Shown: positions 1 through 64,000, counted from the first letter of the stretch. The stretch is DNA of 64,000 nucleotides from Setoptus koraiensis (GCA_048013815.1 CM106585.1:1426001-1490000); one strand, 5' to 3'. Notes: generated by a model not told the origin, from the letters alone. Program-made: numbers and translations.

Positions 1-61
1 AACAAATATTAGAAATATGGGGTGCGCGAACGAGATGAATAAATCACCGAAGACTACTTAC

Positions 62-87
62 CAGACAATTGTACTTTCGAGAACCAT
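62..87 (-). CDS. PSMD4: 26S proteasome subunit Rpn10/PSMD4, first coding exon; the gene continues off the left edge
   Basis: Minus strand reads ATG GTT CTC GAA AGT ACA ATT GTC TG|GTAAGT = MVLESTIV(C/W), matching the conserved Rpn10 N-terminus MVLEST(M/I)xC, followed by a perfect 5' splice site. Too short to appear in the ORF track. Confidence 0.7.
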
Positions 88-511
88 CCTGTATATATTG
101 TCTGAGATGTTTAGAAATAGTAGTAATATTTAGACAAGATTATTGTAATCACTATTACACACGACGTTTTCTTCTTGAAGTCTGTTTTTTGTTCTCAAAA
201 CATCTGTTCCAATTTTATTTTTATCAAGTACATTTTTGATTACATTAGGAACGCTTTAAATGCGACAATGGAGCGCGAAACTCGAAAAATCGTGAATATC
301 CAGCTCAAGTAAATATTCATGAATATTTACATCATTGCACTTGAAATTAAATAATATATACAAATGAAGATTATTGAATACAGTACAGTATAAGATTTAT
401 GATGTTATACAAGCGAATATTTATCAGTGTACCGATATAGGCATATGATAGCTACTCTTTTAAAGTTGCTCATAAAGATATTTATGCAACATATGTTGTT
501 GGTACTTTATA

Positions 512-1927
512 TTAAATCTTGTTCAATGTAGTAGAAGAGAAGAATGGTCTCAGGCTAGGCTTTGGTGTAGATGAGACACTCATTTCGTCCCATTCTGGCT
601 CTGATTCAGATGAAGACGATCTAGATCTGTCAACATCCAGATCGTCCTCCTCCAGGAGTTCTTCGATTGCCAGAGATCCTTGGCCAGATGCTGCTGCTTG
701 CATCAGTTCCTGTTCCAAAGCTGCTTCATACTGTTCATTATCAAATCCATCCGAATCTGTTCGAAACTTCTTGACCAAAGCAATAATCTTTTGCTTAAAG
801 TTCTTTTGATGTGAGGCTCCTCCAGCAGTGCCACTAGCGCTAGCTTGTCCTACAACATGTTCCGATCTCTCACGATCGTTTATAGCTGCTCGAGCTTCTA
901 AAGAACTCCTCCCAGCCTTTGCTGCCTGTCTACCAATAGGCATCTCACTATCACTTCCTTCCTCATTTGAGCTGAAATCATCGGTATCAACGTCTCCGCC
1001 AACTGATCTATCCCCCACGAAGCGCATATTTCTACTAATACTGTCTTGATCAATAGGTTGACATTTCAACGATGACATAATTATTCGTGCCACAACTTCG
1101 TTTTTATTGTGTGAACCTTTCATTTCACAAACTAGATCTAACTCTTTATCCATTTTTTGTCTCCGTTGCATCACCTCTGCCATATTTATCACACCAACTG
1201 CCAAAGTCTTGAAGCCAAGTATTTTTCTGCTTTTATACCTTTTTCTTCTCTGTAACATTATTTGTAGAAAGTTAACATTCTTCTTTAAAAAATGCGGATA
1301 TTGCAAGGAAAAAGTTAGATCTATCTCAATAGCCAAAACTGGAGTTGGTGCATTCGATGTTGGATTTATTTGATGCGTAACCAAGGATGATTGATAAATA
1401 GGTGTAGCGGCTACTGTCGAGGTGGATATGTGACTCGATGATGTGGTCGAAGATGCTGTTAAGGAATTTGAGCCAGCATTGGATGAGATCGCTAGTGATT
1501 GTTGATTAGCGGGTACATTTGATCTTGCCTCTGTTTTCCCTGAAGATGTTAAAGCACCTCCTGTATTACCACTACTCGCACCAGAGCTCGTTCCACCAGC
1601 TACTGAACTCAGGTTACTCGCCTGGTTTTGTTGTTGCTTGGACGACAAACATGCCTGTTGGTGATGTCCAATTATTATAAATTCATTGGATCTTATTGTT
1701 CTTTTTGATCCTTGAATCTTCAAAGCAATCATGGCAGTCTTTAAATCTGAGCCCAACGATTTGAATAGCAGTATCCGATTGATAGTTATAGTACATAGTC
1801 TAGGAATACAGTTCGATGGTGTTTTGTCTATGCCCCAAGCTGCAAATAATTTCATCGGCATAGGTCTTGATGTGCCCGACATCACTTGGTTTGAAGTGCT
1901 CGGGTCTTGAGTCGAGGATAGATTCAT
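512..1927 (-). CDS. PACS: PACS (phosphofurin acidic cluster sorting protein) family, intronless, lacking the C-terminal region
   Basis: 471-aa ORF with PACS N-terminal motifs (PMKLFAAW, CIPRLC, GSKRTIRSNE, LTFSLQYPHFLK, LQIMLQRRKRYKSRKILGFKTLAVG), the QKNFKQKIIALVKKFR motif, an acidic cluster and the PKPSLRPFF motif. Confidence 0.9.
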   Translation of the reverse strand: MNLSSTQDPSTSNQVMSGTSRPMPMKLFAAWGIDKTPSNCIPRLCTITINRILLFKSLGSDLKTAMIALKIQGSKRTIRSNEFIIIGHHQQACLSSKQQQNQASNLSSVAGGTSSGASSGNTGGALTSSGKTEARSNVPANQQSLAISSNAGSNSLTASSTTSSSHISTSTVAATPIYQSSLVTHQINPTSNAPTPVLAIEIDLTFSLQYPHFLKKNVNFLQIMLQRRKRYKSRKILGFKTLAVGVINMAEVMQRRQKMDKELDLVCEMKGSHNKNEVVARIIMSSLKCQPIDQDSISRNMRFVGDRSVGGDVDTDDFSSNEEGSDSEMPIGRQAAKAGRSSLEARAAINDRERSEHVVGQASASGTAGGASHQKNFKQKIIALVKKFRTDSDGFDNEQYEAALEQELMQAAASGQGSLAIEELLEEDDLDVDRSRSSSSESEPEWDEMSVSSTPKPSLRPFFSSTTLNKI

Positions 1928-2406
1928 AGTTGTCGGATGCGTTGATTATACCGTGATTACGATAATAATATTGATCTTGATTGTATCAAATACGGTCATT
2001 GAGTTGAATTGTGTTCTAATGATAAACAATAATAGTAAACAACATCATGAAGACATGGAGCTCATGTCAATATTATTTTAAGTATTGTATTGTCTTACAC
2101 AATGTAATATCAGAAAACATATTTACATTTATTCTTTTCTTCACATGATGTTAGCACGAACAATTCATTTTATTTCGAACGCTAGGTGGCGATGTTTACC
2201 CTCACACTCACCTGACTCGACTGATGGTAACATATTGGTCACAAAACGTACTATTCGTGTCTACTCATGTGTTTCCCAACAATGAGATTAACATATAGAT
2301 GTATTTATTATTGAGATTATTGGCCCATCTTTCCAAACTATCCTCTGTATTCGATATCATCACTACATTATTCTAGGCATATAATACACGTTAGCTATCA
2401 TCGACC
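1928..2406. promoter_or_regulatory. Probable shared bidirectional promoter between PACS and NDUFS3
   Basis: 479-bp AT-rich gap between two head-to-head start codons. No specific core motif identified; inferred from gene arrangement. Confidence 0.45.
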
Positions 2407-3120
2407 ATGTTTCGAAGCGCCCTTGGACTAGGTCTCAAACTTAAAACACCTACTCATAATATCATTAGAGGATATCAAGCTGCACCTGTTTCACTTCAGT
2501 ATAGTAAGGAGGAACGTAGGGCTAAGTTGGAGGAAATAAGTCAATATACTGCGGAATGCCTTCCGAAATATTTTCAGAAAGCAACAATAAGCTTTCAGGA
2601 TGAATTAGACATCATGATAGCCCCAGAAGGAGTTGTCCCCGTGCTTCACTTTCTTAAAAGTCATCAGAAGTACCAATTCAGAAACATTATCGATATAGCT
2701 GGAGTTGATGTTCCTACTCGGAAATATAGATTCGAGATCGTCTATATTCTCCTATCTTTACACATCAATGCCCGTTTAAAGGTCAGAACCTACACAGATG
2801 AAGTGACCCCAATAGAGTCAGCTACAAGCGTATTCAAGGGAGCAGATTGGTATGAAAGAGAAATATGGGATATGTTCGGAGTAGGCTTCTCCAATCACCC
2901 TGATCTTAGAAGGATTCTTACAGATTACGGTTTCGAAGGCCACCCATTCAGGAAAGATTTTCCACTCTCTGGTTATGAAGATGTTCGATTCGATGATGCA
3001 GAACAAAGAATTGTATACGAGCCTCTTGAATTAAATCAGGAGTTTAGAAAATTCGAGCTTGCACCTTCCTGGGAGCAGTTCCCAGCGAAGAATGATGTTG
3101 ATGACGCAACTAAAAAGTAA
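2407..3120 (+). CDS. NDUFS3: NADH dehydrogenase (ubiquinone) Fe-S protein 3, complex I 30 kDa subunit, intronless
   Basis: 237 aa with [39 protein letters not shown] and [11 protein letters not shown], plus a basic/hydroxylated N-terminus typical of a mitochondrial presequence. Confidence 0.97.
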
Positions 3121-3673
3121 AAATTTTCGTTAACTTAGTGAGCAGAGATAAACCCAATAAAAAAGTACAAATGTCTTGTCGAAGAATTGGCGGATACAAT
3201 AAGCTAGTCATGGAAAGTAAGATTTCCAACCTGACACCAAACACTCAGCCAAGTCCTCTTCTTGCGGTTTAACTAAGTGAATTTCCGAATGATCGACAGA
3301 CGCCTTGTTGATTATAAGACCCTCTAGGCTTGATTCTATAAATTTATTAAACACTGATCATAGCCTTGGAAATGTTGCATGATGGATGAAATTTCTTTCA
3401 TCTTCGGTCGAAACATTCATTGTGTATGCTCTTCCAATATCTTCTTATTCAGTAAGACCATACACTTTCAACTAATCTGCGTATTCTTCTTCTGCTCTAA
3501 ATGGCTTATCTTCATATACAAGACCCTTTTATATAAGATCCGGCACTTCAACAGCCGATCGAGGAGCCTATGAACACGATAAGTGTAAATAAGTAGGATA
3601 ATATAAGATAAGTTACATTTTTGTTAACTTGTTCTAACGATATAATTTGTGTGAAAAATATCCAACATTATAA

Positions 3674-5269
3674 TTAGAGTGAGGAAAATGTTACTGGCCT
3701 ACACTGATTTGCTATCGCCGTTCTATTCGTCACGGAACTGGGAGAATCCATTGGAGATGATGAAATTACTTGAAGTATTTGATTTAGTTGCTCTTGTTGT
3801 CTCTCTAAATTTAGTTGTAACTTTAGCTGCAACTCTAATTGTTGTTGTTCATTTCTTTGGCGTTGGGAATGATTGGTATTAGTATCCATATTAAGGAGTT
3901 TCTGATGTTGCAATTGATGTGGATTTAAAAACCATTCACTACGTGTTTTCATCCGTTCAGCTTGCCTCTCATGCACTTTAGGTAAAAAAGTTAATGATTT
4001 TGTGCTTTCCGCGTATTGATTAGCCTCTCGCAATTCATGGAACATATCAGATGATGAATCTTCACCTTCAGCATTCTGCGAGCTTTGGCGTGCCTTTGTC
4101 AGAAGGGTTGGCCGTCGTATTGCCGACAGAACTAAAGGCTCACCCTCACGAACATTTTGACTATCAACTAATATTAAGGAATGGCGACCTGCGAACGGTT
4201 CTAAATCGGTTTTGCTATCTGCAATAACATCATTAGCAACAGTTCCCGATGTGGTCGATCTGGAGGGTGTCTTGTTGATAAAATTCGTTCTAGAACTATT
4301 CTCCAGAGAGGGCCCGTCTATAATAGCATTCTCAATCGCAGATCCAATGCTTGGAGATGGGGATGTTGTCGAATTGTCTTTGTCTATATTTCTTGATCTA
4401 CTATTGGATGATGATTTTGTTGGTGGCAAATGCTGTTTCCATTTATATGGCGAGGAATAACATTGCTGCTGTTTATACAACTGCTGCAATCTTGCTGTTG
4501 TTAAGGCAGAAGTCAAAGTAGGACTCCAATGAATATAGCGATTTTCTATCTTGAGTACACGACCACTTATCCTTGCATAATAGAAATAATTTTCTCTTCC
4601 AAATAGATCTGAAGAACCAAAGTGATCAATTAAGAATTTTGTTATTTGTGTCGCTTTCTTATATCTCTGTACGTCTACCATTTTAGCAATTTCTGACCCA
4701 TCTTGAACGCAAGTCCGAAAGAATGATGGCGCAACTGAGACCCCGAGCGCCTCACTAGTCATGCCAGTGTTAACGCGTTCGCTTGTTGTTGCAATAGCTT
4801 TGAATGTTCCAAATAATAACACTAATAGATGTTGTGTGACATCAGGTAGGGATAGAATCAGTTGATTGATCTTATGTAATCTTGTTTCAACAATTTGATT
4901 ATTATCATCGACAACAATGTCGAAAAGGCTCTTTTCGCATTCAGAACCAAACAATCCATTAGGTAATTTTCTCAAGAATTTCTTTAATACAGATGCTATT
5001 GTATGTACACTGAAGTTTTCAATATTAACCAAATGACCAGTTTGAAGAAAATGTATCAATTTCTTCATATTGCCCTGATGCCCAGGCGCCCTAAAGACAT
5101 CTTTCTTGTAAGGGGCTTGCTTGTTTAATTTTAGTATTAATATAAGTAACGGTGCTGGTATGTCATCATGTGTTCCACAAATTTGGTCAAGATCAACACC
5201 AAATCTGACTCTCTCAATAGTATAATTGCATCCTTGCCTATTGAATATACTAGGAATTATCCTATCCAT
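3674..5269 (-). CDS. RhoGAP domain protein, intronless
   Basis: 531 aa. RFGVDL, arginine-finger motif DVFRAPG, ASVLKKFLRKLP and MTSEALGVSVAPSFF are RhoGAP hallmarks; the C-terminus is low-complexity with a coiled-coil-like Q/L stretch. Confidence 0.9.
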   Translation of the reverse strand: MDRIIPSIFNRQGCNYTIERVRFGVDLDQICGTHDDIPAPLLILILKLNKQAPYKKDVFRAPGHQGNMKKLIHFLQTGHLVNIENFSVHTIASVLKKFLRKLPNGLFGSECEKSLFDIVVDDNNQIVETRLHKINQLILSLPDVTQHLLVLLFGTFKAIATTSERVNTGMTSEALGVSVAPSFFRTCVQDGSEIAKMVDVQRYKKATQITKFLIDHFGSSDLFGRENYFYYARISGRVLKIENRYIHWSPTLTSALTTARLQQLYKQQQCYSSPYKWKQHLPPTKSSSNSRSRNIDKDNSTTSPSPSIGSAIENAIIDGPSLENSSRTNFINKTPSRSTTSGTVANDVIADSKTDLEPFAGRHSLILVDSQNVREGEPLVLSAIRRPTLLTKARQSSQNAEGEDSSSDMFHELREANQYAESTKSLTFLPKVHERQAERMKTRSEWFLNPHQLQHQKLLNMDTNTNHSQRQRNEQQQLELQLKLQLNLERQQEQLNQILQVISSSPMDSPSSVTNRTAIANQCRPVTFSSL

Positions 5270-5535
5270 GTTATCACTTATATGTGTTGTAAAAGGATAT
5301 TTTGAAAAAATATAGATATATATTTATATATGTGATAATATGTATTATGGATAATTGAGAGTATTATTACTAATAACAATGAAAATATTTCTGGAAGATT
5401 AGGGTGGTCCAAGCAACCAAGGACGTTTCTACTGCACACTGTCTATTATTGATGTTATTATGAATTCATGAATCTTGCTCTATTTTGAACATGAGCAATA
5501 GTGATTTCAAGAATAGCAGGACTAATAGTCATCAA

Positions 5536-5619
5536 GTCAGGATGGCCGAGTGGTCCAAGGCGCTGCGTTTAGGTCGCAGTCTCCGTAAGGAGGCGTGGGT
5601 TCGAACCCCACTTCTGACA
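5536..5619 (+). tRNA. trnL-TAG: tRNA-Leu, anticodon TAG
   Basis: Cloverleaf: acceptor GTCAGGA/TTCTGAC, A box TGGCCGAGTGG, anticodon stem CTGCG/CGCAG with loop TTTAGGT (TAG at 5570-5572), long variable arm, B box GGTTCGAACCC. Confidence 0.96.
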
Positions 5620-5624
5620 AATTC

Positions 5625-5630
5625 TTTTTT
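5625..5630 (+). terminator. RNA polymerase III terminator (T6) of the tRNA-Leu gene
   Basis: TTTTTT begins 6 nt after the tRNA discriminator base. Confidence 0.8.
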
Positions 5631-6120
5631 CTGAATTTTATTTTGCAGCACACTAACTCCATTGCTAAACAAGCAATCATTCTTCTGATCTCCATTACTG
5701 CGCCACAATCTAACGCAAATTTTGTGCTTGTCTATGCTTCATACTGCATTTCCATTGGCTGTCTTGCGCAAGAATACATTACGCCTTAGGAGGCGCAGTA
5801 AGCTACGCCCTTTGTTAGTTGTGCTAGTGAACAGTTACATCACCATTACATTCTGTGCGCAACTGTGCCTTTCCTGCGATCATAACGCCTCTGGCGGATC
5901 TTTTCCAAACCAATAACCATCTGTAAACGGCCACCGTGGATGTTTTCGGTGATGTTTTTGTTGTTTTGTTACCTAACTAACAATTACCTGTTCGTAGATG
6001 TTTTTCATTTATTTGGCAAATATACACTACTCATCTATATTTATTTTCAACCCTTTACTGCACACATGCCAGCTAGATTGCTCGATATTTAAATGATCGT
6101 CTCCATTCTCAAATCTAGTC

Positions 6121-7170
6121 ATGTCACTAATACTTTCCACGGCGATAATACTTGTGCCTGTCATTGTTTTTACATTGAAAATCGTGGTCAATATCATTAG
6201 AGATAGCCGAAGTCAAAGAAATCTTGTCTATAATAGCAAGCAGGAGCGCTCTTATTATGACCCCGTCAATAAAGACATGCAATCATTTCCAACAGCAATG
6301 CACCACAATTGTCCCGAGCCAGACCTCGCCAGGAATAAAGAAAGAGTTGATCTGTCCATTATTGTGCCCGCTTACAATGAAGAATATCGCCTTCCCAACA
6401 TGTTAGATCAAGCAATACAATTTCTTGAAGATAGATGTAAAACTAAAACTGTCCCAGATCTCTATAGCAAAGATTTTACATATGAAATAATCATTGTTGA
6501 TGATGGAAGTACAGATGACACATCAAAGGTTGGCCTCAAATACTCAAGTCAGTGGGGTACTAACAAAGTTCGAGTGCTGAGCCTCGAACGCAATAGAGGT
6601 AAAGGTGGAGCTGTTAGATTTGGTGTACTCGCCTCGAGAGGTAGATATATCCTGTTTGCTGATGCAGATGGAGCTAGTGAGTTTAAGGAAATACAAAAAT
6701 TAGAGAGGTTTGTATTGGATGTCCTAAAGAATAATCAAGTCACAAAATTATCTATAGCAATTGGATCACGCGCCCATTTGGAAAAGAACGCCATCGCTGA
6801 GAGGTCCCTGTTTCGCACAATTCTTATGAAAGGTTTCCATCTATTAGTGTGGTCAACTTGCGTCAGATCAGTGCGAGATACTCAATGTGGATTTAAGCTG
6901 TTTAATAGGCCTGCTGCCAAAATTTTATTCAATACTTATCACAACGAGAGCTGGGCGTTCGATGTCGAGTTGCTGTATTTGGCCGAACAGATCGGTTGTG
7001 AAATAGGCGAGTTATCAATAAATTGGAATGAAATAGGTGGTTCCAAGATAGTTCCTGTATTCAGCTGGTTGAGGATGGGCATTGATGTCGTTTGTATAGC
7101 CTTTTACTATTTTACAGGATTCTACAAAGTTCCAAATGACAATCAAATCAGACAGGAGGTAGGCACCTGA
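6121..7170 (+). CDS. ALG5: Dolichyl-phosphate beta-glucosyltransferase (GT2), intronless
   Basis: 349 aa with an N-terminal TM segment, SIIVPAYNEE, YEIIIVDDGS, NRGKGGAVRFG, ILFADADGA (DxD), DTQCGFKLF and WAFDVELL. Confidence 0.96.
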   Translation: MSLILSTAIILVPVIVFTLKIVVNIIRDSRSQRNLVYNSKQERSYYDPVNKDMQSFPTAMHHNCPEPDLARNKERVDLSIIVPAYNEEYRLPNMLDQAIQFLEDRCKTKTVPDLYSKDFTYEIIIVDDGSTDDTSKVGLKYSSQWGTNKVRVLSLERNRGKGGAVRFGVLASRGRYILFADADGASEFKEIQKLERFVLDVLKNNQVTKLSIAIGSRAHLEKNAIAERSLFRTILMKGFHLLVWSTCVRSVRDTQCGFKLFNRPAAKILFNTYHNESWAFDVELLYLAEQIGCEIGELSINWNEIGGSKIVPVFSWLRMGIDVVCIAFYYFTGFYKVPNDNQIRQEVGT

Positions 7171-7579
7171 TTTTTTGTTTCACAATCAATAAATATAACT
7201 TGCGAGTTCAACATAATCAACCGCCGTATCAGATAAATAAACCGGACCTATCTACCTAAATTCATGATGGGTGTGAAGTGAGAGTTTTTTTTCTTGCATT
7301 ATTTGTTTTACCTTGTCGGAGGGGGCAGGGGGACCTGGTTCAAGAGATCGAGCGACGTTAGTGTCATGAGATTGTGACACGTTCTAAAAGTTCTAACTGA
7401 TTAGAATCGTCTAGTTGTACGTCTAGTCACAATTAAGATGCTGCAGATTAACTACAAAAAGACTAGCTGCAACACTTGCATCAGCGGTCTTCATATTTAT
7501 GATTTGGGTCAACCAAAGTTTATTTCAGAGACTGGTAGAGATCGCCAAGTGTGACATCAATGAATATAAACAGAATTTG

Positions 7580-7963
7580 CATTAGTAGTTGGTGTTTTAG
7601 TAAATGAATGTAACAAAAGCAAAAAGTTGAAAGTGAGGGAGTACGAGAGTCGACATTAGTGACAGATTGATGTGTCAGACAATACAAAACTGCACGATGC
7701 AAAATCGTATCTGGCCGATACTCATACCGACCAGTTGCGAGAGTCTCTGTGATAAAAATTGCACGGCAGCAACTGACCAGTTGATTTCGGCCAAGTGCAT
7801 TCAACTGTCAGCTCAAATGCCATCTCCTCTCACACAAAGTCGTCAACAGCTAATCGGTACGAGTATCGAGAGGTTGCTTGATTCTTTTTCTAACTCTCTC
7901 AAGCGTCGATATGTCAACCCTACCGATCGTCGCAGTGCAGTCGCTTTTTGCAAACTTTGTTAA
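7580..7963 (+). pseudogene. Decayed remnant, possibly the C-terminus of an M13/neprilysin-like peptidase; inverted paralog of ~12560-12915
   Basis: DNA similarity to the reverse complement of 12712-12915 is visible (e.g. 7652-7672 vs 12832-12852, 20/21 identical). The M13 assignment rests only on weak motif echoes (ATDQLISA resembling TxEQLFF). Confidence 0.35.
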
Positions 7964-8539
7964 ATGACATAACGAATTGTTTTTTTTTTTTTATTCAATC
8001 ACCAACTTCTGAATGTGATAACAGTAGCATTCTCTCGATGTAAATCCGAGAGATTTAGACATTGGATGACGATTGTGTGATCTACTGGTCAACGAGTACT
8101 CTCACACTCTTACACAATGACCCCCCATTGTCTACCTTTTTAATTGTTGCTGAGCGCTTTTCTTGACGATTGCATTGTTCAAGCCTCTAATGAAGTGACG
8201 AACATCAACCCTTGCACAATCACGAGATACTTTTTGCTTATATTTATTGCAATACTCTGACAATGAGACGCTAGTTGGTCGGTCAGTCTGACTAATGAGT
8301 TGCTCTTCATCTGTTCAGTTGTATTGACTTGCAAGTTAATGTTTGTTTGTTGCTCATTGGTGCTATCTGCGTGCTTTTTCAGCTCCTACCTGACTCCCAC
8401 CATGCCATCTCTATAGAACTATGGGTTCATATCGAAACATTAAACAGTGGAAACTGTTGACCGGCAAGGAATTGAATTTAAAAATTTTGGTATACGTTTT
8501 GTCGAGGGTCTCGAGCTAGATCATTATATGCGAAAATTT

Positions 8540-9137
8540 TGCTCAGAATTTCTGCAAGGAATGAGTTTAAAATACGCGATACGAGCCCCGGAACATTATT
8601 GACTCAGCCTAAGAGTGCTGTGGGATATCTCAATACTGTAAAACCATGGTACTGTAGATTGATTAGTCGGTGCATGACCATTATCAATCAGAATGAACAG
8701 ATTCAAGTTTGCCAGAGCATATAAACCAAGGCTGATTTGCATAAAATATATCTCGCCTTATGTGCAGCGTTGATTCACGATGCCTCAAGCCAATCAAATA
8801 GGTTCACATGTGAATGGATCCCGTTGGATGCTCAACAGTGATCTATATAATTTCTTGCTGCAACACTCTCGTATTCTTTTTTCATTTTGACTCCATTTAT
8901 GTCGAGCTGCATAGTTTCTCTGAGTTTATGAGTGAAATATTGGAACGAATGCGTTCCTGCATCATCCTTTGTGGCATGTCATCAGCCAGGAAGAACTGTT
9001 CCTCGACCAACTTTTCAACATCTTCAGTTGATATTTGCTCCATGACGAGTTTCATTCAACCACAACTACTATTGAGGTCATTCCAATGATGATTGGGCAA
9101 GTACAAAAAGTATAAACACCATTCCAGACCCCTCATG
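8540..9137 (-). pseudogene. Possible decayed N-terminal fragment of an M13/neprilysin-like peptidase
   Basis: Stop-interrupted frame NDLNSSCG*MK...ESK*KKEYES...NLFDWLEA loosely follows the M13 N-domain pattern (DFYxxACGxW, KAKxxYxSC, FDW). Its start (MRGLEWCLYFLYLP) resembles the start of the 10340 ORF (MRIAFVLISTFYLP). Confidence 0.3.
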
Positions 9138-10339
9138 TTACGTTTGTATTTTCTAGCAAACACATGATGCTAGATCAAACATCAAGAAAAAAAAAGTAGG
9201 AGGAACGATGATTTCTCAAACGCGCGAATCCACTCTAGCTAACTGTATTGGGTATCTGGACGAGTTAGCGGACCGAATTGGATTAAAACCGATACGAATT
9301 GCAACAATTATCATGATCAGCCAGCATGACTAGATGCCTATACTCAACCACAGATAGATGAGGAAAGATCTTACGGTTGTTACCTCAAAACGATTTAACT
9401 AAACGAATATACAGAGTCAATGGAGAAATGAGAAAGCAAATGGCAATATACGAAGAAAAATATCATATACGCTCGTTGTTTATTGCTCAATGATGGACAG
9501 CTTCATTTGGATTCTCTTATCCTTTTTAATTTTAAACAAAGCCGTCTTTCGCTCAATGAACCGCTATCATTCGATACTTGTGAGAATCGCAGACTAATTC
9601 AATAACTTGCCATTACAAATAGAGACCTCAACAAAACTTGAATACTTTTAATGCCTTACGATAGAAGATGCCAATGAACTCTGCAATGCTGTTAGATACC
9701 AAGACATGTGTCTGTTGGTTTTGTTAGAATAGTACTGTTCTCTAATGGTTTTTCCTGTCAGACCCTAGATGATGAAAAATTCAATTCGTCAAATGTATGG
9801 TATTAAAATAAGCGAGACAAATAATTGTTAGCTGTCAGTGATTTTCTTGATAATTATTGTTTTGATTGCATTTCGCTATTCGATGTCAGTGTTTTTATTG
9901 TTGCCATAACTGACTTGTGTCCATCCCCCTCTCATTGCTACCTAACAATGGGTATTGCAGAGACAGGAAATGGCGATTGTTATGCAAGAATCATTCTATC
10001 GTTAAGTATGACAAGCTATTTGTGCGACCGCTGGCCAAGCTAGGAAAGGTTGCCTTCATAATTTTTCTCAATTGATTGATAATTCTTGCAAACAACAGAT
10101 TAAATATTTCAATAAGATGATTCAAACAACAACAGATAAGATGTGCAATGAAATAATTGATATAAATAGATAGGACTAGTGAGTACAGTGACATCAGAAG
10201 AGACATCACAATCAAAGTTTACATGTTTCTCTTCATTCCAACTTATGGTAATTATTCAAATTAGGTTAACAGTGGACATTGAAGTTAAATAGTTAATAGT
10301 ATATTCAGATTACTAATTAAGTTACAGTTTTTAGTAAAC

Positions 10340-11950
10340 ATGCGAATTGCGTTCGTGCTAATTAGCACGTTTTATCTTCCTGTGCAGCCACTGGAATCGG
10401 TGTCCGTTCAAACAATCGAGTATATCAATCATAAACCACCGCAAATTAAAGATAAAGAACCCTTAAACATTTTCATGACGCCAGAACGCGTTAAGGCTTG
10501 TGAGTACAATCTTTTCAGCAATACAATTTTAATTCAAGAATTCATAATCAGTACTTCATACATAGCATCAAGGATTTCAAGCTTTAATCTCGCCTCGATC
10601 ATTCAGCTGCCGAAATCTTTAATAATATGGATGAAATTGCAAGTCCTTCCGAGGATTTTTACCAGGTAAGTTTTCAAAAAGTTTCAGGAATTAATCATCG
10701 TTCTAGGAGCTGTACAATCTACTGACTATCAGTTTTCCCTCAATTCACTGTCCAAATGAAACACGTTTGACCTACGTGTTATATTAACTATAATCGTTAT
10801 CATGTGCACTCATACTTTATCTAACAGGTTGGCGGCACCTCATCATTGATGCCAGGTAACCTAAACGCGACGATACAGTGTGAGCTAACAAAGTCAACCT
10901 TAGACATAGATAGATGTTTAACCTAAATTCGACAGTTTTTCATCCTGATTCATCATTCTGAAGCTTATATCGATAATATTTTCATTTCAATCTATCTACA
11001 TTTGAACCTCAATTCAAGCAGACTATCCGCCAACAAGTCGTGCAAACTCCAGTCGAATATTTCCAAGATGGAAAAAATGTATGAGGCAGATTCTAGAGCA
11101 TTTTAGAGTCCCTTTGTCATCATTTTATATTATATATAATATAATATATATTATTATATCGAGAAAGTTTCTGATGGAGAATTGAAGAAACCAGTAGAAG
11201 CTCTATCATTTTCAGGGTATTCTAGAAAACGGGTCATAAAGCTGATAGATAGAGCTACATGGCTAGACTCGCAAACAAAAAATGTGTATTGAACTAGGAT
11301 TTTAATGATGGAAAGTATCACCGGTTGCCCGACAAGATCACTAAATGAAAGGTTACTGGAAGAGATGTACAAAGATTCGGTAATCGAAGAATATGACTTC
11401 GTAAAAATACCCCCCCCCCCCCCCATCACAATCGGATCATAAGTGACCGATACATCGAAATACAGAACTCTTAGTTCGATGGGCTTGATAAGAATAAAGC
11501 ACTTGAGGAATACCCCTACATCCTCAGTCCTCAAAGAGGAAAAGAAATGATCGTCAAAAAAATGGTTAACTATTTTGATTTTGATTCACTGGCTAGCATT
11601 ATGGGCCATGGGATTACGCATGGATTTGGTCGAAAACATCTAACTCTGGATCGTCTAGGAAGATTAAATTAGTGGACAATCTAGGAATTCGAGAGGCGCC
11701 CAAATCGGTGAACCAATAGTTCCCCGATGATGATCTGTCTGAAACTGAACGGCAGTAACACAATAAAAGAAAATATTGCAGACCAGGGCGGTCTTAGATC
11801 AGCCGGGAAACTCCAGCAGAAAACAAAACGGTGATGAATTACTGTTACCAGGTTTGAATTTTACCACTGACCAAATCTTCTGGTTGTGGGCGGGAAGGAT
11901 TGGGCCTCGACTTGGATTAGGACTTGCACCGTCGGATCGAAAGTTTGATT
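10340..11950 (+). pseudogene. Neprilysin-like (M13 metallopeptidase) pseudogene
   Basis: Motifs occur in the correct M13 order: WLDSQTK...MESITGCP (~11260-11330), SIMGHGITHGF (11604-11627, HExxH with E>G), KLNGSNTIKENIADQGGLRSA (ENIAD 11769-11783), LPGLNFTTDQIFW and CTVGSK. There are multiple in-frame stops and frameshifts. The 5' boundary is uncertain. Confidence 0.8.
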
Positions 11951-12432
11951 AGGTACGCAGATTGGTTTGAGAGCAATCGAGTCCGGTTCCCAAGTTCAAC
12001 TCGGATGTGCCGAGTCCCGTCTACAAGTCCAAACTGGATGTGCCAGTCGCCGCAGCAAGTTGGACTTGTATACAGAGCGCAGCGCACCCAAGTTGAACTT
12101 GGGAAAAGCACTTGAGTGCTCTCAAGCCTATTTGTTTGCCTAATCAAACTTTCAATCCGACGGTGCAAGTCCTAATCCAAGTCGAGGCCCAATCCTTGCC
12201 GCCAACAACCAGAAGATTTGGTCAGTGGTAAAATTCAAACCTGGTAACAGTAATTCATCACCGTTTTGTTTTCTGCTGGAGTTTCCCGGCTGATCTAAGA
12301 CCGCCCTGGTCCGCGATATTTTCTTGGATTGTGTTACTGCCGTTCAGTTTCATGCAGATCATCTGTTCAATCCAGCCGGAGAATTACTGATTCACCGATT
12401 TGGGCGCCTCTCGAATTCCTAGATTGTCCGCT
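11671..12432. repeat. Long imperfect inverted repeat (~760-nt fold-back)
   Basis: 11674-11711 pairs perfectly with 12392-12429. About 11727-11953 pairs with about 12138-12364 with 9 substitutions, including a perfect 107 bp (11781-11887). Looser pairing continues inward to TACAAGTCCAA/TTGGACTTGTA around a ~27-nt loop. Confidence 0.97.
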
Positions 12433-12500
12433 CATTCGCTCTTACAGGATTATACCGTCTTTCCTTATCGTCATCAAAGAATAGTATACGAAAACCCACA
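12138..12500 (-). pseudogene. Second, convergent neprilysin-like pseudogene fragment forming the right arm of the hairpin
   Basis: Minus strand reads MKLNGSNTIQENIADQGGLRSA and LPGLNFTTDQIFW. Outside the hairpin, 12496-12452 reads GFRILFFDDDKERRY, which aligns without gaps to GHEITHGFDDQGRQY. Confidence 0.7.
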
Positions 12501-13675
12501 ATCATAAATAAAGTTATCAAAAGTAATTAGGTGACTATAGTGCTATGATTCAGCAAATTGCATGCATATGTCTTCTGGTAGATTTAGTTCCATGGGTGTC
12601 ACGATTAAAACGAGATCGTAGGAATAGCAATTTTACTGATAGATTCTATCTGTTTTCCGTCTCCTGTACCCATAATGTTGTTCGGACGTTGGCCGTTAAA
12701 CTAATTTATGACCAAGCCGAAATTAGCTGTTCAGTTTCTAATATAGGTTTGGCAACAGGTGTTGTGTAAGCTAGTCGGTGCGAGTATCGGCTGGCTCATT
12801 TTTGCACCGTTCAGTTTAGCATTGTCTGATCCATCAATCTGTCACTAACGTCAATTCTCTTACTATCTTTTAACTTTTCGCTTTTGGTGCTGCTGACAAA
12901 ACAACTATCAATGCGTTTACCACCAATATTGCATCAATTGATGCTAAAGACAACAATCACGACAATTCTAGTAACAATCCGATCGGAAGAGCCCGGTCTA
13001 AATATTTCATCACTTCACATCATCACCACTTCTCATCGGAAATAGAAAGATATCAGTGTGGTTGGCAAGTTAGCTATTCCTTATCTAGCCTATAAACTGA
13101 GATCGTTTCATGTAATACCACATGGCCCAATTCAATCGCTTCGATGTTATATGGTACACTGAAAAGAATCAAACATTTTGATTGGCTTTTCACCAATCAG
13201 CTCGTCCATAGCGATCGATGTCAAATGTTTACGATAGACAACGTAGCTCGACATCAAGATCTGGTGGCTCCAATCATTCAATGTGGACCATCAATGGTGA
13301 CCATCAATTGACCGAACCTCAGTTCACACATTTCGGTGGTGCAACTTAAGCGAAATGTGCTGGTTTAAAGTTCGCAACAAGAAACAAACATTTTGATTGT
13401 AAAACTTTTTTCGAGCATATAAATCAATTTTATTGACAACCACGAAAAGATTTATTAAAAATATCTCTTCTTTTCTCTTGGTGCATAACGTTTATGTAAA
13501 ATAAATTTCGCTAAGACTTCACTAATCAGTCAAAGAACTGTTCGTTTCAATGACCATCGGCTAACAATTATCACAGCTAATTGGTCTAGGTGTATTCATG
13601 GATGCTGAGGATTTTAAAAAAACTTTCAATCAATTGTCGCTGAACCAGTTACAACATTTGGGCATCACACTACAT

Positions 13676-16250
13676 CTATTGTCTGTTGGTAGAACTTCGA
13701 AAACTGCTAGTGCAGATTTTGTCACCGTTGGTTTTGCCTCTTCCTCTACCAAATGTATCGGTCTGTTTTTGATGGTGTTGTTGTTGCATATTGTTGAAAC
13801 TGGTCGGATTTTTGCATGCATCGTGCTTCGCATTAGGCGCCAATTGTATTGTTGCCGGAAATGAATCGTCTATTTGATAAAGATTTTGGCAAGCTAATGT
13901 CTGGAATTTTATATCATTGTTGGCATCCTGATTGGCATTTCGACAGTTTCCTTGGTGATTTGTATAGATAAGCTGTATTGGAATCGGTAAATGTGTTACT
14001 ACTCTGCTACTATCTCCAGACATCTGACTTATGTCTTGATTGGCGAGATGATTCGACGATGAATGTAAATAGGTAGTGTTTGTTGATGTCATTGTGCTGG
14101 ACGAACTCTCGTTACTCATACTGCATGCTTCGTTTCTCATTGCCTGAAGATTTTTGTTGTTGTTGGCCTCTAGATTGCATTCATTGTGTACATTATGAGA
14201 TGACATGAGATGATGAGCAGTTTTATCATTATTATTGCCCGGGTATGGGACATAATCGCCCAAAAGGAGTTGTTCGAATCGTATAGGTCCATCATGAGTG
14301 GCCGAATGTTGATTGTTTATAGTGGCTCTTGAAAGACTTTTGTTTGTTCTATTTAGAGACAGATTATTATTGTTAATGTTGCCGAAATTTTTTTCAGATT
14401 TTTTACCCTGATAACAATTATGTGAACCAAGGGAATATTGAGAGGAGCTCGAGTTTATGTGACAATTTTTATCAATGACAGCACCATTATTTTGTTTGAG
14501 TTCACCAATAGGCTTTCCATCAGACATTCTGCCATCATCAATATCCTCTGCTTGTAGCTGTTGCGATACATTGTGACCTTCACCACGATCACTATAATCA
14601 TAACCTTTGAATGACTGCTGCTGCTGCACCTGATACTGGTTGTAATCTAAACTGGTTACGAAAATGGGCACTTGGTGAGCGTTCTGGCTGATTTCGGGAT
14701 GCTCAGGAACAGGACTAGAATTGATAAATAGGCCGTTTTTGCAGTTGTTATTACTGCAACTGTTCATGTTATAATGGTCAGATATTGTTGATGATGGCGA
14801 AAGTGACGAATGGTTATGTTTTGCTACAACGCAATCATGTCCTGGCCGTATTATGTGATGATGATGGCGATGATGACCACACGCCATGTCAGATCTATCA
14901 TCCAGACTGTCATTCGGATTATAATTTTGTTGATTTTCGCCAGATTCAATGTTGATACTGTCGCATGGAACGATGATAACACCACCATCCTGATTTTCTT
15001 CGTATATATCCAGCTCACCTGACGAGAATATTATTTGGTGTTCATGCGGATGTTGTTGTTGGTGGTGACTCTGCTGCAGCTGATCGTCGTGAAGAATGCT
15101 CAGGTGATTGCTATCAGAATTGGGAAAATTATTTTCAGCGGGTTCAGAAAGATCTAATTGAGCAAATCCACCATTTAAGTCAGTCTGAGAGTTGTCAAAA
15201 ATTGCAACATCTCTATCACTTCTGTTATCATTTGGCGCTAGATTAAATGTTAACGATTTAGATTGCATCCTCCTGTGACTTTGCACGCAGCTAGGTCTTA
15301 AAGATGACTTTGACGATGTCGCTGTTGTTGACACTCTATCCATATCATCCTCATTGGACACATCCTTTGTCATAGTGCCGTTGGGTGGGTTCACTCCTGT
15401 GCAGTTGATTCCGTTATCGCTGACAGGCATATCTCGTGGATTTGTTTGTTTGTTTTTATTTGCCAATCGACATATTACAACAAAGGCTACAAATAAATTG
15501 AGCACCACTATTATAGAACCTGCCGAAACAATAATGGTGAGAGCCTCGGCCATGGCTTTACGATTTGTTATGTAACCAGATAGTGATGAAGTTGAGTTAA
15601 TGATTGCTAGTTTGGAACTGTGTTGCTGTCCCAACATGCCCTGAATAGAAGAATTTCCACTGCTATCCATTTGCTGAGATAGAGAGGATAAGTGGGCACT
15701 CATGTTATCGTACAATGACGAGCTTGATGATCCGCTCGCATCGTTTGGATGGAGCTCGTTGAAACTCGATATATTGACATCGACTTCATTACGAGTTATT
15801 AAATTTCTCGATAGCTTATTCAAGTTGTTTGACCTGTTTATTTCCACAAGAATAGATTTTAATTGCTCGCTCGTGGAATAAATTACATCGCTAATGCAAT
15901 TAAAGCGTGGATTACCGACAGTTTGCCACTGAGATCGATTAATAGAAATTCCTCTAGCAGTGCCCGATATCTGATGGTCTAACTCTGTCAGGCATTCGAT
16001 GGCGTCCGAAGTCTCATTTCTGGCCTCGCTATGGTCAGCAAAGTGCCCCAAATGATCTATTATCAACCATAAGGAGAACTTGTTAGAATTCTTAAGTTTC
16101 GTACCCCCATTGATGGGATGATTTCGCTCATTACCATTCGTTTCTGTATCCAAAGTCATGTAGGGTCCATCAAATGCATCGTATGGCAACCATTCGGTTA
16201 AACTGTCTGTCTTCCAGACGACATCTCCTCCAGCTACGCCATTTGGATCA
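13676..16250 (-). CDS. Nlg: Neuroligin-family protein, exon 7 (last): stalk, TM segment and long cytoplasmic tail
   Basis: Acceptor aatctag|T joins in phase 2 to give GDPN...WLPYD. TM segment LTIIVSAGSIIVVLNLFVAFVVIC; stop TAG at 13678-13676. Confidence 0.88.
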
Positions 16251-16353
16251 CTAGATTATCCGGACAACGATTTTGTGAAATGATTTATCATTAAATAAAT
16301 TAATCAATCCAAAAGCTCTCTCACACTGCATCTCAATTCAATTGATTACTTAC

Positions 16354-16550
16354 CCGTGCCGAATGAAGTTGCTTAGATAGTTCATGAATGTTGCGGAAAT
16401 AATTTGATGATGTCTGGCTGAACTTTCGCTAAATTCAGAATGAATTCTTCCGTCTCTCAAAGGCTCCCCGAATAAATAGTCAAAATCCTTGTAGGGCTGA
16501 TTGTCAATCTTGTTGCTGGAGAGTCTTTCTGAAGCAGCTGAATGAGAGGC
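16354..16550 (-). CDS. Nlg: Neuroligin exon 6
   Basis: Acceptor gtacag|GCC and donor GG|gtaagt. Encodes DFDYLFGEPL and FMNYLSNFIRHG, matching the carboxylesterase-fold C-terminal motifs; 197 nt, phases 0 to 2 consistent. Confidence 0.88.
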
Positions 16551-16670
16551 CTGTACAAATAAATGAGGGGGTGAAAATAAAATGTACACATCAATGTTAT
16601 TTTTCTGAATCTAACAGATACATGTAGTTTATCCTACAATAAGTAATTAAATTCTGAAATAAAGACTTAC

Positions 16671-16931
16671 GGTAGAGTTTTGAGTGCCGAAACTATAGAA
16701 GAATGCCTTGCGTGCATGGCTCGGTGGTTGCATGTTTTTTGGCTTATTCTTATCAGGATTGCTAGACGAAGAATTATCGGCTCTCAGCAACAGACGATCA
16801 TGATTCAACTGTATATTTTTCAAATTATGATAATTTCCAGTGTATATCATGGATGGTAGCATCTGTCCAAACATTAATTTTGTCCTCTCTTCTATAGGCA
16901 CTGATGAATTGTGTAACAAATACTGAATAAT
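16671..16931 (-). CDS. Nlg: Neuroligin exon 5; the acceptor could alternatively give a start at 16922
   Basis: Donor ACC|gtaagt; encodes the AFFYSF motif. Two in-frame AG acceptors exist (exon start 16931 or 16922). Confidence 0.75.
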
Positions 16932-17043
16932 CTATTGTTGGTAATGCAAGAAAAAGAATGTATTAAAAACAATAAGTTTGATATTTGATTTGCGCCACGA
17001 AACCAGTTCTTTTATCCAATTAAATATCTTTGCTATCACTTAC

Positions 17044-18272
17044 ATTGATGTGCCTAGAGGCCAATATGTCTTCATTTGTGCGCCCCATTGTGCGAGATAA
17101 GGTGCGATCGTTCAGTAACATGATATCCAACGGTGATAGGTTATCCTGTGATACACCAAACATCATATCCATAGAAGCCAAATTATCTCCGTTGTGTTCT
17201 CTGTTTAGAATTGCATTTCTTTTTCTACTTAGAAATCTCTTACTGGTCACCGATTGCTCCGATTGGTCATCTCCGTCTTGGAATAATCTAATGTTATCAT
17301 GAAAATATACGTCGTCGGCACGATCATTCTTGGTTGAATTAATGCTGTCAATATTTCCATGTTGCGTATCTAGATGAATGGTATCATTCTTTTCCAATTG
17401 TGTAGATTTATTTTCGCTGGATATGGCAGAATCGTTGCATGTTATTTCATTGTTACAAACAACATCGTCGATCCGTTCGTTTGCAAGTCTCTTGAAGCGC
17501 TCTTTGGTTATTTTATCCGTTGGATCTTTTGTGTGCACCATCACATTGTGTAATTCGTTGAATATCATATTGTCCGCTAGGGATCTGACAATTTTATCCA
17601 GTTGAAGGCTTGTTGCGCTTTGAATGGTTGCGCGCCACCTAGACGATTGGGATGTTTCACCAGTGGCTTCGTTTATCATTGCCAGTACTAGATCGTTGTT
17701 CCTTTCCAACTGTCGTTTGCCATTTTCATCAACAAGATTGTTATATTGTAACGTTTGATCTACTGTGGTCAGCTCGTTTAACGTCAATGACGATATTAGC
17801 GTCGATATCCTTTTTTCCAGGGGCGAGAATTTCAAATATTTATTCAACACTTGTTCATTTTCAGTATCACTTTTATTGACATCATGGGTAGCATTGTTTT
17901 GATTTCCACTGCTACTGATACGTTGATTTGGTGCACTTTTAATGTTATCATTTCCGCTAGCCAACAACTTGAACAACATTTCATCGTTCAATAATGGGCC
18001 AAACAAAGGAGAGGAACCAACCAAGTTAGTCATGGATGGATCATTGAAGGACTCGTTTCGCAAACTAATTTGCATCTGGATATATTTGTCCACATGGACC
18101 ATACGTAGGCAAGATAATAGGCTGTCTTGGGACAAGGCCACAGGATCACAGTTGAGATAGTCTTTCATGGTCTTGTCAATAGCAGCACCGTAATGTTGAG
18201 CGTTATTTCGTTTGGATAGAGCCCAGTGATTGAGTATGGAGCCACTCATGAGCACGACACGATTGAATAGAC
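17044..18272 (-). CDS. Nlg: Neuroligin exon 4, with a large insertion
   Basis: Acceptor atcatcag|GT and donor AAT|gtaagt. Encodes GLFNRVVLMSGS, the disulfide cysteines (LNC...LSCLR), LFGP and MDMMFGV; 1229 nt, phases 1 to 0. Confidence 0.88.
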
Positions 18273-18688
18273 CTGATGATGATAGTTTTAAGTGTGGCAC
18301 CAAAATTTAACAAGATAAAAGAATCGGATTGAATGAAAAGAGTGAAGATGAATTAATGTTATCTTGCAATTGCTGGTTAAACTGGTTAATGGGACCAGCT
18401 CAGCTTTAAAATTGTTGTGAAAACTGAATCGAATGTCGATGCTGAGAGCAACTGATCCGAGCTGCATATTTATATAGAAAAAATTGCTTTTGAATTCGCT
18501 CGAGTGAGCAACAAAACGCTGGCATGTTATGTAACATGTTAAATGGGTTGTGTTTAACAAAAAAAAAATATTCCATCATATCACCACGATACAACAACAT
18601 ATATCATCATGTTGATATTGCGTCATGACATAGCATGGTGTAAATAGTATAATGTGGATATTTGGTGGAATAGTGATAGTCATCTTAC

Positions 18689-18877
18689 CTCTCGCTATTG
18701 GGGATAATGTAAGCAAATGAGCGCATGATGCCCCATACGAGTAGCCTATCAATGTAACATTATTGGGATCGCCACCAAATTGGACTATATTAGAACGGAC
18801 CCAATGCAACAGAGCTATCTGGTCCCAGAGGGCGTGGTTTGCCCGAGTGGCCCGGTCCTCAACAATGGGCAAGAAAC
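18689..18877 (-). CDS. Nlg: Neuroligin exon 3
   Basis: Acceptor aatatag|GT and donor G|gtaaga. Encodes GFLP...NHALWDQIALLHWVRSNIVQFGGDPNNVTLIGYSYGA; 189 nt, phases 1 to 1. Confidence 0.92.
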
Positions 18878-18930
18878 CTATATTATTATTATTATTTTTG
18901 GTTGTTGATGATGCAACAATGACCACCAAG

Positions 18931-18977
<47 letters not shown>

Positions 18978-18978
18978 G
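18931..18978. repeat. (TTG)16 microsatellite in the 3' splice region of neuroligin intron 2
   Basis: Read directly from the sequence. Confidence 0.95.
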
Positions 18979-21900
18979 CGTACACATTGCGGACGATAAA
19001 TAGGGAGAGAGAGAGAGAGCAAGAGTGTTTTAGTTTAGTTTGGCGGGTCTGACCAGAACTGAGTTGGTTGTTTGGAGATGTATGTAATAATAACAATAAT
19101 AATAATCTAAGTGTCGCCACACAAAGTATAGTATTTTTTGACTGAATTGAATTGAATGTTATGCAATAATGATCACCAGAAATGGGCTGGCTTGCTATAG
19201 AGTGATGGGCGTAAAATGTGTGTTGGCTCTATGCTGGCTGCAACATGGAGAATTGAATGAATACAAGTGAATACATGTGTGTACATCATATTACATAATA
19301 CAAGTCTTGAAATTAGGGTCATCCCGAAGTGACCAAGTCAGCTCGCAAGCAGCATAACGGCACTACTACTATGCTTAATGTGGTGCCTCAATGTGTTTGT
19401 GTGTGTCCAGTGGAGTAGCCTCAATTTGACTAATATAATAATCTTTGCATAAGAGTTTTTCACTGTATATTGCCAGACACACAACAGTCGTGTCCACTAA
19501 TGACGTCAACCACAACCTCAAGCAACGGCAACCATAGTTCAAGGGCAACAACATTAGCGGCAACATTAGCAACAACAACTGATATTGTGATGTACAATCC
19601 GCAACTAACCGTTAGTTTGGTTGCGCCGGTTTGAGACCAGATTTCTATTTTAGCGCGCACATCACCAACGATGACCATAGACGTATTTAGCCAGTGGACT
19701 AATTGTTTTATTTTATTTATGTTCTATATGGCTGTTGCCACAAAACAACAATCAAACAAATCATCTGACTAATCATTTGATGGCGACACAATCTCAGATG
19801 AGAGTGACCGCTGAAAGACAATGAGACACTTTAAGGATTCGTTCATTCTTCATTTGTTTCCTCTACTAATACAACTATCTGTTTAGCTTGCTGGCGAGCA
19901 CAACAAATCACGACCAACCTTGACTAACAATGTCAACGATTTTTGTTGTCTTGCTAAACCGCGCCTGCACCACTAGACACTTATCTCGTGGTCTCGTCGC
20001 CATATAGCCGTGTAGCCGTGTAGCCATATAGCGACCATGTTTGCGATGCATCAGCAAACACGAGATAAAGTACGTGAGATAAAGATACAACGGACATGCA
20101 TTCCGTGACGAAACTTTTGTGATAGTGAACGACAAATTAATCGATTGACTTGTGTCACTTCCACCCACAACTGTTATATAACTGCTCCGATGTTCGATAC
20201 AGACTTTTGTGGCGCTGTATTTTGTGACGGTGCTGTATGTGTGCTGCGGAAATGGCAAGCAAGCCAACAAGGCAAAGTTCAAGTATAATCATTTTGGCCA
20301 GCTCGCTCTCTCTCTCCCTGGCGGCCGCTACCATTCATGACTACTTACTGTGATATAAGTAATTCATCATGGCAACCACAGCAACTAACACAAAGAAATC
20401 GCTTTAACTAGAATGTAATTGATGACGGATGATGTATATTTGAGTGCAGCCACATATATTTCTTTTTTGCGCTTTTTTCCCCTACAAGCGCGATTTTGCC
20501 CAAACAATAACAACAGCATTCTTTTGGCGCTATTGCTGATGATGATTTTATCTATCGATTGGTCAACAAAAGAAAATAGATGCTGCCTTCACTTTGGTGC
20601 CAGCACCAACAGCCAGCAGCATCACAAACAGCGCAACACAATGACAACTTATCATTTTGTTGCCATGGGGCCCTGAAACTTTGGCCAACTATTTGCCAAG
20701 TCGCTCGGATATTGTTGTAGCCAGTGATCAAGCGCGTGATTGAGCGACTGCAAGGCCACTTAGTGGAACATGGAAAAACATTAATAAAATATATTTGTTT
20801 GTATTTAGCCAATTGCTAACTTTCGGCTTTATCACCCTTGACTTTGCGGCAGCGAGCTGGCAAGCGAGAATTGTTGATTGTTGTTGCGTTTTGACTCACG
20901 CAGAGAGAATAATAAATAGCCCGCAACCATCATCTCACCGAGCAGAAAAAACGCCCGAAGAGCCAGAGTGTGACTGGCCTCGTTCGGCGTCGCTCGGATA
21001 ATCTCGGCCCACAGCAAGCGAGGTGATCAACTTGTACAACGTGCGTACGTCGCACACACACACACACACACACGATATAGCCAAACAATGCCATTATATA
21101 AATATATATATGAGAGGAGCGCAAATGGGGCCCCGATTTTATAGTGCAGGGATATGTATTTTTATATGTTGTTATTACCAATATCGTTTTATCTGTATTA
21201 CAGGGCGCGCCTCTTGCCTTTTGTCCGAGCGGGGCCCTTGTCACCTTGAAGTAGCAAAGTGGCGAATGACACGTCCAATTGAATGTTGAATCAAGCGAAA
21301 GAGAAAGATGAAGAGCAAAAAGAGAGAATAGGCTCGCCAAAAGAAGCCAACAGTCAATGGGCAGCGGGGCCATGTCTGGCCGGGCTAAAATATACTCGCA
21401 ATGTGCAACTTATAAATAACTTGGCTCCACTTTTTATCTGCGTCGGGCCATCTATCTGTTGGTTCGACGACTCTCTCTCTCTTCGGAGCACACTTATTTT
21501 GCAGTTATTTCGCAGTTGGCCTGTTTGCAAGCAGCCAGACAAACAGCCAGCCAAACGGCCAGCCAACGGCCAGACAGCCAGTCGGGCCGCTATTCGAGTC
21601 GGGCCGCTATTCGAGTCGGGCCGGCTCTCTGACGTTTCGCTTTGCGATAAATAGTAAAGAAAGCGCCAGACAGGCTAGCGAGCGCAACGAGTAAAGTTAT
21701 CACCATCATAAGTGCTATCTGGCCCCTGCGGCCGATATTGATGACGCAAGAGAGAAGGCGCTGTCTGGCCAGCCGGTCGCAAGCGCCAGCTAGACAATAA
21801 ACAATAACCGAATTAATCTTGGGGCCAGTGTATTCTACTGTGGCCGCTAAATACCGCAACGGGGCCGGCGCACGCACGCCACCAAAGTGCCGCTAGACAG

Positions 21901-23940
21901 AGCGCCCAGAAACCGCTAATATATATTTCGGGATAATATGTAATGTAATGTCTGAGTGATGCGATGCCGTGGGACAAGGCGCAACAGCGAGCGAGGCATG
22001 AGGTTTAATCTAGTCAGCGTTTGTATCAAATTGGCAGGGTTCTCTCTCTCTCTCTCTCTCTCTCTCTCACGCCAGAGTTTGGGGCCCCTTTGGCGCACAC
22101 TCTGGGCCCGTTTTTTGTTGGCCAAGGAGAACGTTGCTCATCACGTTCGCTCGAGCTACATTAAACGAAGATTGATTTGATTTGATGCGCAACAACAAAT
22201 GAACAACAAACACACACCGAGAAACTGAAAGAAAAGAGACGCACATAATGGGCCCACTCTCATCGTTGCTTGCCGATCGCCGATGGCCAAGTCTGGCCAA
22301 GGCTGTGTGTCGCTGCGGTCGCAATTGAACGACCGGTACCGAGGACACATCGACAAGATGAAAGAGTTAGCTGGACAGCAGCGAACATTCGAGCAAAGCG
22401 GAAGTCGGCGAGTCCCATATACTACCGGTTTACTGCCGATATACCGCAGGTTTATCACCGGCATACGAGCAATATACTAACGACATACTAGAGGTGCGCT
22501 AGCAACACAATTGACGCCCCTCAACCGATCACTTGATTAGTTGGCAGACACAGTAAGCGGTAAAAAGAACATTTTCCACGAACTAGCCATATAAATGGTG
22601 GCTCGTTGTCGATTGTGGCAACTATTCTTTCGAGCTCGCGCCCCTTCACCACACAGGTTAAAAGCGGCACAGGTAAATCGGAGAACGGACCAACCGATAA
22701 ATGGACAGAGAAACGTTTTGCAACTTGACGACTCACATAGTCGATTGTTGTTTAATGTGAACATGCTCTGATCAATGAGCCGCCAACCAACAAATAAACT
22801 GAATCTACTTCCCGAAACTAATCTATCACAGACAGTCCACTATAAACTACTACTATTTCATCGTGACCGGAGCAGGTAGTATCGCAACAGCAACACAATC
22901 AGCCAGCGTGATATACACAAACATAAATATATAATATAATTAGTTGATTAAAAACAAGATAGGCTATTGTTTATGGGCGACGTTCATTAAACTGTTCGTG
23001 TCACTCTGATGCAACTATTATATTGAGTAATACTTGCGTGAATTCACCGGTTTATTACAGCATATGCCCTAACTAGCAACCAGAGCTTTAGTCTGTGCGA
23101 TGGCCACTATTTTATCATCATCAGTCTAGGCCCCACATAGATAGTTAGTTTTGCCGACTGGTTAGTTAGTTTTACATGCTGCACATGGAAACTTTGAAAA
23201 GTTTAGTTGAGCTGCACTAAAACAAGTAAAAACAACTGTATGTTCGGAAACTAACGTCAAAAAGTGTATACAGCTGAGAGATAAACTTGTATTCATGTAA
23301 AAGGACCCTCGCTCTTTTTTCGCCTATTCCCAAACAGACCCGAATCATGGTGTGTAACCAGGGGAGATTGTCGCTCAGTTTGGTGAAAATGGGTGAAACA
23401 AGTTTCAGCAAACGTGACTGTGTTTGTTGTACTTACTCGTTCCAGACAATTGTATTGAATTGCAGCAACGACACCAGATTATTATTATTTGAGTAGTTAT
23501 TTGTTGACCACCAAAATATTATAAATCGCAAATATTATTATATTCACCATCACAAAACCCCGAGTAAAGACATATACATATCGTTGAATAATCAGCACGT
23601 AATTCAATCATTTCTAGCACTTTATTGTTCGCACTCAATATAGGCAACTTATGGCTTTTCCAGCTTCAACCACACAGATCAACATTAGTGCATATAATAT
23701 TTACAATTGTTTGCTGCCGTTTGGTTGGTCTGAAAACCAACCAGTCGGCCCGAGAGTTTGGTCTGGCAAGATGTGGCCGGGAGAACGTGCCGTCGGTCAA
23801 GCAACCGATCACATGAGACAATAAACAAAGCAAGGCCAACACAGCTAAACAAACTGAACGTGCACGCTAATATAGGCACAAAAAGATGGCCAATCATTAC
23901 CATGTATAATGATATATGTATACCATACTATCTAACTTAC

Positions 23941-24120
23941 CCAAGATACCCAATCTGTAGTTAAATGTTATCACAATAGAGTTTGTCCATGAGCTTAATA
24001 TTGAGCCATCATAAGCGTTTCCGGTGCCCCAATCGTACGATTGACCATGTATAAAAACTATTACTGGCAATAATTGCTGGCGTCCATTGGCATCGATGAG
24101 TTTTGGCAATGGCCGAGCTA
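23941..24120 (-). CDS. Nlg: Neuroligin exon 2
   Basis: Acceptor tatccag|TA and donor G|gtaagt. Encodes [27 protein letters not shown]...[12 protein letters not shown] (neuroligin-type HGxSY); 180 nt, phases 1 to 1. Confidence 0.93.
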
Positions 24121-24625
24121 CTGGATACATATACATATATACACATATATACACACATATATATATAAATATAAATATATGGAGATGGATAGAAAGATGT
24201 GTGATAGAGATTAGCGGACAATTGAGTCAATCTGTGCAGCTCAATCAGTGTATATAAGGCAGTCAGTTGAGAGTTGATGAATTCTCTTATGAATGACAAG
24301 TTTCTAATGCTACACTGTTATTGCTATGATCGCAGTTGGATAAGTCCCGAATAATCAATAAAAAGGGCTGGCATAATCTGTCTAGACTAGTCAATGTAAT
24401 AATGTCACAATGTAATGTTTATTGTTATTATTCGGATAAGTCCATTCAAAGAGTTTTGCCGTTTACTGTGACGACGAGCACTGCGCTGAACAAGAGCAAA
24501 AATGATTATAATCATGGATATGATTAGTTTTAGATTAATAATTGATGATCCAAACACACCAACGCAAGCAACACTTTTTGTATCATAGATTGTCGTGTTC
24601 TATTACAATGTATGTATGTCTAGCT

Positions 24626-24713
24626 ACATACAATAACATACAATAACATACAATAATATACAATGATAGACAATAACATACAATGATACACAATGATGGA
24701 CAATAATAGACAA
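24626..24713. repeat. Degenerate 10-bp tandem repeat (CAATAACATA), about 8 copies
   Basis: Read directly from the sequence. Confidence 0.9.
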
Positions 24714-27700
24714 AACAACGGTAACAATGTAACGTGTAATGTCGAAGCTCGCGTAATTAGAATATTTGTTTGCGATAAATAGTGGCCAGTGTGTGCTCAA
24801 TCATGTGTGTTGTCTCTGGCTGATCTACAATCTGATTGAAGCAAACAGCTAATAGAGCAACAAACAACAACTAACTGTTGTAACATCCGGTCTAGCTCGG
24901 CTGGCTAGACAGATGATTGCGAGGATAAGCGTGCTTAACTGGCCAACTTTGGCCCCCCATTTGAATCAAGACTCTCGGATCAAGAGTCTTGCTGCTTCAG
25001 TGGGCAGCATCATCAATATGAGCGCTCTAAATGATGTTTATTATCGACAATATCCATCATTTTGATCAATTTATCTTGACCCGACCAGTGTTAGCAGCAA
25101 ATTGTACAACTATGCAAACTGTTTGCCGCTTCTAACTGTCCGTCTCCGTCTACTATACAGCGTATACTAAACAGTGTATACTAAACTAAAGTGTATATTG
25201 TGCATAGACAGTGTTCATTTGTATCGTGCATATATGAATGATGATTAGTTGGTTCAAGTTAACTGATGATAACGGCATCCACAAATGAAGTTTGTATGTT
25301 AACCATGTTGCCAATATTTTGCAAATTGTTGCCATTGCCGATTCGCCATTTGTCTGGCAAAACTTTTTAGTTTTATTGTACCAACAGAGGCCAATATTTG
25401 CAATATTTGCAATATTTGCAATATTTGCGATTGAATTGTATTCAGACGGAGCGATAGTAATCAGCGGCAGCTTATCGATGCCGTCCCAACTCGGCAACTC
25501 GCGCGGGTCAATTCTTTTTCTCACACAACTGCCAGCGATTGGCTGATGTGATTTAGCGCCTCTCTGACTCTGCTGACTCTATCTTTCGATCTGTTGCCAG
25601 CCACGGGCAGTCTTGCCAGCAGGTTAATCCCCGACAGGTGAAATCGCGGCTCGACAAAACTACAGCGGCTCATGTGCCGATAGCCTACGAGTCATAGGCG
25701 CGTGTATGGTCAGATATGGGCACGTTTGGGCCTGTTTGGGCCTGTTTGGGCATAGATATGGCAATTGTCAATTATTAATCCGTGATTAAGTAGAGCGCTG
25801 CAGCGATTTGCAGTGCAGACGCGCACGGATACTCTAATCAATTAATAGCGGCCTAGTGTAAGCGTGGGCGACAAGTTGTAAATGGTCAATGGAAAAATTG
25901 CAAATGAGTGATGTGCATTGGCGATTTGCATTGATTGTGTGGACACAAGACGACGCAATGTGTTGTGGCGCATTCATTAGATTTAATGTGAATCGCGTGT
26001 GAGTGTGTCGTGGCACATTCGACCACGAGCGAGTGGGCGTCGTTGGGGCCCTTGGTTAGAATGCCATTCCCAGCGACAGCAACAGTAACGAGAGTATCAA
26101 AGTAGCGGTCAAAGTAACGGTCACAGCAACGGCCAAAGCAACGGTCAGAGCAGCGGTCAGAGTAGCGGCCAGCGAAACGGGCAGAGCACAAAGAGCGAGA
26201 GAGTGTTGCGCAATATGCATGGCCAAGATAATTTGCACAGTTTATTGGCACATTTTTGGCCAGACATTGGGTGCGGGGGCCCCGGCCGGCCGCTCGCCCA
26301 CACCATAACCACTGAATAATCATTACGCTGTCGGCTGCGCGCACACAATGTGACAATATATTTGAGAGTTACAAGCGGCCAAGTGAGAATGGTGTGTCGC
26401 GGCGCGGCGCGGCACAAAAACAGATAATGCCCATTACACATAACAACTATTAGTGTATTCATCGGCAAACAGGCGGGGGGCATTCCAGTGGCACTTGACT
26501 TGCCACAATGCTACACGGGCCCCATAGGGCCCCACTGCTGACTTGACTCATCTTTTGCCCGTTTTTCACTTGTGCCCGGCCGGATGAGTGTGTGTGTTGT
26601 CGTTTCACTTTGTGCATCGCATTTGCAATTCATTAAGCGACATGTCGTCCAGCAGCCCACAAAACTGCTCCAAAAACTGGCCCCGTTTTTCGGTGGCGCC
26701 CCCTGCGTACGCGAGCTTATCCTTTGTTAGCCATGTTCGCAGTGCTGGCCCCGTTCGGTTGTTGATGATCGTCATCAAGCCCCATACAATTGTACAATAT
26801 CCATTGCACCACAGTGACCGACTTGTCGACCGTCTCCAAGCTCGTGCCAGAGCCCATCCCAGCGAGACGAGTCGCAAGTATTCATGAATACTGCTCGTCT
26901 TCTTATATCTAGATTATCTGTGCTCCGGGACGCACAACTGCGCTCAAACTGTGTGCGCAAACAAGCGACGATTATCATAAAATCACCCGACAACATTATC
27001 CCTCTCCGGCGTTCTCGTCCAGCTTGCTAGGCCCGATATCTCTGAGCGCCGCAATATCTCGATATCTGGCCAGTCGACTCGCCATCCAGTCGCCATACAC
27101 TCGCCATATACTCGCCATCCAGTCGAACAGCCAGTTGTGAGACAGTCGAACAGTCAGAGTGGGCGACATTTCATTTGGTTGGTCGCATGACGACTCAAAT
27201 GAGACGAGATTAAATCCGACGAGATCGAGCATCGTCTCGCAGCTCGACAGCCGACGCGCAGTCGGCCCAATTTGAATGCCAGTCAACGGGGGCGCTGCAT
27301 CCGACGAGAGTCGTATTATTATATATAGTCGCTCGCTTTGGCCCCCTCAAAAACTCACACAATCAAACTAATTGCCGTTGCCGCTCAAGAGTGCGCAACC
27401 ATCGATCCACAATGAGCGCTCTATAGACCCGCTAAGACGCCTCATTATCGATCAAGCGCAATCTTGTTCAGTGCTTTATCTGTTTAGCCAACGGATTTGA
27501 TATCAGCATTATTGGATTTGCAGCAGCCAGTTGAGCAAACAGCCGAGTTGTCGTGGCAACTCGGCATTTTGCACACTTTCGTGCCGCTCGCTTAACTGCG
27601 TGATCGAGCTTAGAGGAGGCGTCGAAATTGGGATCGCTTATTCTAATTGCAGCGGCAACAACAATCCAACTACAATTAGCGATCCGAGCAAGCGGAGAAA

Positions 27701-29184
27701 TTATTTTTCAATGCAATACACTGCCGATGCAATTTCGGCCATGACAAGATTGATTCCGCTCATTCGTTTATGTTGTTCGTATGCTGCAAAATCTCCCTAA
27801 CAAACAGCTCGCAAACAACCATATCTCCACATATATGAACACATATATCCATTGCTGTCGTGGATATTTCTCCATTTGAATACGTTGTATGATACAATTT
27901 GCATCGGTCCCGCGGCCGATATTGGAATAATTATGTAACATGTTGCTAGCTTAGAGAGTTTGCGTGTGCCATATTTTGAGCACATTCCGAGCGCATTTCG
28001 AGTACATTTTGAGACGGTCAATCAATCACGGCAACACTTGTTGTTTACTTGCACGCCAAGTGGCCCCGAATGGCGCCGTAAGCGCACAAATTCTTGCCAC
28101 ATTTGTCTGGCCGATGGAGGTTCAGACATTCAGGCATTGCTGGCACGCACATTGGACCCCATGCAGCATCCAATCAACATTGGCCATGATCGATTTTGTG
28201 TGCGACAAGAGATAAGCGTGCGGGCCCCCGGAGCCCCCGCGAGTGATGGGGCATTGGAGCGCGAAAATCAAATCTTTAAAGTTGTGTCAACTGGAATGGG
28301 CTCAGTATCAGTTTCGGCTGTTTCGGCTGCAGTCAGTCAGTGTTGCGATTGGCGATTTGTTTGTTGGGCCCCAATCTATCACTGGCACTGCGAGCACACA
28401 CATATGATGGATCAGCAGCCAGTTTGCCGGGCAGCCGGGCCCCAACAAGCAGTGCTATAACGGTACTCGCTCGTATAGACGGTTATAGTGTTGGTGGCTG
28501 TTGTTTCGAGTGTTTTGGGGGTAGGTCGCAAAGGTGAAGCGGGCAAAAATGAGCCAAGAAGCGTTATTTAATCATAGATCACGGCACTTGAGTTGATTGT
28601 GTCAATTACGTGACTGCGAGCCGCGAGCTGCGATTGTGAGGCCCCGATGTGCCGAAATGTTTGTATTTTGTTACTTAGTTGAGCCGGCCCATGTCAGCGG
28701 ACACGACGGCACGGTGGTAATTTAAAGCAAAAAACAGTTCGTTCGTTCGCCCATCTATGGCTCAAATAAACTATTATGTATCACTGATATCAGCGATATA
28801 ATAGTATATAATACTTATATCAGTGATATAATGGTGTATAACAGTGCACAGCGGCAACTTGACACTATTAAGACAGCTAATCGTGATATCAAGATCAATT
28901 GTTGTGTCGCGTGCGTCTACTGTTGAACTTGACCGGAACTAGATCATGGTTATCATTAAATGGCCCGAGACTCGACCGATTCTCGGTGCTTTCCGACCGA
29001 ATCGACGAGCGACTCGCCGACTGACCCGAAGACGACGCAACGCGGCACAACGTGCCAATGTTGTCGTCGCTGTTGTTGTCTAGTGAGTGGGCCCGTTGAC
29101 ATTATACGGCGATTTTGTTTGCTCGGCGCCCGCTCGACGCAATAACAGCGACAAATCGGATGATGAGTGGCGCCACTAGAGCCA

Positions 29185-29292
29185 CCGACAACAGCGACAA
29201 CAGCACCGACAGCAACAGCGACGACAACTGCGACGACAACACCGACAACAACTGCGACGACAAAACCGACAACAACTGCGACAACAACACCC
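29185..29292. repeat. Degenerate CGACAACA/CAA-rich tandem repeat
   Basis: Repeated CGACAAC units; these generate spurious poly-V/L/C ORFs. Confidence 0.85.
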
Positions 29293-32200
29293 ACATGGCG
29301 CACGTAGCGCCGTGTATGCGACACAGCCCGTGCGACATGGGGTAATAACGGCAAGCGCATTTATGGCCGATGTGACACAGTAGCAAACTTTAGTTAGCTC
29401 AATGACACGCACAAAGGCACGAGCGCGGAGTCGCGAAAGTCGCTATAGACCGCGCTGCTTATCAGCAAACAAACGTATGGTTGTTGAGTTTATTTCTGGC
29501 ATTCTCTGGACAGTTAAGCGTAGTTTATGGTGACGCGTGCTTACACAACGACGACAACTAACTGCAACTGCGGCAACGGCAACGGCAGCAACAACAACAA
29601 CAACAACAGCAACGACGACTGGCCACTGAGCAGCTCAGATTGCGAGGGCCGGCCAATATATCTCAATGAGGTTCATTGTTGTTGGTTGTTGGCGATAGTG
29701 CGCGGACACTAGCAATATATATTACAGTTAAAGAGCAGCGGCAATAGCTCATTGTTGCCAGTGGCAAGTAAACAATAGTTTAATCGTGATTTAAGATGCA
29801 AATAATAAGATAGAGTCAGCCGGACCAGTTGATACCTTTGCGCGCTGACAGACGCACTCGTCAACTTTGCCACTGCAAACTAAATTGTAGTGGCTCGCCT
29901 CTATAACATGCGGATATTTTATACATGCAGCATGATGCAGGGGCCCCCATCGAGCAGCGACAGGGCCCACTTGCCCGCTCGATTGGCCCGTTTCACGCAA
30001 CTTTCAACTGACTTTGGCTCGCGTGACATTGACCAACTACCGCCAATGATGAACTGGCACTTGATACGGGTTTCATTTGCGCCGTGAGCTCGCTCAATGA
30101 GCTCGATGAGCCCAATGAGCTCAATGAGCCCAATGAGCTCAATGAGCGGGCCTCTTCTCTCCCTCGGACAAGTTGCAGTTTGTAGTTCAAGTTGCGCGCA
30201 GTTGCAATCTGCTGGCCGTCATACTGACTGTTATACTGACCGTTGCCGGACGACAGAGTCTTGTGGGCAACGGCCTAAGCGAACGGCGCAAACGAACGGC
30301 CTAAACGAACGGCCTAAACGAGATCCAAATGCGACTGACAATGAGAACTTGTCTTTGTCAGCGCGCACCCAAACGCACGCTGCGCTACAAAGATGCGGCT
30401 CGAAATGAATATCAATTTTGGCGATGGCTGATATTTTCGTTATGTGGCGCCCACTTTTGTTTGTGTGTAGAGAACGGGTGACAATGAACAACAATTGTCA
30501 GCATCGCACACGATGTAAGTGTAACAGTGGAACAATACAAATTTCAAATAAAGCAAACTCGATCTGGTCAGTGCCGCTGTCACCAGTTTGTGTAGCCCAT
30601 GAGTGGGGCCCACTGACACAGAAATCACGAGCAACAACGTGTTAGGTGACAGTAGATATCTCAGTGATGGCCTGCTTCTAGCTATCTCTGGTTGGTGTTT
30701 CGTTTCTGTTAGCTTGGCGAGCTTGACAATTGCGAATCAAGAATCGAGCCGGATCAAAAATAAACTTTGGCTGCGTTTACAGTGACAAAACTACTACTTA
30801 ACAAGCGCTGTGAGAGATTGCTGAAAGGTGGCGCTGTTTTAGAGGCCCGTTTCGCCAGCCGATGACAAGTGCGTGCTTGTTTGTTTGTTTTGTTCTTTTG
30901 ACCAATGACTGGTGCACTCGAACTGGCTCTGTTGTTTTGTCTTCCATTTTGTCAGCTGTGTCACTCCTCAACTGACCTCTGTTCATACACACTCGTGTAA
31001 TGTTATGTAACTGTCCGGTTAACTGATAGTGTAACAGTAACCAGTGCGCTGTCAACTGGCCAGAAATGTCATCCGCACACACAGAAAAATCATACTTCTT
31101 TTCATCTTTTACTTACATGCGCACGCCCCCATTTATATATTTATATATAGGAGAGGCCCACTGATTGCAGTCACTTTATCCCACATCCCACATGTAACAC
31201 AAACATTGTCGATCGACACTTTTATAAAAATACGAGGAGACACACAAAAATTCGCGCACGCAATTCGCTCTCGCAGCAACGCTTTATATCAACAACAACA
31301 GCAGCAACAGCAGCAACAACGGCAACAACAACTGCAACGACAACACAACTGGGCCGACCGATCGTGATTGTGAATCAATCACTGCCACAGCCAACAGTGT
31401 GATGCCTGCAGCAACGAGCCAAAAGCATTTCCTTTCTCATCTCATTTCAACAATGTCATTTTTACTTTACTTTATACACACACACACTTACCACTCAGCA
31501 ACGGAAGTAGATGGCGCCCCCTGCTGCGTTGCGTCTGGCGCTATATTGTGTAGACACCAGTGATGGTGTGTAGACACAATACATATTGCACAAGCGTACA
31601 GTACAAACTAGATAGACAAATGTACTTACTTTGATTCACTAATGTACATGATGATGATATATGTTGGTCAAACGCCACTCAGCTGATCAGCTAGCCGTCC
31701 AGTGGGCTGGTCAGCTGGTCGGCTGGTCAGTTAGTCGGTTGACCAGGTAGCCAGGAGCTATTAGCTAATGACAGTGGCCCGTTTGTTTGTTTGTTGTTGA
31801 TTAAATTGAAAGCGTCACGAGCCATAAGTCATGTTGCCAGCCATCGAGCTAGCTAAGCAGCGACTCTGAGTGACCAGCTCGCACCGTTAGCTAACCAGCT
31901 CGCTGTTGGCGCTGTGATTTTAAATACTTGACCAATTTCATATAACTATGGCCAGCTCATCTCATCACACATTTAACGGTTTACATTTGGTCAGCTTGAG
32001 CTGCTGGTCAGCTGAGATAGCGAGTTATTAGCGAGCGCACAATCTTGCGAGCTGCTCTTCTATTCATTCGGATATACTCACATGATGACATGATCATGTT
32101 TGTATTTGTGTGTTAGTCATCTCATGTGTCGCAAGTCGGAACTAACATCATCACTATATCTTGTGATCACTAGGCCACACTGGATAGACTAGATCTAGAT

Positions 32201-35200
32201 TGAGTGACTCGCCGGTCATCGATCACTGCCTAGTTTTGGCGCTCTCTGTAGGGGCCTCTTGGCTAGGCTCGCCGGCCAAATGCAAGCTCGCAACGACAAC
32301 ACACAAACATTGAGAGCAAACATCGGACAACAAAGTGTGAGAGTGCTTACCAGCCAGCGCAACAAGGAAAAGCTTTGTTGCCGGCCCACATCCGACCATA
32401 TTCAACTACATCCAACGATGTCCAATTTTGTCCAACCATATCCAACCAAATCCAACCATACCCGACAATACCCAGGCCGTATCAGAATCAGTTTCGCGGG
32501 CACGGCACCGGCAACACCCGACATTGTTCACACCCACGATCGCCCCAGATAGCTTGGCTACAGAGAACAGCAGGTAATATGAGGTATTAATTAATTTATT
32601 CATTGCTAAATGCATAACATTTACTCGATGCGTATCACTGTTTGCAGTGCACATTAGCGACACGAGACACATTGTTTTTGTTTGTGCGCTAACAGTGGTA
32701 GTAATGGTTGCTTGTAATAATGGGCGCCTTTGGGGCGATTGTGGTCCCCCTCCGTTCAACAGAGTCTGTTTGACTGTGTTTTCAATCAATTCAAATGGAA
32801 GTTTGCGCTACATTCGCTAGATTTGCTCGTTGGCGCCAAACTCAACCGAACGACAACGGTCACAGCGGAACTGAACAGAGCTGAACCGAACCGAAAAAGA
32901 AATAAAATCACTTCACTAGATTGATTTTTCGCGCCACCTATACCTCTTTGTGTGCCCCACAACGAGTACAAACGTTGTGGCCCCCTATCAACCTGTCTAG
33001 GCTCTAGAGATCAGTTTAAAACTGCTGCATCTAAACTTGACATTAGGCAGTATTGGTGACACACGACACGAGGAAGAGGAAAAAGAGAAAGAGAAAGAAA
33101 AAAGAAAAGGCGCTGACTAAGAGAGAAAGTGTCACTACAGAAACAGAGCTTGCGCAATGCTCTCTTAACGACATTGGCCACATAGTGATAGTCCCAATGA
33201 AGTGGCCGCCATTCCCATTAGAAAGCTCGCCTACATGAGCTCGCCATAAACAAGCTAACCAAATCTAGCTCGCCATACACAACGAGCCTGACATGTAGAG
33301 AGCGAGCGAGAGAGGCGCGTCAAGGCGGAAACGGAAGTGCGCGAGCAAGCGTGAGATTGAGCTGAGCAAGTTGTGTGCCTTTTGTTCATCGTCTACATTG
33401 TGTGTGTGTGTGTGTGTGTTCACAATTGATGACGCAATCCATGCGCACAACAGACTGACCATTGTTTTAGCTGTAGTTGCCGCTGTTGTTGTTGTTGTTG
33501 CTGTTGTCGGAAATTATTGGACCAACATATAGCGGCATGATATACTGTGCTAACGGCACTTGGTCGCGCTACATTGCTCGCGATGAGTTTGTTGTTGTTG
33601 GTGTTGGTGGTGTTGTTGCTGCTGTTGTTGTTACGTGACTCAATTTACCGGGGGCGAATGCTCGCACGGACGAGCCCATTGCATCGGCCAGTTACACCGG
33701 GCCCAATCGATAGGTGGCGAGTGCGAGGACGAGTGTCAGTGATTTTAAACATCCTGCTATGTACCCTATGCACCCTGGTGGAGCTTGTCGTGGCCACGCT
33801 CCATGGCGTTCGCCCAACAATGATTTTAATGAACGATCCAATGAAAAGATGCACGCGCCAGTGATAAACGAGATAAACAAATATCCATTCGCCGCTAGAT
33901 AATTTGCGATATGATAACTAGACACACAAACAAGCTACTGGGCGCTTAAATAACAAATAATAACAATCATCATTCCATCGTTGAGTGGCCACAATCTGTG
34001 TGAAGTGGAGTCGGCGCAATTACCTAACAACCACGCACCATTTCACTCGGCCCCAATTGGCCGGCAGCGGCAACAACACCAACGAGCACTTGACCGCTTC
34101 ATGTTTGCCGTTTGCTCTCCTTTAAAACAAGCGCTCACGTTGGGCACCCTCGTACCTTGTCGAATTTGCTATATATACCGGTATATTGATCGCCATGCCT
34201 CTATCGAGAGTTTGTTTCATTACAGATTTACAGATTTACAGATTTAACTACACAACTGCTGTAGTGCTGAGGGACACTGGCAGCGAAACGAATGGCCAAT
34301 TGGCGCAACACATTCACACAAATCAATGTTTTGGCTCATTTCTATCATCATCATCATCGTGCTCTATTTGTGACGGGCCCACCCGACGGGCCCCAATGAG
34401 CGGGCGCACAAAACTTGAGAAATAAATTTCACCAATATGGCGCCAGTGGAGCCAGGCTAATGGTGCCACCACTTGTGTGCCAACGCACACTCGGACATTT
34501 CGGGCTTTTTGGGGCCACTCGGAATGGGGGCCCCAAATGTGCTGGCCAGGTTGGCGTCCGTGCGATCGTTATTGCGTGGCGTTCTCGTTCTAGTTAGCGT
34601 TTCGAGTTTGGTCGAGTTAGTTGTTATTTAGGGCGCCATGCAGCAGGTAGCCGGGCGAAAAAGAAGCGGCCAAAAGCCAGTTTAGCTTGGGGGCTTCTAC
34701 TCTGGATTGTGTGGCCGTGCTATATTTGTTATTTTAGTGTTATCTGTCTGAACTGAGCTAAACATGTGCCTAAACATTGCGATGAATCGGCGATAATCCT
34801 GGCTGGTGCCAGTGCGATAACCAGCATTATTTTATTATGTGTTGTGTGTGTCCGAAAGAATTCACTTGAAAATATTGGCCACTATATTAGGCGCAAGCTG
34901 TTTTCACACCCACTGACCACCAGTCTAACCAAACACAATTTCTCACACGACGACACCGAATAGCGAGCCGCTGCCCGTTGGTTCGGTTGCAGTGGGGCCG
35001 CTGGGGCCCAGTGGAAATTTAAATTGATCGCTGGCAATGGGCAGCGCTTGATGCCGACTGGTCCCGCTGGCTGTTTCGTGCTGGTGCCGCTAGTTGTTTG
35101 GTGGGTGATCGTAGTGTGCAATGATAACATTGGATATATGTTGCGTATTTTGTTTATCGCAACACCACCATAAAAGAAACGACCAAGACAAGACATCAAA

Positions 35201-35327
35201 GTTATGCAAGACACGTAGACCAGGCCCTCGTTTAGCCGCTATCTCGTTATATGGCGGCCAAGAAATGACGAGCTAGCGAGCGAGCGCCCCATTTGCATTG
35301 GAGGAGTGCGTTTGTTAAGCAAGACAA

Positions 35328-35360
<33 letters not shown>

Positions 35361-38300
35361 TTGCAATCGATAGAGCGGCCGAAATAGACCGGCCCGCTCG
35401 GGATAATTCGCCTGTGTGCGTCTGGCATAACCCCCGGGTATTAGTTAAATCTGTGGTATGGCGTTGAAACGAATTGAAGCGGAACAAAACGATTCAATTT
35501 GATTCGAAACGAAACGCAAAGAAAAGAAACATGTAAATTCTCACAATCGACAATGGCAAAATCAGCGAGCAGCCAGCTAGCAGCAATCTGATTGTTGTTT
35601 GAAATTGGCGCGTATGGGGGGGCCTTAATCAATTGTGTATTGTCAAAGGAATCGGCTCGCGAATATTAAGCGAGCGAGGCTCCCTCACGGGTCCTCATAC
35701 GGGCTCTATGTTTATGAGAGGCTCAATCTCGGCAACAGCAACCAGCAACGAAAGCCAACTAATGAGACCGCTGCAAGGATGACAAGTTGACTTCCTATTG
35801 TGTGTCGGCGGGCTGAAATTTAAAATTTTTGGCTTCTTCTTGACAAAAAGCAATCTCCGATTGGATGATGCCCGAGCGCAGTCTTTGCCAATATGCTCGC
35901 CTCCCCCACTCTTGTCTCGTGTAGCGGGCGCCATAGAAGGCAAGATTGCTAGCGCCTAACAAGAAATAAAGAAGCAATAAAGAAGAAGAAGATTTGCCTA
36001 TTACTGGCGACCGAGAGCGAGCAACGGGCAAAAAAGGGCCCCTTTCGCGCGCCCCCCCCCTCCAATCACCTAATCTGTTTAACAATGAAGGGATGATTTT
36101 ATTTTTATTTTTTCATTTTATCTCCGCCTGTACGCCGGCCCCAATGCCGTGTTGGTCGTAGTGGCGGTTGGTGGCGTTGCTGTTGTTGGTGTTGGTGGCA
36201 GTGTTGTTGTTGCTGTTGTCGTTGTTGTTGCTGTTGTCGTTGTTGTTGTTGGAGCTTGCGATGTCAAAGGAGAGTGGCAGTCATTACCAAGTAGCCGTGT
36301 ATGTACACTATGTATTCTGTCAGCGTTACTATTAGTATTATGTAAGTCGTAACAGTCGACAAGTGTACAAGTTGGCGTGCCCATAACACACTCACACAGT
36401 ATATGATAAGACCGAGTGTGTCGCCTCACTGTGTTGCCGAGACGTGAAGGGGATTAAAATTGATTTGTTGTTCAGCTTGTTACTATTAATACTGAGATTA
36501 GGCTAGCATGTTTACCGTGCCCTGGGTAGACTCGCTCAGAGTGGGCCGCTCGTCTCGTTGGCCGGCCTCGTGTCGCCTAGCCTGGCCCGGCCCGGCCTCG
36601 GCTGGCACAGACTGCACTTGAGACAGATAACGGGGTAGCGTCAATTGAATCATCTCCAGAGACAAGTTATAAAACTGCGCCGCACAAAGAAATCAAATAG
36701 AATCGAGTCCAAACGAATCGAATCCAAACGAATCGAATCAAATCAAATCAATTCGCGCGCGAGCCCCTCAAATGGAGAGAAGAATCTCAAAGAATTCTCT
36801 CCCTCTCTCCCTCTTTGCCGCTCTCTCTCTCTCCCTCTCTCGGCCCCATTCTGACATGCTGTTCAATTGTTAATGGTGGTTGAATCGGCCACACAGACAC
36901 ACACTGCGTTATTGTGTTGAATCACAACAACAATAACGCTCGCCCAGTGTGCGTGTAATAAAACAAGATCCGGATTTGCGCGCTCTCTATCCATCTATCT
37001 AATCGAATAGAATGAGGGCTAAGCATGGAAATGGGGATAAGAGGCGAAAAAGAAGTAGAACAAGCAAATCGAGTGGCAGCGCCAAGAGTCAAGTTGAGTT
37101 AGTTTAAGCCAGTTTGAGGCCTGCCAGCCGGCCCAGACAAGATGATGCTGGCTGTCATAGTGGGCGCGATAGCAGTGATGAACGCGCACACAGGTTGCGC
37201 CCGACAGCCGACAGAATAGACAAATGGACAAAATCGCCAATCCAACAGAATAGAGTTATGTAATGACGAGCCTACTGGGCCCAAACGAACGTATGTGTAT
37301 ACTGTAACACTGTGTCTACTATGTATATACATGAATGAGCATGAGGTCAAAAAGATCAGGCTTAAGATTAGCAATTTTTTCGTTTTGTTTTGTTTCCTCT
37401 TGTTTAGTCTTGTTCTGGTTGTTGTGCGCTGAAAAGACTCGAGAGTCTCGAGTCGAGACCATTGCACACAGTTGTTTGTTGGTTTTTTGTTTGTGTCTTG
37501 TCATGTCATGTTATTCTTATCCGAGCGAGTGACGACACACACGAATATCAGAGATTATTATTATCTGCTCTTTGTCGTCATAGTCTTACCGAGCTGTTTG
37601 TATGCGCTATGCAGATGCACAGTGTCTGCAACACATCACTGGGGCCCCAAGTGATGCCACGCCGGAAGTGACCGCTCATACATATTGCAGTGTCAGTCAT
37701 CGTGTCTATTAGCTGTTGAGTGGCTAGCATCTGCCAATGCTAATGCTCACTGTGTTGGCCGGCAATTGGCCAATTAGTCGCCTCACTCGCCTCGCAGATA
37801 TCGCTTATTTGGTAGCAAATAGTGCTCGCTCTCCCCCCTCCCCCTCGCAACACCCGCTATTTCAACTGCGTATTGTCCAGCCAACCAATCGATACCGATC
37901 TGGGGCCCCTGTTGGTCGGACACGGTCGCCAGTGAATGAAGCAGCGGCCCTTAGGGCACGATCAAGCCACAACAAGGAGCGCCCCCCCCCCCAACAGTGA
38001 GCGCACTAATGAATTGGTGTCCGCAAGCGCCATTTGTGTCGTTGTTGTCGCTGTTGTCGCTGTTGCCACCGTTGCCGCCGTTGCCGCTGTTGTTGCTGCT
38101 GTTGACGATAGTCAATCAGTGCGCAACTATCGGCGTCCAAATGTAACCATTGCCGCCCATTTAATCGATGATTTGCTGCTGGTTTGGGTGTTGCCAAAAC
38201 AATAATGACCAACGACTATCTATACCGATATCGAGGCGCCGAGCAGCGCCAAATTTGATGTGTTGGAGTCGCTGTTGGCATCGCTGCTGGGCCGAGATCG

Positions 38301-39911
38301 GGCCTCTCGATTGGATTGCAGCTCGGGAGAGGCAACACATTGATAACAAAGTCTAATTGTATCACAGCACTGCATTATTTGTATCACACACACACACACA
38401 CAAATGTCATTCTGTCTCGCTGGCGAGCTAGCTAAGCGACAGGCTGGCCGACTCTAGAATCCGGCGAGTCGGCTGGCGAGTCGGCTGGCCCTCTTATAAA
38501 TGGTTGCAAGGACAGCAAATTGTCTTGTCATCATTTGACATAATTTCATTTCAGTTCTGTTCTTCTCAGCTCTGTTCTTCTCAGCTCTGTTCTTCTCAGC
38601 GCGGGTGTGTGTGTCGCCTACGAAATGGGCACTGGCAATGGCGAGGGGAGGCCTCCTATCGGGTTCGATCTGGAGCTGGCTTGTTGCGAATGGGGCACAG
38701 TTAGCGTGTATTCGTTGCCCATTGTGTGTCTACATCAGTTGTTGACGGCAACAACAAGCCAAATCTATGATCTAGATTGGATATAGCGACAAATGGGCAG
38801 CGCGGCGAACGACTGGCAACGGGGGATATTGTCATGTGTGATAGGGACAAAGAGATGGGCAAAAAGGCAGCAAGACAGCAAGGCAAAAAGGCAAAAAAGC
38901 AAAAATGCATTGGCTAGCAAGGGACAATCTGATTCAGATTGTGATACTACTACTAACGCGCCAAGATTATCTCGCCTATTTGGGCAGGCGCGCTTAGCTT
39001 GAGAGCACAAGAAGAAACTCGCTTCTCTCGTTGGCAAAGACTCTTTGCTGATATATCCCCAGAATTGTCCATCAAGCTCGCTTATGATTGGCGCCAATCC
39101 CACAAAATCCCTCCCATTGGCTCCCATTGGTACCCATTGGATCCCATTGGATCCCATTGGAAGGATCCCCCGTTTTCTATATCTGTCTATGCTCTCTGTC
39201 TGTGTCTGTGCTGCTATTCGATAACATATCATCTCAGTGGCTGCTGGCCAGAGGGCGCTCCACTAATGGACATGTTATGAGACGAGGGGGGATTCTTTCG
39301 CCACAACAACTGAGCAGCCTGTCGCTGTGACAGTGCCACTGCGACAGTGTCACTGCCAGTGTCACAACAACATCAACAACCGCCGCCTACGCCCCACCAA
39401 CAATCAGCTGGTTGTCAGACAGCAACACCAAGCGGCCAACTCAACAACTCAACAACCAACAACCAACAACCAACAACCAACAACCAACAACCAACAAGCA
39501 GGTATTCATATCTTTGTTTTAGGCTCGGCTGTGTCTAACTACTGCTGGTAGTATTAGTAACTAGCGACCATCGTGCGATATGAGTACAATAATGGAATAG
39601 AAGATGAGCGAGCGTTCGGCCGGCTGGGACGTGCCCGGCGCGAGCCAATTGATGCAAAAGAAGCTTTAGTCGCGGCCCCTCCAATTATCTCGCTGGGCCT
39701 CATGGGCCAACAATCTTATGCGCGTCCCATGTGTGTGCTCTGATTATTGATTATGCAAGCCTGATCAATGATCGTCGGACCGAGGCACAGCTTGGCACAG
39801 ACGATATGACAAAACGTCATATCATTGTCAATTAACTGGCGCACGCTCATGCGATCGTTGCGCATGTATTTTCATTTTCCAAAATCAGCAGTCCCCGCAG
39901 CGACACCCGGC

Positions 39912-39970
39912 CTCACCTGTACAACGCAGGCCTCAATACTAATACAGGTGAGCTGTGTTAGTATTGAGGC
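39912..39970 (-). other. Compact dual-hairpin element containing TACTAAC and TACAG|GTGAG on the neuroligin sense strand
   Basis: 39930-39947 pairs with 39953-39970 (17/18 Watson-Crick); 39912-39921 pairs with 39943-39952 (10/10). The function is inferred only. Confidence 0.6.
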
Positions 39971-42399
39971 TACACAACACACACACACACAAGTTGTGTG
40001 ACACAACGCACGGCGGGCATTATCCGGGGCAAGATATTATTTGGTTGTGATTACGGTGATGGCAGCACTGGCAGGCGAAAGGAGGAGGAGGCGCGATTAT
40101 TTGATGACACAACCACGGCAAATATTTGTTTGTCTGGCTGTCTCACTGTCTGACTGTGTCGCCGTTTTGCACACAAAGACAGCCACGTCACTCGCCCAGT
40201 TACCTGAGCAGTTACCCGAGCGGTTACCTGAGCAGTTACGCGAGCCGAGTTGCCCGAACAAAAGAACAAGTGAGCCGCTGCCAATTTGCATATACCTGGC
40301 GCCCTATCTGGCCGTTTGATGCTGCCATGTATCAGCAGATCGCGCATGCAGGCGGCGTGCACCAAGTGGGCCCCATTATCATGGCGCCAGTTCGATTGCG
40401 AGCTGGGCCGAGCGCATAAATAAATGAGGTTCCCCCCCCCCTCACCCATATGTAACTGGTGTGTGTGTGTACTATTCTCTCATGGTGTGTGGGTAACAAC
40501 ATTCGCTGGCAACAAGCCAATGGCAAGACGAGGGAGCTTTAGTTGCACAGTTGGTTTAGTTGCGCAGTTGGTTTAGTTACAGAGTTGGTTTGGTTGCTCT
40601 AGTTACAGAGTCAATCCACAACAGTCTCGCCGGTTGCGGAGTCAATGTCTCGCCGCTGGTTGTAGGCGCATTACGATGCACGAGCATCATCATTCTTTTT
40701 GCAATGAATTATTGATGCTTCCCCCCGCCGTATCCAAATATTGTTGCACTCCATTTCATTGAGCCACCACGATGCACCCATGCACCCATACATTGATGCA
40801 CCCATGCACCGATGGGTATGCACCACAATGCTAGCTTGCCACTCAATGTGTGTGTGTGTGTCTCCGGGCAAGACAATATGAAATGAAAATGATCGCCATC
40901 ATGATGAGATAAATACGGCACAACTGGAGAGTTTAAATTTATTGAAACAGTCGAGAGGAAATTGTCACTGCAGATGAAATTTTAAATTTTTTACTTTATC
41001 TCAAGTGCGCTTATTGCAACTGCACACACCATAGTAGTACTACAACTGAACGCGAATAGCGTGAATATAGCGCCAATATTGGCAGCCTATCCCCCGTTAC
41101 AAGTACCTGTGCTGTGGGGCCCATCTTTTTGCCAGATAAACCGTGTCCCGTCTAGGGCGTGTGTCTCTATTTAGTGAATTGGACAGATAAGAACAATGAG
41201 CAAACAGTGTCAAGCTGTCTGAATAGTTGAGTCTCGAGTACCAGACTCAACTTTTATAAGGGCGATGGTTGTCAAGCGTCTTATCTACCTGTGTCATACA
41301 TGTCGTCGGCTGGCTGGCTGGCTTTGTGTATCAACTGCCACAACGGCTTGCTCTTTCCCTCTCCCTTGCATTGGGCAAGACCAGATCTGATCTGATCCGA
41401 TCCGATCTGGGCCTCAGATCGGATCGCAGCGAGAGGCACAGAGAGAGGCTGCCAACACTGACAAGCTCCCACGGTTTGCACGGTTTGTATTGTGTCAGCT
41501 GGTGTTCAAAAAACAAAAACAACAACAACAACAGCCAAGATAACAGCGTCTCACAACTAATACATTGTATATATGACGCAATGAATTAGTATGCAACAAC
41601 GAACAGCAAGCGGCCCACGATACAACGTGATATGATCGTGGGCCCCGTCAGCCATACCAACTACGATAACGAATGTCATGCAAAATACCATGGCAAATAC
41701 CATAGCAAATACTATAGAAAATATACCAACCAGCCATGTAATAACGCCGTATCAGTTTAGCTAGTGCCAGTAGCTGCAGTGAATGCCACCAGTTCCGGTG
41801 TTGGCGCTCAATTGGCGCCACTTGACATCAAGCAGTGTCACACGGGACAAGCTATAGCTGAGCAAATTAATTTTGCTTGTTGTTGGTGTTTTGAATTCAA
41901 ATTGAAATTTGTTGTTGTTGTTGTTGTTGTTGTTGTCGTCGTGGTGCTCTCGTTCGTTGTCACTCAATCTGATCTGAGGAGGCGCCTCAATGTGTATGTG
42001 CCAAGTATGTGGGCCCAATTAGAGCAACGCACCCACGCATACTCGTTGGCTGGTGAGCATTGAGGCACGACAGCATACAAACTCATTATTATTAAAGTTG
42101 CTAGTCGAAAGTTAGTAAAGTAAAACATTGCAAGCGAATATAATTGGTGCCATGCCACGGACGCCCCAACAGTCACGTTTGCCTGCTACCAAGCGATTAT
42201 AACTGAAGACAGATAACACAAAAAGTGATACCAGAAATACTGTAATTACATAATTGATTTTAGCTGGCTGATCACGTGACGACATAGGTGCTCGTTAGCT
42301 TGTCGAAAAGTGTTTTCGTGTTTGTTGTATGAATTCATCTGAAAACATATGTTTGCCGATGTGGGCCACGACAGATTGCCTCTCACATTGACACTCACA

Positions 42400-42480
42400 C
42401 TAGGATTCACTTTTACATTTACTTTTGCCTTCACTTTTACCTTTACTTTTACTCTTGCTTTTGCTTTCACTTTTACTTTT
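42400..42480. repeat. Degenerate hexamer repeat (TTCACT/TTTACT)
   Basis: Read directly from the sequence; yields spurious FT/KV repeat ORFs. Confidence 0.85.
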
Positions 42481-42557
42481 AAACGATTAACTGGCTGCCT
42501 CTCCCAGGGACACCCCTCTCCCTTATTGGCCGTTACTGGGCGCACCAGTTTGTATTC

Positions 42558-42569
42558 AGTTGTTGTTGC

Positions 42570-42609
<40 letters not shown>

Positions 42610-42632
42610 GCTGCTGCTGCTGTTGTTGCTGC
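42558..42632. repeat. (TTG/CTG)n microsatellite
   Basis: Read directly from the sequence. Confidence 0.95.
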
Positions 42633-45600
42633 TGCGATTTACAGTTGAATAAAACAACAACATTTCGACGACAACAACTTTTTGTCGCTGATAATGACGA
42701 CCGAATCGAACACGAGCACCTCGTGTTTGCAAAACAAGCTGCGCCCACATCAACAACAACAACAACAGATAATCATTAGCTTCACGTACCTCAATGGCTC
42801 CTCAGAGGCATGCCATTCGTTACAGCAAGTTGGGGTGTGAGCAACAACAACAGACAACTCACCTGGCTACACTAGGTCCTATGTATCATCATCGATACGT
42901 ACAACATACGCACTGACAAGTGAGCATTAATAATAATAATATTATACATGTAATAGATGGCTCTTTATCATTGTTAGCACTGTCACTGTCTCGCTGACGC
43001 TACACATTCCAACAAAAGCAGCCTGCAACTACCTTTATCCGCCTTTATCTATCTTTATCCTTCTTTATCTACCTTTATACCGAACGAAGTCGCCAAACAA
43101 TGGCAGCCTCTCGCTCGAAATGAGCAACTTAAATGTCAACAATCAACAACCTGGCGCCACTGTCAACTAGGCGCAAGTTCACGCGTGGATATCACTTCAC
43201 TCGGGTCGTGTGCTCTCGTGTCGTTTTACTACGTCGTCACAATGAGCACACACAACAAAGAGCTTGACAATTGACCACACAACAGGCCAACGCATTATCT
43301 AATCACTGCCCCATCGATGGTCACTAGCATTAGCTAATATCATTCAATTATCATGATGAATACAGTTGGCGATGAAATAATGTTCATGTTGTGCCCTTGA
43401 ATTTAATTGTATTTCCTTTTTAGTTGTGCGTGACTTGCAAAAAGATAGTTTTATCATCTTTGTGTTAACCGCTTCTTTTTAGTGAAACTTAGTTAATACA
43501 ATAATAATAGATAGCAAATTGACTTAATTGAGTTACCAGTAGCAAGCCAATGGACGGTCGTGTCGCCTCATGGCTAGATGGTAGCGAAACGAACAAATTC
43601 AATTCAGTCCAAATCAAATCTCGCACAAAACAAATTGAATAAAATGGTGCAAAATCGTGCCAGTGGTCAAGCCTGTAGCCGCTGGTCACTGTTGTGTGAG
43701 GTAAGAGCAAGCAAACTAAATGGAAAAATGAAATAAAATAAGATGAGCAGTTTCCTCGAAACGTGAACACCTAACGTGTTTGTGAGTGTATGTGTGCCAT
43801 ACGAAATGGGTATGCAACGACAACAAAACGATCACCATTTTAAGCTATCTGTTTTATTCGTTGTATATATTTTAGATTGTATCATCAATGAACTTTTCCA
43901 ATGGTGAGCATGATGATCAAACATAAAGCTGACTTTATTAGATCTGGCCAAACCAGAGAGCAGAGTAATGAGTTACAATCATCGCCAGTGGAATGGTGGT
44001 CGTCTTTTGGGGCCTCAATGTTCAAATGATGCCGCAAGTGAGGCACAAATTCGAATTGCGAAATGCATTCATTGGCCTCATTCGCTATTATCTATCTATT
44101 TTGAACCGTTAATGAATAAACATATAAACATATTAGTGCAAGTTATGCAACCGTGCCATACTTAACTGTGTGTCTATTCACATGAAGCGATTCTCTCATG
44201 TCATTAGCCTCATCCAGTGGACCCCATCAATCAAATACGTTCTGTATAGAGCGCAGAGTTTGTCACAATTCATCCGAAATTCACCTGGCACCCAAATAAG
44301 AATCAATCACGATGACAAAGCAAACACTGCACTAATGTTTGCTTTTTTCCAATAATACAATTTCGCTACGAGATGCTGCCATCCGCTATCTCATCCTATC
44401 CGTGCCTATCTGTATCCCCAAGGCTCTCTGAAAGGTGCCCTTGCCGCGCCATTGTTATTTTACCCGTCAGCCAATCACTAGAGATATGCACAGAAACAGA
44501 TTCACGGACATGTATGCATTTTATCCAAAATAAAAATCGCACATTTTATAGTTGTGTTAAAACAAGCAACTGACTGGATCATGTTTTAAAAATCCTATTC
44601 AAACTGCTCATCAATCATGGCCAAAATGACGCTGCAAAGTGCTCGCACGAGCCTTATATTGATTTTTTTATGCAAAAATGTGTGTCTATTTGGAGCTCAA
44701 CACACAATAATCAATTCAGTATTCAGCTCTGTCGGGCACATATCTAGTCTCGTATGCACCCAACCCAGAATAAATTTTATTTTAGGAACCCACTTCGAGG
44801 CGTCCCTAAACCTATGCAAAATTTATCTATTGTCAGCATGATTGCACCACAGTTCCGGTACTTATCCATTCACAAATAAACTGGCTGATATACACAAATC
44901 AACGACGAAAACCAAAATTGATCGACTGCTGTCAAATGGTTGAGGAATTTCACATGAAAATTCATTTCTCTCTGTGCTGATACTTTTCATTTTCGTTCAT
45001 GACAGATAATGCCTGAACATTGACGAAAGTATATGAATACATTAGCAGCGAGCAAGATTCTCTGACGGAAGTGAGCACCCACAAACAATTACTGTGTATA
45101 ACACATGTGTTATACAGGTAAGTGACACACAAGATCATCATGCTGATATCGTATAATGTGTGTTTCGTGTGCTTCCGGTTGATGTTATTGCTACGGGTGA
45201 TATCGCTACGATAAATACATGACACTAATATGTTGTGGAATCTAATTTAGTTGTGAGCTATTGAGAGAGGAAGTTCGTGATTAATTGTGACGAATGATGA
45301 GCAATAATAGCCTAGGTGGCAGCAGAAAATAAAAAATAAAATGGTGATCGTGTCTCGAAAAAAAAAACATTTACCACTTCCTGTTTGTAGCACTGCCTCG
45401 ACAAATATTATATTAGATATTATATCAGCTGACAAACTGCCAGGCTGATTGTTAGCTCTGCGGGATTATTCACGTTTCTTACCTGCGATATCCTACTCAT
45501 GATGCGTTCTGATTGAATACATCGAAAGAGAGTAAAGAGTGATTGATTTCGCCCATTTTATTTGCACTTTCGTCTTTGAGCCGCGTCTAGCATGAACAAA

Positions 45601-47064
45601 ATGCTGCAACAAGCGCGACGCTTTTTGTTGAACTCGACCAGTTTTTTGATCGGCCCGGAACTGCTCACTTGCTAAACTTTTTTTTTTCTCTAACTGAACA
45701 GTTGAACTTTACCAGGTAAAGCCAGACCTAAATTGAGCCTGTCCGCCTGATGTAGTTGCTGTTATCTCATGCCATTCATCGCCTCAAACGAGCCTCACAT
45801 GAGCCTCTTGTGACGACCAAAGGAAACATCTCAACAATGAATTGTTTTTCGGCTGCTGTAACGTGTTGGGGCCAATCATTAATTTTTTCAATTTACAGCT
45901 AGGTAAATTGCAAAAATTAATTGTCTGCAAAGCAAGCATCAAGCAAGAGAGCCCAGGCAGGCAGACAGAGGCACCAAGAAGGAAGTGTTGGTTGGTTGCT
46001 GTCGAGCAACAGACATGAATCAAGCGACAACGCAACACAATGCTGCACGTTGTTGACCGGCGGTAATTTATGTATGTATATCTATTATATAACAACTGTT
46101 GGCTGATGTTGCACCATTGGCTGGTGGGCGACAGCTGTAGCTGAAACGCTGATTCGCATGCTGGCGAAATATTTGCAGATATCTGGCCAACCATTAAGCT
46201 GGCAAATAAATAGTGGGGCCCATCATAGAGCGAGCCTGCTGGCGGCTATTTGCTGCCGGTGGGATCTTTCATTAGATGTTATCTTTATTGTTTTCATCGG
46301 CTGGCTAGCACAACAACAGCGCCAGTATATACAACGAGGCGGGCTTTGTGTTATACAACTGCAACTGGACAAGACTTTGCTCTCCTTGAGACAGTCTGTT
46401 GTGCCAAGCAATTGTTGTCAGAGAATGGGCGCGAGCGAGAGAATTCTTTTGTAATTATATTATACTGAGCATGATAATAATCGCTCGCCGAATTACAGCA
46501 TGGTCCCAAAACACTCTCTATTGTTTTATTATTATTATTATTGTTGTTGTTGTTGGTGCTGTTGCCGCTGTTGTTGTTGTTGGTGGTGGTGGTGCTGCTG
46601 GCAAATAAGCTGCTGGCGTGTTTGTTTGTGTTTGCTAGTTGGGGTACGCTAAAACAGACAGGTTATCCTGTGAGAAGAAAGGCCTAGAATATAGATGATG
46701 AAAGCAACATTGTGTGAACAACTAAATGGACCAAATTACTCACTTGGCAATATATATGGCTGGCCAGCAGCAAGGCCATTGGTAGCCGGTGTTGGCAGCT
46801 TGCAATGGCGCACCAGCAACACCGACTGGCTTCTGTCCTCTGCAAACTGGCAGCTTCTCGTCTGTTAGTCTGCCGGCCAGATTGAATGTAAGCGATAAGT
46901 GCCCCAGGTTAGAGTGCCTCAGGTTGCTGGCACGAGTGGGGCCCGCAGCTCGTGGCTGGCTGAGTCATCATCATTATGCCACCAAATGAGCCATTGAGCT
47001 GATTTCGTCGAGTTGGTTAAAGCCGCACTCGGCCACACCAATCCGACCGCTACCTGCACGAGAC

Positions 47065-47065
47065 G

Positions 47066-47098
<33 letters not shown>

Positions 47099-47251
47099 GG
47101 TGTGTGTTTGGGTGCGTTTGGGTCTGTTGGGGACCGGCGAGAGAAGGCAAAAGCGCACAAAATACGCGCAAACCTGGCGCCCATAATGATGATGACGACT
47201 CGATATTGGTTTTCTCTTGTCCGGGGGCCCGTCCCCCAAACACACACACAC

Positions 47252-47319
<68 letters not shown>

Positions 47320-47377
47320 CTTCTCATCAACTGGCTTCTCCCTAACTGGCCTGTCTCTCTCTCTCTCTCTCTCTCTC
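47065..47377. repeat. Compound (GT)n ... (CA)n ... (TC)n microsatellite cluster, GT and CA blocks inverted
   Basis: GT block 47065-47100, CA block 47235-47320, TC block about 47354-47377. Confidence 0.95.
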
Positions 47378-50302
47378 ATTCTAACGACCATGATTACTGC
47401 TGCTGGTCGCACGACGAGGCCCCATTGCCGTTACCTGGCAATCACAAGGAGCAGTCGCATTAACTCATTTACAGCAGCCGATAATAACGGCCGGCCAGTA
47501 ATAAACGCGGCCCATATCTATTACTGGCAAGACAAGACTCGCCCAGCCGGCCATAGGGGCGCTCATCAGGGCCGGCTGGCACATGACACAACACTCAGGC
47601 TGGCTTTTATGGCGACTTATCATGGTATTATTATTATGTCTTGTGTTTGTTTTGTGAGAAACATTTAGCTCGTTGGACTGCCCGTCAGTTTTAGGCCGGT
47701 ATTTAGCGGTGCCAAATCATGACAGCGATCTCATTTGCATCCTCATTTGAGATTGCAGCGGCCAGTGTGAGCATAATTGAGTGGACCAAACAAGCATTCA
47801 TTTCACCAATTTCATTCATGAATCATGATTCAATTTTGCGTCACACTGTGGCCGCCAGACGGCCGACCTTACAACTTGTTAGGTCGGCATAACCGTTAGT
47901 GTCTAGTTGACAATTGTAAGAGGTTAATTTTGCTGCGCGGCACGATTGGCTTGTTTGGGCCAGTGTCACCTGTGTGTGTGTGTGTATCGTGCCAGCAAAT
48001 ATCCGTTATCCGGCCTAGCGGACAATGCACACAATTGGCGTGATCAATTGTGCCTAGTAGCCGGCTCAAAGGCGCCCTAAAGACCCGGACGAGCAAAAAG
48101 ACGCCTAAGAGGGCTTAAATTGAGCCAACTAGCTCGCCCTAGTGACAATCTCTACACCTGAGCATCCATCATTTGGCTCGTTGTAGCCTGTGCGCCTAAA
48201 TCCCGCGAGCGTTATCTGGGCCAGAAACACCGGGCCGAAATAACTGGCCCAAATAACTAGCCAAAATAACGCTCAAGTGCAATGATTGTTCAACGCCAAT
48301 CAGAGTGGCTTACGCAGAGCCATTTTATTGGAGAGCGCCCGGCACCATTTTTGCTGAAACTGCGGCTCAATGTTGGCAAACAACAATGTCAAAAATGTTG
48401 TCTATAGCATGGCTAGGCGCGCTAAATTTGGGGCCTAACTGGCGCTGGTTGCGCCAAACATGGCCCAAAATGGGCCACACAACAAGGCAAAGGCCGTGCC
48501 CTCCTTCCGTGCGCGGCCCCAGATGATGGGCCCAATGAATTGATTATGCTAGCTGGTTGGTGTAACAATGGAATGCGCCTAACCAATGGCAAGATAAAAG
48601 ATCAATATATCACTTTTGCATGATTAATTGTCGCTCTACTTGCGCAACACACACACACACAACATTGTGCATGAGGCATCTTCTCTTGGTCGGAGAGACA
48701 CACAAGATATTTGGATTAAGTGCAAATGCAAGCCCAACACAAAATATGACAACATATAAGAAGAGAGAATCTACATACGACAAGATATCTGGGCACTCTT
48801 ATGATAAAAGTCCTCGCTGCCATTGGTAACCGAATACCAACCCGGCAGCACATTGGCAATAAATGTCTCGTGGGCCATTTATTGCCGGCACCCGGCCTGG
48901 CCCGGCCCCCATTTACAGATGCAGCGATGCAGTGACTATAGCAGCATGGCTGGCGGTTTTTCTTCGACAGCAAGACATTAGTATCATTTGTCGGCACCAG
49001 CAGCTTGTGCCTATTCTAATTGCGTGCCGGCCGCATGCCTATGACGACTTGTTTGGCCCCTCGCAGGCGGCGCATATCTCAATTCGAGATACATATGCAC
49101 ATGATAAGATCGCGCTGGCGTGTTTTCACAAAACACCATAAAATATCCCTGTTAACATGCCGCTTGTGGGGCCCAAAAGTGTTGCATATGTGAAACAAAA
49201 CCAACTTTGTGTGCGTGTGTGTGTGCGTGTGTTTGGGGCCAACCACCAACAGACAGCGAGAGATAAAGGCTGCGATTGCATGCTCGCCCCCACACACACA
49301 CACACGCACACACCGTTTCCAAGACACACTGCAAGACACACTGTAAGACACACAATTCATGTTAATAATGAGCCTCTCAAGTGGGCCGAGCTCATACCGC
49401 CAGAAGCCCATTTGATTGCTCTCAAGCCGGTTGGCTCTTTCGCTCGCTTGCTCTCTCCATCTATCGTCTTGCTTGTGCTTGCATTAATGGCTTCGATGTC
49501 AAGTAGGCGCCAGACAAGCCACAAGAGCATGAGACAGAAACCAATGGAGAAGAATGGCGCCAACCAACACAATCGACAGAGATGTGGCTGCAGAGATTGG
49601 GCCCAAATTAAACAAAATGGAGCGTATAATATGTCGGCCATCTATGGATAATGGTGACAAGCCGGGTTACGCCGCGCCTTCAGTCCGAATTCAAAATCAT
49701 CTCAGCAACAACTAATAAGAGACACTCAAGTGGCAAGCTGCCTCTGTCTCTCTCTCTCTGCGAGAGAGAGTCTCTCTGGCTGTCTCTGGCTCTTATGGCT
49801 CGCCAATATCCGCACACAGACTGGTGCGCGGCGACATATCCGCGCAACACTAAAGCGACAACTGTGCGACAATATGCACAATATCTGGCCGGCCGAGTTG
49901 TTGTTGTTGGTGCAAAATTCAAGTTGTAGCCAAGTTGAAAATGTAGCCAAGTTGAAAACTCGAGCCCTGAGACAACACAACGACCAACTGACGGCCACAT
50001 GCTCGCCTCAGTTGGGGCCCCTCGAAACAAGATTACGTGTTTGATGGTGGCCGCGATGCACTTATAGCTGCCGTTATATCTAATTTCGGCAACAAACGGG
50101 GCCTCGTAAGCCGCTTTGAAGCGTCAAAAGGATACGCTTCGGAGCACCTCGCCAAACTGGATCACCAGTGGGCTGCCTACTTAAATCTCTGTCCATGTGA
50201 ATGATGAACGACGAGCATGAAGCACCCGTCGACAACTGCCAACACGTGGCGAGTGGCATAGTGCAAACGCGTGCTGTTATAACGGGACATAACGACGCTC
50301 AC

Positions 50303-51149
50303 CTTGATCGCTGGTTGTCGCTGCATTGTTATGATTGTTGTTGGTGTTTGTTGATTGTTGCTTAGTTAGTGGCTGATCGTTGATTGGCGCACTAGGCATA
50401 GGTGAGTATAAATTTAGATATAGACAATCTTCGTTTTGTTTGTGCAGGAATGATTGTATGTGGCGCAAATGCGCATAAACTGACGCCAAATTGTCGTCAC
50501 TGTTGCCTTGTTGTTGCTGTTGTTGTTGCTGCTGTTGTTGGTTGCCGTCACTGTCTTGATGCTGATGCTGCTGTCGGTGGCTGCCCTTGGGCTGCAAATT
50601 GTCAAACAATTGCTGCGGACAAACGGCGCTAAATTGATTGGCCAGATAATGATTGCCAGCGGCAGTGTTGTTGTTGTTGTTGTTGCTGGCTGCCTGTCTT
50701 GGGTGATATCTGGACACGGCTCCTGGGGGCATGAAGCGCAAAAAGTTGATCGGCGGAGCGGCATATGGCAAGGCGAGAAATGCTTGAATTGGGCCCATTT
50801 TCTTGCCATTCTCTTGAAAAACATTTTCCATTTGTTGTTGTTGTTTGCTCGCTGATTTGGCTGATCTGGCCCAGTCCACAAGCACACCTCTGACGGTGCC
50901 CTGTCGATGCAATTGAACATAGTAGGGACTCAGCGGCAACTGGTCGGGCCAATTGGGGCCCCGGCTGCCATGTCTGGTTTTGACCTTTTCATCATATTTG
51001 ATGTTGTCGCTGCTGCCGTGGGCTGTTGCAACGGCGGCGCCACCGGCCATGATGCAAGCGAAAATCATTATTGTGAGAGACAACAACATCAAGTAGGCGG
51101 CCAATAGATGAAACTTGAGTCTTGACAGTTTCTTCTTTGGCTTGCTCAT
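50303..51149 (-). CDS. Nlg: Neuroligin exon 1 (signal/anchor and start of the cholinesterase-like domain)
   Basis: First ATG (MSKPKKK) at 51149; the ORF track start at 51191 is a TTG. Hydrophobic segment, then QGTVRG, AFLALPYAAPPINFLRF, SAVCPQ and NEDCLYLNLYSP; donor CAA G|gtgagc. The seven exons sum to 5478 nt (1825 aa plus stop). Confidence 0.9.
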
Positions 51150-52062
51150 GGTGTCGTCGTTGTGTGTTGCTTGTTGCAGATAGATTGCCAATTACTCATG
51201 GATGATTACTGTTTGTTCATCGCTCGCTGCTTGTTTGGCCAGCATACTGTCGCTATATTCATCGGTCGATGCTTTCACTTGGACACTTGTTGTTGTTGCC
51301 GTTGCTGCTGTCGTTGGATTGATAGTTGTGAACGCGTGAATAGTGAAATGCTCAAGTAAAATGCAGTTGTCGTTGTTGTCGTTGTTGTCGTTGTTGTTGC
51401 AAACTCAAGTTGTTCGTATCAGCAGCTCATGCGCCCCCGATAACAAATAGAATAATGGTTGACCAAATGCGCTGCTGGCGACCTAGCGACCATTTGTTCG
51501 CGACTTGTCTCATGCGTGAAACTCATGCGCATTTCATTCGAACGCAGTCGCCGTCGCCATTACTACACCGCTAGATACCGCTATTGCTGTACTATGTAGT
51601 GTAGTATGTATACGTATAGAGGGCTTGCTTTGCGCTCATTCGAGATGTTAGATAGTTATTTGGCATATAAACACTGCGCGCTGTTATATACAATCATTGT
51701 ATTACAATGTATTCGCTGGCACTCGATGAGTATTATATCTTCATTTAATTCGCCATTGGACAAACAGCTTCGAAAAAGAAATAAATGTTGTTGGTGTCTG
51801 TTGCGTCACCATGTTGTGTGTATTATTGTCAGTCAGTTTAGTTGTGTCGCGCTGTTTGCAGACAAACAAACAAGCATTTCATCTCATCTCATCTCATTTC
51901 GTTTCATTTCGTTTCAATCAGTTTACCATCATCCTCTCGTATACTTGCATAGACTTTTATACGTTTATATGCACTTTATATCCACTGTTAGTTGTTTTGC
52001 GCTTATATTGCGTCAACTTGTTCACATTGCTCTTTGCTGGCGCTTTTCGCCTTTGCTGCTAC

Positions 52063-52129
52063 TCGCTAGGCAATAAGTCGCCGGGCAAAAAGTCGCCAGG
52101 CGAAAAGTCGCTAGGCAAAAAGTCGCTAG
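52063..52129. repeat. Degenerate 15-bp tandem repeat (AAGTCGCTAGGCAAA-like), about 4 copies
   Basis: Read directly from the sequence. Confidence 0.85.
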
Positions 52130-55100
52130 CAGCTAGCACCTAGCGACTCGTAACTAGCCTATCGAATAGACACGCCGGCAGACATTATCTTAAATCTCAA
52201 TTTACGCACTTAATTCTGCTAATTTAAATGATGGACATGCTCTGAATGTCGTAATATGTGACAATGTCTAGTGTTGTAATTTACTGCTAACTATTGACGA
52301 CGGAATGCGTTCACTTGTGCCCATTGTGTGTGTGTCTATATCACATACACTATACACGCAGTGTGTGTGTGTGTTTGTAACTGCAGTTAATACTGAGTTT
52401 ATTCGCTGTTAGGCCTCAATATAAACCTCAAACATTTCGTTAGTCGCTATCGCAACTTGCACAAACAATTAGAGAGGCGTTACGTAAGCGAACACTAAGC
52501 ATGGACAGTGGAGATGAGGCCCGAAAATTAAAAATAATAATAATTGAATCTGGTGGCAGCTTGATAAACATCAAACTGCTGCAAACTGCATTGGCTCGTA
52601 ACAACATTGCCGGCTGCTTGATATTGTAGCGGCAGCCGCAGTTGCAGCGCCAACAGTGAACAGCAACAACGACAACAACGATAACAGCAACAGCAGCGAC
52701 AACAACAAAGACAACAGCAGCAACAACAACGACAACAGCAACGACAACAACGGCAACAACAACAGCAACGACAACAACAAAGTTCATGCAAAGTGGCTCG
52801 TTTACATACGATACTGTTAATAATAATTAAGCGAATCCAAGTGAATGGCGCCATGATGATGATCATTAAACATGATTTTGCAATAACTTACAACAAAGCT
52901 ACACAACAGACAACATGCAATACATTGCGTAACAATTAATTAGATTAGACACACAAACACTAGGCATCGTTGACTTCATTAGGCGACTTGAAGATGACAG
53001 ACGCACACTATTGTGAACAACATGTAGTAGTGGTAGTAGTAGTAGTTGTAGTGAAATGAATAGTCAGACTAAAGTAAGCATGATATATTATTTATTAGTA
53101 TTCAGTGTTAAATTGTGTGTGTCTTGCTGTCGCTTAGCCGGCCGTTGATTTGCTGTTGAGTTGCCGTTGAGCTGTTGTTGAGGCCGAGCCAGTGACGCCA
53201 GCCAACAACCGCCGCTACCACCGCTGCTGGCCAGCATCGTACAACCATGAACAACAACAACGACAACAACAACGACATTATTAACAGCAACAATGGCTCG
53301 TGTATTGTCACACTAGCAGTTATAGCTGGCAGTTACTTGACATGTGATAATGCTAGATTAAATTGATCCCGACACAGCCAAATTCACTTGTTTATCTCTT
53401 GTTTCACGTTATTAGTATGCATACGCAGACAGTTTGCATATTACTTAACAACAACAGACGACTTATGGACAACACAAAGTATAACAACTTTGCCCAAGTA
53501 AATTGGCCCCAGACATATCGCACATATAGCAACTTGCTACTACCAAGTGAAGCAGACAAACGAAGAGAGATAGAGAAAATTGATCTTTGTTGTTGTCACC
53601 AAACAACACGGGGATCATCACTTCAAATGAGCCATGTCCTACCAATGACTAAAACAATGAAAATTGTCTCTTTCATGGGAACAACAACAATTGCACTGGC
53701 CACAGCAAATAAATACGCCAAATGCAAACACCAATAGCAATATACGCAATTAGCATGCACTCACTAATATGATATAGCTGAAATCTGCAGTAATGCTGAT
53801 GGACAACATAAGCCAGTCATAAGTCTTGTGACGCAGTGAACAAGTAATGTCCAGTTGTCGGCCTCATTGTTGGCCAAATCCAGCTAACAAACTCTCGACA
53901 AATTTTGTTCTTTTTGGATCGCGAGCAGGTTACGAACGGAGATTTTCAGCGTTCGCTTTTTGCATTCAAACATATTAATACTTGTATATTTGTAACTTGA
54001 ATACTCGTCAATCAGCAGTCTGCCCAGCCTAATGCTTGCCGGCCAACAATGGCCAAAACCATTAATCAATGACATAATTCGTCCCTGGAGCAACGCTGAC
54101 ATTTGAGCTCTGACCAGTCCATCTCAAGCCGCCAAGCTCAATGGATCGGTTTGGATAACACAAGCGAATGCATGAACAGTCCACTCGAGTAATATCACGT
54201 AATCACGATGCTGCATAAAAATTATTGATGCTGTATAATAGTTATTGACAGTAGTAGTAACGCTGACGAGGATACACGTTTGTAGAGATTGATTAATCAA
54301 CAAGTTCACAGGTCAATTAGTGACAATTGGTCATTCAAGCAATTCGCAGTGCCATCTATTGCTTCCTAGAGAAAAAATCCGCGATCTATTCGCGACTCGC
54401 GAGTCAATCTGATGGCGGACAAGCTTGCCGTACCATAAGATGAGCGATAATCACTATAACTTGCATGGGGCTCCAATTTCGATGTTTGTTCTTTTTGCAA
54501 ACAAACGCATCCAAACGGGACAAAAACAACACATAATACCATGGTTAATATATTACATAATGATATTGGATGCACATCGTGATTCATGACATGGGGCTCT
54601 CTGGCTGAGTGGCATCGTCAGAGCTTTGTATTAGTAGTTGAGATCTGTCAACGAGCTGTAACATGTATCGACTGGCCGAAGCAGCAAACGAACGAAATGA
54701 AGAGCAACATTAGCAGCCAATCACGGCCAATCGGTCAACAAGAAATGATGCAAAGTTTGTTTGCGATATGAATTTAGAATGGACCAGAGAAACAGCTCAA
54801 CTGAAAGAATCCTCCAGTCATATGATATCGTGTACGACGAAAATGGGCGAAGAATTTTCTTTCCATGGCGCAACCCAAACAGCGAACACTATTCATATGC
54901 TTTATTCATGCTTTTGATGACCTGAGGACACATGATGATGGCGCCATTCATCAAGGGTCACTCATGAAGAATCCTGAAGGTCGTTCACTGTGGATTTTAC
55001 AGTCTTTATTGGCACGCTTGAATTACTATCATTCATAATGACTTGCGTTGGATCAAGTTCATTTTCATTCATTCATTCATTTTTTTTTTGCATGCAGATC

Positions 55101-58100
55101 CATGTAGGTGCGAGCCATGAAGGTCTGGAGCAACAATCGTTGCGACATTATGATATCATTATGATTGACGCGCTCTTATTATAAGAATATCACCTTGTAT
55201 CGCCTGACAGTGTGATATATAAATATAGAGGCCAGCAAATGTGTGCCAAACAAAACAAGCGATTATTTATTTATATGATTGCAACCTTAAACGGCCAGCA
55301 TATGTCAGAAACAATCTGGCTAGAATGCAGATAATGGAGTTAAACTTTTTGACATCTTTCAAAGTCATTGTCAGAATAAAAAACTCCACAAGTGTAAGCT
55401 GTCCACTTGCCACCCCTTGCTGAACTTGATTCGGCTTTCGTGCCCTCACATGAGATTGTGAGAGCCATCGTGCTTGTTGTTTTTGTTGATTGTAGTAAAC
55501 GCACAATTGTGACTTTGTGATATTGATTGGAAAAATTGTTTGCGTAGCTCTGTTTATGAGATGCGGACAGCAACAATTGATAACTTTGTGCAACCAACTA
55601 TGTGTATTAATCGAGCACTTCCGTTCTTTTTATGCAAACAATCGGCCCCAATAGTTAGAGTGCAACACACATGATAACAATGACCAATAATTCTTGCTCG
55701 ATTCATCAGCTTCTTGTGTCTCACATTGTCGTCATCATTGTCGACAACAATGACAATGATTTGTCAAAATAACAATTCTGCTCTCTGTCTGATCTACCTG
55801 TACCTTGTATAACTAAGAGCTCATTGTGACTTGGAATCACTCATTGATTTGCGTATTCAAACAAATACCAGGCATTAGTAAGTAAGCTGTTATCTGTATA
55901 AATTTGCAAAAGTTTGTACTTACGTAATAAGCAAACACACAATTTTTATTACAAACTCTTGAACTGTATTTGAACAAAAAGACGATGGTTGTTATCATCA
56001 TATTGATTATCATTATCGCGTGGTCCGACAAAACAGGTCACACGTCAGTATGTGTATTACATAACTTTAAATGGTATTATCCATAATTTAGTATCTATTA
56101 TATGTAACATATTACTAATAACCTTCTATGTATAGCTGTGCATTGTATGTACACAGTATGTTGTTATTAGTTGCCAGTGTTGTGGCTGTCGTATGTTCAA
56201 CACAGCATGTAAGAATGCAACGAAATGCAACGAAATGCAAGAAAAAATAAAATAATCTCATCGAATGACAATGGTCAGTTTGTTTGGCGTTGTCCAGTGT
56301 GATCTCTAATGTGATATTGGTGGCATACAATGGCATGCATATGCATCAAGAGAGACATATAAACCGACTTATCTCACAACAACTTTCTTCTGTCAGATTA
56401 TGTTTTGATTTTGTGCCTGGATAGCAGAGAGAAAATAATGGCATGTTCACAAAGCACTTATGTAATGTCCGCAATAATGTGAGACATCTTCTTTTATCGT
56501 ATGTATGGCATACGACTGTGGCTCACCCAAACCCGTTAATGCCGTCAACACACAATCCATCAAATGAGCTTGGCCCGACAACTTGACCGACACCGTTTGT
56601 TGCTCACAACAAAAAGCACTCAGATGCAGGCAAAGCTAAAACTTATTTGCCAATGGTCAGCTGGCGTGAAAAGCTGGCAAAAGGGAAAAGTTTTAAATTT
56701 GACAATGCCGCTATGTGGGCAACATTTAAACAACAAAACAGTTATCTGGATAAAAGTAAAAGTGATAATCGACGCCACGCCGAACAGTGATTAAGCATCG
56801 CAATTTGCGCCACAACAACAACAACAGCAACAACAACAACAACAACAACAACAGCTACAAGTGCAACCACCACCGTCAGCCACTGACAGCAACAGCATCA
56901 GAGAGCACAAGAGTCGTTATTAGTATAATTGAGCGACACGATTCCTTCAACTGGCTGGTTCATCGCCGGCTTTGAGTTGCTACTTCCCGACTCACTATTG
57001 AAATTATTTCCAACAAGGTAATTCTTGTTGCTGGCGAGCTCAGTCAGCTCGAGCTTTTTCCATGGTCGTGTGAACAACAAAACAACAGCCGAGAATCCCA
57101 ACAGCAGCAACAAATCTGTGTGTGCGCTAACAGCATGTCTTTGTGCTTTTGTATTAGCTGGCCAGAGAGAGAGAGGCTGCAACAAGTGGCTGACTTTCAC
57201 TTTTGGTGTTAGCCAAGGTGACGAAGCTTCTTTTCTTCGTTGTGCGCTCGTCAGTTCAGTGGCGCTAATAGTTGCACTTAATAATCAGTTTGAACATCTT
57301 CATTAGAACATAACAAATAACTGTATTGATTGCGTTGCGACGACTGCACCAGCCCAGTTACAGTGCGAGGCAGTGCGAGGATAGATTGAAAAAACAGCCA
57401 ACAGGAATAATTAATAATAACATTATATTGCCATTGTAGTTGACTGGTTAGCTACATATTAAAAAAGTGTGAGTGTGATGAGAAAAAGAGTTGATCAGAT
57501 CAGTGCTCGATTATTTATAATATACCGATGGTAGCTACTGATGGCTGATCGGCATCCAGTCTGCCAATGGGCACACAAGCATTATTGATTGGCTAGACAG
57601 CGAAAAGGAGAAATTATCAACGAGAAAAGAAATGAGTGGCTTCCAGTAACATTAGGACAGGATAATAACGAAAAATAAAAGTCAAGTGCTGCTGGCCAGG
57701 GTAATAGCAGTAGTGGTGTCGTTATCGTCAAACGCATTAGCCTAAATGTTAATGTTTGCTGTTCAAGCGAATCGTCCAACAGCAGCAACAACAACAATAA
57801 TCATCATCATCACAGGTAAAGTCGATTCAGTAAAGTCAACAGGCACACTTTAAATTTACATGTATACTATTTCAAAACTATTGAGCCAAGTTCGTTAAGA
57901 CACAAGCCAGGCGAACGAAGCCAGCTCACGAACCAACCAAATAGGTGAACAAAACAGCAGACAAGGATAATATCATGCTTTGACTGCTTTTAGCCAGCAC
58001 CATAATTGACCAGGCGAGAATTGAGCATTGAGGCATCAGCATCACAGTAGACGCAAGCCGACCAGTCGATGAGATAATTGACTGGTTCTCATGACGCTTA

Positions 58101-58790
58101 CAACACACAGCCAACAACTATTAATAACATAAAGGAGGTGAGTGTATTTTTGAAGATACCAACTTATTGTAATTTGGATGTAATCACGATGGCCCAGTGA
58201 TTGTGTTTACGCAACGAGCATCGGCAATGTGATTATGTCATTCAGTTTAGTAACAACAGCAACAGCAACAGCAAGTAAAATCAATATAATCAGTGAGAGT
58301 GAATGAAACAGCAACAATCATAATTGATCACAACATAACCACAATCAAATACAAAATAGCAAGACGACCTTGGATAGACAGTCTAGTACCGTTAGCATAG
58401 TGATACGTCTAGTTGGTTGCCATGTAAAATACGTTTATGGTCCCTTGAATCATATCAACGCACCGGTTGCTCAACAGCAACAACAACAAACGCCAACAAT
58501 TGTCAATCTCCAAGAGCAACAACATATTGCAACTTTCATACAGGTGACATAAGCACATTTAAAAATAGCCAACATCAATGCAACGCAACGGCATAATTGT
58601 TTAGTACCGTTAGAAATTGTCGCACAGAATCAACTGCAATCATTTCCAAGTCAAAACTAACAAGATTACTAGCAGTTGTTTGCCCAGAGAAGCAGCGGCT
58701 GCAACCACAACAAAAAGCTTGTTGCTTTGATTAAATTGTTATGCCGTTTGTAAACGACAAGTAGTTCATTAGATATACCCAGGCATTATG

Positions 58791-58852
58791 ACTGACATTC
58801 AGTATTGTGAGGTATTATAACTGACATTCAGTGTTGTGAGGTATTATAACTG
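58791..58852. repeat. 29-bp tandem duplication (2 copies, one substitution)
   Basis: ACTGACATTCAGT(A/G)TTGTGAGGTATTATA twice, with no spacer. Confidence 0.95.
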
Positions 58853-61035
58853 CACACATGAGTACAATTGTTGTCACGCCATAACTGTAAACAGCAACAC
58901 ATTTGCTTGTTGCATATGCCACCAAAACAACACCAAAACTAAATCATTTCAAGAAAATTTCGCCAAACAATTGGTGGTCGAATTAGCTGTCACAGTTTGA
59001 TTCTATTCATAGTACAGTCGATCAGTCGAAATGAACATTGCTCAATAGCAATTGCGTCCAGATATTGATAGCGGCATCAGTCAGTTGTTCGCATCGATGT
59101 TTTTGCCGGCAGGCGCTGTGATTAACACTCATCATTAACTAATTGATTAATAAGCACGTCGACGGAAGAATACTCGTTTATTAGTTTAGTGCGAACGATT
59201 CAAACAAACATTTAATCCGCAATCAGCAAGTTGCCACAGTTGCGTAACTCGTTGCCGCTGCGGCAATCATCAAAATCAATTCACAATTACAAGAAACAAG
59301 AATCATACAACTTTGGCCCGACATCGTTTAGTTGCACTCATGTAAGTTGGATGTTATGCTGGTGCAGTTTCAGTTCAGAAAAAAGAACACTGTGAAAAAG
59401 GAATTCCTGTTCACTCCCTGTCCACAACAAATTATTGTGAACTTGATTTCGACTAAATTAATGCAGCCGTTGCTCTTCATCATTCGACAGCGACAATCAC
59501 AAATTGTCGCTAATTTAAAAAGTTGTATGAGACGTCAATCAAGCTCAGGTGTCGCCTTTGTCGTCGTAAACCTGCATCATATCTGACCTTATTACAACCG
59601 CACTAGCTTCTCGTTATCCGCTCCATCTATCCTCTTTTTTGTCCAACACCATACACTCTCTTGTATGCGGACTCTTTCTCCGCTCTTCTTCAACGACAGT
59701 AACAACATTATTACTAGTATTATTATCTTGTATATGCACCCTACAACTTTCAACTGAGCAACAACAACAACGACAACGACATACACTGCAGTGTGTCAAT
59801 AAAAACACTAATTTCTAATTGCCGCACCAGGACTTCTTTTGATTCTCAAATAGTCTGAATTTAAACAAGAATATCTCAATTAGTTTTTGTTGTGCGCTAT
59901 AGAAGGTTCTGGCGAGATGAGCCACACAAATTTAAGTTAATGAGATGTTTGCTGCTGCTTCCTAGCTTTGAGATATTAGTGTTTTTATTGTATATGCTCA
60001 ATTAGAGTTGTTATGTACCTTGAATGATGATGATCAACCAAATTCAACATCCTATGCACTTCATTATTTGGTGACGTATCCCAACATTGCTTGCACCAAA
60101 CGTCACTTGAGGGCGCTAAAAACAAGTCACCAACAAGTTAAACTTTTCTGTTAAATGTTCTTGCTAATCACAAACTACTCCTAATCAATAATCACGCTCT
60201 TGGAAAACACAAAATCTACGCATGTTGATTGCTAATGCATGATTTTCCCAGCGCCCCGAACAATATTAATTCAAGCATCGAACAATCAATAGTATAGTTA
60301 TCTAATTTATTGCTATTGCGATCCATTTGTGTCCATTCAATTAAACAGATTAACTGTATGGCGACCCCAACCGGACATTCACTCAACTAATGTTCATGCA
60401 TTCATCTAATGCAATTCAAACCAAACAGGACATTTTACGGAAGTAAGACCAGAAACAATAAAATTGTCATCATCTTGTTCTGTCACAAAAACAATATTGT
60501 TGTGCTCATAGTTTTAGATAGTCGGACATCTATTTGACCTATCTCATCCTCAAGCGACAACACATGAACAAATAAATATTGCATCATAATGATCTCATAT
60601 TCATTCGCTTTTGTTGCAATGTACACATTCAAACATGTTTAAAATGTAAAATCATCATTGATTAGTCAACTAAATCATCAATTAATTATTATTCAATATA
60701 ATCCAAATTGATCACATCGACGAAAATCATTCCACTGTGATTATCATTCAATTATTAGCTGACTTATGACTTTTATTGTGTCACACTGAGCCACAGTCGT
60801 CATCATCGCGGCAAACAAAGAGAATTAGACGATTGCGTGAAATGGACTTTCATAACAAGAGTAGGACAAAAGTTTTGATGGACTGAAGAGATATTATCAC
60901 ACACTCGAAATAAGACAATTCTTCTTCAATCGACTCGACTCATCAATTGATTATCGTACACATGTAATCACTTCGACAAGAAACTCAATTAGAAGAAGAG
61001 GAGATTGTTTAGCTCAGTGACCACCTAATCCAGCC

Positions 61036-61483
61036 ATGTTTTCAAATGATCTACGTCTGACTCCATCAACGCATCGATTTCGAATCACAGTATTCGGCTT
61101 GCTATGTTTGTCGGGGTCACTCTACTGTGTTATGATGATCTTATATTTTATAATGGATCACAGTCTGCTTACATTGACATCCACAACAGATGATGCAATG
61201 AGGCTCCTTTTTACTCACCAAAACTATATTGAAGAAAAATCTATGGCCACAAGACATAGGAACACAATAGAGATGTTAGACAACGCTACGGCATTATCAC
61301 AAGAGAAATCAAATTTATTTTTAATTAATGAACAACAGGAAAGAATAGTACAAAGAACAAAGAGAGAGTCAACTCAATGGTCGCCATTGCCATCTAACTC
61401 TGCGCCAATGCTGACAGCAAAAATCGACAGCAGTAAATCTGTCCGAACAATTAGCAACAAAGATAACCAGACACCCATGTCAG
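61036..61483 (+). CDS. Group III phospholipase A2-like protein, exon 1 (N-terminal TM anchor)
   Basis: ATG at 61036, hydrophobic segment ITVFGLLCLSGSLYCVMMILYFIM, donor TCA G|gtaagt (phase 1). Linkage to the PLA2 exons is inferred from phase compatibility. Confidence 0.7.
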
Positions 61484-61791
61484 GTAAGTAAGATCTGGAA
61501 ACTTCGATAAATTATTCAATCAGATTGTTCATTTCGGGTATCTAATTCGTTTGCCGTATGAACTCGCGCAAAAAAAAACATTCCCAAATTGCGCGCTTTT
61601 TCTTAGAGTTATTTACCGCCAAATAAATCGATCAAACATTTTTCGCTTGGCATATTTAATTATCTTCTCACGCTAATAGCTTTTATTGTTTTTTTAAACC
61701 AATATTTTTTGATTGCATCATTAATTAAAAAAACAACACATAAAAATAGAAGCCACATCAAATGGGTACAGAAGTATTACGTCTCTTATAG

Positions 61792-62832
61792 GTGCCAAAA
61801 TAAATAATCATCAAACATCCGCCATAAGGAAGTCAAATGATAATCATATTCATCGGATTGCCAGAAATGAAAACTTGCGACCTATCAAGGAGCAAGCTGA
61901 ATTGATAAGGCCCCAGGGAACGAACCCTCGTCTGAAAACCGTAATCAATGATAAAAATTATGGAAATCGACCGACAGGGCATACGTTATTAAAACAAGAA
62001 TCTAGTCGCGATTCTCTCGAATCTTCTCCCATGTCTAGTTCCTCGAGGCCGGCGAGAAAAAGAAATCTTACAAGTGTCAACAACAATTTCTCATCCCATC
62101 ATTATCTTGACCATACCAAGACACAAGTAAGACAAAACAATGGCAAGCAACATCGTCAAGATATAGATCCGATTGTAGTGAGTTCATCCAATTTTAGTTA
62201 TAGTCGACCAAGCGTAGCCTTGTCAGTCAATAATTACGACAATGATCAGTGGAAACCCATACCAGATGATTATAATGGGCCTGTTTTGCCGGTGCAAGTC
62301 GATGTTGTGGATGGCATTTATGATTCATCAGCCATGGAGGGTACCAAATATTCGCCCCAAAGAGGCCGATATAGTATTAACACAGCAACAGGTCAATTAA
62401 ATGGGAGGAAGTATCTTCATAATGAGAAACCATTAGAGTTGCAGCCGACCCTTACGCATAAGATTTATAAAAGGGTATTACTATGCGACAAGACCTTAGT
62501 CAGTTTGGATTTTGCACAAAATTTAAAATCTGAACCTCGTCCTTTTGGAATGGATAACAATTTGATTGATGCAGAAGCTTTGAATGTCATCAATAATGAT
62601 GAAAACATAAAACACGTTCGTTCAAGTGGTTCGTTCAAATATCATCAGAATCATTCGCAGAATCATAATGAAATGAAGGCCATCAATAGAAATCATATTA
62701 ATAGTGTTTTATCTGAAAGTGATCCGCTAGTTGCGTGTGATATGTGGGATCTTGAGAAAGGTCTGTCGAGCCGGAAGCCACCAAGAGAGACCCTGCGTCA
62801 AGCAGTGAGGATTGATTTTCACACCATTCGAG
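61792..62832 (+). CDS. Group III PLA2-like protein, exon 2; alternative in-frame acceptor giving a start at 61750
   Basis: Acceptor ctcttatag|GT, open frame continuous with the 324-aa ORF, donor CGA G|gtaata. Confidence 0.75.
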
Positions 62833-62926
62833 GTAATATATCAATATAAACTATCTATTGACTATACAGTTTTACTATCATTTTAGGATTGTCTCTATCA
62901 GTGTAACCTTTCTACTCTTAATTCAG

Positions 62927-63215
62927 ATGCCATCAACAAGTGTAGAGCTCTTAGTGAAAAAATTTTGCCTCCAGTCGAGCTAGAGCATCAGTCATTAGAA
63001 TTATCACCTGACGATGTTGCCTCTATATTTTCCGTAAAACGAGGCCTCATGCCAGGTACAAAATGGTGTGGCTTAGGAGATAGCGCCTCTTCGTATAATG
63101 ACTTGGGTACAAAAAAGAAAATTGATATATGCTGTAGAGCGCACGATCATTGTCCAATCAGGCTAAAACCATTTCGACAAGGTTATGGCATATTAAATTT
63201 GGCCATCTACACAAA
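62927..63215 (+). CDS. Group III PLA2 exon 3 (Ca-binding loop and catalytic His-Asp)
   Basis: Acceptor aattcag|AT. PGTKWCGLGD and DICCRAHDHCP are group III (bee-venom type) PLA2 signatures; donor AA|gtgagt. Confidence 0.93.
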
Positions 63216-63310
63216 GTGAGTTTACTCGACAATCATACATTCACTTTGGTCCGATCACTTAATTTCAATATAAACATACTAATCTAGATTTTCATTTGTG
63301 TTTCCCTTAG

Positions 63311-63457
63311 ATCTCATTGTGATTGTGACGAAGATTTTTACAGATGCCTCAAGAGCACTCGAACTAAAGTGGCCGATCTTCTTGGTAATATATACTTCAA
63401 TGTTTTGAAATTGCAATGCATGCAAACAGAAAAATTGAAGATATGCAAATCTATAAA
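63311..63457 (+). CDS. Group III PLA2 exon 4
   Basis: Acceptor cccttag|A. Encodes SHCDCDEDFYRCLK...LGNIYFNVLKLQC; donor AA|gtaagt. Confidence 0.92.
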
Positions 63458-63545
63458 GTAAGTTACACCATCAAATTCGGAACTTTTCAATCAAATCAAG
63501 CAAAAACTGATATACTATTTACACTTTCATCCCAATGTTATACAG

Positions 63546-63639
63546 AAAAGTGGCATTGGGATTCGAAAAGTGTGTCAAATGGGAAGAGAGTCCAGACAAG
63601 AAAGTGTTCCGATTTATTCCTGCTCCTGTCGCCTACTGA
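63546..63639 (+). CDS. Group III PLA2 exon 5 (last)
   Basis: Acceptor tatacag|A gives KKVALGFEKCVKWEESPDKKVFRFIPAPVAY* with TGA at 63637-63639. The five exons sum to 2019 nt (672 aa plus stop). Confidence 0.75.
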
Positions 63640-63886
63640 ACTCATCGGTCGATTAGGATCAAAATTAGAGTCTTTTAAAGCGACTAGATTACAGACAAAA
63701 CTATATCAATTCTTAGTCACTTGGCATCACAATTGATAAATAGGTCCAGCCTCTCGATACTGACAACTTTTGGAACGAGTAAAACAATAACACAAACAAA
63801 AAAAAACGTCAAGACTTGTTCGAATTGATTTTCATATCACATAGATCAATGTTATTTCCTATCCCCGATTTTATTTGAGGATAATT

Positions 63887-64000
63887 TTAGGATCTATCAT
63901 CCGACTTGACAATTTTCTCTGGTGGGTCTTCAGGTGTTGCAGTAACATTTGATGATTGAGTCGATGGCAATTCATTTTGCGCACCGTTATCAACTTTTTC
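63887..64000 (-). CDS. Possible 3' end of an unidentified gene entering from the right edge
   Basis: Open 38-codon frame EKVDNGAQNELPSTQSSNVTATPEDPPEKIVKSDDRS*. Too short to identify. Confidence 0.35.
   Translation of the reverse strand, partial: EKVDNGAQNELPSTQSSNVTATPEDPPEKIVKSDDRS

Follow-up and report, generated by a model that had tools for sequence, protein, structure and literature searches.

In the literature consulted here, hairpin-RNA (hpRNA) loci are characterised only in Drosophila, and there they keep young, rapidly evolving genes in check (PMC10317233, PMC10292708). Examples are the hp-CG4068 repeats and hp-Nmy/hp-Tmy (PMC10317233, PMC10292708). Such loci typically show overt complementarity to their genes of origin, and the criterion for the class is the production of ~21-nt-biased, Dicer-dependent small RNAs from the arms (PMC10317233). 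The class is not described in the mite small-RNA papers (PMC6004056, PMC5805368), a first difference from the locus considered here, which appears to lie in the DNA of an acariform mite. The palindrome analysed below has in common with the Drosophila loci a long inverted repeat, arms of a few hundred base pairs, an origin in gene-family sequence and one extended duplex. It differs from them in that the likeness is one of structure and gene-family origin alone, and in that the copy depth in sequencing runs speaks against a near-identical target.

In mouse oocytes, precursors of endo-siRNAs reportedly arise from inverted pseudogene duplications; Tam et al. and Watanabe et al. are said to have described them in 2008, with the small RNAs sequenced, and in these cases the identity to an expressed parent gene is said to be high. 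With these precursors, the locus shares an inverted pseudogene copy able to form an intramolecular double-stranded RNA. On the other hand, the pseudogene here is heavily decayed, there is no parent copy with long exact matches, and the locus is known from DNA alone. A third point of comparison is given by the palindromes of sex chromosomes, whose arms are kept alike by arm-to-arm gene conversion; neutral palindromes often do not persist. In both cases, the inverted arms are more alike than their age predicts, with a peak of identity inside the tract and decayed boundaries. The arms here are ~0.4 kb (vs. tens to hundreds of kb on sex chromosomes) and without functional genes, and conversion is deduced from the profile of one genome instead of being directly observed.

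The locus is a DNA palindrome of ~780 bases with arms of ~385 bases (387 nt on the left and 397 nt on the right; Table 1). Within the window, that is, the whole 64-kb stretch of DNA analysed, it is by far the longest inverted repeat that is not of low complexity. The repeat search returns it as two collinear inverted pairs, one of 304 nt (11729-12032 with 12060-12363, 90% complementary, spacer of 27 nt) and one of 67 nt (11660-11726 with 12377-12443, 87%). In the gapped alignment of the left arm with the reverse complement of the right arm (398 columns), there are 44 substitutions (26 transitions and 18 transversions) and two indels, one of 11 nt (within 12364-12377) and one of 1 nt. The perfect runs between the arms are 39 bp (starting at 11674), 25 bp (11740), 107 bp (11781), and 43 bp (11895). 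The RNA fold of 11650-12450 is a single continuous stem at -618.6 kcal/mol, against -229 +/- 8 kcal/mol for shuffled sequences (z -47.6). Both fold and alignment thus present 11660-12443 as a long inverted repeat that gives an extended duplex, the structural hallmark of an hpRNA. The original prediction, which described two near-perfect inverted arms of about 280 nt, a perfect run of 107 bp, another of 38 bp, and pairing almost to the apex, agrees well with these data: The 107-bp run is exact, the shorter run corresponds to that of either 39 or 43 bp, and the pairing does reach the apex, with just 72% identity over 11951-12046. Just to the left of the centre, there is a tandem duplication of 33 nt (11978-12010 and 12011-12043, 76% alike), and its mirror on the right side is more decayed.

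Table 1. Coordinates of the palindrome, of the pseudogene from which it derives, and of the neighbouring genes (numbered from the first nucleotide of the window)
Feature	Position	Strand	Remarks
ALG5 (dolichyl-phosphate beta-glucosyltransferase)	6121-7170	+	Single uninterrupted ORF; Glycos_transf_2, E 1e-23
M13 (neprilysin-type) peptidase pseudogene, C-terminal half only	11006..11898	+	Profile pieces collinear, with shifting frames and stops
Degenerate zinc motif HGITH	11607..11621	+	From translation and from the tblastn alignment to VIGHEITHGF of the coral protein P0001
Left arm	11660..12046	+	M13-derived to ~11898, then ~150 nt without protein similarity up to the apex
Near-perfect duplex core	11781..11937 (mirror 12155-12311)	.	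157 bp; the two mismatches are 11888/12204 and 11894/12198
Decayed palindrome centre	11951..12142	.	Arms 72% identical
Right arm (inverted copy)	12047..12443	-	11-nt insertion relative to the left arm
Possible poly(A) signal AATAAA	12507..12512	+	64 nt past the right arm; hexamer present 18 times in the first 20 kb
Neuroligin-like gene, last exon	13676-16189	-	Named from a carboxylesterase-domain ORF further upstream
Carboxylesterase-domain ORFs of the neuroligin-like gene	17020-18303, 18576-19022	-	Gene spans 13676-19022

The enzymes of the M13 family carry the zinc motif HExxH. On the plus strand of the locus, translation gives collinear M13 remnants, namely IMGHGITHGF at 11598-11627, LNGSNTIKENIADQGGL at 11740-11796, and LPGLNFTTDQIFWLWAGR at 11845-11898; in the first of these, the catalytic Glu of the zinc motif is replaced by Gly (GHGITH). 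The left arm contains the motifs ENIADQGG (11770-11793) and LPGLNFTTDQ (11845-11874), each with a mirror copy on the right arm. For the scoring of such remnants, 119 M13 fragments were collected with P0001 (an ECE-like M13 fragment from a coral), and an HMM built on them was run with filters off on the 2681 stop-free six-frame pieces of the window. The five top pieces (E 2e-7 to 3e-4) are those of the arms (E 2e-7 / 8e-7 and 8e-5 / 3e-4) and of the HExxH region. Ranks 6-10 include three plus-strand pieces further upstream (11293-11439, 11140-11289, and 11006-11182), matching profile positions 96-129, 49-89, and 24-50, respectively, in order with the downstream pieces; taken individually they are weak (E 2-5), and it is the collinear order that supports them. 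The whole pseudogene then covers, in order, profile positions 24-50, 49-89, 96-129, 186-222, 257-278, and 286-311, and the C-terminal end (positions 312-370, ~58 positions) is missing. An M13 C-terminus near the apex (a "MCRVP"-like stretch as the C.VW ending) received no profile or Pfam support.

Other searches point to the same family. With Pfam PF01431, the pieces score E 0.065, 4e-4, and 2e-4 (the last two for the arms), all below the gathering score; human neprilysin matches the ENIAD piece at E 0.018. The 41-aa piece of the right arm, compared with 1.84 billion representative proteins, matches one protein, P0001 (E 1.2e-4, 56% identity over 22 aa). In turn, tblastn of P0001 against the window aligns with 11598-11804 and 11824-11898 (E 1.35e-6) and, on the other strand, with 12350-12288 and 12268-12194 (E 4.6e-5), without any further match in the window. 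Exact look-ups of the ORFs in the hairpin and around it have nothing on record, and metagenome scans with the arm sequence found nothing. The M13 content of the duplex, with ENIADxGG and LPGLNxTxxQ, is real, as had been proposed. With the M13 family (neprilysin, ECE-1, PepO; PF01431), the locus shares collinear remnants, namely those of the HExxH region, of the ENIADxGG motif, and of the LPGL...Q.F segment; it differs in the loss of the catalytic Glu, in the stops and the frameshift, in the absence of the last ~58 profile positions, and in an N-terminal domain that is barely detectable or gone. There are stops between the motifs and a frameshift between GGL and LPGL, so that neither an intact HExxH nor an open frame through the C-terminal domain is present. 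Those stops and the frameshift that fall within the arms are common to both of them, which indicates that the gene was probably dead before it was copied; later conversion could also have spread the defects from one arm to the other. A cluster of dead peptidases, as put forward in the original prediction, does not emerge: Among the 2681 six-frame pieces, the M13 signal is confined to 11006-11898 and to the right arm.

The left arm is continuous with the upstream pseudogene and is, for that reason, taken as the original copy. The homology between the two sides ends abruptly at 11660/12443. Beyond these points, the local alignment of the left flank with the reverse-complemented right flank is no better than that of shuffled sequences at four scales (scores of 9.0 vs. 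9.97 +/- 1.2, and 14 vs. 12.9 and 15.6), and the pieces of the right flank have neither an M13 profile score nor a Pfam score. The abrupt end, together with flanks at the level of shuffles, points to the duplication of one segment and not to the meeting of two old paralogs. The simplest history would be one inverted duplication of a 385-bp segment made of the 3' end of the pseudogene and ~150 bp of downstream non-coding DNA. A different arrangement, with two convergent old M13 paralogs sharing a homogenised 3' end, had been suggested by eye from GFRILFFDDDKERRYN in the right flank; it was rejected on the same flank alignments and on the same lack of profile and Pfam scores.

The identity between the arms is far from uniform. 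In the outer zone (11671-11728), it is 91%, or ~89% over 11671-11780 with the indel included; in the mid-arm (11729-11950), it reaches 96% (~98% in the middle), with just three mismatches in 11781-11950; and in the apex-side zone (11951-12046), it falls to 72%. The three zones differ (chi-square p = 3e-9), as do 11671-11780 and 11781-11950 (p = 0.0017), and when the 46 events are placed uniformly, a perfect run of 107 bp is found in 0 of 200,000 permutations. Non-uniform identity, a peak inside the tract, decay at both boundaries, and a sharp end of the homology, all of which are seen here, are the marks of a palindrome shaped by gene conversion. A mid-tract peak with decay at both ends is indeed what arm-to-arm gene conversion predicts, and selection is not needed for it. 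The profile, which is that of one genome, suggests such conversion, and selection for the duplex would not be distinguishable in it. The mismatches compatible with G:U wobble (transitions) number 14 for an RNA of the plus strand and 12 for one of the minus strand, which gives no indication that one transcript strand was selected. The palindrome's centre is 28% diverged, and intergenic DNA between this species and a relative is 22% diverged; with a centre as diverged as interspecies intergenic DNA, either the palindrome is old and persisting or its centre mutates faster.

The palindrome sits between ALG5 and the neuroligin-like gene. The last ORF of the latter (837 aa) combines a long tail of low complexity with a single transmembrane stretch, and its homology search returns no match at E <= 1e-10. 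On the minus strand, AATAAA occurs at 13429 and 13451, ~230 nt past the neuroligin-like stop codon and well short of the palindrome. On the plus strand, the AATAAA at 12507 is a weak transcript signal in DNA that is AT-rich. Among named homologues, those closest to ALG5 come from acariform mites (Fragariocoptes, 58%; Brevipalpus, 54%; Leptotrombidium, 58%), and in the protein search no fly or other insect homologue comes near; judged by this neighbouring gene, the frame of Drosophila and mouse in which the locus had been placed appears not to fit the organism well. With 54-58% identity at best, the protein collection contains no close named relative of the organism. A Logan protein 86% identical to ALG5 is encoded on a contig of a related species (L001). 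This contig aligns with 56-7172 of the window at 84.7% nucleotide identity over 7.1 kb (96% in the RhoGAP ORF and 78% in intergenic DNA). The ALG5 stop codon (window 7172, L001:11052) marks the exact end of the collinearity, and the contig ends ~586 bp later; the ~584 bp past ALG5 are AT-rich, with short tandem repeats, and have no match in the window. As far as L001 reaches, the 6.5 kb around the palindrome are not collinear with the relative, and this interval looks lineage-specific.

Sequencing runs speak to the reality of this DNA. Runs X1, X4, and X5 represent two samples of two studies, with one sample common to X4 and X5, and X2 represents a third sample; their contigs were compared over 11200-12900. 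All runs that match the locus behave as genomic DNA, with even depth over intergenic DNA and contigs of up to 55 kb. A contig of 277 nt (11908-12184) bridges the apex without differences in X1, X4, and X5, at a depth close to that of the flanks (78.6 vs. 65.7-91.9 in X4; 117.7 vs. 106-108 in X1), and in X2 a contig of 1016 nt runs from 11941 across the apex to past 12900 in the right flank. The arm core (12155-12311) is assembled into one contig, the depth of which is about double that of the flanks (149.3 vs. 65.7-91.9 in X4; 238.2 vs. 106-118 in X1). A core at about twice the single-copy depth means that the genome holds just the two arms, without a third copy sharing 31-letter words. Two variations between runs were seen. 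In X2, the right arm shows the left-arm state at 12198 and 12204 (mirror positions 11894 and 11888) at a depth of 7, which could be a gene-conversion polymorphism or, equally, a popped bubble of a low-depth k-mer assembly. In X5, the run of 15 C at 11411-11425, inside the pseudogene, is 4 nt shorter, either as a length polymorphism or through a sequencing slip.

Several explanations of the palindrome may be weighed on these data. Tiny arthropods are often sequenced after amplification, a step that makes inverted chimeras, and the best DNA-containing runs (X4, X5, and X6) may be from the assembly's own source sample; the inverted copy could thus be a fold-back chimera of whole-genome amplification, or a mis-assembly, absent from the animal. 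It is, however, highly improbable that this is so: The arms are separated by 44 substitutions and two indels, the apex contig is identical in X1, of a different sample and study, X2 extends from the apex into the flank, and the arm core has the depth of two copies. The apex contigs of independent samples and the 46 events that distinguish the arms leave, in combination, next to no room for a chimera, and the original prediction, which had read the arm differences in this sense, is upheld on this point. An origin as transposon cargo has a little more in its favour. A sequence of ~120 nt occurs twice in inverted orientation (7614-7734 and 12771-12886, 78% alike) and encloses 5.3 kb with the pseudogene and the palindrome. 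This repeat is dispersed and multi-copy in the genome, as seen from contigs that have foreign flanks at 12799-12864, and nothing of the interval is present in that part of L001 which is collinear with the window. Gene fragments captured by DNA transposons often end as inverted pieces, and the M13 fragment with its inverted copy could have been captured or rearranged within a unit bounded by the 120-nt repeats. Against this, the outer ends of the pair show no target-site duplication, the interval contains no transposase-like ORF and no Pfam match, the palindrome is a single locus by depth, and with copies just 78% alike, two old independent insertions of a small repeat fit equally well, so that we consider the cargo origin improbable. 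A terminal-inverted-repeat DNA transposon with a captured gene fragment was tried as a known class and set aside because of the missing target-site duplication and the single-copy depth of the interior.

The more serious alternative is that of an hpRNA locus, in which a plus-strand transcript, with its start inside the pseudogene or upstream of it, would span both arms, fold, and be diced into endo-siRNAs; their targets would be M13 paralogs, or the locus would be a proto-hpRNA that still lacks a target. Where a chelicerate has an RdRP, imperfectly matched primary siRNAs might moreover be amplified on the target. The continuous stem of ~370 bp, with its near-perfect core, fits this possibility, as does the AATAAA found downstream of the hairpin on the plus strand. 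The arms come from a protein-coding gene family, in the way that the hpRNAs of Drosophila originate from the genes they target (PMC10317233), and chelicerates retain Rdrp, a gene linked with abundant Dicer products in the papers on spider mites and dust mites (PMC6004056, PMC5805368); the words "hairpin" and "hpRNA" are, however, not used in these two papers. Among the other points that weigh against an hpRNA, the depth of the core leaves no near-identical third copy or parent gene, and the source was probably a decayed pseudogene already at the time of duplication. There is one pseudogene with its own partial inverted copy, in place of a peptidase cluster, and in the remaining 63 kb of the window, the hairpin has no match of at least 16 nt. 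The best match of an arm peptide among the 1.84 billion proteins is the coral fragment mentioned above, at just 56% identity over 22 residues. The wobble-compatible mismatches are without strand bias, and gene conversion without selection explains the identity profile. No RNA run with the locus was found, a weak argument, as public runs for the species seem to be very few and a 31-mer index misses 21-nt reads. No Rfam family matches. Taken together, an hpRNA locus is possible and rather doubtful, and the indirect evidence leans against the trans-acting silencer of M13 paralogs that had been proposed. The fuller version, a working hpRNA gene transcribed from the strand of the dead gene, diced, amplifiable by RdRP, and tuning intact neprilysin-type genes, has in our view only a slim chance of being correct.

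Our preference goes, by a modest step beyond even chances, to an inert by-product of inverted duplication, with arms kept alike by gene conversion, rather than to a dedicated regulator. In such a history, an M13 peptidase gene would have died in the intergenic DNA, prone to fast change, that separates ALG5 from the neuroligin-like gene. An error of repair or replication, by fold-back or template switching, would later have placed an inverted copy of the gene's last ~385 bp right next to the original; the copied segment, taking in the ~150 bp of downstream non-coding DNA, would have formed the palindrome. Since then, the arms may have exchanged sequence by intrachromosomal gene conversion, presumably best in the middle of the tract, where they would be held at ~98%, with the outer edge (89-91%) and the centre (72%) left to drift. 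The diverged centre may in turn stabilise the palindrome against deletion. Any read-through transcript would form the ~370-bp duplex and be cut by Dicer, and the genome would offer the resulting small RNAs no near-identical partner.

Some features count against an inert palindrome. A duplex of ~370 bp with a near-perfect core of 157 bp is an excellent Dicer substrate, and the hairpin, if transcribed, would almost certainly be diced. The AATAAA past the right arm, on the strand of the pseudogene, is a weak hint of a transcript end. The divergence of the centre allows a palindrome that is old and has persisted, the other choice being a centre that mutates faster.

On present data, a pseudogene has here been duplicated locally and in inverted orientation, an ordinary event. 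The locus is of value as a clean and independently confirmed small palindrome, with an identity profile that points to gene conversion between the arms. If it proved to be diced, a hairpin born from a pseudogene in a mite with an RdRP would extend the logic of hpRNAs to the chelicerates.
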